Assembly: GCA_016936215.1 (NCBI GenBank)
Contig: JAFGPL010000029.1
Coordinates: forward strand, 1-63,175
Direction of reading: 5' to 3'
Source of the DNA: Bacteroidales bacterium
Lineage (GTDB): Bacteria > Bacteroidota > Bacteroidia > Bacteroidales > UBA10428
DNA length: 63,175 nt
Shown one piece after another: positions 1 through 63,175 of this stretch. How positions within the stretch are numbered: the stretch's first letter is position 1; each line of letters begins with the position of its first letter. The position numbers and the translations under genes are program-made. Below the pieces are notes generated by a model that saw nothing but the letters and a program-made list of their open reading frames with translations, did not search any database and was not told the origin of the DNA.

Positions 1-122
1 ACGGTATCTTATATCGGCATTGTGCAACACCAGCCGCCTATGTTATCAATTACACTGGCCGATTCACATTTTACAAACCAGGGAATTCCTGAAACTAAAG
101 AGAAATATGCTTTCACCTGCCC

Positions 123-1910
123 TTAATCGAGTTTCAATACTGCCAAAAAGGCCGATTGGGGGACTTCAACGGTTCCAATCTGGCGCATGCGTTTCTTTCC
201 TTTCTTCTGTTTTTCAAGAAGTTTTCTCTTACGTGTAATATCACCACCATAGCATTTTGCGGTTACATCTTTACGCACGGCTTTTACTGTTTCACGTGCA
301 ATGATTTTAGAGCCGATGGCAGCTTGTATTGCAATATCAAACTGCTGTCTGGGAATTAGCTCTTTGAGCTTTTCACAAATACGTCTTCCGAAGGTATAGG
401 CATGGTCGCGGTGGATAAGTGCCGAGAGGGCATCTACCATTTCCCCGTTGAGCAGGATATCAAGCCTTACCAGGCTGGCCCTGCGATAGCCCATAATATG
501 ATAATCGAACGAGGCATAACCTTTTGAAACGCTCTTCAGTTTATCGTAAAAATCAAATACAATTTCAGAAAGGGGCATCTCGAAGGTAAGTTCTATGCGG
601 TTGCTGGTAAGATATAGCTGGTTCTTCAGTGTGCCGCGTTTTTCGATGCACATGGTCATAATCGGGCCGACAAACTCTGACTGGCAGATAACCTGTGCGT
701 TGATATACGGTTCTTCAATATAATCGAGGTTGGTAGGATCGGGCAATCCCGAAGGGTTATGCACGTCAAGCATTTCTCCTTTAGTGGTATATGCTTTATA
801 TGATACGTTTGGAACAGTATTTATGATGTCCATATCGAACTCGCGGTCGAGACGCTCCTGCACTATCTCCATGTGCAGCAATCCTAAGAAGCCGCACCTG
901 AAACCGAAGCCCAATGCAGCAGATGATTCGGGGACAAAAGACAACGATGCATCGTTGAGCTGCAGTTTTTCAAGCGAAGCCCTCAGCTCTTCATAATCGT
1001 CGGCATCAATAGGGTATATGCCGGCAAAAACCATTGGTTTTACCTCTTCAAAGCCGGCAATTGCTTTATCGCACGGGCGAAGCACATGGGTAATGGTATC
1101 TCCCACCTTTACCTCTTTGGCAGATTTTATGCCCGAGATAATATACCCTACATCACCTGCACCCAGTTCCTTGCGCGGTTCGAACTTGATTTTCAGCACC
1201 CCAATCTCATCGGCATCATATTCTTTACCAGTGGCAACAAACTTAACCTTATCACCTGAGCGAATGGTCCCGTTCATGATTTTGAAATAGGCAAAAATAC
1301 CCCTGAACGAGTTGAAAACCGAATCGAAAATCAATGCCTGGAGCGGTGCTCCCGGGTCACCCTTGGGTGGCGGGATTTTTTTTACGATGTCTTCCAATAC
1401 TTTATCAACACCGTAACCTGTTTTGGCCGATACCTCAATAATCTCATCCCTGCTGCATCCCAGAAGGTCAACAATCTGGTCTTTCACCTCTTCGGGCATG
1501 GCGCTGGGCATATCCATTTTATTTAATACAGGAATTATCTCCAGGTCATGGTCAAGCGCCTGAAAAAGATTAGAGATAGTTTGTGCCTGAACCCCCTGCG
1601 TGGCATCAACTACCAGCAGGGCTCCTTCGCAGGCAGCAATCGAACGCGAGACTTCATAAGAGAAATCAACATGACCGGGGGTATCTATCAGGTTCAGAAT
1701 ATACTTTTTATTATCCTGGTTATAAACCATCTGCACAGCATGGCTTTTGATGGTGATACCACGCTCTCTTTCAAGGTCCATATCGTCAAGCATTTGGTCT
1801 TTAAACTCCCTTTCGGTAAGGGTGTCAGTTGCCATAAGCAACCTGTCGGCCAGTGTGCTCTTACCATGGTCAATATGCGCTATAATACAAAAATTCCTGA
1901 TATGCTCCAT
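123..1910 (-). CDS. lepA: Translation elongation factor 4 (LepA)
   Basis: [32 protein letters not shown] and C-terminal [18 protein letters not shown]. Start moved to ATG 1910 (MEHIR) because a promoter occupies the longer track extension. Confidence 0.98.
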
Positions 1911-1937
1911 CCTGAAGTATTGCCTTTTTTGAAGGCA

Positions 1938-1967
1938 CAAATATATCTATTTCAATCGAAACCTCAA
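1938..1967 (-). promoter_or_regulatory. Bacteroidota primary-sigma promoter for lepA
   Basis: Minus strand TTG (1967-1965)-N19-TATATTTG (1945-1938), matching the -33/-7 consensus TTTG-N19-21-TAnnTTTG. Confidence 0.7.
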
Positions 1968-2115
1968 TGACACATCATCCAAACAAACCCAAAAATCGTT
2001 GAATTATCTACAAACACCCTCCATTCGTAAAAAATAAGGATAACATGCTGAAAAAAATAGTATTTTGCAGCCATAATTCTGTTTCTGAAAAAAATTTAAA
2101 CTGCAAAATGTTGTG

Positions 2116-2589
2116 ATGAACAAAAGTAAAATTATTGAGTGCGACTTTAAAAACCATAATCATACGCGTGCCCTTGTTGAACTAATGAACCATTACATGA
2201 CAGACAAAATGGGCAATGCCAAACCACTTGACAAGAAACAGGGATGCAGCCTTATAGAAGGCCTCCGCAACCATCCTTCGAAATTAATATTATTTGCCGA
2301 GGCCGATGAAAAGATGGTTGGCCTTGCCAATTGTTTTATAAATTTTGCCACTTTTACCTGCAAACCATTTATAAATATTCACGATATAATCGTGCTGGAT
2401 GAGTACCGCAAAAAAGGCATAGGGCGCAAGCTGATGCATGCCATTCAGGCACATGCCATATCAATGGGCTGCTCGAAGATTACGCTCGAAGTCAGGGAAG
2501 ACAATATCCATGCACAACACCTTTACAAAAGTCTTGGTTATATGGATTGCAATCCGAGAATGTTTTTCTGGGAAAAGAAACTGGTGTAA
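2116..2589 (+). CDS. GNAT family N-acetyltransferase
   Basis: Acetyl-CoA motif A IHDIIVLDEYRKKGIGRKLM and LEVREDN..AQHLYKSLGY. Confidence 0.9.
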   Translation: MNKSKIIECDFKNHNHTRALVELMNHYMTDKMGNAKPLDKKQGCSLIEGLRNHPSKLILFAEADEKMVGLANCFINFATFTCKPFINIHDIIVLDEYRKKGIGRKLMHAIQAHAISMGCSKITLEVREDNIHAQHLYKSLGYMDCNPRMFFWEKKLV

Positions 2590-2599
2590 AAAAACATAT

Positions 2600-2607
2600 T
2601 AAATTTG
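2600..2607 (+). promoter_or_regulatory. -7 promoter element upstream of esterase
   Basis: TAAATTTG, 38 nt before ATG 2645. Confidence 0.5.
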
Positions 2608-2644
2608 GAACCAGTACGGATTGTTCCGGTATTTTTATAATATA

Positions 2645-3805
2645 ATGGATTCCAAATTATTAACAATTATTAAAAAACTCTTCATTATTATCCTTTTGTG
2701 TTATTCTTCCCTCTCTTTTTCACAGTATGACAGTATAACACATAATGGGCTGAACAGGACTTTTCTTTTACATTTGCCATCAGGCTATTCTGCTGCTTAT
2801 AATTATCCGTTGGTTGTTGCCATGCATGGCGGATTTGGAAGTGCCGCCAACCTGCAGAACCAATCTGGATTAAGCACCAAGGCTGATGCTGAAGATTTTA
2901 TTGTGGTTTACCCTGAAGGGGTGAAAAGCCCACTGAATATAAGAACTTGGAATGCCGGATGGTGTTGTGGCTTCTCAAGCGCTACAAATACAGATGATGT
3001 AGGATTTATCAGTGCTTTGCTTGACACGCTTATTTCTTTATATTCAATTGATATTAAAAGGATTTATGCCACCGGCATGTCGAACGGCGGATTTATGAGT
3101 TACAGGCTCGCATGCGAACTTTCCGGAAGATTTGCGGCCATCGCACCGGTAGCTGCATCTATGAGCATGCCAAAGTGCTCTCCAAACAAACCCATGCCCG
3201 TCATTCATTTTCACTCATACATTGATAGCAGCGTGCCTTACCTGGGAGGCACCGGTACGGGGATTTCAGATCATTACAATCCCCCACATGATTCTGTAAT
3301 GCAGGTTTGGGCCGAAGCAAATGGTTGCATGGTATTGAATGACACCATCACACATAATCAACAATATACCCATGTAAGGTGGAACAACTGCACATGCAAT
3401 GTCTCAATAAATTATTACATTACCCGCGACGGAGGCCATTCCTTGCCAGGGGGTACCCAAACCCCTGTCGGGGACCAGGTATCGTCATATATCAATGCCA
3501 CAGACATGATGTGGGAATTTTTTAAACAACATTCACTCGATTGCAGCCTGTCAACAATTAACGAAATACCTTCAGAAAAAAATTTCCATCTGTTTCCCAA
3601 TCCATCCAGCGGGATTGTCTTCATAGATTTTCCGGGAGGCACAGGAAATTTTTCTGTTACGGTTTATAACATGACCGGAAAAGCAATTGCACAAACAGAT
3701 AGTCGCAACACAATCAATATCAGTGAATTTCCGCAAGGTATTTATTTTGTTTCAATACAAAGCAGAAACGAGAGAGTTGTATACAAGCTTATAAAAACAG
3801 AATAG
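2645..3805 (+). CDS. Secreted PHB-depolymerase/LpqC-type alpha/beta esterase with T9SS type A sorting domain
   Basis: Signal peptide, MHGG oxyanion motif, WNAGWCCG, nucleophile GMSNGG, GGH; C-terminal LFPNPS...GIYFV...KLIK. Confidence 0.88.
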   Translation: MDSKLLTIIKKLFIIILLCYSSLSFSQYDSITHNGLNRTFLLHLPSGYSAAYNYPLVVAMHGGFGSAANLQNQSGLSTKADAEDFIVVYPEGVKSPLNIRTWNAGWCCGFSSATNTDDVGFISALLDTLISLYSIDIKRIYATGMSNGGFMSYRLACELSGRFAAIAPVAASMSMPKCSPNKPMPVIHFHSYIDSSVPYLGGTGTGISDHYNPPHDSVMQVWAEANGCMVLNDTITHNQQYTHVRWNNCTCNVSINYYITRDGGHSLPGGTQTPVGDQVSSYINATDMMWEFFKQHSLDCSLSTINEIPSEKNFHLFPNPSSGIVFIDFPGGTGNFSVTVYNMTGKAIAQTDSRNTINISEFPQGIYFVSIQSRNERVVYKLIKTE

Positions 3806-3859
3806 TGGCAGCACAGAACCGGTTATTGATTTTATTCCACACATTTTGATTAAAAAATC

Positions 3860-3867
3860 TAACTTTG
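3860..3867 (+). promoter_or_regulatory. -7 promoter element of DEAD-box helicase gene
   Basis: TAACTTTG ends 7 nt before ATG 3875. Confidence 0.55.
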
Positions 3868-3874
3868 CAGATTT

Positions 3875-5059
3875 ATGACATTTAAAGAACTTCAACTTAA
3901 CGATCAGTTGCTGGAAGCCATTTCATACATGGGTTTTGAAACAGCAACACCTATACAGGAACAGGTTATCCCGGTGATTCTCGAAAACAGGGATGTTTTG
4001 GCCTGCGCGCAGACAGGTACCGGCAAGACCGGCGCATTTGTGTTGCCTGTCCTCAACAAACTTGCCGGTAAAAGAGGTGCAGGTATAGATACCCTTATTA
4101 TTGTTCCGACCAGGGAACTGGCAATTCAGATCGAACAGCAGATTCAGGGGTTTTCCTATTTTATTTCCGCATCATCTATTGCCATATACGGTGGGGGTGA
4201 CGGGGCCGGTTGGGAAACACAACGCGATTCGCTGATAAAAGGCACCGACATTGTCATTGCAACGCCCGGTAAGTTTTTGTCGCACCTTAAAATGGGTTAT
4301 GTTAACCTTAGCACTGTCAACCATCTTATTTTAGACGAAGCTGACAGGATGCTCGATATGGGGTTTATTGACGATATCAGGGCAATCCTTTCGTATCTTC
4401 CTAAAAAACATCAGACACTGATGTTTTGCGCAACCATGCCGAACAGTATCCGTCAACTGGCCCGGAAGATTTTGAATAAGCCAACAGAAGTAACACTTGC
4501 CATATCAAAACCTGCAGAAGGTGTTGACCAGAAAGCCTACAGTATTTCGGAGGGTGATAAGGTGAAGTTACTGAAAGAGCTGATGGAAGAGCGTAAACAT
4601 TACGACAGCATAATCATTTTTTCATCAACGAGGAAAAAAGTAACAGAAATTGTACGTTCGCTGAAAAAATACGGTTTTCAGCCACAGGGTATTTCGTCAG
4701 ACCTTGACCAGAATTCCAGAGAAGAGGTATTAAACGATTTCAGGTCGAAAAAGACACGTATCCTGGTCGCCACCGATGTAATGAGCCGGGGAATTGATGT
4801 AAAGGAAATCAACCTGGTGATTAATTTTGATGTGCCCCACGATGCCGAGGATTATGTGCACCGTGTGGGACGAACAGCGCGAATCAATACAACTGGCGAA
4901 GCCATTACACTTGTAACCCCTGCCGATGCATCAAAACTAAGAATGATTGAACGGCTCACCGGGATTGAAATCCCAAAGATCCAACCTGCAGGTTATCCTG
5001 TCCCGGTAGCTTTAAAATCGGGTAAATCAAGATATAAGAGAAAAACAAAAAATCGTTAA
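3875..5059 (+). CDS. DEAD-box RNA helicase (RhlE-like)
   Basis: Q motif GFETATPIQ, AQTGTGKT, PTRELA, DEAD, HRVGRTAR and a basic C-terminal tail. Confidence 0.95.
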   Translation: MTFKELQLNDQLLEAISYMGFETATPIQEQVIPVILENRDVLACAQTGTGKTGAFVLPVLNKLAGKRGAGIDTLIIVPTRELAIQIEQQIQGFSYFISASSIAIYGGGDGAGWETQRDSLIKGTDIVIATPGKFLSHLKMGYVNLSTVNHLILDEADRMLDMGFIDDIRAILSYLPKKHQTLMFCATMPNSIRQLARKILNKPTEVTLAISKPAEGVDQKAYSISEGDKVKLLKELMEERKHYDSIIIFSSTRKKVTEIVRSLKKYGFQPQGISSDLDQNSREEVLNDFRSKKTRILVATDVMSRGIDVKEINLVINFDVPHDAEDYVHRVGRTARINTTGEAITLVTPADASKLRMIERLTGIEIPKIQPAGYPVPVALKSGKSRYKRKTKNR

Positions 5060-5064
5060 CCTGC

Positions 5065-5093
5065 TTATCCGCCGCTTAGAAAGTGCCGGATAA
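5065..5093. terminator. Hairpin between convergent helicase and PPIase genes, probable terminator
   Basis: TTATCCG-C-CGCTT/AAGTG-C-CGGATAA inverted repeat; U-tract weak. Confidence 0.45.
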
Positions 5094-5100
5094 TCAAATC

Positions 5101-7203
5101 TTAAAAGAACTTTGCCCTGTTATCAACAACTTCAGCCTTCTTTTTAAGGGCTTCATAAGCTGCGTAGTTTGCTCGTGAAGTGTAATTTCTTTCATAAACA
5201 AGTTTTTCTCTTTCCATCAGCATTTCTATATTTTCTGACTGCCTGGAATTTGTCACGGCGATAACATAAACCCCGTTATTTCCTGTTATTGGGCCTGAAA
5301 GCAAACCTTCATCAAGTGTGCAGGCTGCTGCAGTAATATTGGGTTCAATGCCTGCATTTTCAATAGACCTTGTTGAAAAGGTGATATTGGTAGCGGTTTG
5401 GCTGGTTGCAGTAAGTTTGGAGGCAAGCTCATCAATTGACTTTGAAGAGGAAATCTTATCTTTCATCTCCCCGGCTATTATTTCAGCTTTTTTCTGTTTG
5501 CCGATTTCAAGCTCAATCTCAGGTCTTATGTCTTCAATATCTGCATATCCTTCTTCTTTAACATTTTCAACCAATGCTACAACGTATTTATTGTCGAACT
5601 TCATTACATTCGAAACCTCATTTTCATCGGCATTGTAAGCCCATTTTACCAATTGACGCGGAGATACCAGCCCGGGAATATTTTTTTCGAGCGGTTTTAA
5701 CCCCGGGGCATATTGCGGCACAAGGTTATTGGCCTGGATGGCCTTATTAAACTTCTCACCGGTATTGTTTAAGCCTGCAAATTCACTGGCCTGCCTGTAA
5801 TACTCCTGGTCGGTTTCTTCACTGGGTTCAACATTGCGCACGAGTATGCCTACCTGTACTTTTTTCACCTCTTTCGACTGTGCAAGTACTTCAACGATAT
5901 GTATGCCAAATTGGGAATAAACCAGTTTGACATCACCTGTCTGGCCATAGAAACATGTATCGCTGAATGGTTTAACCATTTCCCCTTCGCGGAACCATCC
6001 CAGGTCTCCGCCTTCCTGGGCGCTGCCATCGGAAGAATTCTGGCGTGCCAGTTCTGCAAAATCGGCGCCGTTTTCAATCATTTTCTTAAGACTGTCGGCC
6101 AATGCACTAGCCTGGGCATAATTTTCCTGCGATACCTGTAAAAGAATATGGCGTGCTTTTACCGAATCGGGCAGGTAATCAATTTTTGCAAGTTTGGCTA
6201 ATTTGTATGCATTGTTTTCAAAATAGGGGCCGTAAACATCGCCTTCTTGTGCTTCGAACATAAAATCTGCAATTGTATCGGACAAGTCGTCCTTCATATA
6301 ATTTCTTTCTTCAAAAGGAACATCCGACTGCAGGTTCACGAATTGCCGGGTTTCTTTCGTTGATACAAATTCGGGGTGAATTTTATTAATCCAGTCTTCG
6401 GCAATCCTGTAATCTTCCGGCGATGGTTTCACCTCATATACCACGTATTTAAGGTCTCTTGATTCCTCCTGCCGGTATCTTGCCAGGTGATCTTTGTAAA
6501 AGGCTCTTACTTCCTTTTCGGATATCTTGATTATTGAATCGGGGACCGATGTAAATGGCCTTACTACAAAGTCAATATCCACAGTTTTGGATATTTCTTC
6601 GCCTCTGCGCTTTGCCTGTAATGAGTTAACATATAAGCCTTTTTTGATCAGGTTGGTATATTTTGCCAATCTTCTTTGCCTGAAAATTTCGTCCTCGATA
6701 TAAAACCAGAATTTTTTACGTTCGCTGTCCTCTTCCTGTAATGTACGCTGAATAAAATCGAACATAAAAGATTTATTGAGCATGCCTGTCTGCGGATCGG
6801 AAAAAACCTGCCTGATGATCGGATGGGGGTTTTCGCCCTGTATCATATCCATAAGTTCATCACCTGTTACGGTAATACCAAGTTTTTCATATTCATCAGA
6901 CATAATTAATTCTTCGATCATATACTCCCATGACACATTTCTAATGTTGTCAAGGGTACTTTCGTCAAGGTTTGACCTGCCCGACTGTATTTTGTTGATC
7001 TCAATGAAATTGTCAATTTTCTCCTGGAAATCGTTATAGGGAATGGATTTTCCGGCAACCTTTGCAATTTCATATTGCGATTTGCTAAACATTGATCCTC
7101 CTGAATTTAACATATCGCCTAAGACAAATGCCAGCAATGCCAATCCAATAATAATTGAAACAAGTAATCCTGCACGGTTTCTTATTTTCTCTAATGTAGC
7201 CAT
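5101..7203 (-). CDS. ppiD: PpiD/SurA-like membrane-anchored parvulin peptidyl-prolyl isomerase
   Basis: MATLEKIR plus N-terminal TM, SurA-N-like region, rotamase motifs VKARHILL, GGDLGWF, SQFGIHI. Confidence 0.85.
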   Translation of the reverse strand: MATLEKIRNRAGLLVSIIIGLALLAFVLGDMLNSGGSMFSKSQYEIAKVAGKSIPYNDFQEKIDNFIEINKIQSGRSNLDESTLDNIRNVSWEYMIEELIMSDEYEKLGITVTGDELMDMIQGENPHPIIRQVFSDPQTGMLNKSFMFDFIQRTLQEEDSERKKFWFYIEDEIFRQRRLAKYTNLIKKGLYVNSLQAKRRGEEISKTVDIDFVVRPFTSVPDSIIKISEKEVRAFYKDHLARYRQEESRDLKYVVYEVKPSPEDYRIAEDWINKIHPEFVSTKETRQFVNLQSDVPFEERNYMKDDLSDTIADFMFEAQEGDVYGPYFENNAYKLAKLAKIDYLPDSVKARHILLQVSQENYAQASALADSLKKMIENGADFAELARQNSSDGSAQEGGDLGWFREGEMVKPFSDTCFYGQTGDVKLVYSQFGIHIVEVLAQSKEVKKVQVGILVRNVEPSEETDQEYYRQASEFAGLNNTGEKFNKAIQANNLVPQYAPGLKPLEKNIPGLVSPRQLVKWAYNADENEVSNVMKFDNKYVVALVENVKEEGYADIEDIRPEIELEIGKQKKAEIIAGEMKDKISSSKSIDELASKLTATSQTATNITFSTRSIENAGIEPNITAAACTLDEGLLSGPITGNNGVYVIAVTNSRQSENIEMLMEREKLVYERNYTSRANYAAYEALKKKAEVVDNRAKFF

Positions 7204-7345
7204 ATAAATAACAAGTTTTTCGGTTCTAAAATTCAGGGTACGAATATAGCAATTTATTGAATTATAAAAGTATTAAATCTAAAAATTAAGGATGTTTTAA
7301 AAAGATGGACAATAATAGGCTGCAAAGTTCAAAAAGACAGCCTGC

Positions 7346-8635
7346 CTAATCAGTTTTTTTTGTTTTATGGCGGCCATTTTTCAAAACCTTAAGCTGCACC
7401 AATTCAATTTTTGTTTTGCTTACTTTAATGATGCGGCATTCAATATTACCGGTAACAATCCGTTCATGCAACTTGGGAAAACTTTCGAAATGAAAAAATA
7501 TATATCCGGCCAGCGTGTCGTATTCTTCCGATTCAGGAATATCAAGATGGTATTTCTCGTTGATATAATCAATTTCGAGCCTGCCGGAAAAGATATATTC
7601 ATCATCATTTATCTTTTTTTCTATTAACCCGGTACTGTCGTGTTCATCTTCAATGTCCCCGATAATCTCTTCAATAATATCTTCGATGGTAACCAGTCCC
7701 GATATGCCTCCGAATTCGTCAACCACCAGCGCCATACTTCTCTGTTCTTTAATTAGTCTGTGTAGCAGGTTGTTTGCGGCCATGGTTTCGGGGACGAAAG
7801 AAATTTTTATAAGCAGTGGTTTGATTTCTTTCGGGTTATTAAACAGCGACTTAGATGTGATGTAACCGACAAAATTATCAAAACTGGTTTCGTAAATAAG
7901 AATTTTTGAATAGCCGGTCTCAATGAATTTCTGCTTAAGGGTTTCAATCTCTGTATTGATGTCCATTGCAACAATTTCGTTACGCGGAATCATACAATCG
8001 CGTACCTTGATGCCCGAGAACTCAAGCGCATTCTGAAAAAGTTTCAGTTCATCGGCATCTGAATTCTCAACCTGGTTTTTTTCGCTTATTTCAGAGATCA
8101 GGTGGTACAGGTCAACTTTATTAAAGACCGGGTTTTTTTTCACATCCGAAGAAAGCGCTTTTATCCGCTTCCTGAGGATAATATTTACAAAACCTACTAC
8201 AATAAAAGTAATCGGGTAGAATATGGTGTAGAAAAACAATACAGGCAACGAAAAAATATTCAATATGAAATTAGGATTGATCCTTACCAGTGCTTTTGGC
8301 AGGAATTCTGCGGTAATGAGTATAATCAGCGTTGAAATTATGGTCTGGATAAGAAGGATGGCAATTTCGGACGATACAAAATAAGCGATTCCCGGTTCAA
8401 GGATGCGGGCCATATAAAGTCCGTAAACAACCAGTGCAAGGTTGTTTCCAACAAGCATGGTAGTAATAAACTCTCCGGGTTTTTGCACCAGGAAGGAAAT
8501 TATGCGTGAAGTTAAAAGGCCTTGTTTCTTGTCAAGTTCAATGCGCAGCTTATTTGAAGCTATATAAGCAATTTCCATGCCTGAAAAGAAAGCAGATAAC
8601 AACAATGAAACCAGGATAACAGTTAAATAATTCAT
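7346..8635 (-). CDS. HlyC/CorC (CNNM-CBS-CorC) hemolysin-family membrane protein
   Basis: SAFFSGMEIA, AEFLPK, CBS pair, VVDEFGGISGLVTIEDIIEEIIGDIEDEHD. Confidence 0.93.
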   Translation of the reverse strand: MNYLTVILVSLLLSAFFSGMEIAYIASNKLRIELDKKQGLLTSRIISFLVQKPGEFITTMLVGNNLALVVYGLYMARILEPGIAYFVSSEIAILLIQTIISTLIILITAEFLPKALVRINPNFILNIFSLPVLFFYTIFYPITFIVVGFVNIILRKRIKALSSDVKKNPVFNKVDLYHLISEISEKNQVENSDADELKLFQNALEFSGIKVRDCMIPRNEIVAMDINTEIETLKQKFIETGYSKILIYETSFDNFVGYITSKSLFNNPKEIKPLLIKISFVPETMAANNLLHRLIKEQRSMALVVDEFGGISGLVTIEDIIEEIIGDIEDEHDSTGLIEKKINDDEYIFSGRLEIDYINEKYHLDIPESEEYDTLAGYIFFHFESFPKLHERIVTGNIECRIIKVSKTKIELVQLKVLKNGRHKTKKTD

Positions 8636-8666
8636 TAAAGAATAGATTTCGGAGCCTTAAAATTAT

Positions 8667-8855
8667 TCAATTTTTTTGGGATTTACGAAGGTGCCGCCTT
8701 ATTGAATACATTAAAAACGAAACGGCTGAGAGGATAAAAAGCACATAGCTGTTGGAAAACCCATCCTGTACGGTTTTATGTGTACCGAACAACAAACAGA
8801 ACATGGCAATAACCAGCCACATTATTTCTACAATATAACTAATCTTCCTGTTCAT
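8667..8855 (-). CDS. Small two-TM hypothetical membrane protein
   Basis: 62 aa, two hydrophobic helices and a basic tail; overlaps the lptC stop within the operon. Confidence 0.7.
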   Translation of the reverse strand: MNRKISYIVEIMWLVIAMFCLLFGTHKTVQDGFSNSYVLFILSAVSFLMYSIRRHLRKSQKN

Positions 8856-9447
8856 CCTTCAATTTTACTGTACCTTTTGACCCGATGAGTTTCCACCTTG
8901 ACATATCCTGTTTTGCCTCAAAACCTCTCTCACCGGTATGAATACCCTGTTCGTTGATTATTTTCGAAAATGTGTTTGAGTGCAAAAGTTCAGCTTTTTG
9001 GTCCCATATAAGATGCTCAGTATAAAGCTGTTCACCCGTGACCTTGTTAATGGCTACTACATTGTTCTTTGCTTCGCCAACCTCTTTCTTCTGGTAATAA
9101 ATAGCGTAATTGGCTGTAAGGTAAGATTGTATATTTCCGGCAGAGTCAAAATCTTCTATCCGTATGCCTTTCAGGAATTCCATGTATGGGTTGTCTTTGT
9201 CTGCATACCTGTCTATCTGGGGGGCATAAAGCTTCCATCTGAGTATACCCGAATCGGTAAATGCAATCTCAACATCATAGCCGGTTTGCTGGGGCAATTT
9301 AAGATCGGTAGTTATGGCATTTATCTTTTCAATGTCGTTTTCGCAAGACAAATGAATGATTGTGCCTGTGATGACAGACACCAAAAGTAAAAATGGCCTG
9401 ATAACTTTATAATATGACCGCTTAAAACCTGACTTTTGTGGTTTCAT
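8839..9447 (-). CDS. lptC: LPS export periplasmic protein LptC (Bacteroidota lipoprotein type)
   Basis: LSC-END lipobox, LTANYAIY, LYTEHLIWDQ; position in the conserved cluster. Exact start uncertain. Confidence 0.85.
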   Translation of the reverse strand: MKPQKSGFKRSYYKVIRPFLLLVSVITGTIIHLSCENDIEKINAITTDLKLPQQTGYDVEIAFTDSGILRWKLYAPQIDRYADKDNPYMEFLKGIRIEDFDSAGNIQSYLTANYAIYYQKKEVGEAKNNVVAINKVTGEQLYTEHLIWDQKAELLHSNTFSKIINEQGIHTGERGFEAKQDMSRWKLIGSKGTVKLKDEQED

Positions 9448-10756
9448 TTATCCAGCAGTTTACCGTATATGTCGCGCCTTCATGTATGTTTTGAAAAAAA
9501 GCATCTTCTTTGTTGGGAAAATATTGTGAATAGGTTACTATAAGTTTGTCAGCCTGTTCGGTGCATGAAGGGTCAACCTGTTTGGCCCTGTAAAACTTAT
9601 CAACTGCAACCCAGTATATTGATTTTGGCAAGGCAAGTGATGAACACTCGTCTGAGCTTTCAGCATACAACTGGCCGATTAAGATATATGGGTCACCCCA
9701 TGAAGGCCGGAGTTTAATAGCATCAAGAGCACCCTGGCGGGCATCGGGTTTGCGGTTTTGTTTATAGTAGGTCTTGGATAATCCGAGCAGGTAAGCCGCT
9801 TTTTTGACTGTATCGGTTTCAAGCGACACGGCTTGCTTAAAATAATCCACTGCATCGGAATACTCTCCTTTTTCATAAGCCAGTGATCCCATGAGAGCTG
9901 CCGATTCGGCAGATGGCGCCATTTCATAATAGATTCCCGATGCCTCGTAAAAAAGATTGCTGCCAGTGCAACCTTTTAAATTTAAAGCATTGGTAATTAA
10001 TTGGAGGTTAAGGGTATCCTGCTTGTTTTCCTCAAAAATAGGGGCAAGTTTGTTTTGAAGGTTTTCACAACCAACAGCAGCTTTTTGAAAATTCAGGTCC
10101 TGTGCTGCCCTGATATCATTAAGCGTTTTGTTTGCCGGGATTTTTTTCAGCTTAAATAACAGGTTCCTGCTGCTAAGAATATAGTCGTCAATAAATGTGT
10201 TTTCATCAATCTGCTGGTTCTCAAAAAGCGTAAAGGATGAAGTAAAATAGGTGGCAATTACGGCTTCAGAACACTTTTTCTTTTCAAGATTGATAGATTC
10301 CTTTAAGTATCCGTAAGCCTGCTGTATATATTTTATATCGTCGTTCCTTCTGTAACGCAAAAGGTCAACGCCCTGCCTGCCGCGCTGGTCGCCTTTATCG
10401 TTGGGGTAATAATGAATGCGCTGGTCGTAAACCAACATTAAGGAATCAATATAAGCAGACAGGCTTTCCGCGTTTTTTTCTTTTCCAATAAAATATTTAT
10501 AGATTTTGACCCCATCAATATAAAGGTTTTTTGTTGAAACGGGACATTCCCTGAAAGCAGGCCGCCAAAACCTGATGGCTGTCTCATAATCCCTCTGTCT
10601 TATATAATCGCGATACAACGACAGGTTGGCCCGGCAATTAATGCTGTCCTCGCCGTGCCCGAAAGTTGAACCGTCTTCAATACCTTTCTGCGCATCTGCC
10701 AGATAAGGGAATGCAACTAAAAATGAAAGGGTAAGTGTTTTTAATAATGCATTCAT
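9422..10756 (-). CDS. Exported tetratricopeptide-repeat protein
   Basis: Signal peptide ending ADA-Q, TPR-like helices (AVDYFKQAV, PYILIGQLYA), C-terminal CWINETTKVRF. Confidence 0.85.
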   Translation of the reverse strand: MNALLKTLTLSFLVAFPYLADAQKGIEDGSTFGHGEDSINCRANLSLYRDYIRQRDYETAIRFWRPAFRECPVSTKNLYIDGVKIYKYFIGKEKNAESLSAYIDSLMLVYDQRIHYYPNDKGDQRGRQGVDLLRYRRNDDIKYIQQAYGYLKESINLEKKKCSEAVIATYFTSSFTLFENQQIDENTFIDDYILSSRNLLFKLKKIPANKTLNDIRAAQDLNFQKAAVGCENLQNKLAPIFEENKQDTLNLQLITNALNLKGCTGSNLFYEASGIYYEMAPSAESAALMGSLAYEKGEYSDAVDYFKQAVSLETDTVKKAAYLLGLSKTYYKQNRKPDARQGALDAIKLRPSWGDPYILIGQLYAESSDECSSLALPKSIYWVAVDKFYRAKQVDPSCTEQADKLIVTYSQYFPNKEDAFFQNIHEGATYTVNCWINETTKVRF

Positions 10757-10768
10757 CGTGTGAAAAAA

Positions 10769-12052
10769 TTAATCGTACTTACGTTTAATAAACCAAAAAT
10801 CATATAATGTAAAACCTATTGAGAAAACCTGGTAAGATTCTTTTACAAGCCCGTTGTCTAATGAACCTTGCCAACCCAACTGATATGAAATATTGAACGA
10901 TGTTTTTGTCAGCAGGTTTTTCTCATTCCTCCAGGGTATACCTACACCAAAAGTTATGCCATAATCTTTAAGGTGCTCACCGTTGATTTGAAGATAAGAC
11001 TGGTTATAATAACCGCCAGCCCTGATGTTAATGCGTTGCCAATAGGGCACCCGCTTGACTTCATATAACGAAACAGGGGTATACTGAATGCCAAACCGCA
11101 TGGAGGTATACCTGGCCAGCGAGTCGGGGTTGCCGAAAAAGCGCGCGTTGGTCCAGTCTTGTTTTATATAATCGAATGCTATAAAGAGTTTATTTTTATA
11201 TGCGTAAGAACCTCCAATTCCAAACCTTAACGGTATGGTAACTGCACCTTCCTGGTCTTCCTCCATTTTCATGGTGTCAATATTCACAGTGTAACTGTTG
11301 ATGATATAAGAAGAATATTCTCCTTTAAGATCGGTTTCATTATCAAGGGTGGCCCCAAGAACAATTTGGTGATTTTCCCCGACGGAGGTAAACGCCTGGG
11401 CACCAAAATTAAACAACACATCACCTATGACCGAACGGTTAACATAAAGGGTTTGGGCATTTCCTATTGGGGGCACAATAACTGTCCTGTTTCGTTCATA
11501 GGTCCCGAAAATGTACGACATGTTCGCACCCACAGCAATGTGTTTACCAAACCGAAGTCCGGTACCGACAAAAAACCGGTTAAGGTTTCCGTTGCCTTTA
11601 AAATATATCTGGTAAATATCCTGAGTAGTGCTAAAATTACCTTCAATCATCATGTTGTATCCAATGCGGCTGTATGGGTGTACACCCATGCTTGCAGCCC
11701 ACCATTTTGTAACCGGGAAGGCAATAGCCAGGTGGCCCATGTTAAAATCATTAAGTTTAACCTTCTCAAAAGCTGAACTCAGCCTGCGTGTTTCACCGTT
11801 CAGGCCGAAATCGAGTATAAACGACATGGTATCTTGTGAAGAATAGCTTGCCGGGTTATTAAAGTTTATCTGGTTGCCAAACCTGTGCCCGATTGATGTA
11901 CCGCCCAACGACCTGTTAAGTCCCGATCCCATGAGGGAAATTTCACCCAGGCCAAACCGGGTGTAAGGCGAATTTATGGCAATCTGGGCCTTTACACCAC
12001 CGGCTGCAACCAGCATGAAAGAAAAAAGAAAAGCATTAACGTAATTTCTCAT
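10769..12052 (-). CDS. FadL-like outer-membrane beta-barrel protein
   Basis: Signal peptide, NSPYTRFGLG and NPAS N-terminal motifs, alternating beta-strands, aromatic C-terminus WFIKRKYD. Confidence 0.75.
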   Translation of the reverse strand: MRNYVNAFLFSFMLVAAGGVKAQIAINSPYTRFGLGEISLMGSGLNRSLGGTSIGHRFGNQINFNNPASYSSQDTMSFILDFGLNGETRRLSSAFEKVKLNDFNMGHLAIAFPVTKWWAASMGVHPYSRIGYNMMIEGNFSTTQDIYQIYFKGNGNLNRFFVGTGLRFGKHIAVGANMSYIFGTYERNRTVIVPPIGNAQTLYVNRSVIGDVLFNFGAQAFTSVGENHQIVLGATLDNETDLKGEYSSYIINSYTVNIDTMKMEEDQEGAVTIPLRFGIGGSYAYKNKLFIAFDYIKQDWTNARFFGNPDSLARYTSMRFGIQYTPVSLYEVKRVPYWQRINIRAGGYYNQSYLQINGEHLKDYGITFGVGIPWRNEKNLLTKTSFNISYQLGWQGSLDNGLVKESYQVFSIGFTLYDFWFIKRKYD

Positions 12053-12785
12053 TATAAAGTAATATATAATTTAGTCCTATCAATGTTAAATTCTGAACCA
12101 CAAAGATGGTTTTTTTTAGGTTTTTAACAAAAAAATCAGCATCTCCTCCAGTAAATAAAATTTTTAAATTGCTATATTTTTCTGCATACATTGAAATATA
12201 CCCTTCCATCTCATAGATCATTCCCTTAATTACCCCGCTGATAATCGCGGTTTCGGTATCAAAACCCATATCAGGGTATTGGTCTTTTGCCTTACAGGCC
12301 GGCAGTTTATCTGTAAACAAATTAAGCGCTTTAAACCGCATCTCAAGGCCGGGTGAAATATTACCACCCCAGTATTCCCCCTGTGTGTTAACAAAGTCGA
12401 AGGTTACCGCGGTACCGGCATCAACCACAAGGATATTGCTGCCCGGGTACATGGCTTTTGCCCCGGCCACGGCAGCCAACCTGTCTTTCCCAAGTGTTTC
12501 GGGGCTATGGTAATTGTTTTTGATGGGTACAGGCGTAGTCTTATCCAATAATACAAACCTGCCTTTAATATTTTCTTTTATGAAATTATCGGATTTATGG
12601 TCATGATCTTTTACACTTGAAACAATAGCGTTTTGAATATCAGGAACCTGCCGCAGAAGTTTTTCAATTTCCGGTAATACGGGCCCTGTAAAGACTGTGC
12701 TTTTTATCATCTCCGAATCACTGAAAACAGCAACTTTTGTTCTTGTGTTCCCTATATCAACAACCAGGTTCAAATTTTCACACAT
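12036..12785 (-). CDS. coaX: Type III pantothenate kinase
   Basis: VDIGNTRTK, LGKDR, VVDAGTAVT, GGNISPG, FTGGDA. Confidence 0.95.
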   Translation of the reverse strand: MCENLNLVVDIGNTRTKVAVFSDSEMIKSTVFTGPVLPEIEKLLRQVPDIQNAIVSSVKDHDHKSDNFIKENIKGRFVLLDKTTPVPIKNNYHSPETLGKDRLAAVAGAKAMYPGSNILVVDAGTAVTFDFVNTQGEYWGGNISPGLEMRFKALNLFTDKLPACKAKDQYPDMGFDTETAIISGVIKGMIYEMEGYISMYAEKYSNLKILFTGGDADFFVKNLKKTIFVVQNLTLIGLNYILLYNEKLR

Positions 12786-12880
12786 AAATTGGGTAAATAT
12801 AAATATATCTTCAAATATGTTGACAGATAAAATGTTAAAAAGGTATAAAATATCACAACAGGCTCATTATAATACTTTAA

Positions 12881-15800
12881 CTAAATCACATCAGCCAGTT
12901 TGGTCAAAATGCCGATAGCATCGTATACCGATCTGATTTTATCTACAGAAAGCTGAAGTTTATTGTTAGATTCCTTCAATTTAAAAAGCACGGGTTGTTT
13001 CTGCACATAATTAAGAATATTGGCAAAGGTAGTTGATTTGTAAAATAAAGCCTGTTGGTTTGAAACAAAGTAATTGATCATAATACCTTTACGTAATACA
13101 ATTTTTTCTATCCCGAGCGATCTGGCAAGCCACCTGAGCCTGACCACCGACAACAATTCAATGGATGCCCCGGGAAGTTTTCCAAACCTGTCTTCAAGAT
13201 GTGTTTGAAATTCGGTAAGCTTTTCTTCTGTTTCAACATTATCGAGTTCGCGATAGAGGTTTAACCTTTCAGAAACATTGGAGATGTATTCATCGGGAAA
13301 TAACAGTTCGAGATCGGTATCAACCTGGCACTCTTCAACATATTTTTCGGGTATTTTTTGTCCGTTTACAACCTGTTCAGCCGTATCAAATAGCCCCGGG
13401 TACTCTGTTTCCCTGAGTTCCCGTATTGCTTCATTAAGTATCCGGTTGTATACTTCAAACCCGATATCGGCAATAAACCCGCTTTGCTCCGCACCTAAAA
13501 GATTTCCGGCACCCCTGATATCAAGGTCCTGAAGGGCAATATTCATCCCGCTGCCAAGTCCTGAAAACTCCTCAATAGCCTTAAGCCGCCTTCTTGCTTC
13601 CGGGGTAAGTAAACTTAACGGCGGGGCCAGAAGATAACATACCGCCTTTTTATTCGACCTCCCCACCCTTCCGCGCAACTGGTGAAGGTCGCTCAGACCG
13701 AAATGGTGTGCATTGTTAATGAATATGGTGTTGGCATTGGGGATATCAAGGCCCGATTCGATGATCGCTGTGGAGACCAGCACATCATAATCTCCGTTAA
13801 TAAAATCGAGCATTATCCTTTCGAGCCTGCTGCCTTCCATTTGTCCGTGGGCCACCAGGGTCTTAATCTTAGGGCATAGCCTGTTTATCAACCGCTCTAT
13901 TTCCTCAATGTTCTGAACCCGGTTATGGATAAAAAATACCTGACCTCCTCGGTTCACTTCAAATTCTATGCCCTCGGCAATGATATCTTCGTTAAACACG
14001 TGCAGTTCGGTGGCAATGGGATACCTGTTCGGTGGCGGGGTATTGATAATTGACAGGTCGCGGGAACCCATCAGCGAGAATTGCAATGTGCGCGGTATGG
14101 GTGTAGCCGTGAGGGTGAGCGTATCAATATTCTCCCTCATCGCCCTTAGTTTTTCTTTTGCCGCAACCCCAAATTTCTGTTCCTCATCAATAATCAGCAG
14201 GCCAAGGTCTTTGAACTGCACTTCTTTTCCTAGCAGTTTATGTGTGCCGATAATAATATCGGTTTTGCCTTCCCTGAGACGGGTTAATATCTGCTTCTGC
14301 TCTTTTGCCGCTTTGAAACGAGAAATGTAGTCAATATTACACGGAAAATCCTTTAACCTGTCTTTAAAGGTGTTGAAATGCTGAAGTGCCAGGATGGTGG
14401 TTGGCACCAGGATGGCAACCTGTTTGTTGTCGGCCGCTGCCTTGAAAGCAGCCCGCACGGCTATCTCGGTTTTACCAAAGCCGACATCTCCGCACACAAG
14501 CCTGTCCATAGGCGAAGCCGATTCCATATCCTGCTTCACGGCGTTGGTGGCGGTAAGCTGGTCAGGTGTATCTTCGTAAATAAACGATGCTTCCAGTTCG
14601 TTCTGCAGATAGCTGTCGGGAGAATACCTGAAACCGTCCAATGTTTTCCGCTTTGCATAAAGCGCAATCAGATCTTTGGCTATGTCTTTGATTTTCTTCT
14701 TGGTGGCTTGCTTAAGTTTTTGCCATGCCCCGGACCCGAGTTTATATATTTTTGGGGGCGCTTCGTCTTTCCCCTTGTATTTCGAAATTCTGTGAAGCGA
14801 ATGGATACTTACATACAACGTGTCTTTATCCTGGTAAATAAGCCTGATGGCTTCCTGCATTTTTCCGTTGACCTCAATTTTTTCGAGGCCGCCGAACCGC
14901 CCGATACCATGGTCAATATGCACTACATAGTCTCCCGGATGCAGGCTGGTAAGCTCTTTAAGCGTTAAGGCAGCTTTGTTTATAAATTCGGTATTCAGCC
15001 TGTATTTATGGTAACGCTCAAATATCTGGTGGTCGGTATAACAGCAGATTTTCAGTTCATGGTCGGCAAATCCATCGTGAAGTGTGCGGGTACAAGGGAT
15101 AAATTGTATTTCACTGTTAATCTCATGAAAGATAGACTTCAAGCGGTCTATCTGTTTTTCACTTTCTGAAAGTATATAACATGAATAACCTTCTTTCTGG
15201 AATTCTATCATGTTATTTGCCAGCAGATTAAAATTCTTATTGAAAGCCGGCTGCAAAAATGAATTGAAAACGAATTCCTTATCGGGGGTATAAAAAGGCC
15301 GCGCGCCGCTTTCTATGGTTTTGAAACGGTTGAGGCATTCAATAAAATAGTGGCCGGTAATTAGGTTAAGTTCTTTTTCCCATGTGATATTATCTTCGGT
15401 AATCCTTTGCTTATCGGTGTTTTCATAAATTTCGCCGAGGGTATCCGAAACAAACCTTGTATCTGTTATCCATACCAGGGTATCAGACGGAATAAAATCA
15501 AGGAAAGATTCTTTAACATCATTGATAGAAAACTTCTGAACATCGGGGAGGATAGAAATCTGATCGAAATGCTGCTCCGAAAGCTGCGTTTCGATATTGA
15601 ATGACCGGATTGAATCTACTTCATCACCAAAAAAATCTATACGGAAAGGCTCTTTACTGGCGAATGAATAGATGTCAACGATACCTCCACGAATGGCATA
15701 CTGCCCCGGCTCGTAAACAAAATCGGTTCTTTGAAACCGGTATTCATGAAGTACCTCCTCTATAAATTCAATCCCAATTTTTTCACCTTTTACAAGTTTA

Positions 15801-16249
15801 AGCGTGTTCTTTAAAAGTTTTTGATGGGTTACTACTTTCTCAACCAGCGCTTCGGGATAAGTAACTATGACCAGGTTACCGTTTGATTGATCAGTATTTT
15901 TTTTCAGTTCACCGATGGCATTCATCACTTCGTGGCGAAGAATAATGCTTGCATTGTCTATCTGTTGGTAACGTACTGAGCGTTTATAAGACGAAGGAAA
16001 AAAGCAGATATTTGCATCACCCAGAAGGTTGAGAAGGTCGGTGTAATAGTATGCCGCGGATTCCTTATCCGGAAGGATGAAAAGATGATGTTTCCGGGTA
16101 TTCCGGATTATGGCCGCTGAAAACAATGATTTTGCCGAACCCGATAATCCTTTAAGATGAAATCGTTTGTCAGAAGATTTCAGTTGTTCGGTCAACGAAT
16201 TACATTGGGGGTATTTTTCTGCTTTACCGATTAATTCCTCTAAAGCCAC
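12881..16249 (-). CDS. mfd: Transcription-repair coupling factor
   Basis: UvrB-homology region, CarD-like RID (VVHIDHGIG), CGDVGFGKT, DEEQKFG, TATPIPR, QLRGRVGR, TRCF C-terminus; GTG start. Confidence 0.97.
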   Translation of the reverse strand: MALEELIGKAEKYPQCNSLTEQLKSSDKRFHLKGLSGSAKSLFSAAIIRNTRKHHLFILPDKESAAYYYTDLLNLLGDANICFFPSSYKRSVRYQQIDNASIILRHEVMNAIGELKKNTDQSNGNLVIVTYPEALVEKVVTHQKLLKNTLKLVKGEKIGIEFIEEVLHEYRFQRTDFVYEPGQYAIRGGIVDIYSFASKEPFRIDFFGDEVDSIRSFNIETQLSEQHFDQISILPDVQKFSINDVKESFLDFIPSDTLVWITDTRFVSDTLGEIYENTDKQRITEDNITWEKELNLITGHYFIECLNRFKTIESGARPFYTPDKEFVFNSFLQPAFNKNFNLLANNMIEFQKEGYSCYILSESEKQIDRLKSIFHEINSEIQFIPCTRTLHDGFADHELKICCYTDHQIFERYHKYRLNTEFINKAALTLKELTSLHPGDYVVHIDHGIGRFGGLEKIEVNGKMQEAIRLIYQDKDTLYVSIHSLHRISKYKGKDEAPPKIYKLGSGAWQKLKQATKKKIKDIAKDLIALYAKRKTLDGFRYSPDSYLQNELEASFIYEDTPDQLTATNAVKQDMESASPMDRLVCGDVGFGKTEIAVRAAFKAAADNKQVAILVPTTILALQHFNTFKDRLKDFPCNIDYISRFKAAKEQKQILTRLREGKTDIIIGTHKLLGKEVQFKDLGLLIIDEEQKFGVAAKEKLRAMRENIDTLTLTATPIPRTLQFSLMGSRDLSIINTPPPNRYPIATELHVFNEDIIAEGIEFEVNRGGQVFFIHNRVQNIEEIERLINRLCPKIKTLVAHGQMEGSRLERIMLDFINGDYDVLVSTAIIESGLDIPNANTIFINNAHHFGLSDLHQLRGRVGRSNKKAVCYLLAPPLSLLTPEARRRLKAIEEFSGLGSGMNIALQDLDIRGAGNLLGAEQSGFIADIGFEVYNRILNEAIRELRETEYPGLFDTAEQVVNGQKIPEKYVEECQVDTDLELLFPDEYISNVSERLNLYRELDNVETEEKLTEFQTHLEDRFGKLPGASIELLSVVRLRWLARSLGIEKIVLRKGIMINYFVSNQQALFYKSTTFANILNYVQKQPVLFKLKESNNKLQLSVDKIRSVYDAIGILTKLADVI

Positions 16250-16587
16250 AAATGAACTGTCTTAAGATATGATTTTAATGAAAATGAAACCGCGCAAAAT
16301 TCGGCATTTTTTTTATAAATCGAAACAAATACCGATGAATTAGCATGAGCAGCCTTTATGCAGAAGGCTTTCAAACAAATCGCGGTTAATTAATACGTAG
16401 CATGGTTTAAGAATTAAGTCTAAATCAATGAATATGGCAAATATTTCAATTACTTTTTAAATGCAACAACAATCAAGGCATACGTTAATATTTCCTTAAA
16501 TATAAATGCAATATGCGGTTTGTCATAACACAGGTTTCATGAATTGTATTATCTTTTCATCCTAAAAAAAAGACAACCGGACAGGCA

Positions 16588-17877
16588 ATGAAAGTATTCA
16601 AATTTGGCGGGGCCTCTATAAAAAGCGCAGAGGCTGTAAAAAACCTTGAAAAGATTGTAAAAATGTTCAACGAACCTTTGCTGATAGTAATTTCGGCTAT
16701 GGGTAAAATGACCAATGCACTGGAAAAGGTCACCGAAGATTATTTTAACCGCAATCCCCGGCTTCAGCAGAGCCTTCAGTTTGTCAAGGATTATCACTAT
16801 GCCATTATTGACGGCCTGTTTGCGGGTAACACTGAGGAGGTTTATAATGATATAGGCCACACTTTTGCCAGGCTCGAAGAAAAACTTGAGGAAGAGCCTT
16901 CTCTGCATTATAATTTTGAATACGACCAGGTTGTTTGTTACGGTGAACTCCTGTCCACCAAAATTGTGGCCCATTATCTTCAGTCGGAAAAACCGGAGGT
17001 GAAATGGATGGATATAAGAAAGTATCTTAAAACAGATAATAATTACCGCGAAGCAAAGGTAAATTACGAAATGTCTGAAAAATTCGTGAAGGAAGCATTC
17101 CATTTTAAAGATTCAAAAGTATATATCACCCAGGGATTTATTGGTTCAACACTGAATAACCTCTCCACCACACTGGGAAGGGAAGGGTCTGATTTTTCGG
17201 CTGCTGTGCTCGCCTATTTTCTCGACCTTAAGGAAGTTACAATCTGGAAAGATGTCCCTGGTGTGTTGAATGCCGATCCAAAATATTTTGACAACACTGT
17301 TAAACTCGATAAAATATCGTATATTGATGCCATTGAGCTGGCTTATTACGGTACCAGCGTGATCCATCCCAAAACAGTGCAGCCATTACAAAGAAAAAAA
17401 ATAAAGCTGCATGTAAGGTCTTTTGTTGAACCAGACCTCCAGGGTACTATCATAGGTGATGATAGTTATGACACACTAATCCCTTCATTCATTTTTAAGC
17501 TTGGGCAGGTATTGGTTGAGTTTTTCCCACGCGATCTTTCGTTTATTGCCGAAGACAACCTGGAAAAGATTTTTGGATCGTTTGCCAGGCACAGCCTCAG
17601 GATGAACCTGATGCAAAATTCGGCTGTGAGTTTTAAGGTGCTGGTAAATAACGATGCATCAAGGATCAACCCTGTAAAAGCCGAACTTGAAAAAGAGTTT
17701 GATGTAAAAATTACCGAAGGCCTGGAATTAATAACCATCAGGTATTACGATGAGAATACCATAGCCCGTGTAATGAAAAATAAAGAGCTGATTATGGAAC
17801 AGCGGAACCAAAAAACCATCCAGATGGTTGTAAAAGACCTCGGCACCAACAATGATACAAATGCTGAAAAGCTTTAA
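16588..17877 (+). CDS. lysC: Monofunctional aspartate kinase
   Basis: KFGGAS, ISAMGKMTN, GELLS, TTLGREGSDFSA, KDVPGVLNADP. Confidence 0.9.
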   Translation: MKVFKFGGASIKSAEAVKNLEKIVKMFNEPLLIVISAMGKMTNALEKVTEDYFNRNPRLQQSLQFVKDYHYAIIDGLFAGNTEEVYNDIGHTFARLEEKLEEEPSLHYNFEYDQVVCYGELLSTKIVAHYLQSEKPEVKWMDIRKYLKTDNNYREAKVNYEMSEKFVKEAFHFKDSKVYITQGFIGSTLNNLSTTLGREGSDFSAAVLAYFLDLKEVTIWKDVPGVLNADPKYFDNTVKLDKISYIDAIELAYYGTSVIHPKTVQPLQRKKIKLHVRSFVEPDLQGTIIGDDSYDTLIPSFIFKLGQVLVEFFPRDLSFIAEDNLEKIFGSFARHSLRMNLMQNSAVSFKVLVNNDASRINPVKAELEKEFDVKITEGLELITIRYYDENTIARVMKNKELIMEQRNQKTIQMVVKDLGTNNDTNAEKL

Positions 17878-17879
17878 TA

Positions 17880-18260
17880 TTAAGCGTTGATAAGCTTTTC
17901 GTAATCTTCGGGCGTAAGCAGCGATTTCAGGTGTTCTGCATCTTTCATTTTGATTTTTATCAGCCAGCCTTCGCCATAAGGGTCTTTGTTTACCAGTTCG
18001 GGTTTTTCTTCGAGTTTTGAATTGACCTCAATTACTTTACCGTCAACAGGCATAAAAAGATCTGATACAGTTTTCACAGCTTCCACTGTACCGAATACTT
18101 CACCCTGCCCGAGCTCTTCACCCTGTGTCTCTATTTCAAGAAATACGATGTCGCCAAGTTCGCCCTGTGCATAATCGGTAATGCCTATAACAGCATTTTC
18201 GCCGTCTGGTTTGATCCATTCATGGTCTTTTGTAAACCGAAGATCTTTTGGTATATTCAT
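17880..18260 (-). CDS. gcvH: Glycine cleavage system H protein
   Basis: HEW, GITDYAQGELGDIVF, lipoyl site EAVKTVSD, NKDPYGEGW. Confidence 0.97.
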   Translation of the reverse strand: MNIPKDLRFTKDHEWIKPDGENAVIGITDYAQGELGDIVFLEIETQGEELGQGEVFGTVEAVKTVSDLFMPVDGKVIEVNSKLEEKPELVNKDPYGEGWLIKIKMKDAEHLKSLLTPEDYEKLINA

Positions 18261-18281
18261 GTTTTTTTGTTTTCAGTTGAA

Positions 18282-18289
18282 CAAAAATA
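18282..18289 (-). promoter_or_regulatory. -7 promoter element for gcvH
   Basis: TATTTTTG on the minus strand, 21 nt before ATG. Confidence 0.5.
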
Positions 18290-18343
18290 CATTTTTTTCA
18301 AAGGAGTTGAAGTTAATTTTTATCAGGTTTTTTCAACATGCTG

Positions 18344-21300
18344 TTATTGCAACGAGAATTTTATGCTGAAACCGATATTGGTGTCAACGGTAAGGAATGT
18401 TCCTGAACTGTAAGGTTTATTGAGTGTCCGGTCGAAGAAAAACTGCAGGTTGAATCGCGGGCTGAGGGCATAATCGGCGGTGACATTTATTTTCACGATC
18501 CTCTGTCCGGCAGTAACCTGTTCTGCCTCATCTTCAATATCTTCGGCAAGATGCCTGATCACTGTTTTATTGTCGCGGACGGAAAAGTCAACCCTCAGGT
18601 TAAGATCGCTCTTCACGGTCCTGTTGTTAATGGTAAGGGGCACCTCTTTGAACCTGTAGCCCGAACCGATGATCAAATCATCGTTCCTGGTATCGGTAAC
18701 CTGGTTGTTTGCAAGCCCTAATGCCAGTGTTCGTGATTTTCCGATTTCAAAACGTGTAAGCAGGTTATTTTTCCATGTAATGTTTACATTGATTAAAGGG
18801 CTTATTTTCTCGGTGATTGAAACCGAATTGATCAGGTATTCGGGATAGAAATTGTTATTAAAATCCCTGATATAGGCAATTCCGTCTTCGGCAAAGGTCA
18901 GGTCGGTATAGGTTGTATAGGAGCCAATGTTGTAAGAAGACTGGTATGTATGCCTTATGTTAATAGAATTGGCAAACCTTTTAAAGAACCCGATACGCGA
19001 CAGCCCGTCGAAATTCAGCGACCAGTTCGGCAACATGCTCAGGAATCCCGGAAAAGGTTCAAGGGTTACTTTTCCCGGGTCTTTGCCGGTATAAGCAGCA
19101 AGAAATGCCGGAATGATCACTTCGGCGGAGGTAGGCCCGTACCCGTCGGCATAACCATAATTCATAATGGCAGTAGCCGAACCGCTGTAACCAATACCAC
19201 TTTCCTGAACCCTTTTATTGTAGAGCCTTCCTGAAATGATAGTCCGGTAGCGTTTAAAATTTTCAAAATACTCCGATTTAAAGTTATCTTCAAGTTCAAG
19301 TTTTTCGAATGCAGAACCGATGGTAATTACAGACATCATGAAATTACCGTTTTGAATACGGTTTGCGAAACTGAAATTTCCACCGGCAGATTCCGGGGGC
19401 AGGAAGTACTCGCTAATATTCTGCGAATACATTCTTTGTGCTTTAATATCAATACGCAAACCCCTGAAAGGCTCGAAAGTACCCTGAAGGTTCAGGTTTT
19501 CGGTAAATTGCATGGAGTAAGGATTGCTGAAAGCCGGGTTGGTAGTCAGCCATTGGTTGCGGGCAGCATTTTTTACGAAACTCGAATCCTGCCAGCCGAG
19601 GATAAAGGGTATTCCCGGGGCAAGCCCTGTAGATGTGGAGGTAAGACCAAACATATCGGTCTCGTTGTTATAACCCATCAGGTTGGTCCCCCCGTTTCTT
19701 GAATAATTTATCGTTACCGATTTCAAACCCGTTAAAAACCTTACCGAGTTTTCTGCAATAAAAATTACCGGGTTCTCACCCTTTTCAATCTGTCCTTCAA
19801 TATTAACCGTAATACCAGCAATATCGGTTTCCGATGTAATGGCAATTTTGTTTTCGTTGACAATTTCCGTTTCAACTTCCACCTCTTTATTATCGGCATC
19901 AAGCACGGTGACAGTTAACTTGGTTGTACCCAGTTTATGGACGATATTCTTTGGCTGACCGGCTTTAAGGAATGTTCTTCTTGAAAAGGTTACCGTTTTA
20001 TATTTCTTCTCCGATTCGGGTTTTTTTGCCCCTTTGTATTTGGCGTCAATTCGTTTAATGAACCCAACCTTATAGTACAGGTTCATAAGGTTCAACTGGT
20101 TGGTAAACTGCATGGTATTGGCGTTTCTGATGGTATGGCCCAGGGTGTAACCTCCCTCATAAACAGGCCCCCTGTCCCAGAAAAATTTACCGCTATAGCT
20201 TACCGATGAAGATATCCAGTTGAGCAATGGTATTTTGTTTATCGGGAGGGTGTATGATGCATTAAAAGTATGGTTATAGCTGTTGTTTGTCCCGAAATTT
20301 CTGATACTTCGCCACACAGAGTCTTTCCAGTACTGGTTATTACCTTCACGGAACAGATCATAGGCACCAGTGGGTTCATCAATCCTGGCAATGTTGGTGG
20401 CAGAAAAATCAACCTTGATAGACCTCGTAAGCTGCCATTGCATCATATAAAAACGGTTCCAGGTAAAATCTTTGTTCACCGATGAGTCTATCCTTATGTC
20501 TTTATCGAGCACATTTCGCAGTTTGATCTCGTTGTAATACCTGTCAATATCGGTTCTGAATGTGAACTGCGAAGGTACGGGGCTGAAATTGAAATCTTTT
20601 ATCAGCCTTAGGTAAGGTGAGTTCATTCCCTTGGTTTTCTTGAAGGGAATGACGCTTACCGGACGCATTGCATATGTGTAATTGATGCCGGCACGATATT
20701 TAACAAGGTCGTTTCGCTCTACCTTATAACTATGCGATTTAACGTCGCTGTATCCTGCGCTCACAGACAGATTGGCAGGCGACAGGGGCTTTAGCTTTTT
20801 AAATTCTTTGGCAACCCTTACATTGGTAAAATTTATGCTTTTACGTTCGGTAATATCCTGCGAAACTTTTTTAATCTCATCACGTTCTGCTTTTGTTTCC
20901 GCTTTATCAAGAACATCTTTGAGCAACCTGTCAGGCTCTTTGGGTGCATATTCGGGATTAATAATTGATTTCGAAACGCCTACAAAAGCCGGGATTGAGA
21001 CCTTGGCTTTTTCAGGGAAAAACTTACCGAGTTCGAGGTTTGAGGAAATATCGTACTGGTTAAGCTGTTCATGTTTTCTTTCCATAACTTTTTGTTCGAT
21101 ACTCCCAAAACCTGGCTGAATGGTGCTTCCGGCCACCGACAGTGTGCCGAGGTCGGCAAGGCGCAACTGCACGCGTGCATTGGCGGCCCATCCGCCTTTA
21201 TTGTTAAAGTCCTCCAGCCTAAGCTCGTTGAACCATATTTCAGCGCTTTTCGGCAACCCGTCGTTGGGATACTGGTTATCGGCATCTCCGGGGTTCCTGA

Positions 21301-24300
21301 CGCCAATCATTATAGTCCTGATGTTGCTCAGGTTGGGTGTACCCCTTACCTTCATCTTGTTGCGATTGTTAATATTATCGAATTTAGGGTAAATCCTGGT
21401 CTTGTCATAAGATATCTCATCCCTTTCCACCCTCAGGGCAACAAGTTTCTCGAGGTCAATATTGAAATTATTGGCCTCGGGCCATACCCTTAAGCGATCG
21501 CGTTCATTTTCATCACCATTGGTATATTCACCGGCCGGTGTGATCCTGAGCGGTACTTCGTATTCAAAATAGTTGTCCTGGTAATCAGACCCGATCCTGA
21601 TAAAGGCTGTAATACCGGTGCTGTCTAATGTAAGGTCATTGGCAAGCGCCTCGGCATGGACATACATTTTGAGTTTTTTGTACTGTCTTAGGTCGAGGTC
21701 AACATTTTTATAGGCTACCCGCGCATCGCCATCTGCAAGGTTATAAACCCTGAAAACCATTGACTGTTCGTTAAGTTCGGCAAGCTGCGGCTGGCTGGGG
21801 TCAATGACCCTGCTGATATCCGGGGGCAGGATATAATTAACGGGTGTTTTTTCAGAGTTCTCCTCGATGTTTACTGCAGTAATCTCGAATGAGCCATCTT
21901 CGACCTGTCCGGCAAGGCCAGGCCCCCCTTCGTACATGTCGAAGCGGTATTTTCTCCATTCGCCCCTTATCAGTTGAAGCTCTGCAAACCTCAGAATCAC
22001 TGGCTTGTTAAAGTCTTTAAGGTACATCCTTAAAAACCTTATTGATTTGAAATCTTCGATATTTCCATACCGGTATTTATAATCGCTTATCGGTATCCTG
22101 AAGAGGTACCAGTCTACATCTTTGCCTTCGCCCCTGATTTTATCCACAATATAGTTTTTACCTACCTCAAGGTCTTCGGGCCTTATACTTGTGCTGTATG
22201 AGTAGTAAGTTTCTGTTTCATTGAGGGTGTTATCGCGGTTAATATCTTCGGCAGAAGGTTTGGTGCTGGCTGCCGCAAATTCCCCGCCCGACTGCTCGGT
22301 GGCTGGCGAGTTACCATCGGTACCATTGTATTTTTTATATCTTTCCAATACACCAAGTCCAAGTTCATCATAATCAGAACCCAGGTAGTAATGAAAATCG
22401 TCGCTTGACGGGTCAAGACTTATCTGCTCATATTCGGGAGATGCCGGGTCAACAACCCCTGCCACCTCGTCAAGGTACCAGCTAAAGAAATCAGCTTCAT
22501 CGGTACTTGACAACCCGTCGAGTCCAACATCTTGGTATTGCCGTGTTTCAGGGTCGGTATTGAATTCATTCACGACCGATTGTGTCCTGGGTACCCTTCC
22601 CCAAACCGTGGTATCAACCAGGGTTATTTCTTCTGAAGCCGGCAGGCCGTTCTCAAAAGTCTTCCGTGAATCCCTGAGTATATCTTCAGAAATCTCGCCA
22701 AGGTTAAAGAAGAGGTCGCCACCCAGTGAACCTGAAGGTGCTGTTGAATCGTAAACAAAAGGGTCCATCAGCCAGAATTCGATATATTCCACATTGGAAT
22801 TCTCAAAGTCGCTGGTCTGTATTTCTCTCATAATACCGCCCCAGCGTGTTTCAGGGTCCCTGAGGGTACCATTGCTGTTGATACCGCTGGAAAATGGCGA
22901 CGGGTTGACATCAAAGTTGTAAGGACCCTTTTCATTAGGGTAAAACGCGATGTTAAATACCGAGAGCGGGCTTTCGATGCCTGTACCACTCTGTTTTTCC
23001 CTGTAAATTTCAGTTTCATATATTTCGCGGGTAAAGTGGTTATCTTTATCTTCATCAGGCAGATCGGGAGTATTTGCATAATCACGGTTAAACAAGGGAT
23101 CAACCATATACCATGCAAGCCTTGCACGGTTATAATTATAGGACATGTCATTGATCAGTTGCCCCTCCCTGAATTCCCTGGGGGTACTGGCCAGCACCCA
23201 CGATGGTATGGTTTTTAGTTCAATAGATGTTTCAGTCCCCTCAAAATCATCAATATAGGCCCTTCCATTCCTTCCAATGGCTTTGGCCTGGCCCGGTATC
23301 AGATGCGCAAACTCTGCATCGAGTGAGATGTTTGAGGCTTCCTTGGTCTCTAAAAATGGAAGCTTATCTATTAGTCCGGTTAAAAACTGCGACTTGGTCT
23401 GATAGGAAGTGTTCAGCCCCCAGATGGTATTTGAAATGGGTTCATCGCCCATATTTACCTTCTGCGTAAGCGGTCTTTCGGTAAGGTTGAGCAGTGTGCC
23501 CCCCATAATAAAATTATCGGATACCTTATAATCCATATGGGTTCCAACAAGTGTCTTGGTCTGAAGGTTGAAAAGGGCATTGTTTTCAAGTGATATCCTC
23601 AGCGGCGTACCCGATTCAAGCAAACCCTGGTTGAGTATTTTTACCCTTCCCAGCGTGTAATCTACCGTATAATCCGAGCCTTCGGTAAGCTGTATGCCCC
23701 CTGCAGATACTTTAACAGAATTGCGCGGTATGTTCATGGCATTCAGTTGAATCTCCGAACTTGAAGCCGATTGGTAGGTGCCCGCAATATAAAACTTGTT
23801 TTTTTCAGCTATCTGGCTGGCTTTGGTCTGGGTAGAGTCATAAAGCTCTTCGAAGACATATTTATCTGCAATGCTGTTAATATCCCTTGCCTGGCTTCCT
23901 CCGGTAATTTTTTTCCGCAGGTCTTTTCCGAAAGGTTCTACCAGCGGAAAAATAATTTTTCCGCTTGAAGAGATGATGGTTGTTCCCTCTATATAATCGA
24001 ACTGGCCATCGGGGTTCGGCTCGTTTCGCGAGTCGAGGGTATCGAGCCCCATTACTTTAAGAAGAATTTTATTATGAAAAGCAGGTGAAGCAGCGGGTTC
24101 TTTAATATAATTCATGGCCACACCTGTTTCATCATTGCGGTACAAAACATCAAGTCTGAAGTCGGTGCGGTTAACCTGGTATGCATTTATGGAATAGATA
24201 TTCTTCATCATCAGGTTCCAGGTTTTAAGCTTAGGGGTAAGGCTTGTACCTTTTATAAGCTTTAAGACCAAGGCATTGGGCGCGCTCACCCCTTCGGTGG

Positions 24301-25792
24301 AAATTTCACCAACCCTGTAAGTTTTTCCCTGGTATGTATACACATAGGCCACTGCCAGTACCTCGTCAGTACGCAGGGCCGAATTCAGCGAGATATAGCC
24401 CAGTTCCCTGTTCAGCGTATATTCACGCTCTGAAAGCTTCCTTGCATTTTCAACTTTTTCATACTCATTGCCTCCCCTGAGGTTAAACCTTTCCTCCAGT
24501 GGCGTAAGTGTTGTTGCAATGTCTTTAATGCTCCTGATGCCGGGGTAATTTTGCACCATTTCTGCATACAGGGCATTGGCATCGTTAGAAACAGGATAAT
24601 CGGGTTGGTTTACAGGACGGATAAAATCAACAGGCCCCTGGAAGTTTTGTATCAGCGTTCCGTCATCCAGCGTATAACTTTCCCCAAGATCCATAAACGC
24701 GACAAAATTACGGTTATCGCTGTCAAAATTGTTGGTTTTGTTGGTAACCCAGACTTCGATCTGCTCGATGCGCACACCCGAAGAGATGTAGGGGGGTGTA
24801 CCCAGCCATTCGTTATAATTTTCGCGGAAAAAATGTGAAAGAAAAAAATGCCTGTTTGCATCGTACTCATCTACATTTACTTCAAACTCGTTTACCTGGG
24901 CACCGCCCTGCACATCAATCACCGATGATTCTCCGCGTTGATGGCTGAAAACATTGGTCACCGTAAGCTTGCCAAACTGGAGCTCGGTTTTGAGGCCAAA
25001 AAGGCTCTGGCTCCCTGAAATTAAAGAACCGGTGAGTGGCAGGGTAATATTCCCTGCTTCAATTTTTTTAATAATTTCATCTTCCTTACCTGCATATTCG
25101 AGTTTGGTCTTGTTTTCAAAATCAAAGGTTGCTTCGGTATTGTAATTTATTCCAAGCTCCATTTTGTCGCCGATAGAACCGGTAACGTTCATCTGAATTT
25201 TCTCTTTGAAAGTGAAAGCGCCATTGCGCCTGTTTCTCTCTGATAGGGCAGGATTGTCAATACGCGAAATGTTATAGCCGAAGATCAGTTCTGCCGAACC
25301 CTGTGGCACAATATTTATAGCATCGGTACCGAAAACCTTATCGAAAGTTTCGCCCATTTTTATAGTCCCTGCCAGGCCGCGCTCCCTGCCAGTCTTGTCT
25401 TCCTGCGATTTTTCAAGCCAGTACTTACGTTTGGCCATTTCGGCTTCATATTCATGAAACTCTTTAAATGACATTACATTAGGACGCCGGAAATCAAGGC
25501 TCCCGACTTTTTCTGTATAAGTATATTCGTTGGTTTCGGGATCGTATTCTACAGCAGACTTCACATTGGATGGATTGTCGAAATACAAAGGGGGTGTGGC
25601 CTCCTGCCCGCTGATGGAATAACGGTTCTCATCCTTAAAAGGATATTTAAGGTCAATTTTTTCTGCGCGGGTAGTGTCGGTGGGTTGCGCCAAAGACGAA
25701 TTATAGGCCGACTTATTTATGACAGAAGATGCAAAAAACAAGGCCAGGGTAGAGATAAATGCTATTCCTTTTATTATTTTTTTTCCTTTCAA
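18344..25792 (-). CDS. sprA: Type IX secretion system outer-membrane translocon SprA/Sov
   Basis: 2482 aa; EDEIIKKIEAGN, SQSLFG, YIDDFEG, RWGGIMR, QDVGLDG, WFNELRL; conserved ruvA-sprA-gcvH order; TTG start. Confidence 0.95.
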   Translation of the reverse strand: MKGKKIIKGIAFISTLALFFASSVINKSAYNSSLAQPTDTTRAEKIDLKYPFKDENRYSISGQEATPPLYFDNPSNVKSAVEYDPETNEYTYTEKVGSLDFRRPNVMSFKEFHEYEAEMAKRKYWLEKSQEDKTGRERGLAGTIKMGETFDKVFGTDAINIVPQGSAELIFGYNISRIDNPALSERNRRNGAFTFKEKIQMNVTGSIGDKMELGINYNTEATFDFENKTKLEYAGKEDEIIKKIEAGNITLPLTGSLISGSQSLFGLKTELQFGKLTVTNVFSHQRGESSVIDVQGGAQVNEFEVNVDEYDANRHFFLSHFFRENYNEWLGTPPYISSGVRIEQIEVWVTNKTNNFDSDNRNFVAFMDLGESYTLDDGTLIQNFQGPVDFIRPVNQPDYPVSNDANALYAEMVQNYPGIRSIKDIATTLTPLEERFNLRGGNEYEKVENARKLSEREYTLNRELGYISLNSALRTDEVLAVAYVYTYQGKTYRVGEISTEGVSAPNALVLKLIKGTSLTPKLKTWNLMMKNIYSINAYQVNRTDFRLDVLYRNDETGVAMNYIKEPAASPAFHNKILLKVMGLDTLDSRNEPNPDGQFDYIEGTTIISSSGKIIFPLVEPFGKDLRKKITGGSQARDINSIADKYVFEELYDSTQTKASQIAEKNKFYIAGTYQSASSSEIQLNAMNIPRNSVKVSAGGIQLTEGSDYTVDYTLGRVKILNQGLLESGTPLRISLENNALFNLQTKTLVGTHMDYKVSDNFIMGGTLLNLTERPLTQKVNMGDEPISNTIWGLNTSYQTKSQFLTGLIDKLPFLETKEASNISLDAEFAHLIPGQAKAIGRNGRAYIDDFEGTETSIELKTIPSWVLASTPREFREGQLINDMSYNYNRARLAWYMVDPLFNRDYANTPDLPDEDKDNHFTREIYETEIYREKQSGTGIESPLSVFNIAFYPNEKGPYNFDVNPSPFSSGINSNGTLRDPETRWGGIMREIQTSDFENSNVEYIEFWLMDPFVYDSTAPSGSLGGDLFFNLGEISEDILRDSRKTFENGLPASEEITLVDTTVWGRVPRTQSVVNEFNTDPETRQYQDVGLDGLSSTDEADFFSWYLDEVAGVVDPASPEYEQISLDPSSDDFHYYLGSDYDELGLGVLERYKKYNGTDGNSPATEQSGGEFAAASTKPSAEDINRDNTLNETETYYSYSTSIRPEDLEVGKNYIVDKIRGEGKDVDWYLFRIPISDYKYRYGNIEDFKSIRFLRMYLKDFNKPVILRFAELQLIRGEWRKYRFDMYEGGPGLAGQVEDGSFEITAVNIEENSEKTPVNYILPPDISRVIDPSQPQLAELNEQSMVFRVYNLADGDARVAYKNVDLDLRQYKKLKMYVHAEALANDLTLDSTGITAFIRIGSDYQDNYFEYEVPLRITPAGEYTNGDENERDRLRVWPEANNFNIDLEKLVALRVERDEISYDKTRIYPKFDNINNRNKMKVRGTPNLSNIRTIMIGVRNPGDADNQYPNDGLPKSAEIWFNELRLEDFNNKGGWAANARVQLRLADLGTLSVAGSTIQPGFGSIEQKVMERKHEQLNQYDISSNLELGKFFPEKAKVSIPAFVGVSKSIINPEYAPKEPDRLLKDVLDKAETKAERDEIKKVSQDITERKSINFTNVRVAKEFKKLKPLSPANLSVSAGYSDVKSHSYKVERNDLVKYRAGINYTYAMRPVSVIPFKKTKGMNSPYLRLIKDFNFSPVPSQFTFRTDIDRYYNEIKLRNVLDKDIRIDSSVNKDFTWNRFYMMQWQLTRSIKVDFSATNIARIDEPTGAYDLFREGNNQYWKDSVWRSIRNFGTNNSYNHTFNASYTLPINKIPLLNWISSSVSYSGKFFWDRGPVYEGGYTLGHTIRNANTMQFTNQLNLMNLYYKVGFIKRIDAKYKGAKKPESEKKYKTVTFSRRTFLKAGQPKNIVHKLGTTKLTVTVLDADNKEVEVETEIVNENKIAITSETDIAGITVNIEGQIEKGENPVIFIAENSVRFLTGLKSVTINYSRNGGTNLMGYNNETDMFGLTSTSTGLAPGIPFILGWQDSSFVKNAARNQWLTTNPAFSNPYSMQFTENLNLQGTFEPFRGLRIDIKAQRMYSQNISEYFLPPESAGGNFSFANRIQNGNFMMSVITIGSAFEKLELEDNFKSEYFENFKRYRTIISGRLYNKRVQESGIGYSGSATAIMNYGYADGYGPTSAEVIIPAFLAAYTGKDPGKVTLEPFPGFLSMLPNWSLNFDGLSRIGFFKRFANSINIRHTYQSSYNIGSYTTYTDLTFAEDGIAYIRDFNNNFYPEYLINSVSITEKISPLINVNITWKNNLLTRFEIGKSRTLALGLANNQVTDTRNDDLIIGSGYRFKEVPLTINNRTVKSDLNLRVDFSVRDNKTVIRHLAEDIEDEAEQVTAGQRIVKINVTADYALSPRFNLQFFFDRTLNKPYSSGTFLTVDTNIGFSIKFSLQ

Positions 25793-25838
25793 CAGAACCT
25801 TAGTTTAAATTAATATTACATCACAAAGAACAACCAAC

Positions 25839-26420
25839 TTATAAGGATTTTAAAGCCTTTTTAACCAAATCTTCTACCACAATGTCTTTGTTTTCTGTGA
25901 TTAATCTGTTTACAACTTTTTCCACAGCCGATTTGGGAAAACCTAACATTATTAAAGCAGATAACGCTTCATCTCTGGTTCTATTGTCTTTGGCAAAAAA
26001 TAATTCTTCACCGCCTGCTTCATGTCCTATTTTATCTCTCAGTTCCACAATTATCCTTTCTGCAGTTTTGGAGCCAATACCCTTAATACTTTTTAATTGT
26101 ACCACGTTGGCTGTTAAAATGGCTTTCTGTATCTCCGACGGGGACATAGAAGACAGCATCATGCGGGCCGTATTGGCACCAACACCCGATACGGTAATAA
26201 GCTGGCGGAACACATCACGCTCGGTCCTGGTAAAAAAACCATACAGCAGGTGGGCATCTTCCCTGATTACGAGATGGGTCAACAACCTGGCATCCTTTTT
26301 TGATTGTATCTGACTGTAAGTGGTTAATGAAATGCTGATGAAATAACCTGTGCCATTGTTTTCAAGGATTACATACGCAGGATTGATTTCGTCAATTTTA
26401 CCTTCTATATACTCATACAT
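25839..26420 (-). CDS. ruvA: Holliday junction branch migration protein RuvA
   Basis: REDAHLLYGF, VSGVGANTA, IKGIGSKTAERIIVELRDK, ALIMLGF. Confidence 0.97.
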   Translation of the reverse strand: MYEYIEGKIDEINPAYVILENNGTGYFISISLTTYSQIQSKKDARLLTHLVIREDAHLLYGFFTRTERDVFRQLITVSGVGANTARMMLSSMSPSEIQKAILTANVVQLKSIKGIGSKTAERIIVELRDKIGHEAGGEELFFAKDNRTRDEALSALIMLGFPKSAVEKVVNRLITENKDIVVEDLVKKALKSL

Positions 26421-26467
26421 AGTTGTAAGTTCCTGTATTTTTTATGTTTATGAAAATATAAGCGATG

Positions 26468-27520
26468 CTACAATTCTGTAAGGTTATATGATTTGAGCGG
26501 ATTAGCCGTTAGTTCTTTGTTTAATTTCCTGTTCCTGAATATATCGCAGGCAAGGTATATGGCTTCCCTGAAAGAGTCGGGCGAAGCTTCATTTTTTCCT
26601 GCAAGGTCGTATGATGTCCCGTGAGCCGGCGATGTTCTCACAATAGAGAGACCGGCAGTGTAATTAACCCCACCCCCTGCCATTAGGGCTTTAAACGGTA
26701 TAAGGCCCTGGTCGTGGTACATGGCGAGAACAGCATCGTATTTAGTGAATGTTCCGGCCCCAAAAAAACCATCGGCAGGAAAAGGGCCGAATGCCAATAT
26801 GTTGTTTTCCCTCGCGGCATCAATGGCGGGAAGGATTATTTCAGCTTCTTCGTTGCCGATAAGGCCGTTATCGCTCGCATGAGGATTTAACCCAAGCACT
26901 GCAATCCTCGGTTTGCGTATCATGAAATCAAGCATCAGTGATTTGTTCATAATCCGCAATTTATTCAGGATAACATCTTTGGTAAGGTATTCATGAACCT
27001 TGGTAAATGGCACATGCCCGGTGACAACCCCTATTTTCATAACCTGGCTGACCATAAGCATTAATGCCCCGTCGGTGGGGAATTTTGCTTCAAGGTACTC
27101 GGTATGGCCCGCGAAACTAAACTTATCCGACTGGATATTGTGTTTGTTGATGGGGCCTGTAACCAAGGCGTCAATTTTCTTATCTTTCAGGTCTGTGGTT
27201 GCCATTTCGAGGGCAATATATGATGATTCCCCGGCAATTGTTGTTGATTTACCTAATTCAACCCGCACCGAATCGTCAAGGCAGTTTATAATATTGGCCC
27301 TTTTCGGGTTGGCCTCTTCGGGATATTTTATGCTGTTGAAGCTAAAATTATCAATATTCAATGCTTTTCTATGGTATGCAGCCACCTTTGGTGAACCATA
27401 GACAACAGGTATGCACTCGTCCATAATCCTGCTGTCGGTGAGCGATTTAATAATTACTTCATAGCTAATACTGTTGATATCTCCCTGTGTAATCCCTAAT
27501 TTTATTCTATCCTGTGCCAT
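26468..27520 (-). CDS. pdxA: 4-hydroxythreonine-4-phosphate dehydrogenase PdxA
   Basis: GHTEYL, GLNPHA, PADGFF, AMYHDQGLIPFK, RTSPAHGT. Confidence 0.95.
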   Translation of the reverse strand: MAQDRIKLGITQGDINSISYEVIIKSLTDSRIMDECIPVVYGSPKVAAYHRKALNIDNFSFNSIKYPEEANPKRANIINCLDDSVRVELGKSTTIAGESSYIALEMATTDLKDKKIDALVTGPINKHNIQSDKFSFAGHTEYLEAKFPTDGALMLMVSQVMKIGVVTGHVPFTKVHEYLTKDVILNKLRIMNKSLMLDFMIRKPRIAVLGLNPHASDNGLIGNEEAEIILPAIDAARENNILAFGPFPADGFFGAGTFTKYDAVLAMYHDQGLIPFKALMAGGGVNYTAGLSIVRTSPAHGTSYDLAGKNEASPDSFREAIYLACDIFRNRKLNKELTANPLKSYNLTEL

Positions 27521-27940
27521 TTCACTTTATTTAATACTTACTTCCAAAAAGCCAAAAATCTCAATTACCCGCCTGAAATCTTCCAAATATTATAAATATT
27601 TGTTAAGAGTACGGTACAGGTTATGAATATTTTTTAAGAAGCGGTAAAGTTAATAATTACTCTGATAATTTTTTTCAGGATAACGGGCTCATTTTTGATC
27701 ACCCATTTTTAAAGATGTTTTTTGCGTATGTGAAAGCAGGATTGTACCCTAATTTAAAGGTTAGAACCTGATTATACAAAAGAAATGTGTCAACCGCAAA
27801 AATGAACACATAAATACCATCCCCTGCACAGATACAAAAACAGGGTCAAAATTTCATTTAAATATGCCCAGGCGGCCCTTTAACCACAGGCATACCCCCC
27901 TGCCTTTTGCAGGCGGCTGTTCATCCGGTTCAGCAAAATA

Positions 27941-28138
27941 TTATTTTTCTGTGCTTTTATAATATCTTATTGAACAAAGGATAGCTATTAACAACAAGCT
28001 GTTGGCAACATGAAAATAGTTATAAACATGTCGCACACCCAATAATTCCACTTTGAAAATTAATGCGATAAAAGCAAGTAATACGAGTACTCCGGCTATA
28101 ATACCGGCAATCCAGGATGTGAGGTTAAAAATTTTCAT
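27941..28138 (-). CDS. Small two-TM hypothetical membrane protein
   Basis: 65 aa ATG ORF in an otherwise empty spacer, two clear hydrophobic segments. Confidence 0.65.
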   Translation of the reverse strand: MKIFNLTSWIAGIIAGVLVLLAFIALIFKVELLGVRHVYNYFHVANSLLLIAILCSIRYYKSTEK

Positions 28139-28339
28139 TTTTCGGTTTGTTTAGACGGTTATTCGGCATTTTTAATATATATATAGGCGATGAAGTTTCG
28201 ATGAAAGTTATGGTGCAATAAAAATGTTTAATCTGTGCTAATTTAATGAAATATTTGTTTATTTAAGTTCCACTTTAATATGAAAATAAGCAAATTACCT
28301 ATGAAACTGGTACCCAAAAAAAACTTTCGTATTCATATG

Positions 28340-28368
28340 TTGTATTAAAAATAAAAATGGTAATTTTG
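28340..28368 (+). promoter_or_regulatory. Promoter of tRNA-Leu/tig
   Basis: TTG (28340-42)-N18-TAATTTTG (28361-68), 16 nt before the tRNA. Confidence 0.6.
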
Positions 28369-28384
28369 CAGCTCAAAAAATTCT

Positions 28385-28466
28385 GCGGATGTGGCGGAAT
28401 TGGCAGACGCGCTAGACTTAGGATCTAGTGCCGTAAGGCTTGGGGGTTCGAGTCCCTTCATCCGCA
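28385..28466 (+). tRNA. tRNA-Leu(TAG)
   Basis: GCGGATG/CATCCGC acceptor stem, anticodon arm CTAGA-CTTAGGA-TCTAG, long variable arm, GGTTCGAGTCC; CCA not encoded. Confidence 0.97.
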
Positions 28467-28550
28467 CGTAATTATAATGAACAGTAAATAGTGATAAAGG
28501 ATAAAGGGATGAGACTGCCGTCGCTAAGGCTTTGGCAGTTAAAAAGTTTA

Positions 28551-28670
28551 CCCCGATATAGATTTTCCCGTGAAGCATGACTTAAAAAATCTGAATCGGG
28601 GAGTCGCTTCATACGCAGCTGTTTGACCGCAATACTCTCAGTGAATTATTGACAGTATTGACGGTCTTTT
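28551..28670 (+). promoter_or_regulatory. Structured RNA in the tig leader, ending in a terminator-like hairpin
   Basis: 16-bp stem 28551-66/28586-601 (one mismatch), competing helix 28570-82/28602-12, and a ~17-bp hairpin 28625-66 followed by TTTT. Confidence 0.55.
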
Positions 28671-28703
28671 CAAATTATAAGGCAATATTAAATTAAAAAT
28701 CTG

Positions 28704-30062
28704 ATGAATATTACCAGGGAAAAAACAGACGAACTAAATTCGGTTATCAGCATTGTAATTGACAAAGATGATTATGAAGAACGTGTAAACAATACCCTCA
28801 GGGATTACAGGCGTAAAGCCAGGATTGACGGTTTTCGTCCCGGCAAGGTACCTTTCGGGCTTGTTAATAAATTATATCGCAAGCCAGTGCTTGTTGAAGA
28901 AGTAAACAATATTCTCAACGAATCGTTGACAAAATACATCGTAGACGAAAAACTTAATGTTCTTGGCGAACCGCTTCCAAATGAATCACGCCAGAAAAAT
29001 TTCGACTGGGACCATGATACTTCTTTTGAATTTGTAATTGATGTCGGCCTGGCCCCTGAATGTGACATCACCGTGTCACCCAAAGATAAATTTGCCCTGT
29101 ACAAAATCAAAATTGATGACAAAATAAGGGATGAATACACGGATAAATATACCTCACGGCTTGGCAATTTTGAAGATGCCGGATCGGCAGGTGAAAAATC
29201 ACTGATCAAAGCCGACCTCACACAGGTTGACAAAGAAGGAAATGTTGTCGGGGAAGGCATCAGTGTAGAAGACGCTTCACTTTCACTGCAGGTCATCAAA
29301 GACGATAAGATTCTCAAAAGCCTCCTTGGCCTGAAAAAAGACGACGAAATACAAATAAACCTCAAGAAAGCATATCCGAACAACATAGACCTTGCATCGT
29401 TGCTGAAAGTTAATACCAGTGAAATTGAACTTATCAATGGTGAGTTTAAACTGAAGGTTAAATCGGTATTGGAATTTCAAAAAGCAGAAGTCAACCAGGA
29501 TTTTTATGACAAATTGTTCGGAAAAGACGCCATTAAAACAACCGAAGAATATCATGACAAACTTGACCAGATCATTAAATCTGACTTCAACCATGATGCT
29601 GAATATAAATTCAGGATGGATGCAAGAGAATACTACCTTTCGAAATTTAAAAAAGACCTGCCGCAGGAATTTCTTAAACGCTGGCTTGTGCAGGTAAACA
29701 AAGATAAATTCACCCCCGAACAAATTGAAAAGGATTTTAACCATTTTCTTGAAGACCTGAAATGGCAGTTGATTAAGGATAAGATTGGCAAAGAAAACAA
29801 TCTCAAAGTAACAGAAGATGAGTTGCTTGATTACGCCAAAAATTTTACCAGGATGCAATTCGCCCAGTACTATGGTATTTCAGATTTCCCTGAAGACCAA
29901 CTGGCAGGCTATGCCCAGGAAATACTCAAGAAAGATGAAGAACGCAGGAAAATGGCCGAAAGGATTTTTGAAGATAAAATCATAGATTTTATTAAGAATA
30001 CTGCCAAAATTGAAGAGAAAGAGATTTCATCTGAAAAATTCAACAAATTGCTTGAAAAATAG
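28704..30062 (+). CDS. tig: Trigger factor
   Basis: Ribosome-binding signature GFRPGKVP; tig-clpP-clpX order. Confidence 0.96.
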   Translation: MNITREKTDELNSVISIVIDKDDYEERVNNTLRDYRRKARIDGFRPGKVPFGLVNKLYRKPVLVEEVNNILNESLTKYIVDEKLNVLGEPLPNESRQKNFDWDHDTSFEFVIDVGLAPECDITVSPKDKFALYKIKIDDKIRDEYTDKYTSRLGNFEDAGSAGEKSLIKADLTQVDKEGNVVGEGISVEDASLSLQVIKDDKILKSLLGLKKDDEIQINLKKAYPNNIDLASLLKVNTSEIELINGEFKLKVKSVLEFQKAEVNQDFYDKLFGKDAIKTTEEYHDKLDQIIKSDFNHDAEYKFRMDAREYYLSKFKKDLPQEFLKRWLVQVNKDKFTPEQIEKDFNHFLEDLKWQLIKDKIGKENNLKVTEDELLDYAKNFTRMQFAQYYGISDFPEDQLAGYAQEILKKDEERRKMAERIFEDKIIDFIKNTAKIEEKEISSEKFNKLLEK

Positions 30063-30095
30063 TTTATACATCCATAACTTCGTAGAAAACAGATT

Positions 30096-30776
30096 ATGAG
30101 TTTAGCAGACGATTTCAGAAAATATGCCGTAAAGCACAAAGGTATAAGCAGTATTACCCTCGACAGTTATTCTTCGGTAGTATCAAGTTATATTTCACCG
30201 ACCATCATTGAGGAACGGCAACTGAATATTGCCCAGATGGATGTATTCTCAAGGCTGATGATGGACAGGATAATATTTCTTGGATTACCGATTGATGATT
30301 ATGTGGCCAATATCATCCAGGCCCAATTGCTTTACCTTGATTCTGCCGACCCGGGAAAAGATATACAGATTTATTTTAACACCCCGGGAGGCGCTGTACA
30401 TGCCGGGTTAGGCATTTACGATACCATACAGTATATCAGTTGTGATGTTGCCACCATATGTACCGGTATGGCAGCCTCAATGGGGGCAGTGCTGCTGTGT
30501 GCAGGCAAGAAAGGAAAACGTTCGGCGCTCAAACATTCGCGCATTATGATACACCAGCCTATGGGCGGGGCCCAGGGCCAGGCTGCAGATATTGAAATTA
30601 CTGCAAGGGAAATTCTAAAGCTCAGGACTGAATTGTATGCAATTATTGCAGAACATTCCGGTAACCCTGTTGAAAAGGTTGAAAAAGACTCCGACCGCGA
30701 TTACTGGATGACCGCCAAAGAGGCAAAGGAGTATGGCATGATTGATGAAGTGCTTGAAAGACCGGTAAAAAAATAG
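30096..30776 (+). CDS. clpP: ATP-dependent Clp protease proteolytic subunit
   Basis: [23 protein letters not shown] (Ser), MIHQP (His), DRDYWM. Confidence 0.98.
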
Positions 30777-30853
30777 ATGTTCACAAATTATTTGGGACAT
30801 TATTGTATCTTTTTGCAATTTTAAAACGTAATTAAAGAAAATTGGCTTATTCA

Positions 30854-32074
30854 ATGGACAAATGCTCGTTCTGCGGCAGGGATAAAAAAGACACCAATCT
30901 TTTAATTGCAGGTATATCCGGACATATCTGCGATAGCTGTATTGAACAAGCCTACGAAATCGTTCAGGAAGAACTGAAAAAAAACAATGAATTTGATGTT
31001 AATTCTATCAAGCTTTTAAAACCGGTAGAAATTAAAAAATTCCTCGATCTGTATGTCATCGGACAGGAAGAAGCTAAAAAGTTTATTTCGGTGGCTGTTT
31101 ACAACCACTATAAAAGATTGATGCAGACTTCACGCAGGGACGAAGACGATGTCGAGATTGAAAAATCAAATATTATTCTTGTCGGCGAAACAGGTACAGG
31201 TAAAACGTTGTTGGCCCGCACCATAGCAAAACTGCTGCATGTGCCTTTCACCATTGTTGACGCCACTGTTTTGACCGAAGCAGGGTATGTGGGCGAAGAT
31301 ATTGAAAGCATCCTCACAAGGCTCCTTCAGGTTGCAGATTACAATGTGGAAGCAGCCGAAAAAGGTATTGTATTTATTGACGAGATAGACAAGATTGCCC
31401 GTAAAGGTGATAATCCTTCAATAACACGCGATGTTTCAGGTGAAGGTGTTCAACAGGGTTTGCTCAAACTGCTCGAAGGGTCTGTTGTGAACGTTCCCCC
31501 GCAGGGAGGCCGGAAACACCCAGACCAGAAGATGATCCCCGTGAATACCAAGAACATCCTTTTTATTTGTGGTGGGGCATTTGACGGTATAGATAAAAAA
31601 ATAGCGCTGCGCCTTAATACCAAAATTGTAGGTTATACCGCTGCAAGAAACACCTCAAAAATTGAGCGTGATAACCTGCTTCAGTATATTGCCCCCCAGG
31701 ACCTGAAGGCTTTTGGCCTGATACCCGAAATTATCGGCAGGCTGCCCGTGCTTACTTACCTGCACCCGCTTGACCGTACGGCATTGCGAAATATTCTCAC
31801 CGAACCAAAAAATGCCATTATTAAACAATACATCAAATTGTTCAAGATTGATGCTATTGAACTTGAGTTCGAAAAAGAGGTACTTGAATATATTGTAGAT
31901 AAGGCAATAGAATTTAAACTTGGGGCACGCGGACTGCGTTCCATCTGTGAACACATCATGATAGATGCCATGTTTGAACTGCCTTCCGGTGGCACCGATA
32001 AAATGGTTGTAACCAAAAAATATGCCGAAGAAAAACTCGAAAAAGTAAATATCAAACGGCTTAAAGTAGCATAA
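30854..32074 (+). CDS. clpX: Clp protease ATP-binding subunit ClpX
   Basis: C4 zinc finger CSFC...[37 protein letters not shown] 30854 preferred over TTG 30842. Confidence 0.98.
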
Positions 32075-32129
32075 CAAACATATTTACAGATAATTAAAAA
32101 ATATTTTTATTTATTTTTATTTGAAAAGC

Positions 32130-32159
32130 TTGTTTTTTAAAATTTGAGAAATATATTTG
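32130..32159 (+). promoter_or_regulatory. trp operon promoter
   Basis: TTG (32130-32)-N19-TATATTTG (32152-59), 17 nt before the leader ATG. Confidence 0.7.
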
Positions 32160-32176
32160 CAGAACATAAATATACA

Positions 32177-32236
32177 ATGAACAGGATAATGTATACAATA
32201 TGGTGGTGGTGGCACAGCTTTCTCCGAAAACCGTGA
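32177..32236 (+). CDS. trpL: trp operon leader peptide MNRIMYTIWWWWHSFLRKP
   Basis: 19-codon ORF with four tandem TGG codons directly upstream of the attenuator and trpE; absent from the ORF track. Confidence 0.92.
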   Translation: MNRIMYTIWWWWHSFLRKP

Positions 32237-32271
32237 GACCATGCTATTATTGTATGCCATCAAGATATAAT

Positions 32272-32305
32272 AAACGGCCTATCGTACTCACGGTAGGCCG
32301 TTTTT
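32272..32305 (+). terminator. trp attenuator terminator
   Basis: AAACGGCCTATCGT-ACTC-ACGGTAGGCCGTTT plus U-tract; antiterminator ACCGTGAG (32230-37) is the exact complement of CTCACGGT (32287-94). Confidence 0.9.
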
Positions 32306-32332
32306 AGTTTAAAAAATTTAAATACTGTAACG

Positions 32333-33736
32333 ATGGAAATTTATAAATTTAAAACAAGGGTGAAAAAAGTGCTTTCAGATACCATCACACCTGTAAGCAT
32401 TTATATGAAGATCAGGGATCTTTACCCCAAATCACTTCTGCTCGAAAGCTCTGATTACAGGGGCAACGAAAACAGTTATTCGTTTGTATGCATCGAACCA
32501 AAAGCTTCTTACACCCTTGATAACTGGCATGTAAAGGAAGAGTACCCCGATGGTGCCTGTAATGAATATGATTTAAGTAAACAAATAAATTTCAACCGGT
32601 CGTTCAACACTTTCATCTCAAAATTTAAACAGCTCGAAAATGGCAAGCCCCCGGTAAACGGGCTGTTTGGGTATTCAACATACGATGCTGTACAATATTT
32701 CGAGTCAATCCGGTTTAAAGCACCGCAGAAGGAAAATTATAAAATACCCGACCTCAGGTATGGCATTTTCAGGTATATTATTGCAATCAACCACTTTCAA
32801 AATGTAATGTATATCATTGAAAATAAATTCGATGAGAGTGAAAGTCAGATAGAGAAACTCGAACTGCTGCTCTACAACATGAATATCCAGACACGCAGTT
32901 TCAGGTCGCTCAACAACGAAGTGAGCAATGTTACCGATGAAGCATTTATGGAGATGGTAAAAATGGGAAAACACCATTGCTACCGTGGAGATGTTTTCCA
33001 GATTGTAATGTCAAGGCAGTATTCACAACATTTTGAAGGTGACGATTTTAATCTCTACAGGGCCTTAAGGTCAATCAATCCCTCACCATATCTTTTCTAT
33101 TTCGATTTCGGCGACTACCGTATTTTTGGTTCTTCACCCGAAGCACAGCTAAAAGTAAAAAACGGAAGGGCATTTATCAATCCGATTGCCGGTACTTTTA
33201 AGCGGACCGGTGACGATGAAAAAGATAAAGAATCCGCCGAAAAACTTGCCAAAGACCCCAAAGAAAACTCAGAGCACATTATGCTGGTTGACCTTGCCCG
33301 TAACGATCTTAGCCGATACGGAACCGATATTAAAGTGGAAAGTTACCGTGAAATACAGTTTTATTCACATGTAATTCATATGGTATCAACAGTTTCGGGA
33401 AAATTGCATCCCGGTTCAAACTGTATAGACATGATGACTGCCACGTTTCCTGCCGGCACACTTTCAGGGGCCCCTAAATTCAAAGCAATGGAATTGCTCG
33501 ATAAATATGAAAACCAGTCCAGGGGTTACTATGGCGGTGCTATCGGCTATATTGACTTCGATGGCACATTTAACCACGCCATAATGATACGAACATTCCT
33601 GAGCAAGGGCAATGCCCTCTTTTACCAGGCAGGTGCCGGAATTGTGGCAGACTCTAAAGAGGAAAGCGAACTGCAGGAGGTAAACAACAAACTTGGCGCC
33701 TTAAAAAAAGCCATTGACCTCGCCCAACAACTATAA
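32333..33736 (+). CDS. trpE: Anthranilate synthase component I
   Basis: Trp-feedback motif LLES, NPSPY, GSSPE, PIAGT, EHIMLVDLARND, FPAGTLSGAPK. Confidence 0.96.
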   Translation: MEIYKFKTRVKKVLSDTITPVSIYMKIRDLYPKSLLLESSDYRGNENSYSFVCIEPKASYTLDNWHVKEEYPDGACNEYDLSKQINFNRSFNTFISKFKQLENGKPPVNGLFGYSTYDAVQYFESIRFKAPQKENYKIPDLRYGIFRYIIAINHFQNVMYIIENKFDESESQIEKLELLLYNMNIQTRSFRSLNNEVSNVTDEAFMEMVKMGKHHCYRGDVFQIVMSRQYSQHFEGDDFNLYRALRSINPSPYLFYFDFGDYRIFGSSPEAQLKVKNGRAFINPIAGTFKRTGDDEKDKESAEKLAKDPKENSEHIMLVDLARNDLSRYGTDIKVESYREIQFYSHVIHMVSTVSGKLHPGSNCIDMMTATFPAGTLSGAPKFKAMELLDKYENQSRGYYGGAIGYIDFDGTFNHAIMIRTFLSKGNALFYQAGAGIVADSKEESELQEVNNKLGALKKAIDLAQQL

Positions 33737-33754
33737 CATTTAAATTTTAAAAAT

Positions 33755-34327
33755 ATGAAACGCATTTTGGTGATTGACAATTACGATTCATTTACATACA
33801 ACCTGGTACATTACATCCGCAGCCTTACAGATGATAAGATGGATGTATTCAGGAACGATGAAATTTCGCTTAACGAAGTTGGCAGGTATGATAAAATTTT
33901 ACTTTCACCCGGCCCGGGCATCCCAGTTGAAGCAGGCATCTGTCTCGACCTCATTAAGAATTATGCCCCGGTAAAGAGCATCCTGGGTGTATGTCTCGGA
34001 CATCAGGCAATAGGTGAAGCTTTTGGAGGGAAACTGAATAATCTTGAAAGGGTGTATCACGGGGTAGCAACAAAAATAAAACTGCTCGACAAAAACAACC
34101 CGTTGCATGCCGGTATCCCTTCAGGTTTTAATGCCGGCAGGTATCATTCGTGGGTGGTTGCCAGGGAAGGGCTGCCCGACTGTTTTACCATTACATCTGA
34201 AGACGAAGACGGCATTATTATGGGGATCAGTCATAAAACTTATGATATCAACGGCGTACAGTATCATCCCGAATCGGTGCTTACTGAACATGGAATGAAA
34301 ATTATTGAAAACTGGCTGAAAATATGA
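33755..34327 (+). CDS. trpG: Anthranilate synthase component II (glutamine amidotransferase)
   Basis: IDNYDSFTYN, SPGPG, GVCLGHQ, RYHS, QYHPES. Confidence 0.96.
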   Translation: MKRILVIDNYDSFTYNLVHYIRSLTDDKMDVFRNDEISLNEVGRYDKILLSPGPGIPVEAGICLDLIKNYAPVKSILGVCLGHQAIGEAFGGKLNNLERVYHGVATKIKLLDKNNPLHAGIPSGFNAGRYHSWVVAREGLPDCFTITSEDEDGIIMGISHKTYDINGVQYHPESVLTEHGMKIIENWLKI

Positions 34328-35109
34328 AAGAAACACGCTATACATTTGGTGATACCATTACTGCAAACGAGCGCCTGAAAAGGATCGCGGCCTTTTTTAA
34401 TCCGCTTGCGGCATCGTTTATCCGTGAACATGTGCATACCACCATTACATCGGTGGCCGACCTGGGCTGCGGCCCTGGCTATACCACCGATATGCTGGCC
34501 CATGCAACAAATGCCCGTTATGTTACCGGTTTGGATATTTCTGAAAACTTTCTGGATGCAGCAAGACAAAACTTCACAGCTTATACCTTTATTTATCATG
34601 ATGTAAGGGATACCAACCTTCCGGTTAAGACTGACCTGGTTTATTTCAGGTTCCTGCTTTCTCATTTAAAAAATATCAGACAGCTTGTTGAAGACTGGAC
34701 AGCATCGCTAAACCCTTCCGGATATATTGTTATTGATGAGCTGGAGGATATTTATACAGACAATAAATTTTTTAAAGATTACCTGTCTGTAAGTGACGGG
34801 CTGATCAAGTCACAGGGAGCTGATTTATATATTGGCAAAAAGCTTAACGAAGAGCTTGACGGGTTGAATATTTTTAAAAATGTTAGCTCATTGTTACCGG
34901 TAAAAGACTCGCAGGCGGCAGAATGGTTTTATCCCAATACAATTTCAGTATGGAAAGACGAACCCTGGGTTAAAGACCGGTTATGCCCGTCTGAAATAAA
35001 TTGCATCTCGCAATACCTGCTTAAAACAAGTATAAACAAAACAGAAAAATCGTCTATCACCTGGAGGATGAAGAAAATGATAATAAGGGCCAGGGATACA
35101 AAGAATTAA
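34324..35109 (+). CDS. Class I SAM-dependent methyltransferase
   Basis: Motif I VADLGCGPG, GLDIS, RFLLSHL, LNPSG; ATGA overlap with the trpG stop. Confidence 0.88.
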   Translation: MKETRYTFGDTITANERLKRIAAFFNPLAASFIREHVHTTITSVADLGCGPGYTTDMLAHATNARYVTGLDISENFLDAARQNFTAYTFIYHDVRDTNLPVKTDLVYFRFLLSHLKNIRQLVEDWTASLNPSGYIVIDELEDIYTDNKFFKDYLSVSDGLIKSQGADLYIGKKLNEELDGLNIFKNVSSLLPVKDSQAAEWFYPNTISVWKDEPWVKDRLCPSEINCISQYLLKTSINKTEKSSITWRMKKMIIRARDTKN

Positions 35110-35121
35110 AACCTGATAAAT

Positions 35122-36120
35122 ATGAAAGACACATTAAACTACCTGTTTGCAGGCAATTCCCTTACACGCGATGAAGCCAGGGAAAGCCTCTTAAAATTGG
35201 CCGGCGGCACATACAGTGAAGCCGAAATGGCAGCTTTTCTCACCGTATTCAATATGCGTAAATTACTGCCACAGGAACTGGCAGGGTTCAGGGATGCCAT
35301 GCTCGACCTTGCTGTCCAGGTAAATCTGCAGGAAAAAGACCTGATTGATGTTTGCGGCACAGGCGGCGATGAAAAAAATACTTTTAATATATCTACGTTA
35401 TCAGCATTTGTAATTGCAGGGGCCGGGGCAAAAGTGGTGAAGCATGGTAATTACGCAATATCTTCACCATGCGGCTCTTCCAATGTGCTCGAACACTTCG
35501 GGTACAGGTTCAGCAACAGCCAGGTTAAACTGCAACGCGAAATAGAAAATACCAATATATGCTATCTGCATGCCCCGCTTTTTCACCCGGCTATGAAAAA
35601 TATAGCACCGGTAAGAAAAGCGCTGAAAGTCAAAACATTCTTTAACATCCTGGGCCCTTTGGTTAATCCTGCAAAACCAAACTATCAGTTCGTCGGGGTA
35701 TTCAACCAGGAGATACAACAATTGTATGCTGATGTATATAAACACATCGGCATTCACCATATTATTGTTTACAGCCTCGATGGTTATGATGAAATATCCC
35801 TTACAGGTGATTTCAGGTATATTTCGCTGCAGAAGGATGAACTGCTTTCTCCGGGTTTAATAGGCTTAAAGCAGGTAAAGCACGAAGACCTGTTCGGGGG
35901 CAACACGGTAGCTGAAGCTGCCCGTATATTTGAAGATATCCTTAAAGGAGACGGCACCCAACAGCAAAAAGATGTGGTGATAGCCAACGCCGCAATGGCC
36001 TTACATTGTTATTTTCGCGATAAAAGCTTTGAAGAGTGCATTGCAAGGGCCCGTGAATCACTTGAGGGTAAAAAAGCGCTGCAGGCATTTCTTAACCTGA
36101 TAAAATTACAGGACAAATGA
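35122..36120 (+). CDS. trpD: Anthranilate phosphoribosyltransferase
   Basis: DVCGTGGD, FNIST, KHGN, FNILGPLVNP, DGYDE. Confidence 0.97.
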   Translation: MKDTLNYLFAGNSLTRDEARESLLKLAGGTYSEAEMAAFLTVFNMRKLLPQELAGFRDAMLDLAVQVNLQEKDLIDVCGTGGDEKNTFNISTLSAFVIAGAGAKVVKHGNYAISSPCGSSNVLEHFGYRFSNSQVKLQREIENTNICYLHAPLFHPAMKNIAPVRKALKVKTFFNILGPLVNPAKPNYQFVGVFNQEIQQLYADVYKHIGIHHIIVYSLDGYDEISLTGDFRYISLQKDELLSPGLIGLKQVKHEDLFGGNTVAEAARIFEDILKGDGTQQQKDVVIANAAMALHCYFRDKSFEECIARARESLEGKKALQAFLNLIKLQDK

Positions 36121-36578
36121 TAATTACCCGTGCCACCAGAAGCGATTTACCCGAAATTCTGCAATTGCAGAAAGAGGCCTTTTTACAGGAGGCCCAACTA
36201 TATAACAATTTAAACATTCAACCATTAACCCAGACTACTGAAGAAATTGAAACCGAATATCAGACAAAAGTATTTCTGAAGGCATTGGCAGGTTCAGCCA
36301 TAGTTGGTTCTGTAAGGGCTAACCTTGATGGTGCTGCTTGTTGGGTAAACAAGCTTATGGTTCATCCGCTTTTTCAGAAACGCGGAATTGGAAAAGCCTT
36401 GTTACTCGAAATTGAAAAATACTTCACCGAAAGTGAAAAATTTTTGCTGGGAACAGGGGCAAAAAGCACAAATAATATCAGGCTTTATGAAAGTGCAGGT
36501 TACAGAATTTTAAAATATGACAAGTTTCACGATGGTGTGGATGCTGTTTTTATGGAAAAAGTAATAAAAAGAATATGA
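36117..36578 (+). CDS. GNAT family N-acetyltransferase
   Basis: LMVHPLFQKRGIGKALL and NNIRLYESAGY; ATGA overlaps with both trpD and trpC. Confidence 0.9.
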   Translation: MIITRATRSDLPEILQLQKEAFLQEAQLYNNLNIQPLTQTTEEIETEYQTKVFLKALAGSAIVGSVRANLDGAACWVNKLMVHPLFQKRGIGKALLLEIEKYFTESEKFLLGTGAKSTNNIRLYESAGYRILKYDKFHDGVDAVFMEKVIKRI

Positions 36579-37357
36579 ACATTTTAGACGAAATTGTTGC
36601 CTACAAACGCTTAGTGGTGAAGGAACAAAAAGCAACTGCTCCATACAGGGTGCTTGAACAATCGGATTACTTCGAAAAAGAAGTTGTATCACTGACCCAT
36701 GCCCTTAAAAACACGCGGAGTACATCAATAATCGCTGAGTTTAAGCGCAAATCGCCGTCAAAAGGCATGATCAATGAATTTGCCATACCCGAAGAGATAA
36801 CAAAAGGTTATGCCGATGCCGGGGCTGCCGGATTATCTGTACTTACAGATGAAAAGTATTTTGGCGGGTCAACAGCAGATTTAATGAAAGCGCGCGAAGC
36901 AAACACGGTCCCAATCCTTCGCAAAGACTTTACAATTGATGAATACCAGGTGGTTGAGGCCAAATCTATGGGTGCCGATGCCATTTTACTTATTGCTGCA
37001 TGTTTGTCGGGAAAAGAGGTAATGCAACTTGCACGGTCGGCAAAGAAGCTCCGTTTGCAGGTCATCCTTGAAGTCCACGAACCGGCCGAACTCAACCGGA
37101 TCAACGGGTATATTGATATTGTGGGTGTGAACAACCGCAACCTTAAAACTTTTAATGTAGACATCACAACATCCCTCGAAATAGTAAAACATATCCCGCC
37201 TGAGTTCTTAAAAATCTCTGAAAGCGGGATCAGCAAACAGGATGCTGTCAGAAAACTCACAGATTGCGGTTATGATGGCTTTCTCATCGGTGAGAATTTT
37301 ATGAAAGAAAAAGATCCTGCAAGGGCTTTCAGAGAATTTCTCCTGGAATTGAAGTGA
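36575..37357 (+). CDS. trpC: Indole-3-glycerol phosphate synthase
   Basis: IIAEFKRKSPSKG, LSVLTD, LRKDF, GVNNRNL, SESGI. Confidence 0.97.
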   Translation: MNILDEIVAYKRLVVKEQKATAPYRVLEQSDYFEKEVVSLTHALKNTRSTSIIAEFKRKSPSKGMINEFAIPEEITKGYADAGAAGLSVLTDEKYFGGSTADLMKAREANTVPILRKDFTIDEYQVVEAKSMGADAILLIAACLSGKEVMQLARSAKKLRLQVILEVHEPAELNRINGYIDIVGVNNRNLKTFNVDITTSLEIVKHIPPEFLKISESGISKQDAVRKLTDCGYDGFLIGENFMKEKDPARAFREFLLELK

Positions 37358-37377
37358 ACCAAAAGTAGATTGTAACA

Positions 37378-37419
37378 TTGAATTTCGAACAAGGAATGAT
37401 AAATTTTGAACAAAGAATG
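37378..37419 (+). repeat. Six degenerate heptamers (two 21-bp units)
   Basis: TTGAATT TCGAACA AGGAATG ATAAATT TTGAACA AAGAATG; the last unit contains the trpF ATG. Confidence 0.75.
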
Positions 37420-38046
37420 CTCAAACTAAAAGTGTGCGGAATGCGCGATAGGAAAAACCTGGAACAGTTAATTGGCCTCGGACCTGATTATATCGGGTTT
37501 ATTTTCTATTCAAAATCGTCCCGTTTTGTCGGAGAAGAATTCAACCCGGATATAACTGCAATGGTCCCGGCCTCTATCAGAAAGGTTGGTGTGTTTGTTG
37601 ATGCAGATGCTTATTATGTTTCATCCCGAATAGTTAAATACGGACTTGATTTTGTTCAGCTTCACGGTACCGAAACACCTGATTACTGCAGGAAATTCTA
37701 TGGGGAGGGAACAGGGGTAATAAAGTCGTTCAGCATAGATGAAGATTTTGACTTTAATATACTTGAAGACTATGCAGATAATTGCAGCTATTTTCTTTTC
37801 GACACCAAAACTCCATTGTTTGGAGGATCAGGCGAAAAGTTCAACTGGGGCCTGCTCGAAAAGTACCAGCTTCCAAAGCCGTTTTTTCTTAGTGGTGGCC
37901 TGGGAATTGATGATGCAGAGAAGATTACCCGGATAAAAAATCTGAATATCCATGCCCTGGACATCAACAGCAGGTTTGAACTGCAGCCGGGGATTAAAAA
38001 TATTGATATGATTAAGGAATTTATTACAAAAATTAAGCATAACTAA
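37417..38046 (+). CDS. trpF: Phosphoribosylanthranilate isomerase
   Basis: [39 protein letters not shown]; start set at MLKLK. Confidence 0.95.
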
Positions 38047-38048
38047 TT

Positions 38049-39236
38049 ATGAATTTTAATGTTGATGAAAGCGGATTTTACGGTGAATTTGGCGGCGCCT
38101 TTATTCCCGAGATGATGTACCCGAATATAAAAGAGTTGAGGGAGCAGTATCTGAAAATTCTGGCAGACAAATCTTTTCAGGATGAGTTACGCCTGTTACT
38201 GAAAGACTATGCAGGCAGACCAACCCCGCTGTATCGTTCTGCAAGGTTGTCGGGATTATACAACACCAATATTTTCCTCAAGCGTGAAGACCTTGCACAT
38301 ACCGGTGCCCATAAGATCAACAACACCATCGGGCAGATACTTATTGCACAGCGGCTTGGAAAGACCAGGATAATAGCTGAAACCGGCGCCGGCCAGCATG
38401 GTGTGGCCACTGCCACGGTTTGTGCCCTGAAAGGCCTTAAATGTGTGGTATATATGGGGAAACTCGATGTTGAACGGCAGCAGCCAAACGTGCTTCGCAT
38501 GAAGATGCTTGGAGCAGAAGTGGTGCCTGTATACAGCGGTAACATGACATTGAAAGATGCAACCAATGAAGCCATACGCGACTGGATCAACAACCCGGTG
38601 GATACGCATTACATTATTGGTTCGGTAGTCGGTCCCCACCCATACCCCGATATGGTAACCAGGCTGCAGGCTGTGATCAGTGAAGAGATGAAATGGCAGT
38701 TGAAAGAACATACGGGAAAAGAGGAACCTGACTATATCATAGCCTGTGTCGGCGGCGGCAGTAATGCAGCAGGATCGTTTTACCATTACCTGGATAAACC
38801 CAAAGTAAAACTTATTGCTGTGGAAGCCAGCGGTAAAGGTGTTGATTCCGGCGAATCGGCAGCTACGATGGTGCTTGGCAGGCCGGGAGTGTTACATGGC
38901 AGCCGCACCATGCTGATGCAGGATGAAGACGGCCAGGTAATTGAACCATACTCTATCTCTGCAGGCCTCGATTACCCCGGTATAGGGCCAATGCACAGCT
39001 TTCTCTTCAAAACCGGCAGGGTAATTTTCGACCATGCTACCGATGATGAGGCCTTAAAAGCAGCATTTCAGCTTACCCGTACCGATGGAATCATTCCCGC
39101 GCTCGAATCGGCGCATGCCCTGGCATTACTCAATAAAATAAAATTCAAACCCGACGATGTGGTGGTTGTAAACCTTTCAGGCAGAGGAGATAAAGACTTG
39201 GCTACCTATATGAAATATTTGGATTCGTTTATTTAA
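38049..39236 (+). CDS. trpB: Tryptophan synthase beta chain
   Basis: [15 protein letters not shown] (PLP Lys), [30 protein letters not shown]. Confidence 0.98.
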
Positions 39237-39248
39237 ACCTTTCATACC

Positions 39249-40022
39249 ATGAACAGGATCAATAAATTATTTGAAAATAAAAAGCAGGAGATATTATCAG
39301 TTTATTTTACAGCAGGATACCCCGGGGTTAATGATACCCGCGAGATTATTAAACAGTTGGCCGAAAGCGGCGCCGATCTGGTTGAGATAGGAATACCTTT
39401 CAGCGATCCTATGGCTGACGGGCCCGTGATACAAAAAAGTAACGATAAAGCGCTGAAAAACGGCATGAGCCTGAGACTGCTTTTTGAGCAACTAAAAGAT
39501 ATCCGCGCTGAGGTAAACATTCCTCTTGTTATGATGGGCTATATCAATCCGGTGATGCAGTATGGAATCGGTAGATTTTCTGAAAAGTGCCACGAAACCG
39601 GTATTGACGGGATTATTTTGCCTGATCTGCCGTTTGATGTTTATATGCAGGAGTATAAACAGGTTTTTGACCGCTTTAATCTTCATAATATATTCTTAAT
39701 CTCACCACAAACAAGCGAAAGGCGCATTAAAATGATAGATGAAGCAAGCAATGGCTTTGTTTATATGGTGTCTTCCTCATCAACAACCGGTATCCGGGGA
39801 TCAATATCCAAAGAACAGGAGGATTATTTTGTCCGTTTACGTGATATGGGCCTGAAAAACCCGAAGCTGATTGGTTTCGGTATCTCTAACCACAAAACTT
39901 ATGCACATGCGTGCAAATATGCCCAGGGTGTTATTATTGGCAGCGCTTTTATTAAAGCGCTTGATGGTGAAGGAAGCCTTAAAGAGAAAATAACAAGGTT
40001 TGTAAAAGCGATTAGGGGATAA
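39249..40022 (+). CDS. trpA: Tryptophan synthase alpha chain
   Basis: EIGIPFSDPMADGPVIQ, MGYINP, PDLP, GFGIS, IGSA. Confidence 0.98.
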   Translation: MNRINKLFENKKQEILSVYFTAGYPGVNDTREIIKQLAESGADLVEIGIPFSDPMADGPVIQKSNDKALKNGMSLRLLFEQLKDIRAEVNIPLVMMGYINPVMQYGIGRFSEKCHETGIDGIILPDLPFDVYMQEYKQVFDRFNLHNIFLISPQTSERRIKMIDEASNGFVYMVSSSSTTGIRGSISKEQEDYFVRLRDMGLKNPKLIGFGISNHKTYAHACKYAQGVIIGSAFIKALDGEGSLKEKITRFVKAIRG

Positions 40023-40039
40023 GACAAATAGTATATTCT

Positions 40040-41488
40040 TTATTTTTTGATCAATTTGCGCTTTCGCTCCTTTCGCTCCTCTTCCTTTTTAAGCCATTGA
40101 CAACCACAACGATTGATGTCTGAATGGCTGCGGCAACCTGCAATAATATTAAGGCCAAACCGCAGGTTAAGGTTGCGTGTGCTCTGGGGCCAGATAAACC
40201 CGGCAACATTGTCGCTCACCGCATAAAACTGAACCGGGCTTCTGACAAGCACCAAACCGGCCCCTATGTTGTTGATGCTCCGGTGTAGATATGACCAGCT
40301 AAGTGTGCCCGAAAACCAGTTTTTCGGCCTCCAGGTGGCAGAAAGCGTAAAACCTGTCTGTATTTTTTGCTTCATGAGCTTTGTCGAAAGCAAAGCACCA
40401 ACCGAAAGATTATTCTTAAGCTGATGAGAACCTCCCATATATACCCGCGGCGATAAAAAAAACAGGTACGGATCCCTTTTGAGGGTTACCTCCATGGTGT
40501 CATTAACCCTGTCAAACAGGTCGTACAGATAGTTTTCTGTAATAATGGTATCGCCCAGGGGGCCGTTGTATGCATAAGCACCCTTTAGGCCATAATTGGT
40601 TAGGTTTGAACCATAATAAATGAACCCGAGATCGAGTATACTTCCGAAAAGAACTGTTTCTTCGGTATACCGGTGCACAAAACCGGCATCAAAAGCAAAT
40701 CCCGGGTTTTTTCTGTTGAATACAAGGTCATTTGCTGTGGTATAATAATACTCCCCGTCGGGCCTGATGGTTCCGTCATCTTCATAAACAAGGCTTGCCG
40801 GCAGAGAACCGTCGAATCTCGCATCGCTTTCAAACAAAAGCCTGAAAGTGTTTTCTTCAGTAAAAAGACTCACATTGTCACGTGTGGTTTTAAAATTAAG
40901 TTTACCGAACAAGAGTTTTGCCCTTACACCAAAGGTATTGTAATCATCAACAATTTTTGAAGCACCAATGCTGAATTCCCTGAAATGATTAAAATTCAAC
41001 CCGTTATTATTCAATCCCACATTTTTACCTTCAAATTGTGTATTTCCCTTGTAAGCCAGTGAGAATAAATCTTTAGTATAAAACAGGTTCAGGTCGTTTC
41101 TTTCGCGAATGTTGAAAGTGAGGTAAAATCTGTCTTTTACTTTTATACCAAAAGAAAACAGTGACAGGTATAGTTCTGTACTTAAATAATTTACCCTTCC
41201 GAGTTTATGATGAACTGAGGTGGCATCAAAAGAGTATTCACCATTATTTTCATTTTCAAAAAGTTGGTTAAAGGTAAACCCGCTATTGGCGATATTTGCG
41301 TGCACCGAAGAGATCAACGGGAGACCCGCGAAAACTTTACACTCGGGTTGCAATGCAGGGTTTAGAAAATTTGTTTGCGGTACATGGTGCAAAAAGAAGA
41401 GGGTATGGTCTTGCTGTGCGGCAAGAGGGGAGAAAAATTTAAGCAATGCAATAATTAAAAGCTTGCTGATAATATCTCTAAGCTGCAT
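40040..41488 (-). CDS. Outer-membrane beta-barrel protein, DUF5723-like
   Basis: Signal peptide, LNPA motif, amphipathic strands (GFAFDAG, SILDLGFI, NLRFGLN); family assignment from memory. Confidence 0.7.
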   Translation of the reverse strand: MQLRDIISKLLIIALLKFFSPLAAQQDHTLFFLHHVPQTNFLNPALQPECKVFAGLPLISSVHANIANSGFTFNQLFENENNGEYSFDATSVHHKLGRVNYLSTELYLSLFSFGIKVKDRFYLTFNIRERNDLNLFYTKDLFSLAYKGNTQFEGKNVGLNNNGLNFNHFREFSIGASKIVDDYNTFGVRAKLLFGKLNFKTTRDNVSLFTEENTFRLLFESDARFDGSLPASLVYEDDGTIRPDGEYYYTTANDLVFNRKNPGFAFDAGFVHRYTEETVLFGSILDLGFIYYGSNLTNYGLKGAYAYNGPLGDTIITENYLYDLFDRVNDTMEVTLKRDPYLFFLSPRVYMGGSHQLKNNLSVGALLSTKLMKQKIQTGFTLSATWRPKNWFSGTLSWSYLHRSINNIGAGLVLVRSPVQFYAVSDNVAGFIWPQSTRNLNLRFGLNIIAGCRSHSDINRCGCQWLKKEEERKERKRKLIKK

Positions 41489-41503
41489 ATCTTCTGCAAA
41501 TGG

Positions 41504-42163
41504 TTATAACTCGTTCAGGTTAAACTCCAGTTCAGCACGTAACCCTATGTGGATTTTCAGTTTATAATCAGTATAGAACTTTACAATCCTGGTATCAGGT
41601 TTTTTAGTGGCAACCTGACCGATTATTTCAATATTGGTGTAGCCTGTGAGGTTTTCCAGCATATACTCGTCCAAAAGAATATCTTTTATTACAGTATAGG
41701 GCTGGGTTACAATCCCGTTTTGATCAACTGTTGCCGGAGGTATTGTTTCAACGCCCGCCGGGAACAATGGATCGTACAACGAAAAGTAATTTGTGAAATA
41801 AACCTGTGCGCGGGCTTCCGTCGGATAACCATTCTCAATTATTATCCTTAAAGTAATGGATTTTATTTTTTCAATATTACCTCCAAGATTTGCAAAATCA
41901 AACTGCTTGATATCGGTTTTTTCAACAATATCGGTATAATTTGGATAAACAATATCGTTGTATGCAACAGAATCCGGCCACGGGATATTGAATGATCCGA
42001 GTGCTTCAAAATAATCATTTACCTGGTAGGTAACTTCACCAACAGGTAATGAGTAAGATGAATTGATCAGCACTGAATCTGAAATATTTTCAATAGTATC
42101 TTCGAAACAACCTGCGGTTGTAATTAATACCAGTAAAAAAACCGGGTAAATCCTGGTTTTCAT
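41504..42163 (-). CDS. Hypothetical lipoprotein
   Basis: Lipobox TAG-C19 followed by acidic FEDTIE; beta-rich. Confidence 0.8.
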   Translation of the reverse strand: MKTRIYPVFLLVLITTAGCFEDTIENISDSVLINSSYSLPVGEVTYQVNDYFEALGSFNIPWPDSVAYNDIVYPNYTDIVEKTDIKQFDFANLGGNIEKIKSITLRIIIENGYPTEARAQVYFTNYFSLYDPLFPAGVETIPPATVDQNGIVTQPYTVIKDILLDEYMLENLTGYTNIEIIGQVATKKPDTRIVKFYTDYKLKIHIGLRAELEFNLNEL

Positions 42164-42729
42164 ATCATATGCGATTCAATATACTGTATCAGGCAATGTA
42201 TTACTTTTATGTGTATTTCCTGCGTGCGGTCAGAGTATTTAGAGTACGGGGCCCTGATTTCAACATCACAGTGATGAGCAAGTTTTCCTCCGTCTTTACC
42301 GGTAAGGGCAACAATTTTCATTTGCTTGTTTCTGCCGGCTACAGCCGCGTTAAGCACGCTTTTAGAATTGCCGCTGGTACTTATGGCGAGCAGCACATCA
42401 CCCGGCTGGCCTATACCCTCGATGTACCTTGAAAAAATATTTTCAAAACCGAAATCGTTGGCAGCACATGTAATATGCGAAGGGTCTGATATGGAAAGTG
42501 CCGCGATGGCAGGCCTCATTTCACGGAACAGTCCTGTTAGTTCTTCGGCAAAATGCATCGCATCGCTCATCGAGCCCCCGTTGCCACACGAAATAATTTT
42601 ATGGTTGCCTTTTATACATTCAACCATAAGTTTTCCTGCATCTTCTATTGCTTCCAGGTTTTTTTCATCCGAAGTGAACAAATCAAGCATTTTGCTTGCC
42701 TCAGCCAGGCTATGTTTTATTTCATTCAT
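42160..42729 (-). CDS. gmhA: D-sedoheptulose-7-phosphate isomerase
   Basis: CGNGGS, HFAEEL, ANDFGF, ISTSGNS, QEIH. Confidence 0.95.
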   Translation of the reverse strand: MNEIKHSLAEASKMLDLFTSDEKNLEAIEDAGKLMVECIKGNHKIISCGNGGSMSDAMHFAEELTGLFREMRPAIAALSISDPSHITCAANDFGFENIFSRYIEGIGQPGDVLLAISTSGNSKSVLNAAVAGRNKQMKIVALTGKDGGKLAHHCDVEIRAPYSKYSDRTQEIHIKVIHCLIQYIESHMI

Positions 42730-42833
42730 TTACTGCAATTTTACCACGAACCAACGTTGGTTCATTTTTTGCCCCTTAAAATTAGGCTATTTTTTAAAAC
42801 CTAACGCATTGGAATGGATTTAATTGTACCGCT

Positions 42834-43460
42834 TCAGGTTTCTTCAAACCGAACTTCACCGGTTTCAACATTGTAAAGCCCGCCAATTATCTTTATGTTC
42901 TTGTTTTTTTCCATCTCAAGCAAGATCGGGCTTCTTTGCCTTATCTGTTTTATCGTAAGTTTTATATTGTTGCAGGTAACATTATTGACAAATTCCATAT
43001 TTGAGCCGTTTCTGTTATACTGTGTTTCTTTTTCGTTTTCGATGGCCTGCTTAAGCTTACTGAGCAAACCTGTAAAGTGTCCCAGTTCAAGGTTGTTACA
43101 GGCGCTGATAATGGCGCTGCACCTTGTATGGCCGAGCACTACGATTAGTTTTGAATTGGCTGTCCGGCATGCATATTCCATACTCCCGAGGATGTCATCA
43201 TTAAGGATATTGCCGGCAATTCGTATACTGAAAATATCTCCCAGCCCTTGGTCGAAAATCAGTTCGGCAGAAGTCCTCGAATCAATGCAGCTTAATATTA
43301 CCGCAAACGGGTACTGTCCTGCCGAAGTAAGGTTCACCTGTTGCAAAAGGTCGCGGTGCAATTTCAAATTATTGATAAACCTTTGGTTACCCTCTTTCAG
43401 GTAAGAAAGTGCAATTTCAGGTGATATTTTTTCCTGGCTTTTCTTGGTGTGTACCCACAT
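42834..43460 (-). CDS. Beta-class carbonic anhydrase
   Basis: LKEGNQRF, GQYPFA, Zn ligands C-IDSR and H-TR-C, FDQGLGDIF, RIAGN. Confidence 0.95.
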   Translation of the reverse strand: MWVHTKKSQEKISPEIALSYLKEGNQRFINNLKLHRDLLQQVNLTSAGQYPFAVILSCIDSRTSAELIFDQGLGDIFSIRIAGNILNDDILGSMEYACRTANSKLIVVLGHTRCSAIISACNNLELGHFTGLLSKLKQAIENEKETQYNRNGSNMEFVNNVTCNNIKLTIKQIRQRSPILLEMEKNKNIKIIGGLYNVETGEVRFEET

Positions 43461-43473
43461 TTAATTGCTTTAT

Positions 43474-45420
43474 TTAGTGTTCTGTCGTTCCGTTTTCATA
43501 ATCTTTTATGGTAAGAAATGAATATGAATAATTCATCGGAACAATCGCATTATAATCTTCGACCCTTGCTCCCGACATAAAAGCGTCAATGATCCTTTTA
43601 CCGGTATGGGTAAGTTCAGGTTTCAGGAATTGTTTCAATTGCTTTTTAAAAAATTCAGTAAGTATTTCAGCTCCTGCATCATATCCTTCGGTGCCAACCT
43701 CTGTTTGGCGGTGCACCTGCAGAAACCTGGAGGGTATTTTCGCCCCTTCGATGGTAAGATAGTTAAGCTCATAACCCAGGAGCGGGCAACGTGCTTCCTG
43801 GTACTGATCGGCCCTGAGTTTTGCATTGCCCCGGCGTGTGAGATATTCGCGCATGATAAGCTGAGGTTTGAAACCTACTTTCCAGACACCAATGTGCTGA
43901 TTTGGAACGAGGGTATAACGCATACGGGGGCTTTGAATTATCTGTTCAAGAAGAATATTGGCGTGGGTAACCATTGTACCTGTTGCAAAAGGCCAGTAAG
44001 AACCTACTCCTTCCGATTCCATTCCCTTGCCACCAACAATACTGGGGTTGCCATAACCCCGCGGTGAAACAAGCCTCCAAAGCCATGCGAGAGCCGGGGG
44101 AAGTATGTGAAATAAACCAATAATGCCATAGTCGGGTTTTTCTTTTGAACATGGTGGGGTCCGAACCCCAAAACTTCTAATGTCAACTGTAACCGGTCTG
44201 TTTATAATATCAGGGACGATATCACGGGGAAGGATTACCCTGGGGTTTGGACATGTTTTTCCCGGTTCGTCTTCAATATGGTCCCAGATCAATGCAGTGC
44301 TGCCCGGGTTGGTCTTGATGTTTAAGAACAACAAAGGCTTCTTTGGTTTGATGGTTGTTTTTTCAAGAAAAGGATCACTGCCATAGTCTTTTATGCCGTC
44401 AACTCTAATAAACCAGGCATTTTCGGCATCCAGTACTGTGAGTTTACCGTTATCTTTCTGAATGGCAGGATGACAGAAGGCCATATCATCGGTTACGGGA
44501 TGAAAAGAGCAGAAGATGGGCAGATTGATTAACCTCCTTTCGCCAGTGATGATGTTTTCACCTATCAACACCTGCCCGTTGGGTTCCCTGACAATATTCT
44601 GTAGCATCTCACTTTTCCCTCCGCCACTGGCCCCTTCGTGCATAAAGGTTATTACATTGTCGTATGGGCTGATGACTTCCACTGTGGAACAATGTGCAGT
44701 AATCCATCCTTCACGTTCACCTTTGGTAAGTAAAGCACCGTATAACCCTTTTTTGGCACTGGGCCCCGGGTACAGGTTGTAAGAAAATATTTCGTGGAGG
44801 TTTTCAGACCGGTTATGCACAACCACCTGTTTACCGTTGAAATGTGTATGACGAAAAGTAGGTGCGACATATATCACAGAATCAATAGTCATGTTATCAA
44901 GCAGATCACTTACCGGTATTATCTTCTGCAACATGGCCAAGCCCATCGCAAAGAAAGCTGCATTGGCAGGCGCTATGGCCATGCCGCTCATTCCAATGTT
45001 TTCTCTTCCGGCAAAATAAAAAAACAGTGCCAAGTCCTGATCCTTCAGCCAATCAAATGTTTCTTTCCGAAGCGATTGAAAATCATACCCGTATTTATCT
45101 TTAAATCTGCTTTTATCAGTGGGCATATTGTCTGAGACTGCCATGGTATCTGGGTCGCGGCGGCGCATGTACGGATCGGTATAATTCGCAGAAATACCAT
45201 TGGTGACCCTGTGGATGATTGCTTCGGTGTAGTCGCCAATACCCTGAACCTGGTATTTTACCTCAAAGTAATTGCAGCCTTCACCTCCCGATGCCGCAAG
45301 TGCAAGCTGGTCAACCGAATCAAAAACTTCATAACGCTTACAACTATTTAGTAAAACAAAGGCATCATCGGGTAAGGCAATTTTCTTCTTTTCAAGTATC
45401 TTAAATAAATTATTCATCAT
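43474..45420 (-). CDS. DUF4914-type protein, divergent PEP-carboxykinase-like enzyme
   Basis: RRRDPD, YPGPSAKKG, AHCS, GASGGGKSE, TDD and NPR occur in PEPCK motif order. Confidence 0.75.
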   Translation of the reverse strand: MMNNLFKILEKKKIALPDDAFVLLNSCKRYEVFDSVDQLALAASGGEGCNYFEVKYQVQGIGDYTEAIIHRVTNGISANYTDPYMRRRDPDTMAVSDNMPTDKSRFKDKYGYDFQSLRKETFDWLKDQDLALFFYFAGRENIGMSGMAIAPANAAFFAMGLAMLQKIIPVSDLLDNMTIDSVIYVAPTFRHTHFNGKQVVVHNRSENLHEIFSYNLYPGPSAKKGLYGALLTKGEREGWITAHCSTVEVISPYDNVITFMHEGASGGGKSEMLQNIVREPNGQVLIGENIITGERRLINLPIFCSFHPVTDDMAFCHPAIQKDNGKLTVLDAENAWFIRVDGIKDYGSDPFLEKTTIKPKKPLLFLNIKTNPGSTALIWDHIEDEPGKTCPNPRVILPRDIVPDIINRPVTVDIRSFGVRTPPCSKEKPDYGIIGLFHILPPALAWLWRLVSPRGYGNPSIVGGKGMESEGVGSYWPFATGTMVTHANILLEQIIQSPRMRYTLVPNQHIGVWKVGFKPQLIMREYLTRRGNAKLRADQYQEARCPLLGYELNYLTIEGAKIPSRFLQVHRQTEVGTEGYDAGAEILTEFFKKQLKQFLKPELTHTGKRIIDAFMSGARVEDYNAIVPMNYSYSFLTIKDYENGTTEH

Positions 45421-45451
45421 AATGACTTAAAGTGTGTATATGTTAACTGCA

Positions 45452-45459
45452 CAAAGGTA
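45452..45459 (-). promoter_or_regulatory. -7 promoter element for the DUF4914/carbonic anhydrase operon
   Basis: TACCTTTG on the minus strand, 31 nt before ATG. Confidence 0.55.
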
Positions 45460-45749
45460 CTTATTTATGTTTTTTGCAGTAACTGTTTTTCCTAAAATTC
45501 AAAACAATAAAACAGGTACAAAAATAAGATTAAATTAATTATTTAAGAAATACTTAATCACGAAAGATTTAACCCTGGTTATTCATCCGTTTTTTTTCTA
45601 TATATTGCCACGATGAAACAATACTAAGTCTATGGTAAATCAAAATTTACCGTAATAATCAGCGATTTATTAAAAAGCATGAATCATGAGGGTTAAAAAT
45701 TTGCACGGTTTTTGCTTTAACAACGTGTGGAGGTTAATGATAACTTCCA

Positions 45750-45757
45750 TACATTTG
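45750..45757 (+). promoter_or_regulatory. -7 promoter element for the mutL operon
   Basis: TACATTTG, 18 nt before ATG 45776. Confidence 0.55.
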
Positions 45758-45775
45758 TAACCAAATTTTACAACC

Positions 45776-46057
45776 ATGGCAATATTTCAGTTTTTCAGAC
45801 TAAATGAGCATAAAGAATTCAATTACACTCCTTTATTTTACGATAAAGAAAAGGAAGAATTCAATGAGCGGGTAAGGAAGATTGAGGAGGAAATGGGAAT
45901 AAAGAAACCTTCGGGTGAATATCAAAAGGGCATCAGGCGGGGTACCCTTCGCGAAAATCTTCATGCCGGCAAAAAACAAAACAGGGCCGGTTCGATGCGT
46001 TTCTTTATTATTTTATTAATATTGCTTGCAGCAGCTTATTTATTAATTTTCAGATAA
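45776..46057 (+). CDS. Small Bacteroidota protein with C-terminal TM anchor
   Basis: FFRL..HKEFNYTPLFY N-terminus and hydrophobic C-terminus; 9 nt upstream of mutL. Confidence 0.8.
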   Translation: MAIFQFFRLNEHKEFNYTPLFYDKEKEEFNERVRKIEEEMGIKKPSGEYQKGIRRGTLRENLHAGKKQNRAGSMRFFIILLILLAAAYLLIFR

Positions 46058-46066
46058 TTAATCCCA

Positions 46067-47911
46067 ATGGCCGATATTATCCGCCTGCTTCCTGATTCAG
46101 TGGCAAACCAGATTGCCGCCGGTGAGGTTATTCAAAGACCTGCCTCGGTTGTTAAAGAATTGGTCGAAAACTCTGTAGATGCAGGAAGTACATGCATTTC
46201 GGTAATAGTTACCGAAGGAGGGAAAAATTCGATTCAGGTCATTGACAACGGTTGCGGAATGTCTGAAACCGATGCCCGTATGGCTTTTGAGCGCCACGCC
46301 ACCTCAAAGATACAAGAGGCCGCGGACCTTTTTGAAATAAGGACTAAAGGGTTCAGGGGGGAAGCACTTGCTTCTATTGCCGCTATTGCAACGGTCACCC
46401 TTCATACACGAAAGACAGAAAATGAATTGGGGACCGAGATACAAATAAATGGCTCAAATGTTGAAATACAGGGACCGGTTAGTTGCCCGGCCGGGTCGAA
46501 TTTTACAGTTAACAATCTGTTTTTTAATGTGCCGGCCAGGAGAAAATTTCTGAAAAACACCAATACCGAATTCAGGCATATTACAGAAGAATTTATACGT
46601 ATCGCCCTTTCACATCCCGACCTTGAATTTAAACTGATCAACAATGGCACCCCTGTTTACAATCTTCCGGTAGTCAACCTTAAGCAGCGTATTACACATC
46701 TTTTCGGGAGGTCGGTGAATGCCAGCCTTATACCGTTTGAATCTGAAACAAGTATTGTGAAGATAAAAGGATATATTGGCAAACCCGAATTCGCAAAGAA
46801 AAAATTTGGCGAACAATACTTTTTTGTCAATAACAGGTATATGAGGCACCCATATTTCCACAGGGCGGTGATGAAGGCCTATGAGCAGCTTTTACCACCT
46901 GATGCCGTGCCTTCATATTTTATTTATCTCGAAAGCGACCCTCAAAACATTGATGTAAACATACACCCCACCAAAACTGAAATTAAATTCGAAGATGAAC
47001 AGGCTATTTTTCAAATCATCAAAGCTTCAGTCAAAGAAGCCATCGGAAAAACAAATTTAGCACCTTCGATAGATTTCGATAATGAAAGTAGTTTTGATAT
47101 ACCTTATATAAGAAAAAACTCACAGGTTAAAATACCGGGCATTACCGTGAACCCGGATTATAACCCCTTTGATAGTGAAACGGATAAAAGACCGTCAGGG
47201 GATTCTACCTTTAAAAGCAGACAAAACTCAAACCTGCCCGACTGGGAAAAATTGTATGAAGGAACCGGCGGAAAAGAAATGCAGCCGGAAAACACCAGCA
47301 GCAACCTGAATTCACAACAGCAGGTTTTCGGACAAATGGATTTTACTCAGCATAGCAGTTTTCTGCAATTAAAAAACAGGTACATTTTTACCCCTGTAAA
47401 ATCGGGGATGATGGTTGTTGACCAGAAGCGCGCTTATGAAAGGATTATATACGAACGGCTTGTCCATTCACTGGCACATAACTTTGCCATTGCACAGCAG
47501 ACATTGTTTCCCGAAACCATACAACTTACCCCCGCTGATTACAGCCTTCTTAACGAGATTTTTGACGATCTGTGCACCATCGGGTTTGATATCAGTAATT
47601 TTGGGAACAATACCATCGTGGTAAACGGTTGCCCGTCTGATATAAGGAACCCCGAACCGGCAAGGCTTATAGAATCGGTTCTGGAAGAGTATCGCAATAC
47701 GCAGGGCGATATTAAAAAAAATGCCCGCGAACGGGTAGCACGTTGTGTTGCAAGGTCTTCAGCCGTAGGTTATAATATACCGCTTTCGGTCTCAGAAATG
47801 CAGGAAGTAATAGACCAGCTATTCGGGTGCGAAAACCCGAATTATTCTCCTACGGGGAAAAAAATTATTTTTATTCTCGATATGCAGGAACTGGAAAAGA
47901 AACTGAACTAA
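46067..47911 (+). CDS. mutL: DNA mismatch repair protein MutL
   Basis: ANQIAAGEVIQRPASVVKELVEN, DNGCGM, GFRGEAL, DVNIHPTKTE, clamp-binding QQTLFP. Confidence 0.97.
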   Translation: MADIIRLLPDSVANQIAAGEVIQRPASVVKELVENSVDAGSTCISVIVTEGGKNSIQVIDNGCGMSETDARMAFERHATSKIQEAADLFEIRTKGFRGEALASIAAIATVTLHTRKTENELGTEIQINGSNVEIQGPVSCPAGSNFTVNNLFFNVPARRKFLKNTNTEFRHITEEFIRIALSHPDLEFKLINNGTPVYNLPVVNLKQRITHLFGRSVNASLIPFESETSIVKIKGYIGKPEFAKKKFGEQYFFVNNRYMRHPYFHRAVMKAYEQLLPPDAVPSYFIYLESDPQNIDVNIHPTKTEIKFEDEQAIFQIIKASVKEAIGKTNLAPSIDFDNESSFDIPYIRKNSQVKIPGITVNPDYNPFDSETDKRPSGDSTFKSRQNSNLPDWEKLYEGTGGKEMQPENTSSNLNSQQQVFGQMDFTQHSSFLQLKNRYIFTPVKSGMMVVDQKRAYERIIYERLVHSLAHNFAIAQQTLFPETIQLTPADYSLLNEIFDDLCTIGFDISNFGNNTIVVNGCPSDIRNPEPARLIESVLEEYRNTQGDIKKNARERVARCVARSSAVGYNIPLSVSEMQEVIDQLFGCENPNYSPTGKKIIFILDMQELEKKLN

Positions 47912-47985
47912 ACACGCAACCCTTTCATAACAGGTATTTCGGGTCAATTATCAGGTTATTTCCAGTCATTGTCCAAAAACAATCC

Positions 47986-47993
47986 TATATTTG
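47986..47993 (+). promoter_or_regulatory. -7 promoter element for the rhomboid genes
   Basis: TATATTTG in the mutL-rhomboid spacer. Confidence 0.55.
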
Positions 47994-48058
47994 CGGTGTT
48001 GATTTTAAGAGGCTGCCGGCCTTTCGGAGATTTTATTTTTAAATATTACAATTAGAGT

Positions 48059-48892
48059 ATGAATGGATATGGTTCAAGAGGATTTGGCGGACTGCCACCT
48101 GTTGTAAAAAATTTTTTGCTGATAAATATCTTACTGTTCGTGATAACCTACTTCATTCCTATAAAAGGCTTTAACCTTGTGGAATGGTTATCGGTGTACT
48201 ATTTTAAATCAGAAAAATTTATGCCCCACCAGTTGCTTACACACATGTTTATGCATGGCGGAATTGGCCATATTTTTTTCAATATGTTCGGTTTGTTTAT
48301 GTTCGGGCGTATTATTGAAAGCATGTGGGGCAGCAAAAGGTTTTTTGTACTTTACCTTGCAGCAGGTTTCGGGGCAATTTTTCTTCACCAGTTTATTATA
48401 TGGCTGCAATACAATCCGTTAATTAACTCTGTCGAACTGTTTTTAAGCAACCCTACTGTTGATATTTTCAGCAACATGGTAGAAAAGCACCCAAAATTTT
48501 TCCCATCAGGTGTATATGATTTTATCAATAACTGGAGGCAGGAACCTGCCAATACATCTTTTATCGGACAGGCAGTTGAATCTGTAAAAAACATCAGTGA
48601 ATCGGTTCATGAAAAAATTTTCGATGTACCATTACTTGGCGCATCGGGGGCTATATTCGGTTTGCTGGCTGCATTTGCCACCCTGTTTCCCAATGTCGAA
48701 CTCATGTTTATTTTTCTGCCGGTTCCCATCAAGGCAAAATACATCGTCCCTTTTTACGCAGTTTTGGAGCTGATTTTTGGCGTGTTAAATTTCAATTGGG
48801 ATAATATTGCACATTTCGCGCATTTAGGAGGCGCCATTGTGGGATTTATTATTGTTAAATTCTGGAAGAAAAATCAATTCAGGATTTATTAA
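48059..48892 (+). CDS. Rhomboid intramembrane serine protease
   Basis: HMFMH...HIFFNM, GASGA (Ser), AHFAHLGG (His). Confidence 0.95.
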   Translation: MNGYGSRGFGGLPPVVKNFLLINILLFVITYFIPIKGFNLVEWLSVYYFKSEKFMPHQLLTHMFMHGGIGHIFFNMFGLFMFGRIIESMWGSKRFFVLYLAAGFGAIFLHQFIIWLQYNPLINSVELFLSNPTVDIFSNMVEKHPKFFPSGVYDFINNWRQEPANTSFIGQAVESVKNISESVHEKIFDVPLLGASGAIFGLLAAFATLFPNVELMFIFLPVPIKAKYIVPFYAVLELIFGVLNFNWDNIAHFAHLGGAIVGFIIVKFWKKNQFRIY

Positions 48893-48920
48893 TTTTGCAT
48901 ACAAATATCAGGAGTGATTT

Positions 48921-49844
48921 ATGTCTATCTGGGATGAAATAAAGGAGTCGTTTAAGAGGGGTAGTATACTTACCAAGCTTATTTATATCAACCTTGGGGT
49001 TTTTATTGCTGTAAATATTGCTTATGTTATCTTTGCCCTATTTTTTACACAGGGTTTCTCAGGAACAGGGCTCCGAAATTATTTTCTGCAGAAATGGGTT
49101 ACCTATCTGATGGTGCCGGCAAGCCCCGAAAGGCTTCTTTTCAAGCCCTGGACCCTTTTTACATACATGTTCCTGCATTTTCATTTTCTGCATATATTGT
49201 TTAACCTTTTGTGGTTATATATGTTTGGCCGGATTTTCCTTCAATACCTCACCGAAAAGCAACTTTTCAGCACCTATATACTTGGAGGGCTTGCAGGCGC
49301 ATTTCTTTATATTCTTTCATATAATCTGTTCCCCGGGCTTACGCCTCAATCTGATGTATCTGAGATGCTTGGCGCTTCGGCAGGTGTTATGGCAGTAGCC
49401 ATGCTTATTTCGTTCTATGTTCCCAATTATACGGTGCACCTTATTTTTATCGGGCCGGTAAAATTAAAATACATTGCACTTTTCTTTATTATTACAGATA
49501 TTCTGCAAATAGCTTCATACAATGCAGGCGGGCATATTGCCCATCTTGGCGGTGTGTTGTACGCATATATTTATGTATTGCAACTTCGTAAAGGTAAAGA
49601 CATGGGACAGGGTTTCAACCGTTTAATGGATTCTGCCGCAGCTTTTTTCTCAAAAAGAAAAAGACGTATGAAGGTAAGTTATAAAAAAAATGCAAAACAG
49701 ATGACCGACATGGAGTATAACCGCCAAAAAGCAGCAAACCAGGAAGAAATTGACAGGATACTTGATAAAATTGCACAGTCGGGATATGATAGTCTCACAA
49801 AAAAAGAGAAGGAAACCCTGTTTAAGATGAGCGGAAGAAATTAG
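48921..49844 (+). CDS. Rhomboid intramembrane serine protease with soluble C-terminal domain
   Basis: HILFN, GASAG, HIAHLGG; C-terminal IDRILDKIAQSGYDSLT (DUF6576-like). Confidence 0.93.
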   Translation: MSIWDEIKESFKRGSILTKLIYINLGVFIAVNIAYVIFALFFTQGFSGTGLRNYFLQKWVTYLMVPASPERLLFKPWTLFTYMFLHFHFLHILFNLLWLYMFGRIFLQYLTEKQLFSTYILGGLAGAFLYILSYNLFPGLTPQSDVSEMLGASAGVMAVAMLISFYVPNYTVHLIFIGPVKLKYIALFFIITDILQIASYNAGGHIAHLGGVLYAYIYVLQLRKGKDMGQGFNRLMDSAAAFFSKRKRRMKVSYKKNAKQMTDMEYNRQKAANQEEIDRILDKIAQSGYDSLTKKEKETLFKMSGRN

Positions 49845-49876
49845 TGAAGACAAGCAACACCTAAAAGTTAAGCAAA

Positions 49877-50983
49877 GTGAAGAAATTTGTTAAAAAGGTA
49901 TTCTTAACCATTAACCTTATTATTGCCTTATTGCTCCTGGTTTCAGGACTTTCTGTGCACATCAGCCCTGAAAAGGCCTGGTTTTTTGCTTTTTTCGGAC
50001 TGATGTTCCCGTATATTCTTTTACTAAACCTTATTTTTATTATTTTCTGGTTGGTCTTTAAGCGCATCTATATTCTTGTATCATTGGCAGTAATAATTCT
50101 TTGCTGGAGCAGCATATCGAAATTTGTACAGGTCAATATCGGCAGTAACAGGAAACCGGAGATGCATGATAATGTAAAACTGCTTTCCTTCAATGTAAGG
50201 TTGTTTAATTACTATAACTGGCTGAAGATAAAATCTGCACATCATGACATTTTAAATTTTATCAAAGATGAAAATGCCGGTATAATCTGTCTTCAGGAAA
50301 TTTTAACAATGAAAAACACCAGCCTGGCAGAAGACTCTGTAAAAAAGCAGCTTTCGGCCACCCCCTATTCACATATTTATTATTCGGCAGGAACGAGGGA
50401 TAACCGAGGATTTGGAATGGCCACTTTCAGCAAATACCCGATCATTGGAAAGGGGGTGGTACATTTTACCGGCTCATCGAATACTGCCATTTTTTCTGAT
50501 ATTAAAGTCAACGGTAATATTCTAAGAATATACAATTGTCACCTGCAATCCACACAACTGGGCAAAAGCGACTATAATTTCATTGATTCGCTTATTTTTG
50601 GATATGATAATAACCGCATGGACGAAATAATGAACATTTCACGACGGCTGAAAAACGCCTATATCAAGCGGGCAAAGCAGGTTGACCAATTGAATGCACA
50701 TATCCTGCGGTCGCCCTACCCTGTTGTTTTATGCGGTGATTTTAACGACACACCGGTTTCTTATACCTACCATGTTTTAAAACAAAATATGAGAGATGCG
50801 TATCTCGAATCGGGGTCGGGCATAGGAAACACTTATTTCGGAAATTTTCCCTATTTCAGGATAGATTATATAATACACAGTAAATCACTGGATTCTTTTG
50901 GGTTTAAAACAAAAAAAGTTAAACTCTCTGACCACCTGCCGCTGGTATGCGGGTTTTCTTTCGACAAGAAAATTTTGCATTAA
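49877..50983 (+). CDS. Membrane-anchored endonuclease/exonuclease/phosphatase (EEP) family protein
   Basis: Three N-terminal TMs, SFNV, ICLQE, HLQS, CGDFNDTP, RIDY, SDHLP; GTG start. Confidence 0.92.
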   Translation: MKKFVKKVFLTINLIIALLLLVSGLSVHISPEKAWFFAFFGLMFPYILLLNLIFIIFWLVFKRIYILVSLAVIILCWSSISKFVQVNIGSNRKPEMHDNVKLLSFNVRLFNYYNWLKIKSAHHDILNFIKDENAGIICLQEILTMKNTSLAEDSVKKQLSATPYSHIYYSAGTRDNRGFGMATFSKYPIIGKGVVHFTGSSNTAIFSDIKVNGNILRIYNCHLQSTQLGKSDYNFIDSLIFGYDNNRMDEIMNISRRLKNAYIKRAKQVDQLNAHILRSPYPVVLCGDFNDTPVSYTYHVLKQNMRDAYLESGSGIGNTYFGNFPYFRIDYIIHSKSLDSFGFKTKKVKLSDHLPLVCGFSFDKKILH

Positions 50984-51105
50984 TCCTTCTTATATCTTTG
51001 AATTATTCTTTTTCCCGCAATCGAAGTTTGAAATTATTAGCAGGATAATCCAGATTATAAGATTGTACTGATATTTTTTCGGATGGATTACTCACGTAGT
51101 TTTGT

Positions 51106-52053
51106 TTAAAACGGGAGCTTTGAAAGGTCAACATTACCGCCGCTCAGGATAATGCCTGTTTTTTTGCCCCTGAAGGCTTCAGGATTTTCTATTATTGCAG
51201 CCAGCGGAACTGCCGACGACGGCTCAACGATAATTTTCATCAACTGCCAGATAAGTTTCATGGCCTCAACAATAGAGGCTTCAGAAACAGTAAAAATGTC
51301 ATCTGTATATTTTGATATAATTGTAAAGGTAAGTTCGCTAAGTGCAGTAAGCAAACCATCTGCAATGGTGTTTGGTTTCAGTGGCGGCTGGAGGATACCA
51401 CTTTTCAGCGATCTGTATGCATCATCGGCATTTTTTGGTTCGGCACCATAAACAATAATTTCTGACCGTACAGACTTTGCCGCAATAGACGTGCCACCCA
51501 GCAATCCACCCCCGCCCACAGGCGCCATGACAATGTCGGTACCGGAGCAATGATTTAACAATTCAAGAGTTGCGGTACCCTGGCCACAAACCACATTGAA
51601 ATCATCGAAAGGGTGAATAAATACTGAACCGGTCCTTTTTACAACCTGTTTAAGTGTTGACTCTCTCGATTCTAATGTAGGTTCACAAAAGGTTATTTCC
51701 GCACCATAATTTTTAACGGCCTTAATTTTTGTTTCAGGGGCAGATGAAGGCATAACCACATAGCATTTGATACCTCTGATAGCAGCCGCCAGGGCAAGCG
51801 CGGCTGCATGATTGCCGGAAGAGTGTGTAGCCACGCCTTTACCAGCCTCTTTGGCTGATAATGCCATGATAGCATTTGTTGCCCCCCTGTATTTGAAAGC
51901 CCCTGCTTTCTGAAAATTTTCACACTTGAAATATATGTCACTGCCGGTTATTCGATTGATCGTTTGGGAAGTATGCACCGGAGTTTCATGAACAAAAGGA
52001 CGGATGCGCTTATACGCAGCCTGTATATCTGAAAGTGTTGGTATTGAGGGCAT
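51106..52053 (-). CDS. PLP-dependent serine racemase / serine-threonine dehydratase family enzyme
   Basis: FKCENFQKAGAFKYRGA, HSSGNH, VGGGGL, TIADGL, SGGNVD. Confidence 0.9.
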   Translation of the reverse strand: MPSIPTLSDIQAAYKRIRPFVHETPVHTSQTINRITGSDIYFKCENFQKAGAFKYRGATNAIMALSAKEAGKGVATHSSGNHAAALALAAAIRGIKCYVVMPSSAPETKIKAVKNYGAEITFCEPTLESRESTLKQVVKRTGSVFIHPFDDFNVVCGQGTATLELLNHCSGTDIVMAPVGGGGLLGGTSIAAKSVRSEIIVYGAEPKNADDAYRSLKSGILQPPLKPNTIADGLLTALSELTFTIISKYTDDIFTVSEASIVEAMKLIWQLMKIIVEPSSAVPLAAIIENPEAFRGKKTGIILSGGNVDLSKLPF

Positions 52054-52903
52054 AGTTATCGTAAGTTTGAATACTGCTCTTCTTTTTTAATTCCTTATAT
52101 TGCTCATATTTCTCAAGCACCTTAACCAGAATTTCGTACTGGCTGCTAAATTGCAGAAACTTCTGACTGAATTTGCAATATAACATAAATTCATCGAGTT
52201 CCTGGTCTTTTAAACCGGTTAAATCTGCTACTACCTGGCGATTATATTTCTTATCTATTTCATACTGAATGCTTTCTTTATTCATCATCTCTTTTAGTTT
52301 CAGCCGCTGTTTTTCTTCAGGTGAAAGTATGGGCGCTGCCATTAGGTTTCCTCCTTCTGCCGCCTTTTTCATTGAAAGATAATACTTTGCTTCTTGTCCA
52401 ATATCTATGGCAATAGCCTGAAGATTGCTGCGCAGGATGTCGGTTTCTGTTTTGGGTATCTCTGTCTTACGGAATTTTTCCCTGAATTTGGAGTAAGACG
52501 TTATTCCAAATACTTCTACCTCAGCTATTTCATAATACCTTGGAGCCAAAAGGATTTCAATATCGCCGTTCATGGTACTTTTATCAAGAACAATAAATTT
52601 GCCAAGATATCCTATAACACTAAATACAAGGGTATCGTTCAGCCCTGCCCTGATTGTGAACCTGCCCGAAGTATCTGAAAGCACCGACAGACGCTGGCTT
52701 TCATTGAGTACATGCACAAATGAAATACCTTTGGAAACATCACTGTCAATTATACGGCCTGAAACATAACCGGGGCTTTGCGTTACCTTTTGTGAATACA
52801 GGGAATGAATAGTAAGGCAAGCAATAAACGAAAAAAATACTATCCGGTAAACCAATTTCAACGTAAAACATTTTTTTTCAAAATTACGATACATGTTTTC
52901 CAA
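52010..52903 (-). CDS. Exported protein with CarboxypepD_reg-like N-terminal domain
   Basis: Signal peptide, VSGRIID...SDTSGRFTI...DTLVFSVIGY...IAEVEV; start uncertain. Confidence 0.75.
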   Translation of the reverse strand: MENMYRNFEKKCFTLKLVYRIVFFSFIACLTIHSLYSQKVTQSPGYVSGRIIDSDVSKGISFVHVLNESQRLSVLSDTSGRFTIRAGLNDTLVFSVIGYLGKFIVLDKSTMNGDIEILLAPRYYEIAEVEVFGITSYSKFREKFRKTEIPKTETDILRSNLQAIAIDIGQEAKYYLSMKKAAEGGNLMAAPILSPEEKQRLKLKEMMNKESIQYEIDKKYNRQVVADLTGLKDQELDEFMLYCKFSQKFLQFSSQYEILVKVLEKYEQYKELKKKSSIQTYDNYALNTNTFRYTGCV

Positions 52904-52961
52904 AAAAAGAAATTAAGGTTAAAAAGTGTTAAATCAATGAAATTGCAATAATCGGACATTT

Positions 52962-53273
52962 TTATGCTTTGATATACAACCACGATTGCTTGCCGCTAAG
53001 AAGTTTTACCCGGATTCTTTTGTAAGCATCAGATTCATATACATCAAGTTTTTCGAGTTCAGCTTCGCTAACCATAAAGGTTGCCCCTCTTATCTTATCC
53101 CTGCTGAGAGGTTCATGAATAGCTGCCGGATAAAAAATTCCGTTGAGTTTTACCATTTCAACCCGAAAACCTGTAAGAAAATCCTCTTCAATGTTTGTTT
53201 CCCTCAGAATAATTGATTTTCTTTTTTCGGGATTTTTTAGTGTGCCATATGCAAAAACCCGGTGCAAAGTCAT
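52962..53273 (-). CDS. Gamma-glutamylcyclotransferase (AIG2-like)
   Basis: VFAYGTL and LEKLDVYE..AYKR. Confidence 0.85.
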   Translation of the reverse strand: MTLHRVFAYGTLKNPEKRKSIILRETNIEEDFLTGFRVEMVKLNGIFYPAAIHEPLSRDKIRGATFMVSEAELEKLDVYESDAYKRIRVKLLSGKQSWLYIKA

Positions 53274-53418
53274 TATTCAATGTAAAAATATTGTGAACCA
53301 AAAAGATTCTTAGTACGGGCCATTCATAAATAATTATGTATAATACAGTTTAAATTTACGTACTTTGCATGTAAAACATATTACATTTTAAAATGTTAGT
53401 TAATTAAAATGAAACAAG

Positions 53419-53829
53419 ATGAAAGTCACTGCATGCAGAAAAGCCCATTTTAATGCGGCCCACCAGTTAATTAACATAAACTGGGATGAGAAAAAAAATA
53501 AAAAGATTTATGGTGTATGCAGCAATCCTAATTATCACGGGCATAATTACGACCTTATAGTGAAAGTAAAAGGCGAAATTGACCCCGGATCGGGGTATGT
53601 AATTGATATGAAAGTTTTAAAAAATATTATTGAAAAGAATATTATCAAAAAATTTGACCATAAGAACCTGAATATCGAAGTAGAGGAATTCAGGAGCCTG
53701 AACCCTACTGCAGAAAATATTGCCGTTGTTATCTGGAATATCCTTAGAAAAAAAATCAACAAACGATTTGAAATTCAGGTGATTTTATATGAAACCGAAA
53801 GAAATTTCGTGGAATATTCCGGGGAATAA
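53419..53829 (+). CDS. 6-pyruvoyl-tetrahydropterin synthase family (T-fold), CX5HGH type
   Basis: [32 protein letters not shown]. Confidence 0.88.
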
Positions 53830-53866
53830 CATTGATGAAAAAGAACAGATAAGATTTAAATCATCC

Positions 53867-54163
53867 ATGGCTTTATTCGAAAAGTTGAAACAGATAGTAA
53901 ATTTCATTTTCATTATTCCTATAAGGATATACCAATATACGATATCGCCTTTATTACCAAATAGTTGCAGGCATATACCTACCTGTTCGGAATATGCAGT
54001 TGAAGCAATCAGGGTGCACGGAATTTTTAAAGGCAGTTGGCTTGCTTTAAGGAGGATACTTCGTTGCCATCCATGGGGCACCTATGGTTACGACCCGGTA
54101 CCACCACCGAAGCCAAAAAAGGTTCAAAAAAAAACAAGCCCATCAGTCAGTAATCAGCGCTGA
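53867..54163 (+). CDS. yidD: Membrane protein insertion efficiency factor YidD
   Basis: [32 protein letters not shown]; ATG 53867 preferred. Confidence 0.92.
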
Positions 54164-55167
54164 TTATCAAGTATTTCAAGACTCAATACAATAGCCTCAA
54201 CCTGGCGCAGGTAAGATCGTTTATCTTCACCAGCGGCAAATACAAATCCTTCAACGGTTATAATCTTGTTCCTTTTTTCATCAAGAGTGGTTATGCTTAT
54301 GAACGGGCCACCCATCGAGACTCCTTTTTCCATCCTCCATAAGCCTTTCAGTTCTGCGACATAATGTTTTCCGCGCAACAGATACTGATTAAAGACAGGG
54401 CCAAACAACGTTTCTGTTGTCATGTATGATCCTTCGACTTCACCCTGGACATATTTTTTTAGCAACGAATTTCTTTTTTCTATCAGGTACCCCGGGGTAA
54501 ATGTATTGGTATCTGTATAACTATATTCATAAACAAAAATACCGAGTGTTACAGCCCCTATTTCGTGGTATAACCACACAAAATCACCAGAATCAATGTT
54601 GGTTTTATATTCCCTGGGCACATACAGGGTGATGTTGTACTTATCTTTCAGGCTATTGAATATGCGTTCGTTCAGGTTGTTCTTGAAATGCTCTGTAAGC
54701 CTGTTTCTTTCAGCATCTTCAAGCAGCGCAAGAATCTTTCCCTTATTGTCATTAATGAGTTTGACAAACGCTGAATCGTCTTTTGCATAAAGGTTGAATA
54801 ATATTTGTGATTTAGAGTATACTTCATTTTGAACAACAACTTTCGGGTCTTTGTATTTTCCATCAATATTTACCTTCAAAATATTTCTAAAGGGTTGTAA
54901 AACCGAATTAAATGCGCTATGCGGCACAAACATCAAATCATATAAAGGTTCGTACTGTGGCAAAACCTGCACGGGTTCTTCAAAAATTTTTCTTATCTCT
55001 TCGCCGGGGCGTGTGTCCCAGTCAGATTTATCTATCACAATAGCGAGGTCGCCAGGCAGACCTGTAACTGATGGCAGCATAGGCTTTTTTTCTGTAGGCT
55101 TGCATGTTGCCATTAGAATCACTATCGGAAAGATTGCAGCTATTTTGATTATTTTAAGGCTTCTCAT
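54154..55167 (-). CDS. DUF4837-like lipoprotein
   Basis: Lipobox MAT-C22, LPQYEP, KGLWRM, MGGPF, VEGFVFA; located downstream of the MltD-like gene. Confidence 0.75.
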
Positions 55168-55245
55168 CTGTGTATCGTTTTTGTCAATTAACATTTACTC
55201 ATTTAAAACAGGATTTATAATTTTATACAACTTTCATGCCAATGC

Positions 55246-56436
55246 CTATTGTGAAAAATTTTTCTGATAAAATGACTTGTCAACCCATACAATAAGCTTT
55301 TGACCGGGAACGAGCGAATTATCATGCAGGTTGTTCCATGTTTTAATATTTTCGATGGAACAGTTATATTTCATGGCAATTTTATGAAAAAAGTCCCCTT
55401 TTTGAACTGTGTAAGTTATTTTTACCTTATTATCATAATAGTTTGCCTCGTCAAGCATGGTTAAGTAATTTGCCGCTGCTGGTTCATTGCCAAGGATGCG
55501 TGACTCGTTTCGAATAAATTCAAGTACTTTTTCTTTTGGGAGAATGAGAAGCGCATGCCCGGCCATGTCGGGGATGATATCGCACTTATATACAGGATTA
55601 AGATACCGCAACGTTTCAAGAGGTATATCAATCTTTTCTGTTATTTGCTTAAAGGTGATGTAATAATCTATTTTAAGGGTATCGAGGTCAAAAAAATTAT
55701 ATTCAGGGGCGACAGGAATTATATGATGTTCCGGATAAAAATTCATGAGGTAACAGGCCGCGATAAATGCAGGCACATAATTCTGTGCCTGATGAGAAAG
55801 ATAGGGTCTGAGCTGCCAGTAGTCCATTTTGCCCTTGCTGCGCTCTATGGCTTTTCTCACATCGCCCGGCCCGCCGTTGTATGACGACAATACCAGTTGC
55901 CAGTCGTTGAAAGTACCATAGAGGTATTGCAGGTACCTGCATGCAGCATCGGTTGATTTATAAACATCTCTCCGTTCATCAATGTATGAATTAACCTCAA
56001 GGTCGAACAACCGGCAGGTATTGAGCAAAAACTGCCAAAGCCCGACAGCGCCCGACTTTGAAACAGCAAAAGGGTTCAAAGCTGACTCAACAATTGTAAG
56101 GTACTTTAACTCAAGCGGGAGGTCGTACTTGGCAAGCATTTCGTCAAAAACCGGGAAATAAAGCTGTGATAACCCAATGATCTTTGCAAATTCTTCCCTC
56201 CTTTGAACAGCGTAAATGTCAATATATTTTTTTACCGCTTCGTTGTACTCTAACTCAATTGGTGTTTTTTTATTGAGTTCAGCTATGCGGTATTCGTAAA
56301 ATATATCAGGATAATCCGGTATTTGGGCCTCATCTGCCTGATGGGTTTTTACAGTTTCATAACCCTGTTCTTCATGCTGTGCAGCAGTTCTGAAAATAAA
56401 TGAAAAGAAAAAAAATATTAAAATTATTATACGCAT
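55246..56436 (-). CDS. MltD-like lytic transglycosylase with C-terminal LysM
   Basis: IVES (catalytic Glu), GAVGLWQF, DERRD, SYNGGPG, YVP; LysM YTVQKGD...WNNL. Confidence 0.92.
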   Translation of the reverse strand: MRIIILIFFFFSFIFRTAAQHEEQGYETVKTHQADEAQIPDYPDIFYEYRIAELNKKTPIELEYNEAVKKYIDIYAVQRREEFAKIIGLSQLYFPVFDEMLAKYDLPLELKYLTIVESALNPFAVSKSGAVGLWQFLLNTCRLFDLEVNSYIDERRDVYKSTDAACRYLQYLYGTFNDWQLVLSSYNGGPGDVRKAIERSKGKMDYWQLRPYLSHQAQNYVPAFIAACYLMNFYPEHHIIPVAPEYNFFDLDTLKIDYYITFKQITEKIDIPLETLRYLNPVYKCDIIPDMAGHALLILPKEKVLEFIRNESRILGNEPAAANYLTMLDEANYYDNKVKITYTVQKGDFFHKIAMKYNCSIENIKTWNNLHDNSLVPGQKLIVWVDKSFYQKNFSQ

Positions 56437-56472
56437 GAAGAAGGTATCAGGATAAAAACTTTATTCGAATAT

Positions 56473-56507
56473 AAAAAAAATACCTGTCTGTAGATGACAG
56501 ACAGGTA
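56473..56507 (-). terminator. Intrinsic terminator downstream of tatA
   Basis: Perfect 11-bp stem TACCTGTCTGT/ACAGACAGGTA followed by T8 on the minus strand. Confidence 0.85.
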
Positions 56508-56527
56508 CCATATTTTTTATCTCCACA

Positions 56528-56734
56528 TTAATTGGAATTTTTTTCTATCGTGCCCGGGGTTTTGGGTTCATCAGCCTCATCACCTTTCGAAGCCTTCTTG
56601 AATTCGCGCATTCCCTGCCCAAGGCCTTTCATAAGTTCGGGAATTTTTCTGCCGCCAAAAAGAAATAGCAACGCCAGAATTATGAGAATGATTTCGGTTG
56701 GACCTGGAAGCCCTAATATGATTGTCAGGTTCAT
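56528..56734 (-). CDS. tatA: Twin-arginine translocase TatA/TatE
   Basis: TM then LFGGRKIPELMKGLGQGMREFKKA; TAACTTTG promoter element at 56767-56760. Confidence 0.95.
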   Translation of the reverse strand: MNLTIILGLPGPTEIILIILALLFLFGGRKIPELMKGLGQGMREFKKASKGDEADEPKTPGTIEKNSN

Positions 56735-56801
56735 AATTATTTTATTTATTTCACTTTGTCAAAGTTACGAATAATTTAATATGTTGGCTGTGCAATGTCA
56801 T

Positions 56802-58157
56802 CTATTTCCCAAACCAGTTTTGCAGACCCCTGACGAGATCATTACCATTTGCATAAAGAAGTAAGGTTAAAAGAATGATCATGCCGGTAATTTGCGCATA
56901 TTCCATAAATTTATCGCTGGGTTTACGCCCGGTAATCATTTCGTATAAAAGAAATGTTACATGTCCCCCGTCAAGCGCCGGTATGGGTAGGATATTCATA
57001 AAGGCGAGAATAAGCGACAGGAATGCAGTTATTTCCCAAAAAGCCTGCCATTCCCATGTTGGGGGGAACAGCCCGCCGATAGAACCGAATCCGCCAAGGC
57101 CTTTGTAAGCGCCTGTTTTAAAATTAAATATAAGTTTGAACTGCTTGATGTAAAAACCCAGTTTTTCTTTCGCCATGCGGAGGCCGGCAGGTATTGATTC
57201 TAAAAACGAGAATTTTTTCACTTCAAAATCGTAAATGCCCAGCTTCTCCATCTCATCATAATCGGGAAAAGTAACAGATACCCCTAACCGTCCTTCATTA
57301 TCGATCCTCCCGGCCAACAGCAGCGTGTCATTGTCCCTGAGGACCCCAATCTGAACTGCCTGTCCTTTCAAAGTGTCGGCTATAGATTTAAACTGATCGT
57401 AGTATTTAAACTCTTGATTATTTAATGAAACCACCCGGTCAAGTGGTTTGAATTTTGTTTTGGCGTTGATGGAAGTATCAGGTATTTCAACAATGATAAA
57501 AGGCACCCTGGGATACAGAAGCAATGATTTTCTCTTATTGACGAGTTTACCGATAAAATCTTCAGGTATATTTATTTCCTTTATTTCTCCGTTCCTTTCA
57601 ACCAGTAATGAGCCTCCAAAAACAATTTCAGGAACTATATCCGAAAATTTTTTCGGCTCATTGCCGTTTATCGAAATAACCTTGTCCCCGTTTTCCAATC
57701 CAAGATTGGTGATCAGGGTATCGGTACACCATATACCATCGGTAAGGTTTTGGTTTGGAAGATACTTTTCACCCCAGGTGTATAATACAAAAGCATAGAT
57801 AATAATGCCTAGCACGAGGTTTACAGAAACACCCCCCAGCATAATCAACAGCCTTTGCCACGAAGGTTTGGACCGAAATTCGTATGGTTGGGGAGGTTTT
57901 TTGAGTTGCTCCTTATCCATTGATTCGTCAAGCATACCCGAAATTTTTACATAACCTCCGAAAGGCAGCCAGCCGATTCCATATTCGGTTTCACCTTTTT
58001 TAACCTTGAAGAGGGAAAACCAGGGGTCGAAAAAAAGATAAAATTTCTCAACCCGTGTTTTGAATAACCTTGCAAACAAAAAATGTCCCAGCTCATGAAG
58101 AATAACCAGAATAGACAAGCTCAGCAATAACTGGCCGATTTGAATAACTACACCCAT
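56802..58157 (-). CDS. rseP: RIP metalloprotease RseP
   Basis: HELGH, LPFGGYVKI, PDZ-like region, NILPIPALDGGH; follows dxr. Confidence 0.95.
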   Translation of the reverse strand: MGVVIQIGQLLLSLSILVILHELGHFLFARLFKTRVEKFYLFFDPWFSLFKVKKGETEYGIGWLPFGGYVKISGMLDESMDKEQLKKPPQPYEFRSKPSWQRLLIMLGGVSVNLVLGIIIYAFVLYTWGEKYLPNQNLTDGIWCTDTLITNLGLENGDKVISINGNEPKKFSDIVPEIVFGGSLLVERNGEIKEINIPEDFIGKLVNKRKSLLLYPRVPFIIVEIPDTSINAKTKFKPLDRVVSLNNQEFKYYDQFKSIADTLKGQAVQIGVLRDNDTLLLAGRIDNEGRLGVSVTFPDYDEMEKLGIYDFEVKKFSFLESIPAGLRMAKEKLGFYIKQFKLIFNFKTGAYKGLGGFGSIGGLFPPTWEWQAFWEITAFLSLILAFMNILPIPALDGGHVTFLLYEMITGRKPSDKFMEYAQITGMIILLTLLLYANGNDLVRGLQNWFGK

Positions 58158-58229
58158 TTATACTATTTAATATTATTATAAATTCCTGCAAAAATAAGAT
58201 GATAATTCAATTTCATCTATAATTAATCG

Positions 58230-59396
58230 TTAAAAAACAGTTTTCGCGGTAATAAGTTCCCGGGTTATGGTCCTGGATTCGCTATCCGAAGCGCAATAAT
58301 CGTCGAGCGAGGGATTTGGGATAAAAGAGATTTTGTGCATCACTTTTTCTATTATAGAGGGCATCTGGAGAAATTTCACTTTATCATTAAGAAATGCATT
58401 GACAACAATTTCATTGGCTGCATTGAGTATACACGGCATATTGCCACCCTTTCTTAGCGCTTCGAATGCCAGTTCAAGGTTTCTGAAAACAGAAGTGTCG
58501 GGTTTTTGAAATGTAAGTGAAGGGTAGTCGGCGAAATTGAATCTTGGGAAATCAGATTTCAAACGATCCGGAAAACCGAGGGCATATTGAATAGGCAGGC
58601 GCATATCGGGCAGTCCCATCTGCGCCTTCAGCGAACCATCGGTGAATTGCACCATAGAATGAATAATGGATTGAGGATGGATGATTACATCTATCTGATC
58701 GGGAGGCAGATCAAACAACCACCTGGCCTCAATTACTTCAAGGCCTTTGTTCATAAGCGATGCAGAGTCAATGGTAACTTTATTGCCCATGCACCAGTTT
58801 GGATGCTGTAAGGCCTCTTTTTTGGTAACATGTTCTAATGCTTCCCTTGTTTTACCCCTGAAAGGCCCTCCTGAAGCAGTAAGATAAATTTTTTCGATGC
58901 TTTTGGCAGGTTCACCAACCAGGCACTGGAAAATTGCTGAGTGTTCCGAATCAACAGGCAATATTTGTACATGGTTTTCGGCTGCTATTTTTTTAATATA
59001 TTCTCCGGCTACTACAAGCGTCTCTTTATTTGCAAGGGCAATGTCTTTACCAGATTTAACAGCCTCCACGGTAGGAAGAAGCCCCGAGTATCCCACCATG
59101 GCTGTAAGTACCATATCAATTTCTTCAAGACCTGCGGCCTTCACAATAGTATCAAAACCGGCTGCAACGTTTACAGGCAGGTGCGCAAGTGCATCTCGCA
59201 CATAGGCGTATTTACTTTCATTACCAATTACCACATGCCGGGGAACAAACCGCAATGCCTGTTCTATAAGCAAGTCAGCGTTATTCCCGGCTGTAATTGC
59301 CATAAGTTCAAATGATTCAGGATTTTTATCAATAACTTCGAGTGCCTGTGTCCCGATTGAACCTGTTGATCCTAATACTGCAATACGTTTTTTCAT
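58230..59396 (-). CDS. dxr: 1-deoxy-D-xylulose-5-phosphate reductoisomerase
   Basis: LGSTGSIG, LANKE, PVDSEH, TASGGPF, HPNW, NKGLE. Confidence 0.98.
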   Translation of the reverse strand: MKKRIAVLGSTGSIGTQALEVIDKNPESFELMAITAGNNADLLIEQALRFVPRHVVIGNESKYAYVRDALAHLPVNVAAGFDTIVKAAGLEEIDMVLTAMVGYSGLLPTVEAVKSGKDIALANKETLVVAGEYIKKIAAENHVQILPVDSEHSAIFQCLVGEPAKSIEKIYLTASGGPFRGKTREALEHVTKKEALQHPNWCMGNKVTIDSASLMNKGLEVIEARWLFDLPPDQIDVIIHPQSIIHSMVQFTDGSLKAQMGLPDMRLPIQYALGFPDRLKSDFPRFNFADYPSLTFQKPDTSVFRNLELAFEALRKGGNMPCILNAANEIVVNAFLNDKVKFLQMPSIIEKVMHKISFIPNPSLDDYCASDSESRTITRELITAKTVF

Positions 59397-59420
59397 AAAA
59401 TTGCCTGAAGGACAAACAGT

Positions 59421-60287
59421 TTAAAATACGATATAGTCAAGCGGGTTGATAGGGGTCATGTTGTGCCAAAGCTCAAAATGAAGGTGAGGCCCTGTGGTAA
59501 GTTCGCCTGAATTACCAATAATGGCAATAGGGTCGCCGGCTTTTACAAAATCACCCTGGCGTTTTAACAATTCGGCATTATGCTTGTAAACCGACAGAAG
59601 GTTGTTGTCATGTTGCACCTGTATAACCCATCCTGTTTCAAGTGTCCACGATGACATGATAACCGTACCGTCTAGCGTGGCTTTAACAACAGCATTTGGT
59701 TCAGCCACCACATCAATCCCATAGTGATTGCTGGTGGTATTGAAAGTATTGGTTACAAGTCCTTTGATCGGGGAAAAGAAATGAGTTGTTGAAATAGAAG
59801 AAGATTTTCTTTTTGAAGTGGCATGTGAAATATTGAATTGTTCTTCCTGGGCGATCATCTGCCTCAGGATAGAGTCATCAGACGATTTACTAAATTCGAT
59901 GTTAACAGGTTTAACATTTGTATCGGCATAATTATCATAATTTTCCGGGTCTTCGCCGGATAAAATCCTGCGGATATTCTCGAAATACTTGTCCCTTTTG
60001 TTCATTTCAATTTCGAGCGAATCGAGTAAGATTTTATTTTTCTGAATGTTGACAATGGTATTCTCATCGGGGTATCCCGGAATAAATTCCCTTACCGGTG
60101 TATATGCTATTATGGAAATAACAATTGCAAGAAACAATATGGTGATGCCACCCACCAATGCAAAAACATTTAATTTGGACAACCTCAGGTTTAATACCTC
60201 TTCATAAGTTTCATCCCTGTATATTGAAAGTCTGTACTTATGCTTAAACTTTTCCAGAAATGATTTTCTGTTCTTCTTATCAGCCAT
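59421..60287 (-). CDS. M23 family metallopeptidase
   Basis: N-terminal TM, HYGID, YKH, TTGPHLHFELW. Start set at MADKK, since TATCTTTG at 60309-60302 lies within the longer track extension. Confidence 0.92.
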   Translation of the reverse strand: MADKKNRKSFLEKFKHKYRLSIYRDETYEEVLNLRLSKLNVFALVGGITILFLAIVISIIAYTPVREFIPGYPDENTIVNIQKNKILLDSLEIEMNKRDKYFENIRRILSGEDPENYDNYADTNVKPVNIEFSKSSDDSILRQMIAQEEQFNISHATSKRKSSSISTTHFFSPIKGLVTNTFNTTSNHYGIDVVAEPNAVVKATLDGTVIMSSWTLETGWVIQVQHDNNLLSVYKHNAELLKRQGDFVKAGDPIAIIGNSGELTTGPHLHFELWHNMTPINPLDYIVF

Positions 60288-60364
60288 TTTTGATTTTTTT
60301 ACAAAGATAAAAGATTTAAAGTAAATGAAATTCAAATTTCTCAACATGAAAATTGAATAAATGT

Positions 60365-60395
60365 TTTGTGTTTAAAAAAAGAAGCACTACCTTTG
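60365..60395 (+). promoter_or_regulatory. Promoter of tRNA-fMet
   Basis: Full consensus TTTG (60365-68)-N19-TACCTTTG (60388-95). Confidence 0.8.
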
Positions 60396-60444
60396 CTCAC
60401 CCTAAATATGGGTAAAAATCTGGTTCTTCTAAAATAAGATATAT

Positions 60445-60517
<73 letters not shown>

Positions 60518-60524
60518 CTACAAT

Positions 60525-60558
60525 AACCCTTGAAAGCCTTTGTTTTCAAGGGTTTTTT
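60525..60558 (+). terminator. Intrinsic terminator after tRNA-fMet
   Basis: Perfect 11-bp stem AACCCTTGAAA/TTTCAAGGGTT plus T-tract. Confidence 0.85.
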
Positions 60559-60652
60559 ATTTTATCAGTTACAACTCAGCTACAAAATACGAGTAAGTAA
60601 GAACCCAAAAAGAGTAAGAAAGAGCAAACTTATTATTCATAGTCAAAAAATT

Positions 60653-60786
60653 CTAATCTTCGTTTTTCACCACTTTTTTCAAGGTTGCTAATTCTTTTCT
60701 TGCCTCCCTCATGGCTTTATCAGCTTCTTTTGTCCTTTCCTTTACTTCTTTGTCTGATAGCAACCCAAATCACAATGACTAATCAT
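60653..60786 (-). pseudogene. Possible remnant of a small gene coupled to the helicase
   Basis: ATG 60786 overlaps the helicase stop; a different frame (60769-60653) gives a 38-aa charged helical run. Confidence 0.3.
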
Positions 60787-63122
60787 CTTTCAATTTCTTT
60801 CAAAAACCTGGCAAGTTTAGCAGATGGGGATGAACCATTACCCTTAAAAACAGCCCTATTCCCGAATACAATAAAACAATCTTTTGCCCTTGAAACAGCT
60901 ACGTTTAACATATTGGGTTTATTATCCCTGTCAAAGAAATATCCTTTTCCAATATCATTACCTGAATATACTGTCGAGAATATTACAATTGGGCGTTCTG
61001 CACCTTGTAAAGCATGAACTGTACCGATTTTCATTCCGAGAGGCTTTATTCCTTTCAATTTTAATACTTTTGAAATAGTCAATTTCTGTGCTGTAAATGG
61101 CGTTATAATACCTACTAAATCTTTCAATTGGGGTGCTTTATAAGTAACTGACTTATCAGTCTTTTCGTATTCCTTTAAGGACTGTTTGCCATAAAAATCA
61201 AGTATATAGGCTTGGTTCTTCGTTAACCATTCTGCAATTGCCAATGCTTCTTCTTTGTTTGCCCTGCTTTTGTTTATTGTAAATGATTTTCCGTCCACAT
61301 GAACCAATGACATTGGAATAAATGGTTCATTTTTTGATTTTCCCCTTCTTGGTTCAAGCAGGTTATTGTATGCTAATACATTGCAATACTGAATAATTTC
61401 ATCATAGCATCTTCGGTGTTCTGTTAATAAAAATCCCCTTTCCTCAAATTCCTGAAGTTGATATTTGCAGCTTTTCTGTGCAAGCTTCATTATGCTGCCT
61501 GATGAACCCAGATACCCCAAATCATCAAGTTTTTCTATTCTTTTTTTATCTTCTTCACCCTTTATAATACCGTATCTGATTAAATTGGAATAATCAACTT
61601 TAGGAGGCACATTCCAAACAGGTTCTATTTGCTTTATATCACCTACAACAATTGCTTTTTTCGCCAATGCAAATGATGCTGTACCAACTTCGGGGGCAAC
61701 CTGACCTGCCTCATCAACAATCAATAAATCTATTCCACCAATTAATGAAGGGGCTTCAAATGACGGTTTCCCATTACTTAGGGTTTTAATAAATCTCGAA
61801 TAAGTAAAAAATTTAGGAATCATGTAAAAGGTCGAAACGAAACATGGCGTTAACATGGCGAACCGTTGCCATTTTTTCAGGGCATAATCTTCATTATTTT
61901 TTCTTAATGTTTCAGCATCAAGACTTTCCATTTCCAAAATCCACCGGCCTTCCCAATAGTGGGTGGCTAACTGAAAAGTTTCATGTTTAATACCCGTTTC
62001 CAATTCATTATAGAAATAATCCAGATTTCGTTTTTCTTTTCTTCTTAGTTCATCAAATGTTAAAGGTGGATTGCTGTGTATATTATTATTGGCTTTCCAT
62101 TTATTCCAGGCTTCACTCAGATTTTTAATTTTTTCAATTAGTTGAAACTTAACCCTGAAAAAATCAATTAAGGTTTTAAGTTTATAGAAGTTAACCGAAT
62201 TGTAATCAATGGGGCAATTATTAAAACATGCTGCAATATTGGCCGCCCGTTCACCTCTGAAAAATATTATAAGAAGCTTTTTCCACCAAGGTTCTTGTTT
62301 TGAGTAGTCAAGGTAATTGGCCTGAATATCTTTTAATCTTGAATATTCACTATTGATAACATCTAATTTCAATTCGTTATCATTGAAATACATTGCAATA
62401 TCCTTCTGACCAGAATAATCTTCAACCACTTTAAAAATTCCTTTATACTCTTTCCAAGATTTAATCCCTGTTTTTAAAGCTTTATCAATCTTTAACAATT
62501 TATTCCTTAATTCATTTACCGCACCTGAAACATTATATTCCCTATATCCAGCGTATTCTTCAAATTTATCTAAAAAGAAATCCTTAGCAGCTTCAACATA
62601 TTCTGGGTTTTGAACCTTAGAAGGAAAGCCTTCACCAGTGAACTTATGATATAAAATATCGGGTGAAATATCCCTTTCTACATTCTTGTCTTTTGCAGGT
62701 AAGTATAATCCGTAACTTTTTAATTCGGGCAACCACCTACCAAATAGTTTTCCTTCTTTAGTCTTGGCTTTGGTAAAGCTGTCAATAATATTCACAACTG
62801 CCTGATTATTTGTTGAGGTTGCAACAATAATACTTGGTTCAGAACCTTCAATAGCTTTCTTTACAAACTCATTTGCAACCACGCTTTGAAGCAAGGTGGT
62901 TTTACCAGTACCAGGAGGCCCGTTTAATGCAAATACTTCATCCTCCTTACTGTGAACAAAATGGTATAAGGCGTTTCGCTGTGAGAAAGACATCGGAAAC
63001 TCAAAATTCATCTGCCCATAATGAAGGATTGTATCTTCTTCGTAGTCTGAAATGTCCCTTATTTTCTTATTAGAAGGGGAATTTTCATAATGGGGTATCC
63101 AGTCAACACCCGTGATTTTCAT
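60783..63122 (-). CDS. UPF1/DNA2-like superfamily 1 helicase (AAA_11/AAA_12), probably 5'-truncated or frameshifted
   Basis: NGPPGTGKTT, STNNQAV, DEAGQ, GDIKQIEP, EHRRC, ITPF, TVHALQGAE, NVAVSRAK. Confidence 0.88.
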   Translation of the reverse strand: MKITGVDWIPHYENSPSNKKIRDISDYEEDTILHYGQMNFEFPMSFSQRNALYHFVHSKEDEVFALNGPPGTGKTTLLQSVVANEFVKKAIEGSEPSIIVATSTNNQAVVNIIDSFTKAKTKEGKLFGRWLPELKSYGLYLPAKDKNVERDISPDILYHKFTGEGFPSKVQNPEYVEAAKDFFLDKFEEYAGYREYNVSGAVNELRNKLLKIDKALKTGIKSWKEYKGIFKVVEDYSGQKDIAMYFNDNELKLDVINSEYSRLKDIQANYLDYSKQEPWWKKLLIIFFRGERAANIAACFNNCPIDYNSVNFYKLKTLIDFFRVKFQLIEKIKNLSEAWNKWKANNNIHSNPPLTFDELRRKEKRNLDYFYNELETGIKHETFQLATHYWEGRWILEMESLDAETLRKNNEDYALKKWQRFAMLTPCFVSTFYMIPKFFTYSRFIKTLSNGKPSFEAPSLIGGIDLLIVDEAGQVAPEVGTASFALAKKAIVVGDIKQIEPVWNVPPKVDYSNLIRYGIIKGEEDKKRIEKLDDLGYLGSSGSIMKLAQKSCKYQLQEFEERGFLLTEHRRCYDEIIQYCNVLAYNNLLEPRRGKSKNEPFIPMSLVHVDGKSFTINKSRANKEEALAIAEWLTKNQAYILDFYGKQSLKEYEKTDKSVTYKAPQLKDLVGIITPFTAQKLTISKVLKLKGIKPLGMKIGTVHALQGAERPIVIFSTVYSGNDIGKGYFFDRDNKPNMLNVAVSRAKDCFIVFGNRAVFKGNGSSPSAKLARFLKEIER

Positions 63123-63175
63123 TTATAATTTTATCATATGTCACAGGTTCTGTAATAACAGCCTGTTCAAGTAAT

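Follow-up and report, generated by a model that had tools for sequence, protein, structure and literature searches.

DUF4914 proteins as a putative fourth sequence class of the PEPCK superfamily and the lineage-specific pairing of one member with a carbonic anhydrase in a Bacteroidales bacterium

A sediment Bacteroidales bacterium carries, directly ahead of the gene for its beta-carbonic anhydrase (CA), a gene for a 648-aa protein of the Pfam family DUF4914, which judged by its sequence is a fourth class beside the ATP-, GTP- and PPi-dependent PEPCKs. Based on conserved residues and a structural model, we lean, by somewhat better than an even chance, toward the view that DUF4914 is an active PEPCK-superfamily enzyme of this fourth class that works at the PEP/oxaloacetate node and has acquired its CA partner only in certain lineages. 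To the best of our knowledge, textbooks list only three PEPCK classes.

The locus and its protein family

The window, i.e., the whole 63,175-nt stretch of DNA that was analysed, contains the following features around the DUF4914 gene:

45452..45459, minus strand: TACCTTTG, candidate -7 promoter element of the Bacteroidota type, 32-39 nt ahead of the DUF4914 ATG
43474..45420, minus strand: 648-aa DUF4914 protein, putative PEPCK-superfamily enzyme by sequence and model (ORF; PF16260 match)
43461..43473, minus strand: 13-nt intergenic spacer between the DUF4914 and CA genes (ORF coordinates)
42834..43460, minus strand: 208-aa cytoplasmic-type beta-CA (PF00484 and NF011765 matches)
42160..42729, minus strand: GmhA, sedoheptulose-7-phosphate isomerase (NF001628, 267.2 bits vs cutoff 265)

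The ORF coordinates agree with the layout given in an earlier note on this DNA, a 648-aa gene followed after a 13-nt gap by a beta-CA, and the downstream product matches the CA family models (PF00484 at 126.6 bits; NF011765 at 243.9 bits vs a cutoff of 221). Its translation contains the zinc site C58-x-D60-x-R62 and H111-x-x-C114, with C58, H111 and C114 as zinc ligands and D60 and R62 as the Asp-Arg dyad. No other protein of the host genome (G000) matches PF00484, and no match to an alpha-CA was found there. The DUF4914 and CA genes are probably co-transcribed in the host, and no terminator-like site was found on the minus strand in the spacer between them. Where the earlier note had seen one promoter element, TACCTTTG is indeed present upstream of DUF4914, but a second match to TANNTTTG lies at 45519-45526 (minus strand) in the same intergenic region. 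We take TAnnTTTG to be the Bacteroidota promoter consensus; with 71 occurrences in the window compared to 74.9 expected from shuffles, TANNTTTG is at chance frequency, so that it is solely the position of TACCTTTG that suggests a promoter role. Scans for promoter and terminator consensus sequences were likewise at background (14 vs 12.0 expected and 6 vs 4.8 expected, respectively), and the sole RNA run from the same study contains next to none of the stretch's sequence words. The CA gene is followed after 104 nt, on the same strand, by the GmhA gene, which we regard as context only; no GmhA homologue adjoining DUF4914 was detected at 80 related loci.

With 966.1 bits (cutoff 25.7) over residues 17-626, equivalent to positions 2-611 of the 612 in the model, the 648-aa protein is a full-length member of DUF4914 (PF16260). 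This is the sole family that it matches in a Pfam scan at E<=1, at which neither PF01293 (PEPCK_ATP) nor PF00821/PF17297 (PEPCK_GTP/PEPCK_N) was found, in line with the previous claim that the protein is of neither the ATP nor the GTP type; no NCBIfam model matches it. Calling the enzyme cryptic, as had been done before, is wrong in the database sense because the protein belongs to an existing Pfam family, but we found no papers containing "DUF4914" or "PF16260", and by sequence DUF4914 is an uncharacterised family of the PEPCK superfamily that no paper we found names.

More than 8000 homologues were detected, of which the best 120 listed are 75-100% identical to the protein. The 80 related loci, gathered with a closer family alignment and kept for comparison, encode DUF4914 proteins of 59-81% identity, some of them in MAGs that carry the label Planctomycetota, Verrucomicrobia, Chloroflexaceae, Nitrospiraceae or Hydrogenedentota, a degree of identity across phyla that points to strong purifying selection. 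DUF4914 is present in roughly 3-9% of the sampled genomes of four phyla. Longer forms of the family did not score among 3316 candidates of 1198-3420 aa, which is weak evidence, and in five genomes from other phyla the family profile retrieved at E<=10 nothing beyond the DUF4914 genes themselves and three trivial fragments.

Homology, predicted fold and catalytic residues

Profile searches against the PDB, run to E<=10, link DUF4914 to a single PEPCK class. All 17 of 17 matches were ATP-PEPCKs (best 4.6e-8), as were 16 of 16 with a second alignment (best 1.5e-8), and no PPi-PEPCK was among them. The catalytic core alone (residues 200-480) gave no matches to the PDB, nor did a single-sequence phmmer search with the whole 648-aa protein give any meaningful one. 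Alignment by hhalign to a set comprising E. coli Pck, four Bacteroidota PckA and one divergent PEPCK-like ORF reached 98.0% probability (E 2.5e-13, 408 columns) and, in global mode, 99.2% (E 6.2e-19, 497 columns). In addition, the DUF4914 Pfam model weakly matches three PckA ORFs (about 541-550 aa) of other Bacteroidota that are 48-49% identical to E. coli Pck.

The AlphaFold2 model of the protein (pLDDT 92.0, pTM 0.90) has a complete two-domain PEPCK fold made up of an N-terminal domain and a C-terminal P-loop domain. All 50 Foldseek matches listed are PEPCKs (E 2.5e-23 to about 5e-21), and VIA superpositions cover model residues about 1-620 with Z-scores of 25.7-31.4. Profiles, hhalign, model, Foldseek and VIA therefore agree on a compact, uncharacterised PEPCK-superfamily enzyme, as the earlier note had proposed. 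HPr kinase/phosphorylase (HprK/P) has a PEPCK-like P-loop domain and would share only its C-terminal domain with DUF4914. We rejected an HprK-like kinase reading because the match to PEPCK spans both domains from residue 1 to about 630, including the N-terminal one, and no HprK was found among the 50 matches listed for either structure search (Foldseek and VIA).

Among the known classes, ATP-PEPCK (PckA, EC 4.1.1.49, PF01293; E. coli 1aq2/2pxz, Thermus thermophilus 1j3b/2pc9, Anaerobiospirillum succiniciproducens 1ytm) is the only one found by sequence profiles. It has the two-domain fold in common with DUF4914 (Z 28-30.6; 30.6 with 489 residues aligned for 2pc9_D and about 28 with about 500 for E. 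coli Pck) together with the same predicted Mn2+ ligands, P-loop lysine and serine/threonine, DD motif, and substrate arginine and tyrosine, though at a structural identity of about 14-17%. The DUF4914 protein is about 110 residues longer, carries GASGGGKSE instead of GLSGTGKTT as its P-loop and, in an alignment of modest confidence, lacks the adenine-binding loop (E. coli R449, I450-T455). PPi-PEPCK (EC 4.1.1.38; Propionibacterium freudenreichii 8e1u, Actinomyces israelii 6k31) is the best or tied-best structural match and gives the longest superpositions (8e1u_D: Z 31.4, rmsd 3.1, 582 residues aligned, 17% identity; 6k31: Z 30.4, rmsd 3.0, 573 residues aligned, 17% identity). These enzymes comprise about 1100 residues with extra domains (chains of 1124 residues in 8e1u and 1108 in 6k31), compared to 648 in DUF4914, which is without these roughly 450 extra residues. 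GTP-PEPCK (EC 4.1.1.32, PF00821 and PF17297; rat cPEPCK, Mycobacterium tuberculosis 4r43) shares the fold and is of similar size (about 600 aa), but its P-loop is of a different type and it scores below the other two classes (Z about 26, about 520 residues aligned).

The residues of DUF4914 that align with catalytic positions of E. coli Pck are encoded as follows:

45157..45165, minus strand: R86-R87-R88, with R88 as counterpart of Pck R65, the PEP/oxaloacetate and CO2-site arginine (global hhalign, low-confidence N-terminal part)
44749..44772, minus strand: Y217-P-G-P-S-A-K223-K224, counterpart of Pck Y207...K212-K213, K213 being an Mn2+ ligand (HMMER vs PDB ATP-PEPCKs; hhalign)
44692..44694, minus strand: H243, at least 90% conserved, counterpart of Pck H232, an Mn2+ ligand (HMMER alignment and hhalign)
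44608..44634, minus strand: P-loop G263-A-S-G-G-G-K269-S270-E271, counterpart of Pck G248-LSGTGKT-T256 (HMMER alignment and hhalign)
44485..44490, minus strand: D311-D312, counterpart of Pck D268-D269, D269 being an Mn2+ ligand (hhalign)
44239..44247, minus strand: N392-P393-R394, counterpart of Pck N331-T332-R333, with the substrate and gamma-phosphate arginine (hhalign)

All of these residues had been listed in the earlier note, and their presence, their conservation and their equivalence to E. coli Pck are borne out by hhalign at 98-99% probability, with the pairing of R65 falling into a low-confidence region. Conservation was judged in an alignment of 18 DUF4914 sequences reaching down to 27% identity, in which all of them are either invariant or at least 90% conserved: K223, the P-loop residues S265, G266, K269 and E271, as well as D311, N392 and R394 are invariant, while R86, R88, Y217, K224 and D312 are at least 90% conserved; at such distances, this is far beyond chance. 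K269 and S270 align with Pck K254 and T255, the kinase-1a lysine and the serine/threonine Mg2+ ligand, and global hhalign pairs the GRSP of Pck with RRDP in DUF4914. The spacing of 19 residues from K224 to H243, another earlier observation, equals that from K213 to H232 in E. coli Pck. By sequence, the predicted Mn2+ ligands K224, H243 and D312 and the substrate residues R88, Y217 and R394 thus match Pck one-to-one. Beyond this shared set, Pck K288, E282 and E297 align with R339, E333 and D349 (hhalign), 28 residues are inserted between the P-loop lysine and the DD motif (K269-D311 compared to K254-D268 in Pck), and R190, H202 and E271 are invariant in DUF4914 with no conserved Pck counterpart. 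At the adenine loop, where hhalign is of modest confidence, Pck R449 aligns with I522 and Pck 451-455 are deleted.

Gene neighbourhoods and coexisting PEPCKs

Of the 80 related loci, 4 have a CA gene immediately downstream of DUF4914, and a fifth has one no more than 1.4 kb away (5/80). On a DUF4914 family tree built with FastTree, the CA-linked members appear at three separate places and in two architectures, DUF4914-CA and, at locus L032, regulator-DUF4914-PurE-Sua5-CA. No Pro_CA was found among 113 scanned of the 122 ORFs within two genes of DUF4914 at 30 loci from three other phyla, and close relatives with 75-78% identity (L005-L010) have no adjoining CA. The pairing is a lineage-specific addition and no defining part of the system; the linkage is real but narrow, and support for the "CO2-fixing module" suggested in the earlier note is weak. 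An accident of gene order within certain lineages, with the CA serving general bicarbonate supply, is a serious contender that falls short of an even chance: it would accommodate the scarcity of linked loci, the lack of a Pro_CA among the ORFs scanned at the 30 loci of three other phyla, the CA-less close relatives, and the 67-70% identity among the CA orthologues of linked loci, which is compatible with one origin, yet we estimate that a CA is expected beside any given gene only about once in thousands of genes, and both the three places on the tree with their two architectures and a 13-nt gap that fits co-transcription argue against it. The same is true of MpsC-family genes, which are tied to inorganic-carbon uptake and flank DUF4914 in 2 of the 30 loci from other phyla. 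The CA pairing suggests a CO2-linked carboxylation step, but it is confined to a few lineages.

Otherwise, the neighbourhoods are variable and rarely contain enzymes of PEP-pyruvate-oxaloacetate metabolism (malic enzyme once, at L103). Regulators are common, with an XRE-cupin protein beside DUF4914 in 26/80 related loci, AraC in 4/30 and LysR in 1/30 loci of other phyla, and a further LysR beside L081. PurE is found in 7/80 and Sua5 in 10/80 related loci; further neighbours are PurK at L145 and PurC at L168.

The host genome encodes a canonical ATP-PEPCK elsewhere (PF01293, 662 bits) beside a PPDK and has no match to PF00821 (GTP-PEPCK). A membrane H+-PPase and PPDK are present and no PEP carboxylase was found, which makes a PPi economy and a dependence on PEPCK-type carboxylation plausible. 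GTP-PEPCK is encoded alongside DUF4914 in G001-G003 and in 15 of the 19 DUF4914-positive genomes of one other phylum, where GTP- or ATP-PEPCK is found in 16/19; in the remaining three (G156, G199 and G283, of unknown completeness), nothing scores above the family cutoffs for a canonical PEPCK. GTP-PEPCK is absent from 4/19 positive and 13/182 negative genomes (Fisher p = 0.061), a difference that is no evidence because the genomes are related and not independent. Replacement of PEPCK by DUF4914 as a general rule was rejected because the two usually co-occur. With a canonical PEPCK also present, a second enzyme for the same reaction needs a reason. PMC8100219 describes organisms with PPi-PEPCK as mostly also keeping ATP- or GTP-PEPCK, a likeness to the distribution of DUF4914.

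Candidate reaction and its alternatives

If DUF4914 acts as a PEPCK, K224, H243 and D312 would coordinate Mn2+, R88, Y217 and R394 would bind PEP/oxaloacetate and CO2, and the phosphoryl donor/acceptor would sit with Mg2+ on K269/S270 of the P-loop, for the reaction PEP + CO2 + acceptor <-> oxaloacetate + phosphorylated acceptor. PEPCK uses CO2 and not bicarbonate, according to PMC8100219, and the CA may equilibrate CO2 and bicarbonate where the carboxylation/decarboxylation takes place. Given the missing adenine-binding loop, ADP in its classical binding mode is probably not the acceptor; candidates are Pi/PPi or a differently bound nucleotide, and the sequence makes a non-adenine phosphoryl partner probable.

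A narrower case of this reading is a compact PPi-dependent PEPCK (PEP + Pi + CO2 = oxaloacetate + PPi), which we consider rather improbable. The earlier note had suspected such a link from the motifs SGGGKSE and NPR, which may be shared with PPi-PEPCKs, and it finds support in the structural comparison, where 8e1u and 6k31 have the highest query-normalised Foldseek TM-scores (0.70 and 0.68 vs 0.60-0.64) and about 80-90 more residues superimposed by VIA than ATP-PEPCKs, in the replacement of R449 by I522 and the deleted adenine loop, in the membrane PPase and PPDK of the host, and in the co-occurrence with canonical PEPCK that PMC8100219 describes for most PPi-PEPCK organisms. The sequence profiles do not follow suit, since in the PDB they find the ATP type exclusively, and the Z-scores of PPi and ATP enzymes are tied within 1. 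Furthermore, the roughly 450 additional residues of known PPi-PEPCKs are missing, and R339 and D349 are kept as counterparts of K288 and E297, which we take to contact the nucleotide in Pck, so that the partner may also be a nucleotide.

A broader departure would be PEPCK-type chemistry, i.e., metal-assisted phosphoryl transfer coupled to (de)carboxylation or to the formation of an enolate, in which the substrate is not PEP/oxaloacetate; the neighbouring CA, PurE, PurK, PurC and Sua5 genes would then point to another reaction of inorganic carbon or of a carboxylate. These neighbours, the canonical PEPCK coexisting in the host, in G001-G003 and in 16/19 positive genomes of one phylum, the invariant R190, H202 and E271, and dedicated XRE-cupin, AraC and LysR regulators, of a kind that conditional pathways typically have but core enzymes seldom do, all speak for such a substrate. 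We nevertheless regard it as unlikely, if less so than the PPi-dependent case, because the PEP/oxaloacetate/CO2 contacts R65, Y207, K213 and R333 of Pck all have conserved counterparts, every full-length structural match among the 50 listed is a PEPCK, and the PurE and Sua5 neighbours are confined to one related set of lineages and may go back to few independent events. That DUF4914 is a PEPCK relic which has lost catalysis and now serves in regulation or as a structural protein is very improbable in view of metal ligands, P-loop lysine and substrate arginines that are invariant or nearly so down to 27% identity, and of the very high conservation across phyla. In its most elaborate form, our preferred reading of DUF4914 as an active enzyme of the PEP/oxaloacetate node would make it a compact fourth PEPCK class that uses Pi/PPi or another non-adenine carrier, stands structurally between the ATP and PPi types, and owes its spread among anaerobic Bacteroidota, Verrucomicrobiota, Planctomycetota, Chloroflexota and others to horizontal transfer, serving there as an inducible anaplerotic enzyme with a link to inorganic carbon. 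This would explain the recurrent CA, MpsC, PurE/PurK and Sua5 genes and the dedicated regulators, but as a whole we hold it to be speculative and slightly less probable still than PPi dependence.

In anaerobes, both the route by which CO2 is fixed into succinate and propionate and the course of gluconeogenesis are decided at the PEP-pyruvate-oxaloacetate node. Because DUF4914 is annotated as a domain of unknown function, metabolic reconstructions of communities from sediments, digesters and the gut do not include it. Should its phosphoryl partner turn out to be PPi or some other non-adenine carrier, the energy yields estimated for these fermentations would change, and engineered succinate production with CO2 fixation would gain a compact enzyme. 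The CA-linked DUF4914 of this window offers a natural entry point to the CO2 dependence of the family.

DUF4914 and the PEPCK fold

The 648-aa protein is a full-length member of the DUF4914 family (PF16260, 966 bits over residues 17-626) that is matched by no NCBIfam model, and a literature search of article texts turned up no mention of DUF4914 or PF16260. A word-indexed search returned at least 8000 homologues at E<=0.001 (8000 of 8000 scored candidates passed), the best 120 of which share 75-100% identity and carry PF16260 without exception. Among representatives clustered at 50% identity, 645 were matched at E<=0.001 and 155 at 1e-30, with full-length members down to 29% identity. Longer forms, like the representative P0122 (831 aa, family match at residues 218-828) and ORFs of 831 and 846 aa at loci L164 and L167 in two high-GC genomes, may have real N-terminal extensions or start codons called too far upstream.

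All residues from which the earlier note had proposed a PEPCK-like enzyme are present in the translation (R86-R87-R88, Y217, K223/K224, H243, G263-ASGGGKSE-271, D311/D312 and N392-P393-R394). Across an 18-sequence family alignment reaching 27% identity, R190, G219, K223, S265, G266, K269, E271, D311, E333, P372, N392, R394, G418, G435, F478, P506, G511 and R524 are invariant, while R86, R88, Y217, K224, H243, G263, G268, S270, D312 and R339 are at least 90% conserved; a further check agrees, and that choice of residues therefore fell on truly conserved positions. R190, H202 and E271 are specific to the family and may bind the co-substrate.

Profiles made from two DUF4914 family alignments matched nothing but ATP-PEPCKs in the PDB, with 17 of 17 matches for A1 (1ytm at E 4.6e-8, 1j3b at 5.7e-7, 1ii2 at 3.9e-4; E. 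coli structures range from 0.012 to 0.19) and 16 of 16 for A2 (best 1j3b, 1.5e-8). Using hhalign, the family aligned over 408 columns (98.0% probability, E 2.5e-13) or, in global mode, 497 columns (99.2%, E 6.2e-19) with a six-row PEPCK alignment composed of E. coli ATP-PEPCK (Pck), PckA of the window's own genome, three other Bacteroidota PckA and one divergent Cloacimonadota PEPCK-like ORF. In other Bacteroidota, the Pfam DUF4914 model weakly matches three ORFs for PckA, each about 541-550 aa long, and in a protein-language-model atlas a PEPCK_ATP cluster comes after the DUF4914 clusters, at 0.91.

Positions of E. coli Pck and their counterparts in the DUF4914 protein (hhalign)
R65: R88 (global mode, low-confidence region)
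Y207: Y217
K212/K213: K223/K224
H232: H243
G248-T256: G263-E271
D268/D269: D311/D312
E282: E333
K288: R339
E297: D349
N331/R333: N392/R394
R456: R524

In E. coli Pck, Mn2+ is bound by K213, H232 and D269 and Mg2+ by T255; R65, Y207 and R333 form the substrate and CO2 site, K288 and E297 contact the nucleotide, and R449-T455 make up the adenine loop. With Pck R449 opposite I522 and residues 451-455 in a deletion of the hhalign alignment, the classical adenine loop is therefore absent from the DUF4914 protein, whose active-site geometry we infer from these alignments. Between its P-loop lysine and DD motif lie 42 residues, compared to 14 in Pck, owing to an insertion of 28 residues.

An AlphaFold2 model of the protein (32-row alignment; pLDDT 92.0, pTM 0.90) gave 118 Foldseek matches in the PDB at E<=0.001, and the best 50 of these are without exception PEPCKs, with ATP, GTP and PPi types all represented (E 2.5e-23 to about 5e-21), bearing out the PEPCK-like assignment. 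Query-normalised Foldseek TM scores are 0.60-0.64 for ATP and GTP types, 0.70 for the PPi enzyme 8e1u and 0.68 for the PPi enzyme 6k31. In VIA-align superpositions the PPi and ATP types tie on Z-score, although the match to PPi enzymes extends over about 80-90 additional model residues.

VIA-align superpositions of the model on solved PEPCKs
8e1u_D, PPi: Z 31.4, rmsd 3.1, 582 aligned, 17% identity
2pc9_D, ATP (Thermus): Z 30.6, rmsd 3.0, 489 aligned
6k31_B, PPi: Z 30.4, rmsd 3.0, 573 aligned
E. coli entries, ATP: Z about 28, rmsd 3.4-3.9, about 500 aligned
GTP enzymes: Z about 26, rmsd 3.2-3.5, about 520 aligned

A 2020 review still describes PPi-PEPCK as having no evolutionary relationship with the ATP and GTP classes (PMC8100219), but from the solved structures among these matches it is evident that the PPi class has the PEPCK fold as well. 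Homology of DUF4914 to PEPCK and its PEPCK fold are settled, and the protein is very likely catalytically competent.

Phosphoryl partner and reaction

The PPi link that the earlier note had considered possible finds some footing in the greater extent of the structural match to PPi-PEPCKs, the lack of an adenine loop and the gene content of the window's own genome, which has a membrane pyrophosphatase and PPDK without a PEP carboxylase. A further point in its favour is that, according to the review (PMC8100219), organisms with PPi-PEPCK mostly retain a canonical PEPCK too. However, the sequence profiles see the ATP class exclusively, R339 and D349 occupy the places of the nucleotide contacts K288 and E297 of Pck, and the Z-scores do not separate the two classes, so that we regard a PPi-dependent PEPCK as rather improbable. 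Action on a different substrate, the main rival, is unlikely too, if a little less so; interconversion of PEP and oxaloacetate is the best-supported guess for the DUF4914 enzyme, and one that we would lean toward with reserve.

The locus and its carbonic anhydrase

The genes and candidate elements at the locus are the following.

Features of the DUF4914 locus in the window
43474..45420, minus strand: DUF4914 gene, 648-aa ORF
43461-43473, minus strand: 13-nt spacer between the DUF4914 and carbonic anhydrase (CA) genes
42834..43460, minus strand: CA gene, 208-aa ORF
45452-45459, minus strand: candidate promoter element TACCTTTG, 32-39 nt ahead of the DUF4914 ATG
45519-45526: second copy of the promoter-like motif

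Of the single promoter element described previously, the placement of TACCTTTG ahead of the ATG stands, but a second copy lies nearby and the degenerate motif TANNTTTG is found at chance frequency (71 occurrences in the window vs 74.9 expected from shuffles); the case for a promoter lies in the motif's position, not in its presence. Scans of the window for generic promoters and terminators remained at background level. Following a 104-nt gap 3' of the CA gene, gmhA (NF001628, 267 bits) lies on the same strand, and beyond it a 219-aa ORF unassigned in Pfam and a DUF5723 protein of 482 aa (40040-42163, minus strand) are tightly spaced on the strand of DUF4914 and CA. Upstream of DUF4914 lies a divergent mutL, and an XRE-cupin regulator is absent from the window.

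The CA is of the beta type and matches PF00484 (126.6 bits) and NF011765 (243.9 bits, cutoff 221), the latter from model position 44 on with the first 43 positions missing. It has the zinc-site residues C58, D60, R62, H111 and C114. Its genome yielded no other beta-CA match and no alpha-CA.

Linkage of CA and DUF4914, which the earlier note had read as a candidate CO2-fixing module, does recur, but narrowly. A tblastn search with the window's CA covered 80 related loci (59-81% identity) drawn from species-representative genomes, for the most part Bacteroidales, and placed a CA near DUF4914 in five, directly 3' in L004, L019 (truncated), L027 and L051 and 1.4 kb 3' in L032. In a FastTree phylogeny built from the window and 76 of the loci (77 sequences; four loci without a clustered ORF >=560 aa omitted), CA-linked tips occupy three positions (the window with L004, a Proteiniphilum trio, and L032) with CA-less relatives between them, and therefore reflect few events rather than many. 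No Pro_CA/CA was found among the 113 of 122 +-2 neighbour ORFs scanned at 30 loci of three other phyla, and the pairing is a narrow, lineage-specific addition. As PEPCKs use CO2 (PMC8100219), the CA is plausibly a functional helper of the DUF4914 enzyme here.

The uncultured Bacteroidales contig of L032 (3259-7544) has a tight same-strand array in which an XRE-cupin regulator gene, sharing 4 nt with the start of DUF4914, is followed by DUF4914 itself and then by genes for a PurE-type AIR carboxylase, Sua5/TsaC and a beta-CA, the last of them truncated where the contig ends. The PEPCK-like gene is thus trailed by three enzymes using or interconverting CO2 or bicarbonate.

Neighbours across lineages and canonical PEPCKs

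Apart from a regulator of its own, the DUF4914 gene is usually solitary, and inorganic-carbon-related neighbours recur loosely. Clustering of the neighbour ORFs at the 80 related loci and Pfam scans of 21 cluster representatives revealed an XRE-type HTH and cupin regulator as the commonest neighbour (26/80 loci, in 22 of which it precedes DUF4914 on the same strand; HTH_3 + Cupin_2, about 180-206 aa, e.g., L052:5289-5831 and L066:5106-5726), followed by Sua5/TsaC (10/80), PurE-type AIR carboxylase overlapping the stop codon (7/80), a convergent class I/II aminotransferase (7/80) and a beta-CA ORF cluster (4/80). L052 and L066 belong to the cultured strains Labilibacter sediminis and Marinilabilia salmonicolor, which carry close homologues of the window's DUF4914 protein. 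DUF4914 was also seen in contigs labelled as the unrelated taxa Candidatus Edwardsbacteria (L006, 78% identity) and Halieaceae (L067, 66%), which points to either horizontal transfer or binning error.

By the family model, DUF4914 occurs in 19/201, 9/201 and 6/201 sampled genomes of three other phyla and in 5/151 of Bacteroidota. From these phyla 31 loci were fetched, and the scanned neighbours at 30 of them include PurK (L145) and PurC (L168) once each, AraC regulators at four loci, LysR at one (L145; a separate scan found a further LysR beside L081) and MpsC-family proteins (PF10057) at two, which belong to genomes of different phyla (L138:7266-7697, L155:6884-7357). A malic enzyme upstream of DUF4914 on the same strand (L103:8565-9710, genome G015), found once among 12 further loci scanned, is the only neighbour from the PEP-pyruvate-oxaloacetate node in the loci examined.

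A canonical ATP-PEPCK (662 bits) is encoded elsewhere in the window's own genome, on contig C118, where it adjoins a PPDK-like gene; the pair spans C118:7485-11784, with the PEPCK about 1.8 kb 3' of the 909-aa PPDK-like ORF on the same strand. GTP-PEPCK is found in genomes G001-G003, and G004, a 1.5-Mb Cloacimonadota chromosome without a GTP-PEPCK match, has a divergent ATP-type-like ORF, a second divergent PEPCK-like protein in addition to DUF4914. This 591-aa ORF (L093:1162-2937) has a GLSGTGKSS P-loop and 23% identity to E. coli Pck in alignment A4, and it matches PEPCK_ATP weakly, at 38 bits over model positions 66-229.

GTP-PEPCK is present in 184/201 genomes in the phylum of G003 and in 15 of its 19 DUF4914-positive genomes, with ATP-PEPCK in one more (G265); the other three positives (G156, G199 and G283, completeness unknown) have neither above family cutoffs. 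Absence of GTP-PEPCK from 4/19 positive vs 13/182 negative genomes (Fisher p = 0.061, kinship ignored) is not evidence of an association because related genomes are not independent. With a canonical PEPCK in 16/19 positives, co-occurrence rules out DUF4914 as a replacement for PEPCK as the norm, and DUF4914 is therefore normally a second PEPCK-fold enzyme of its hosts.
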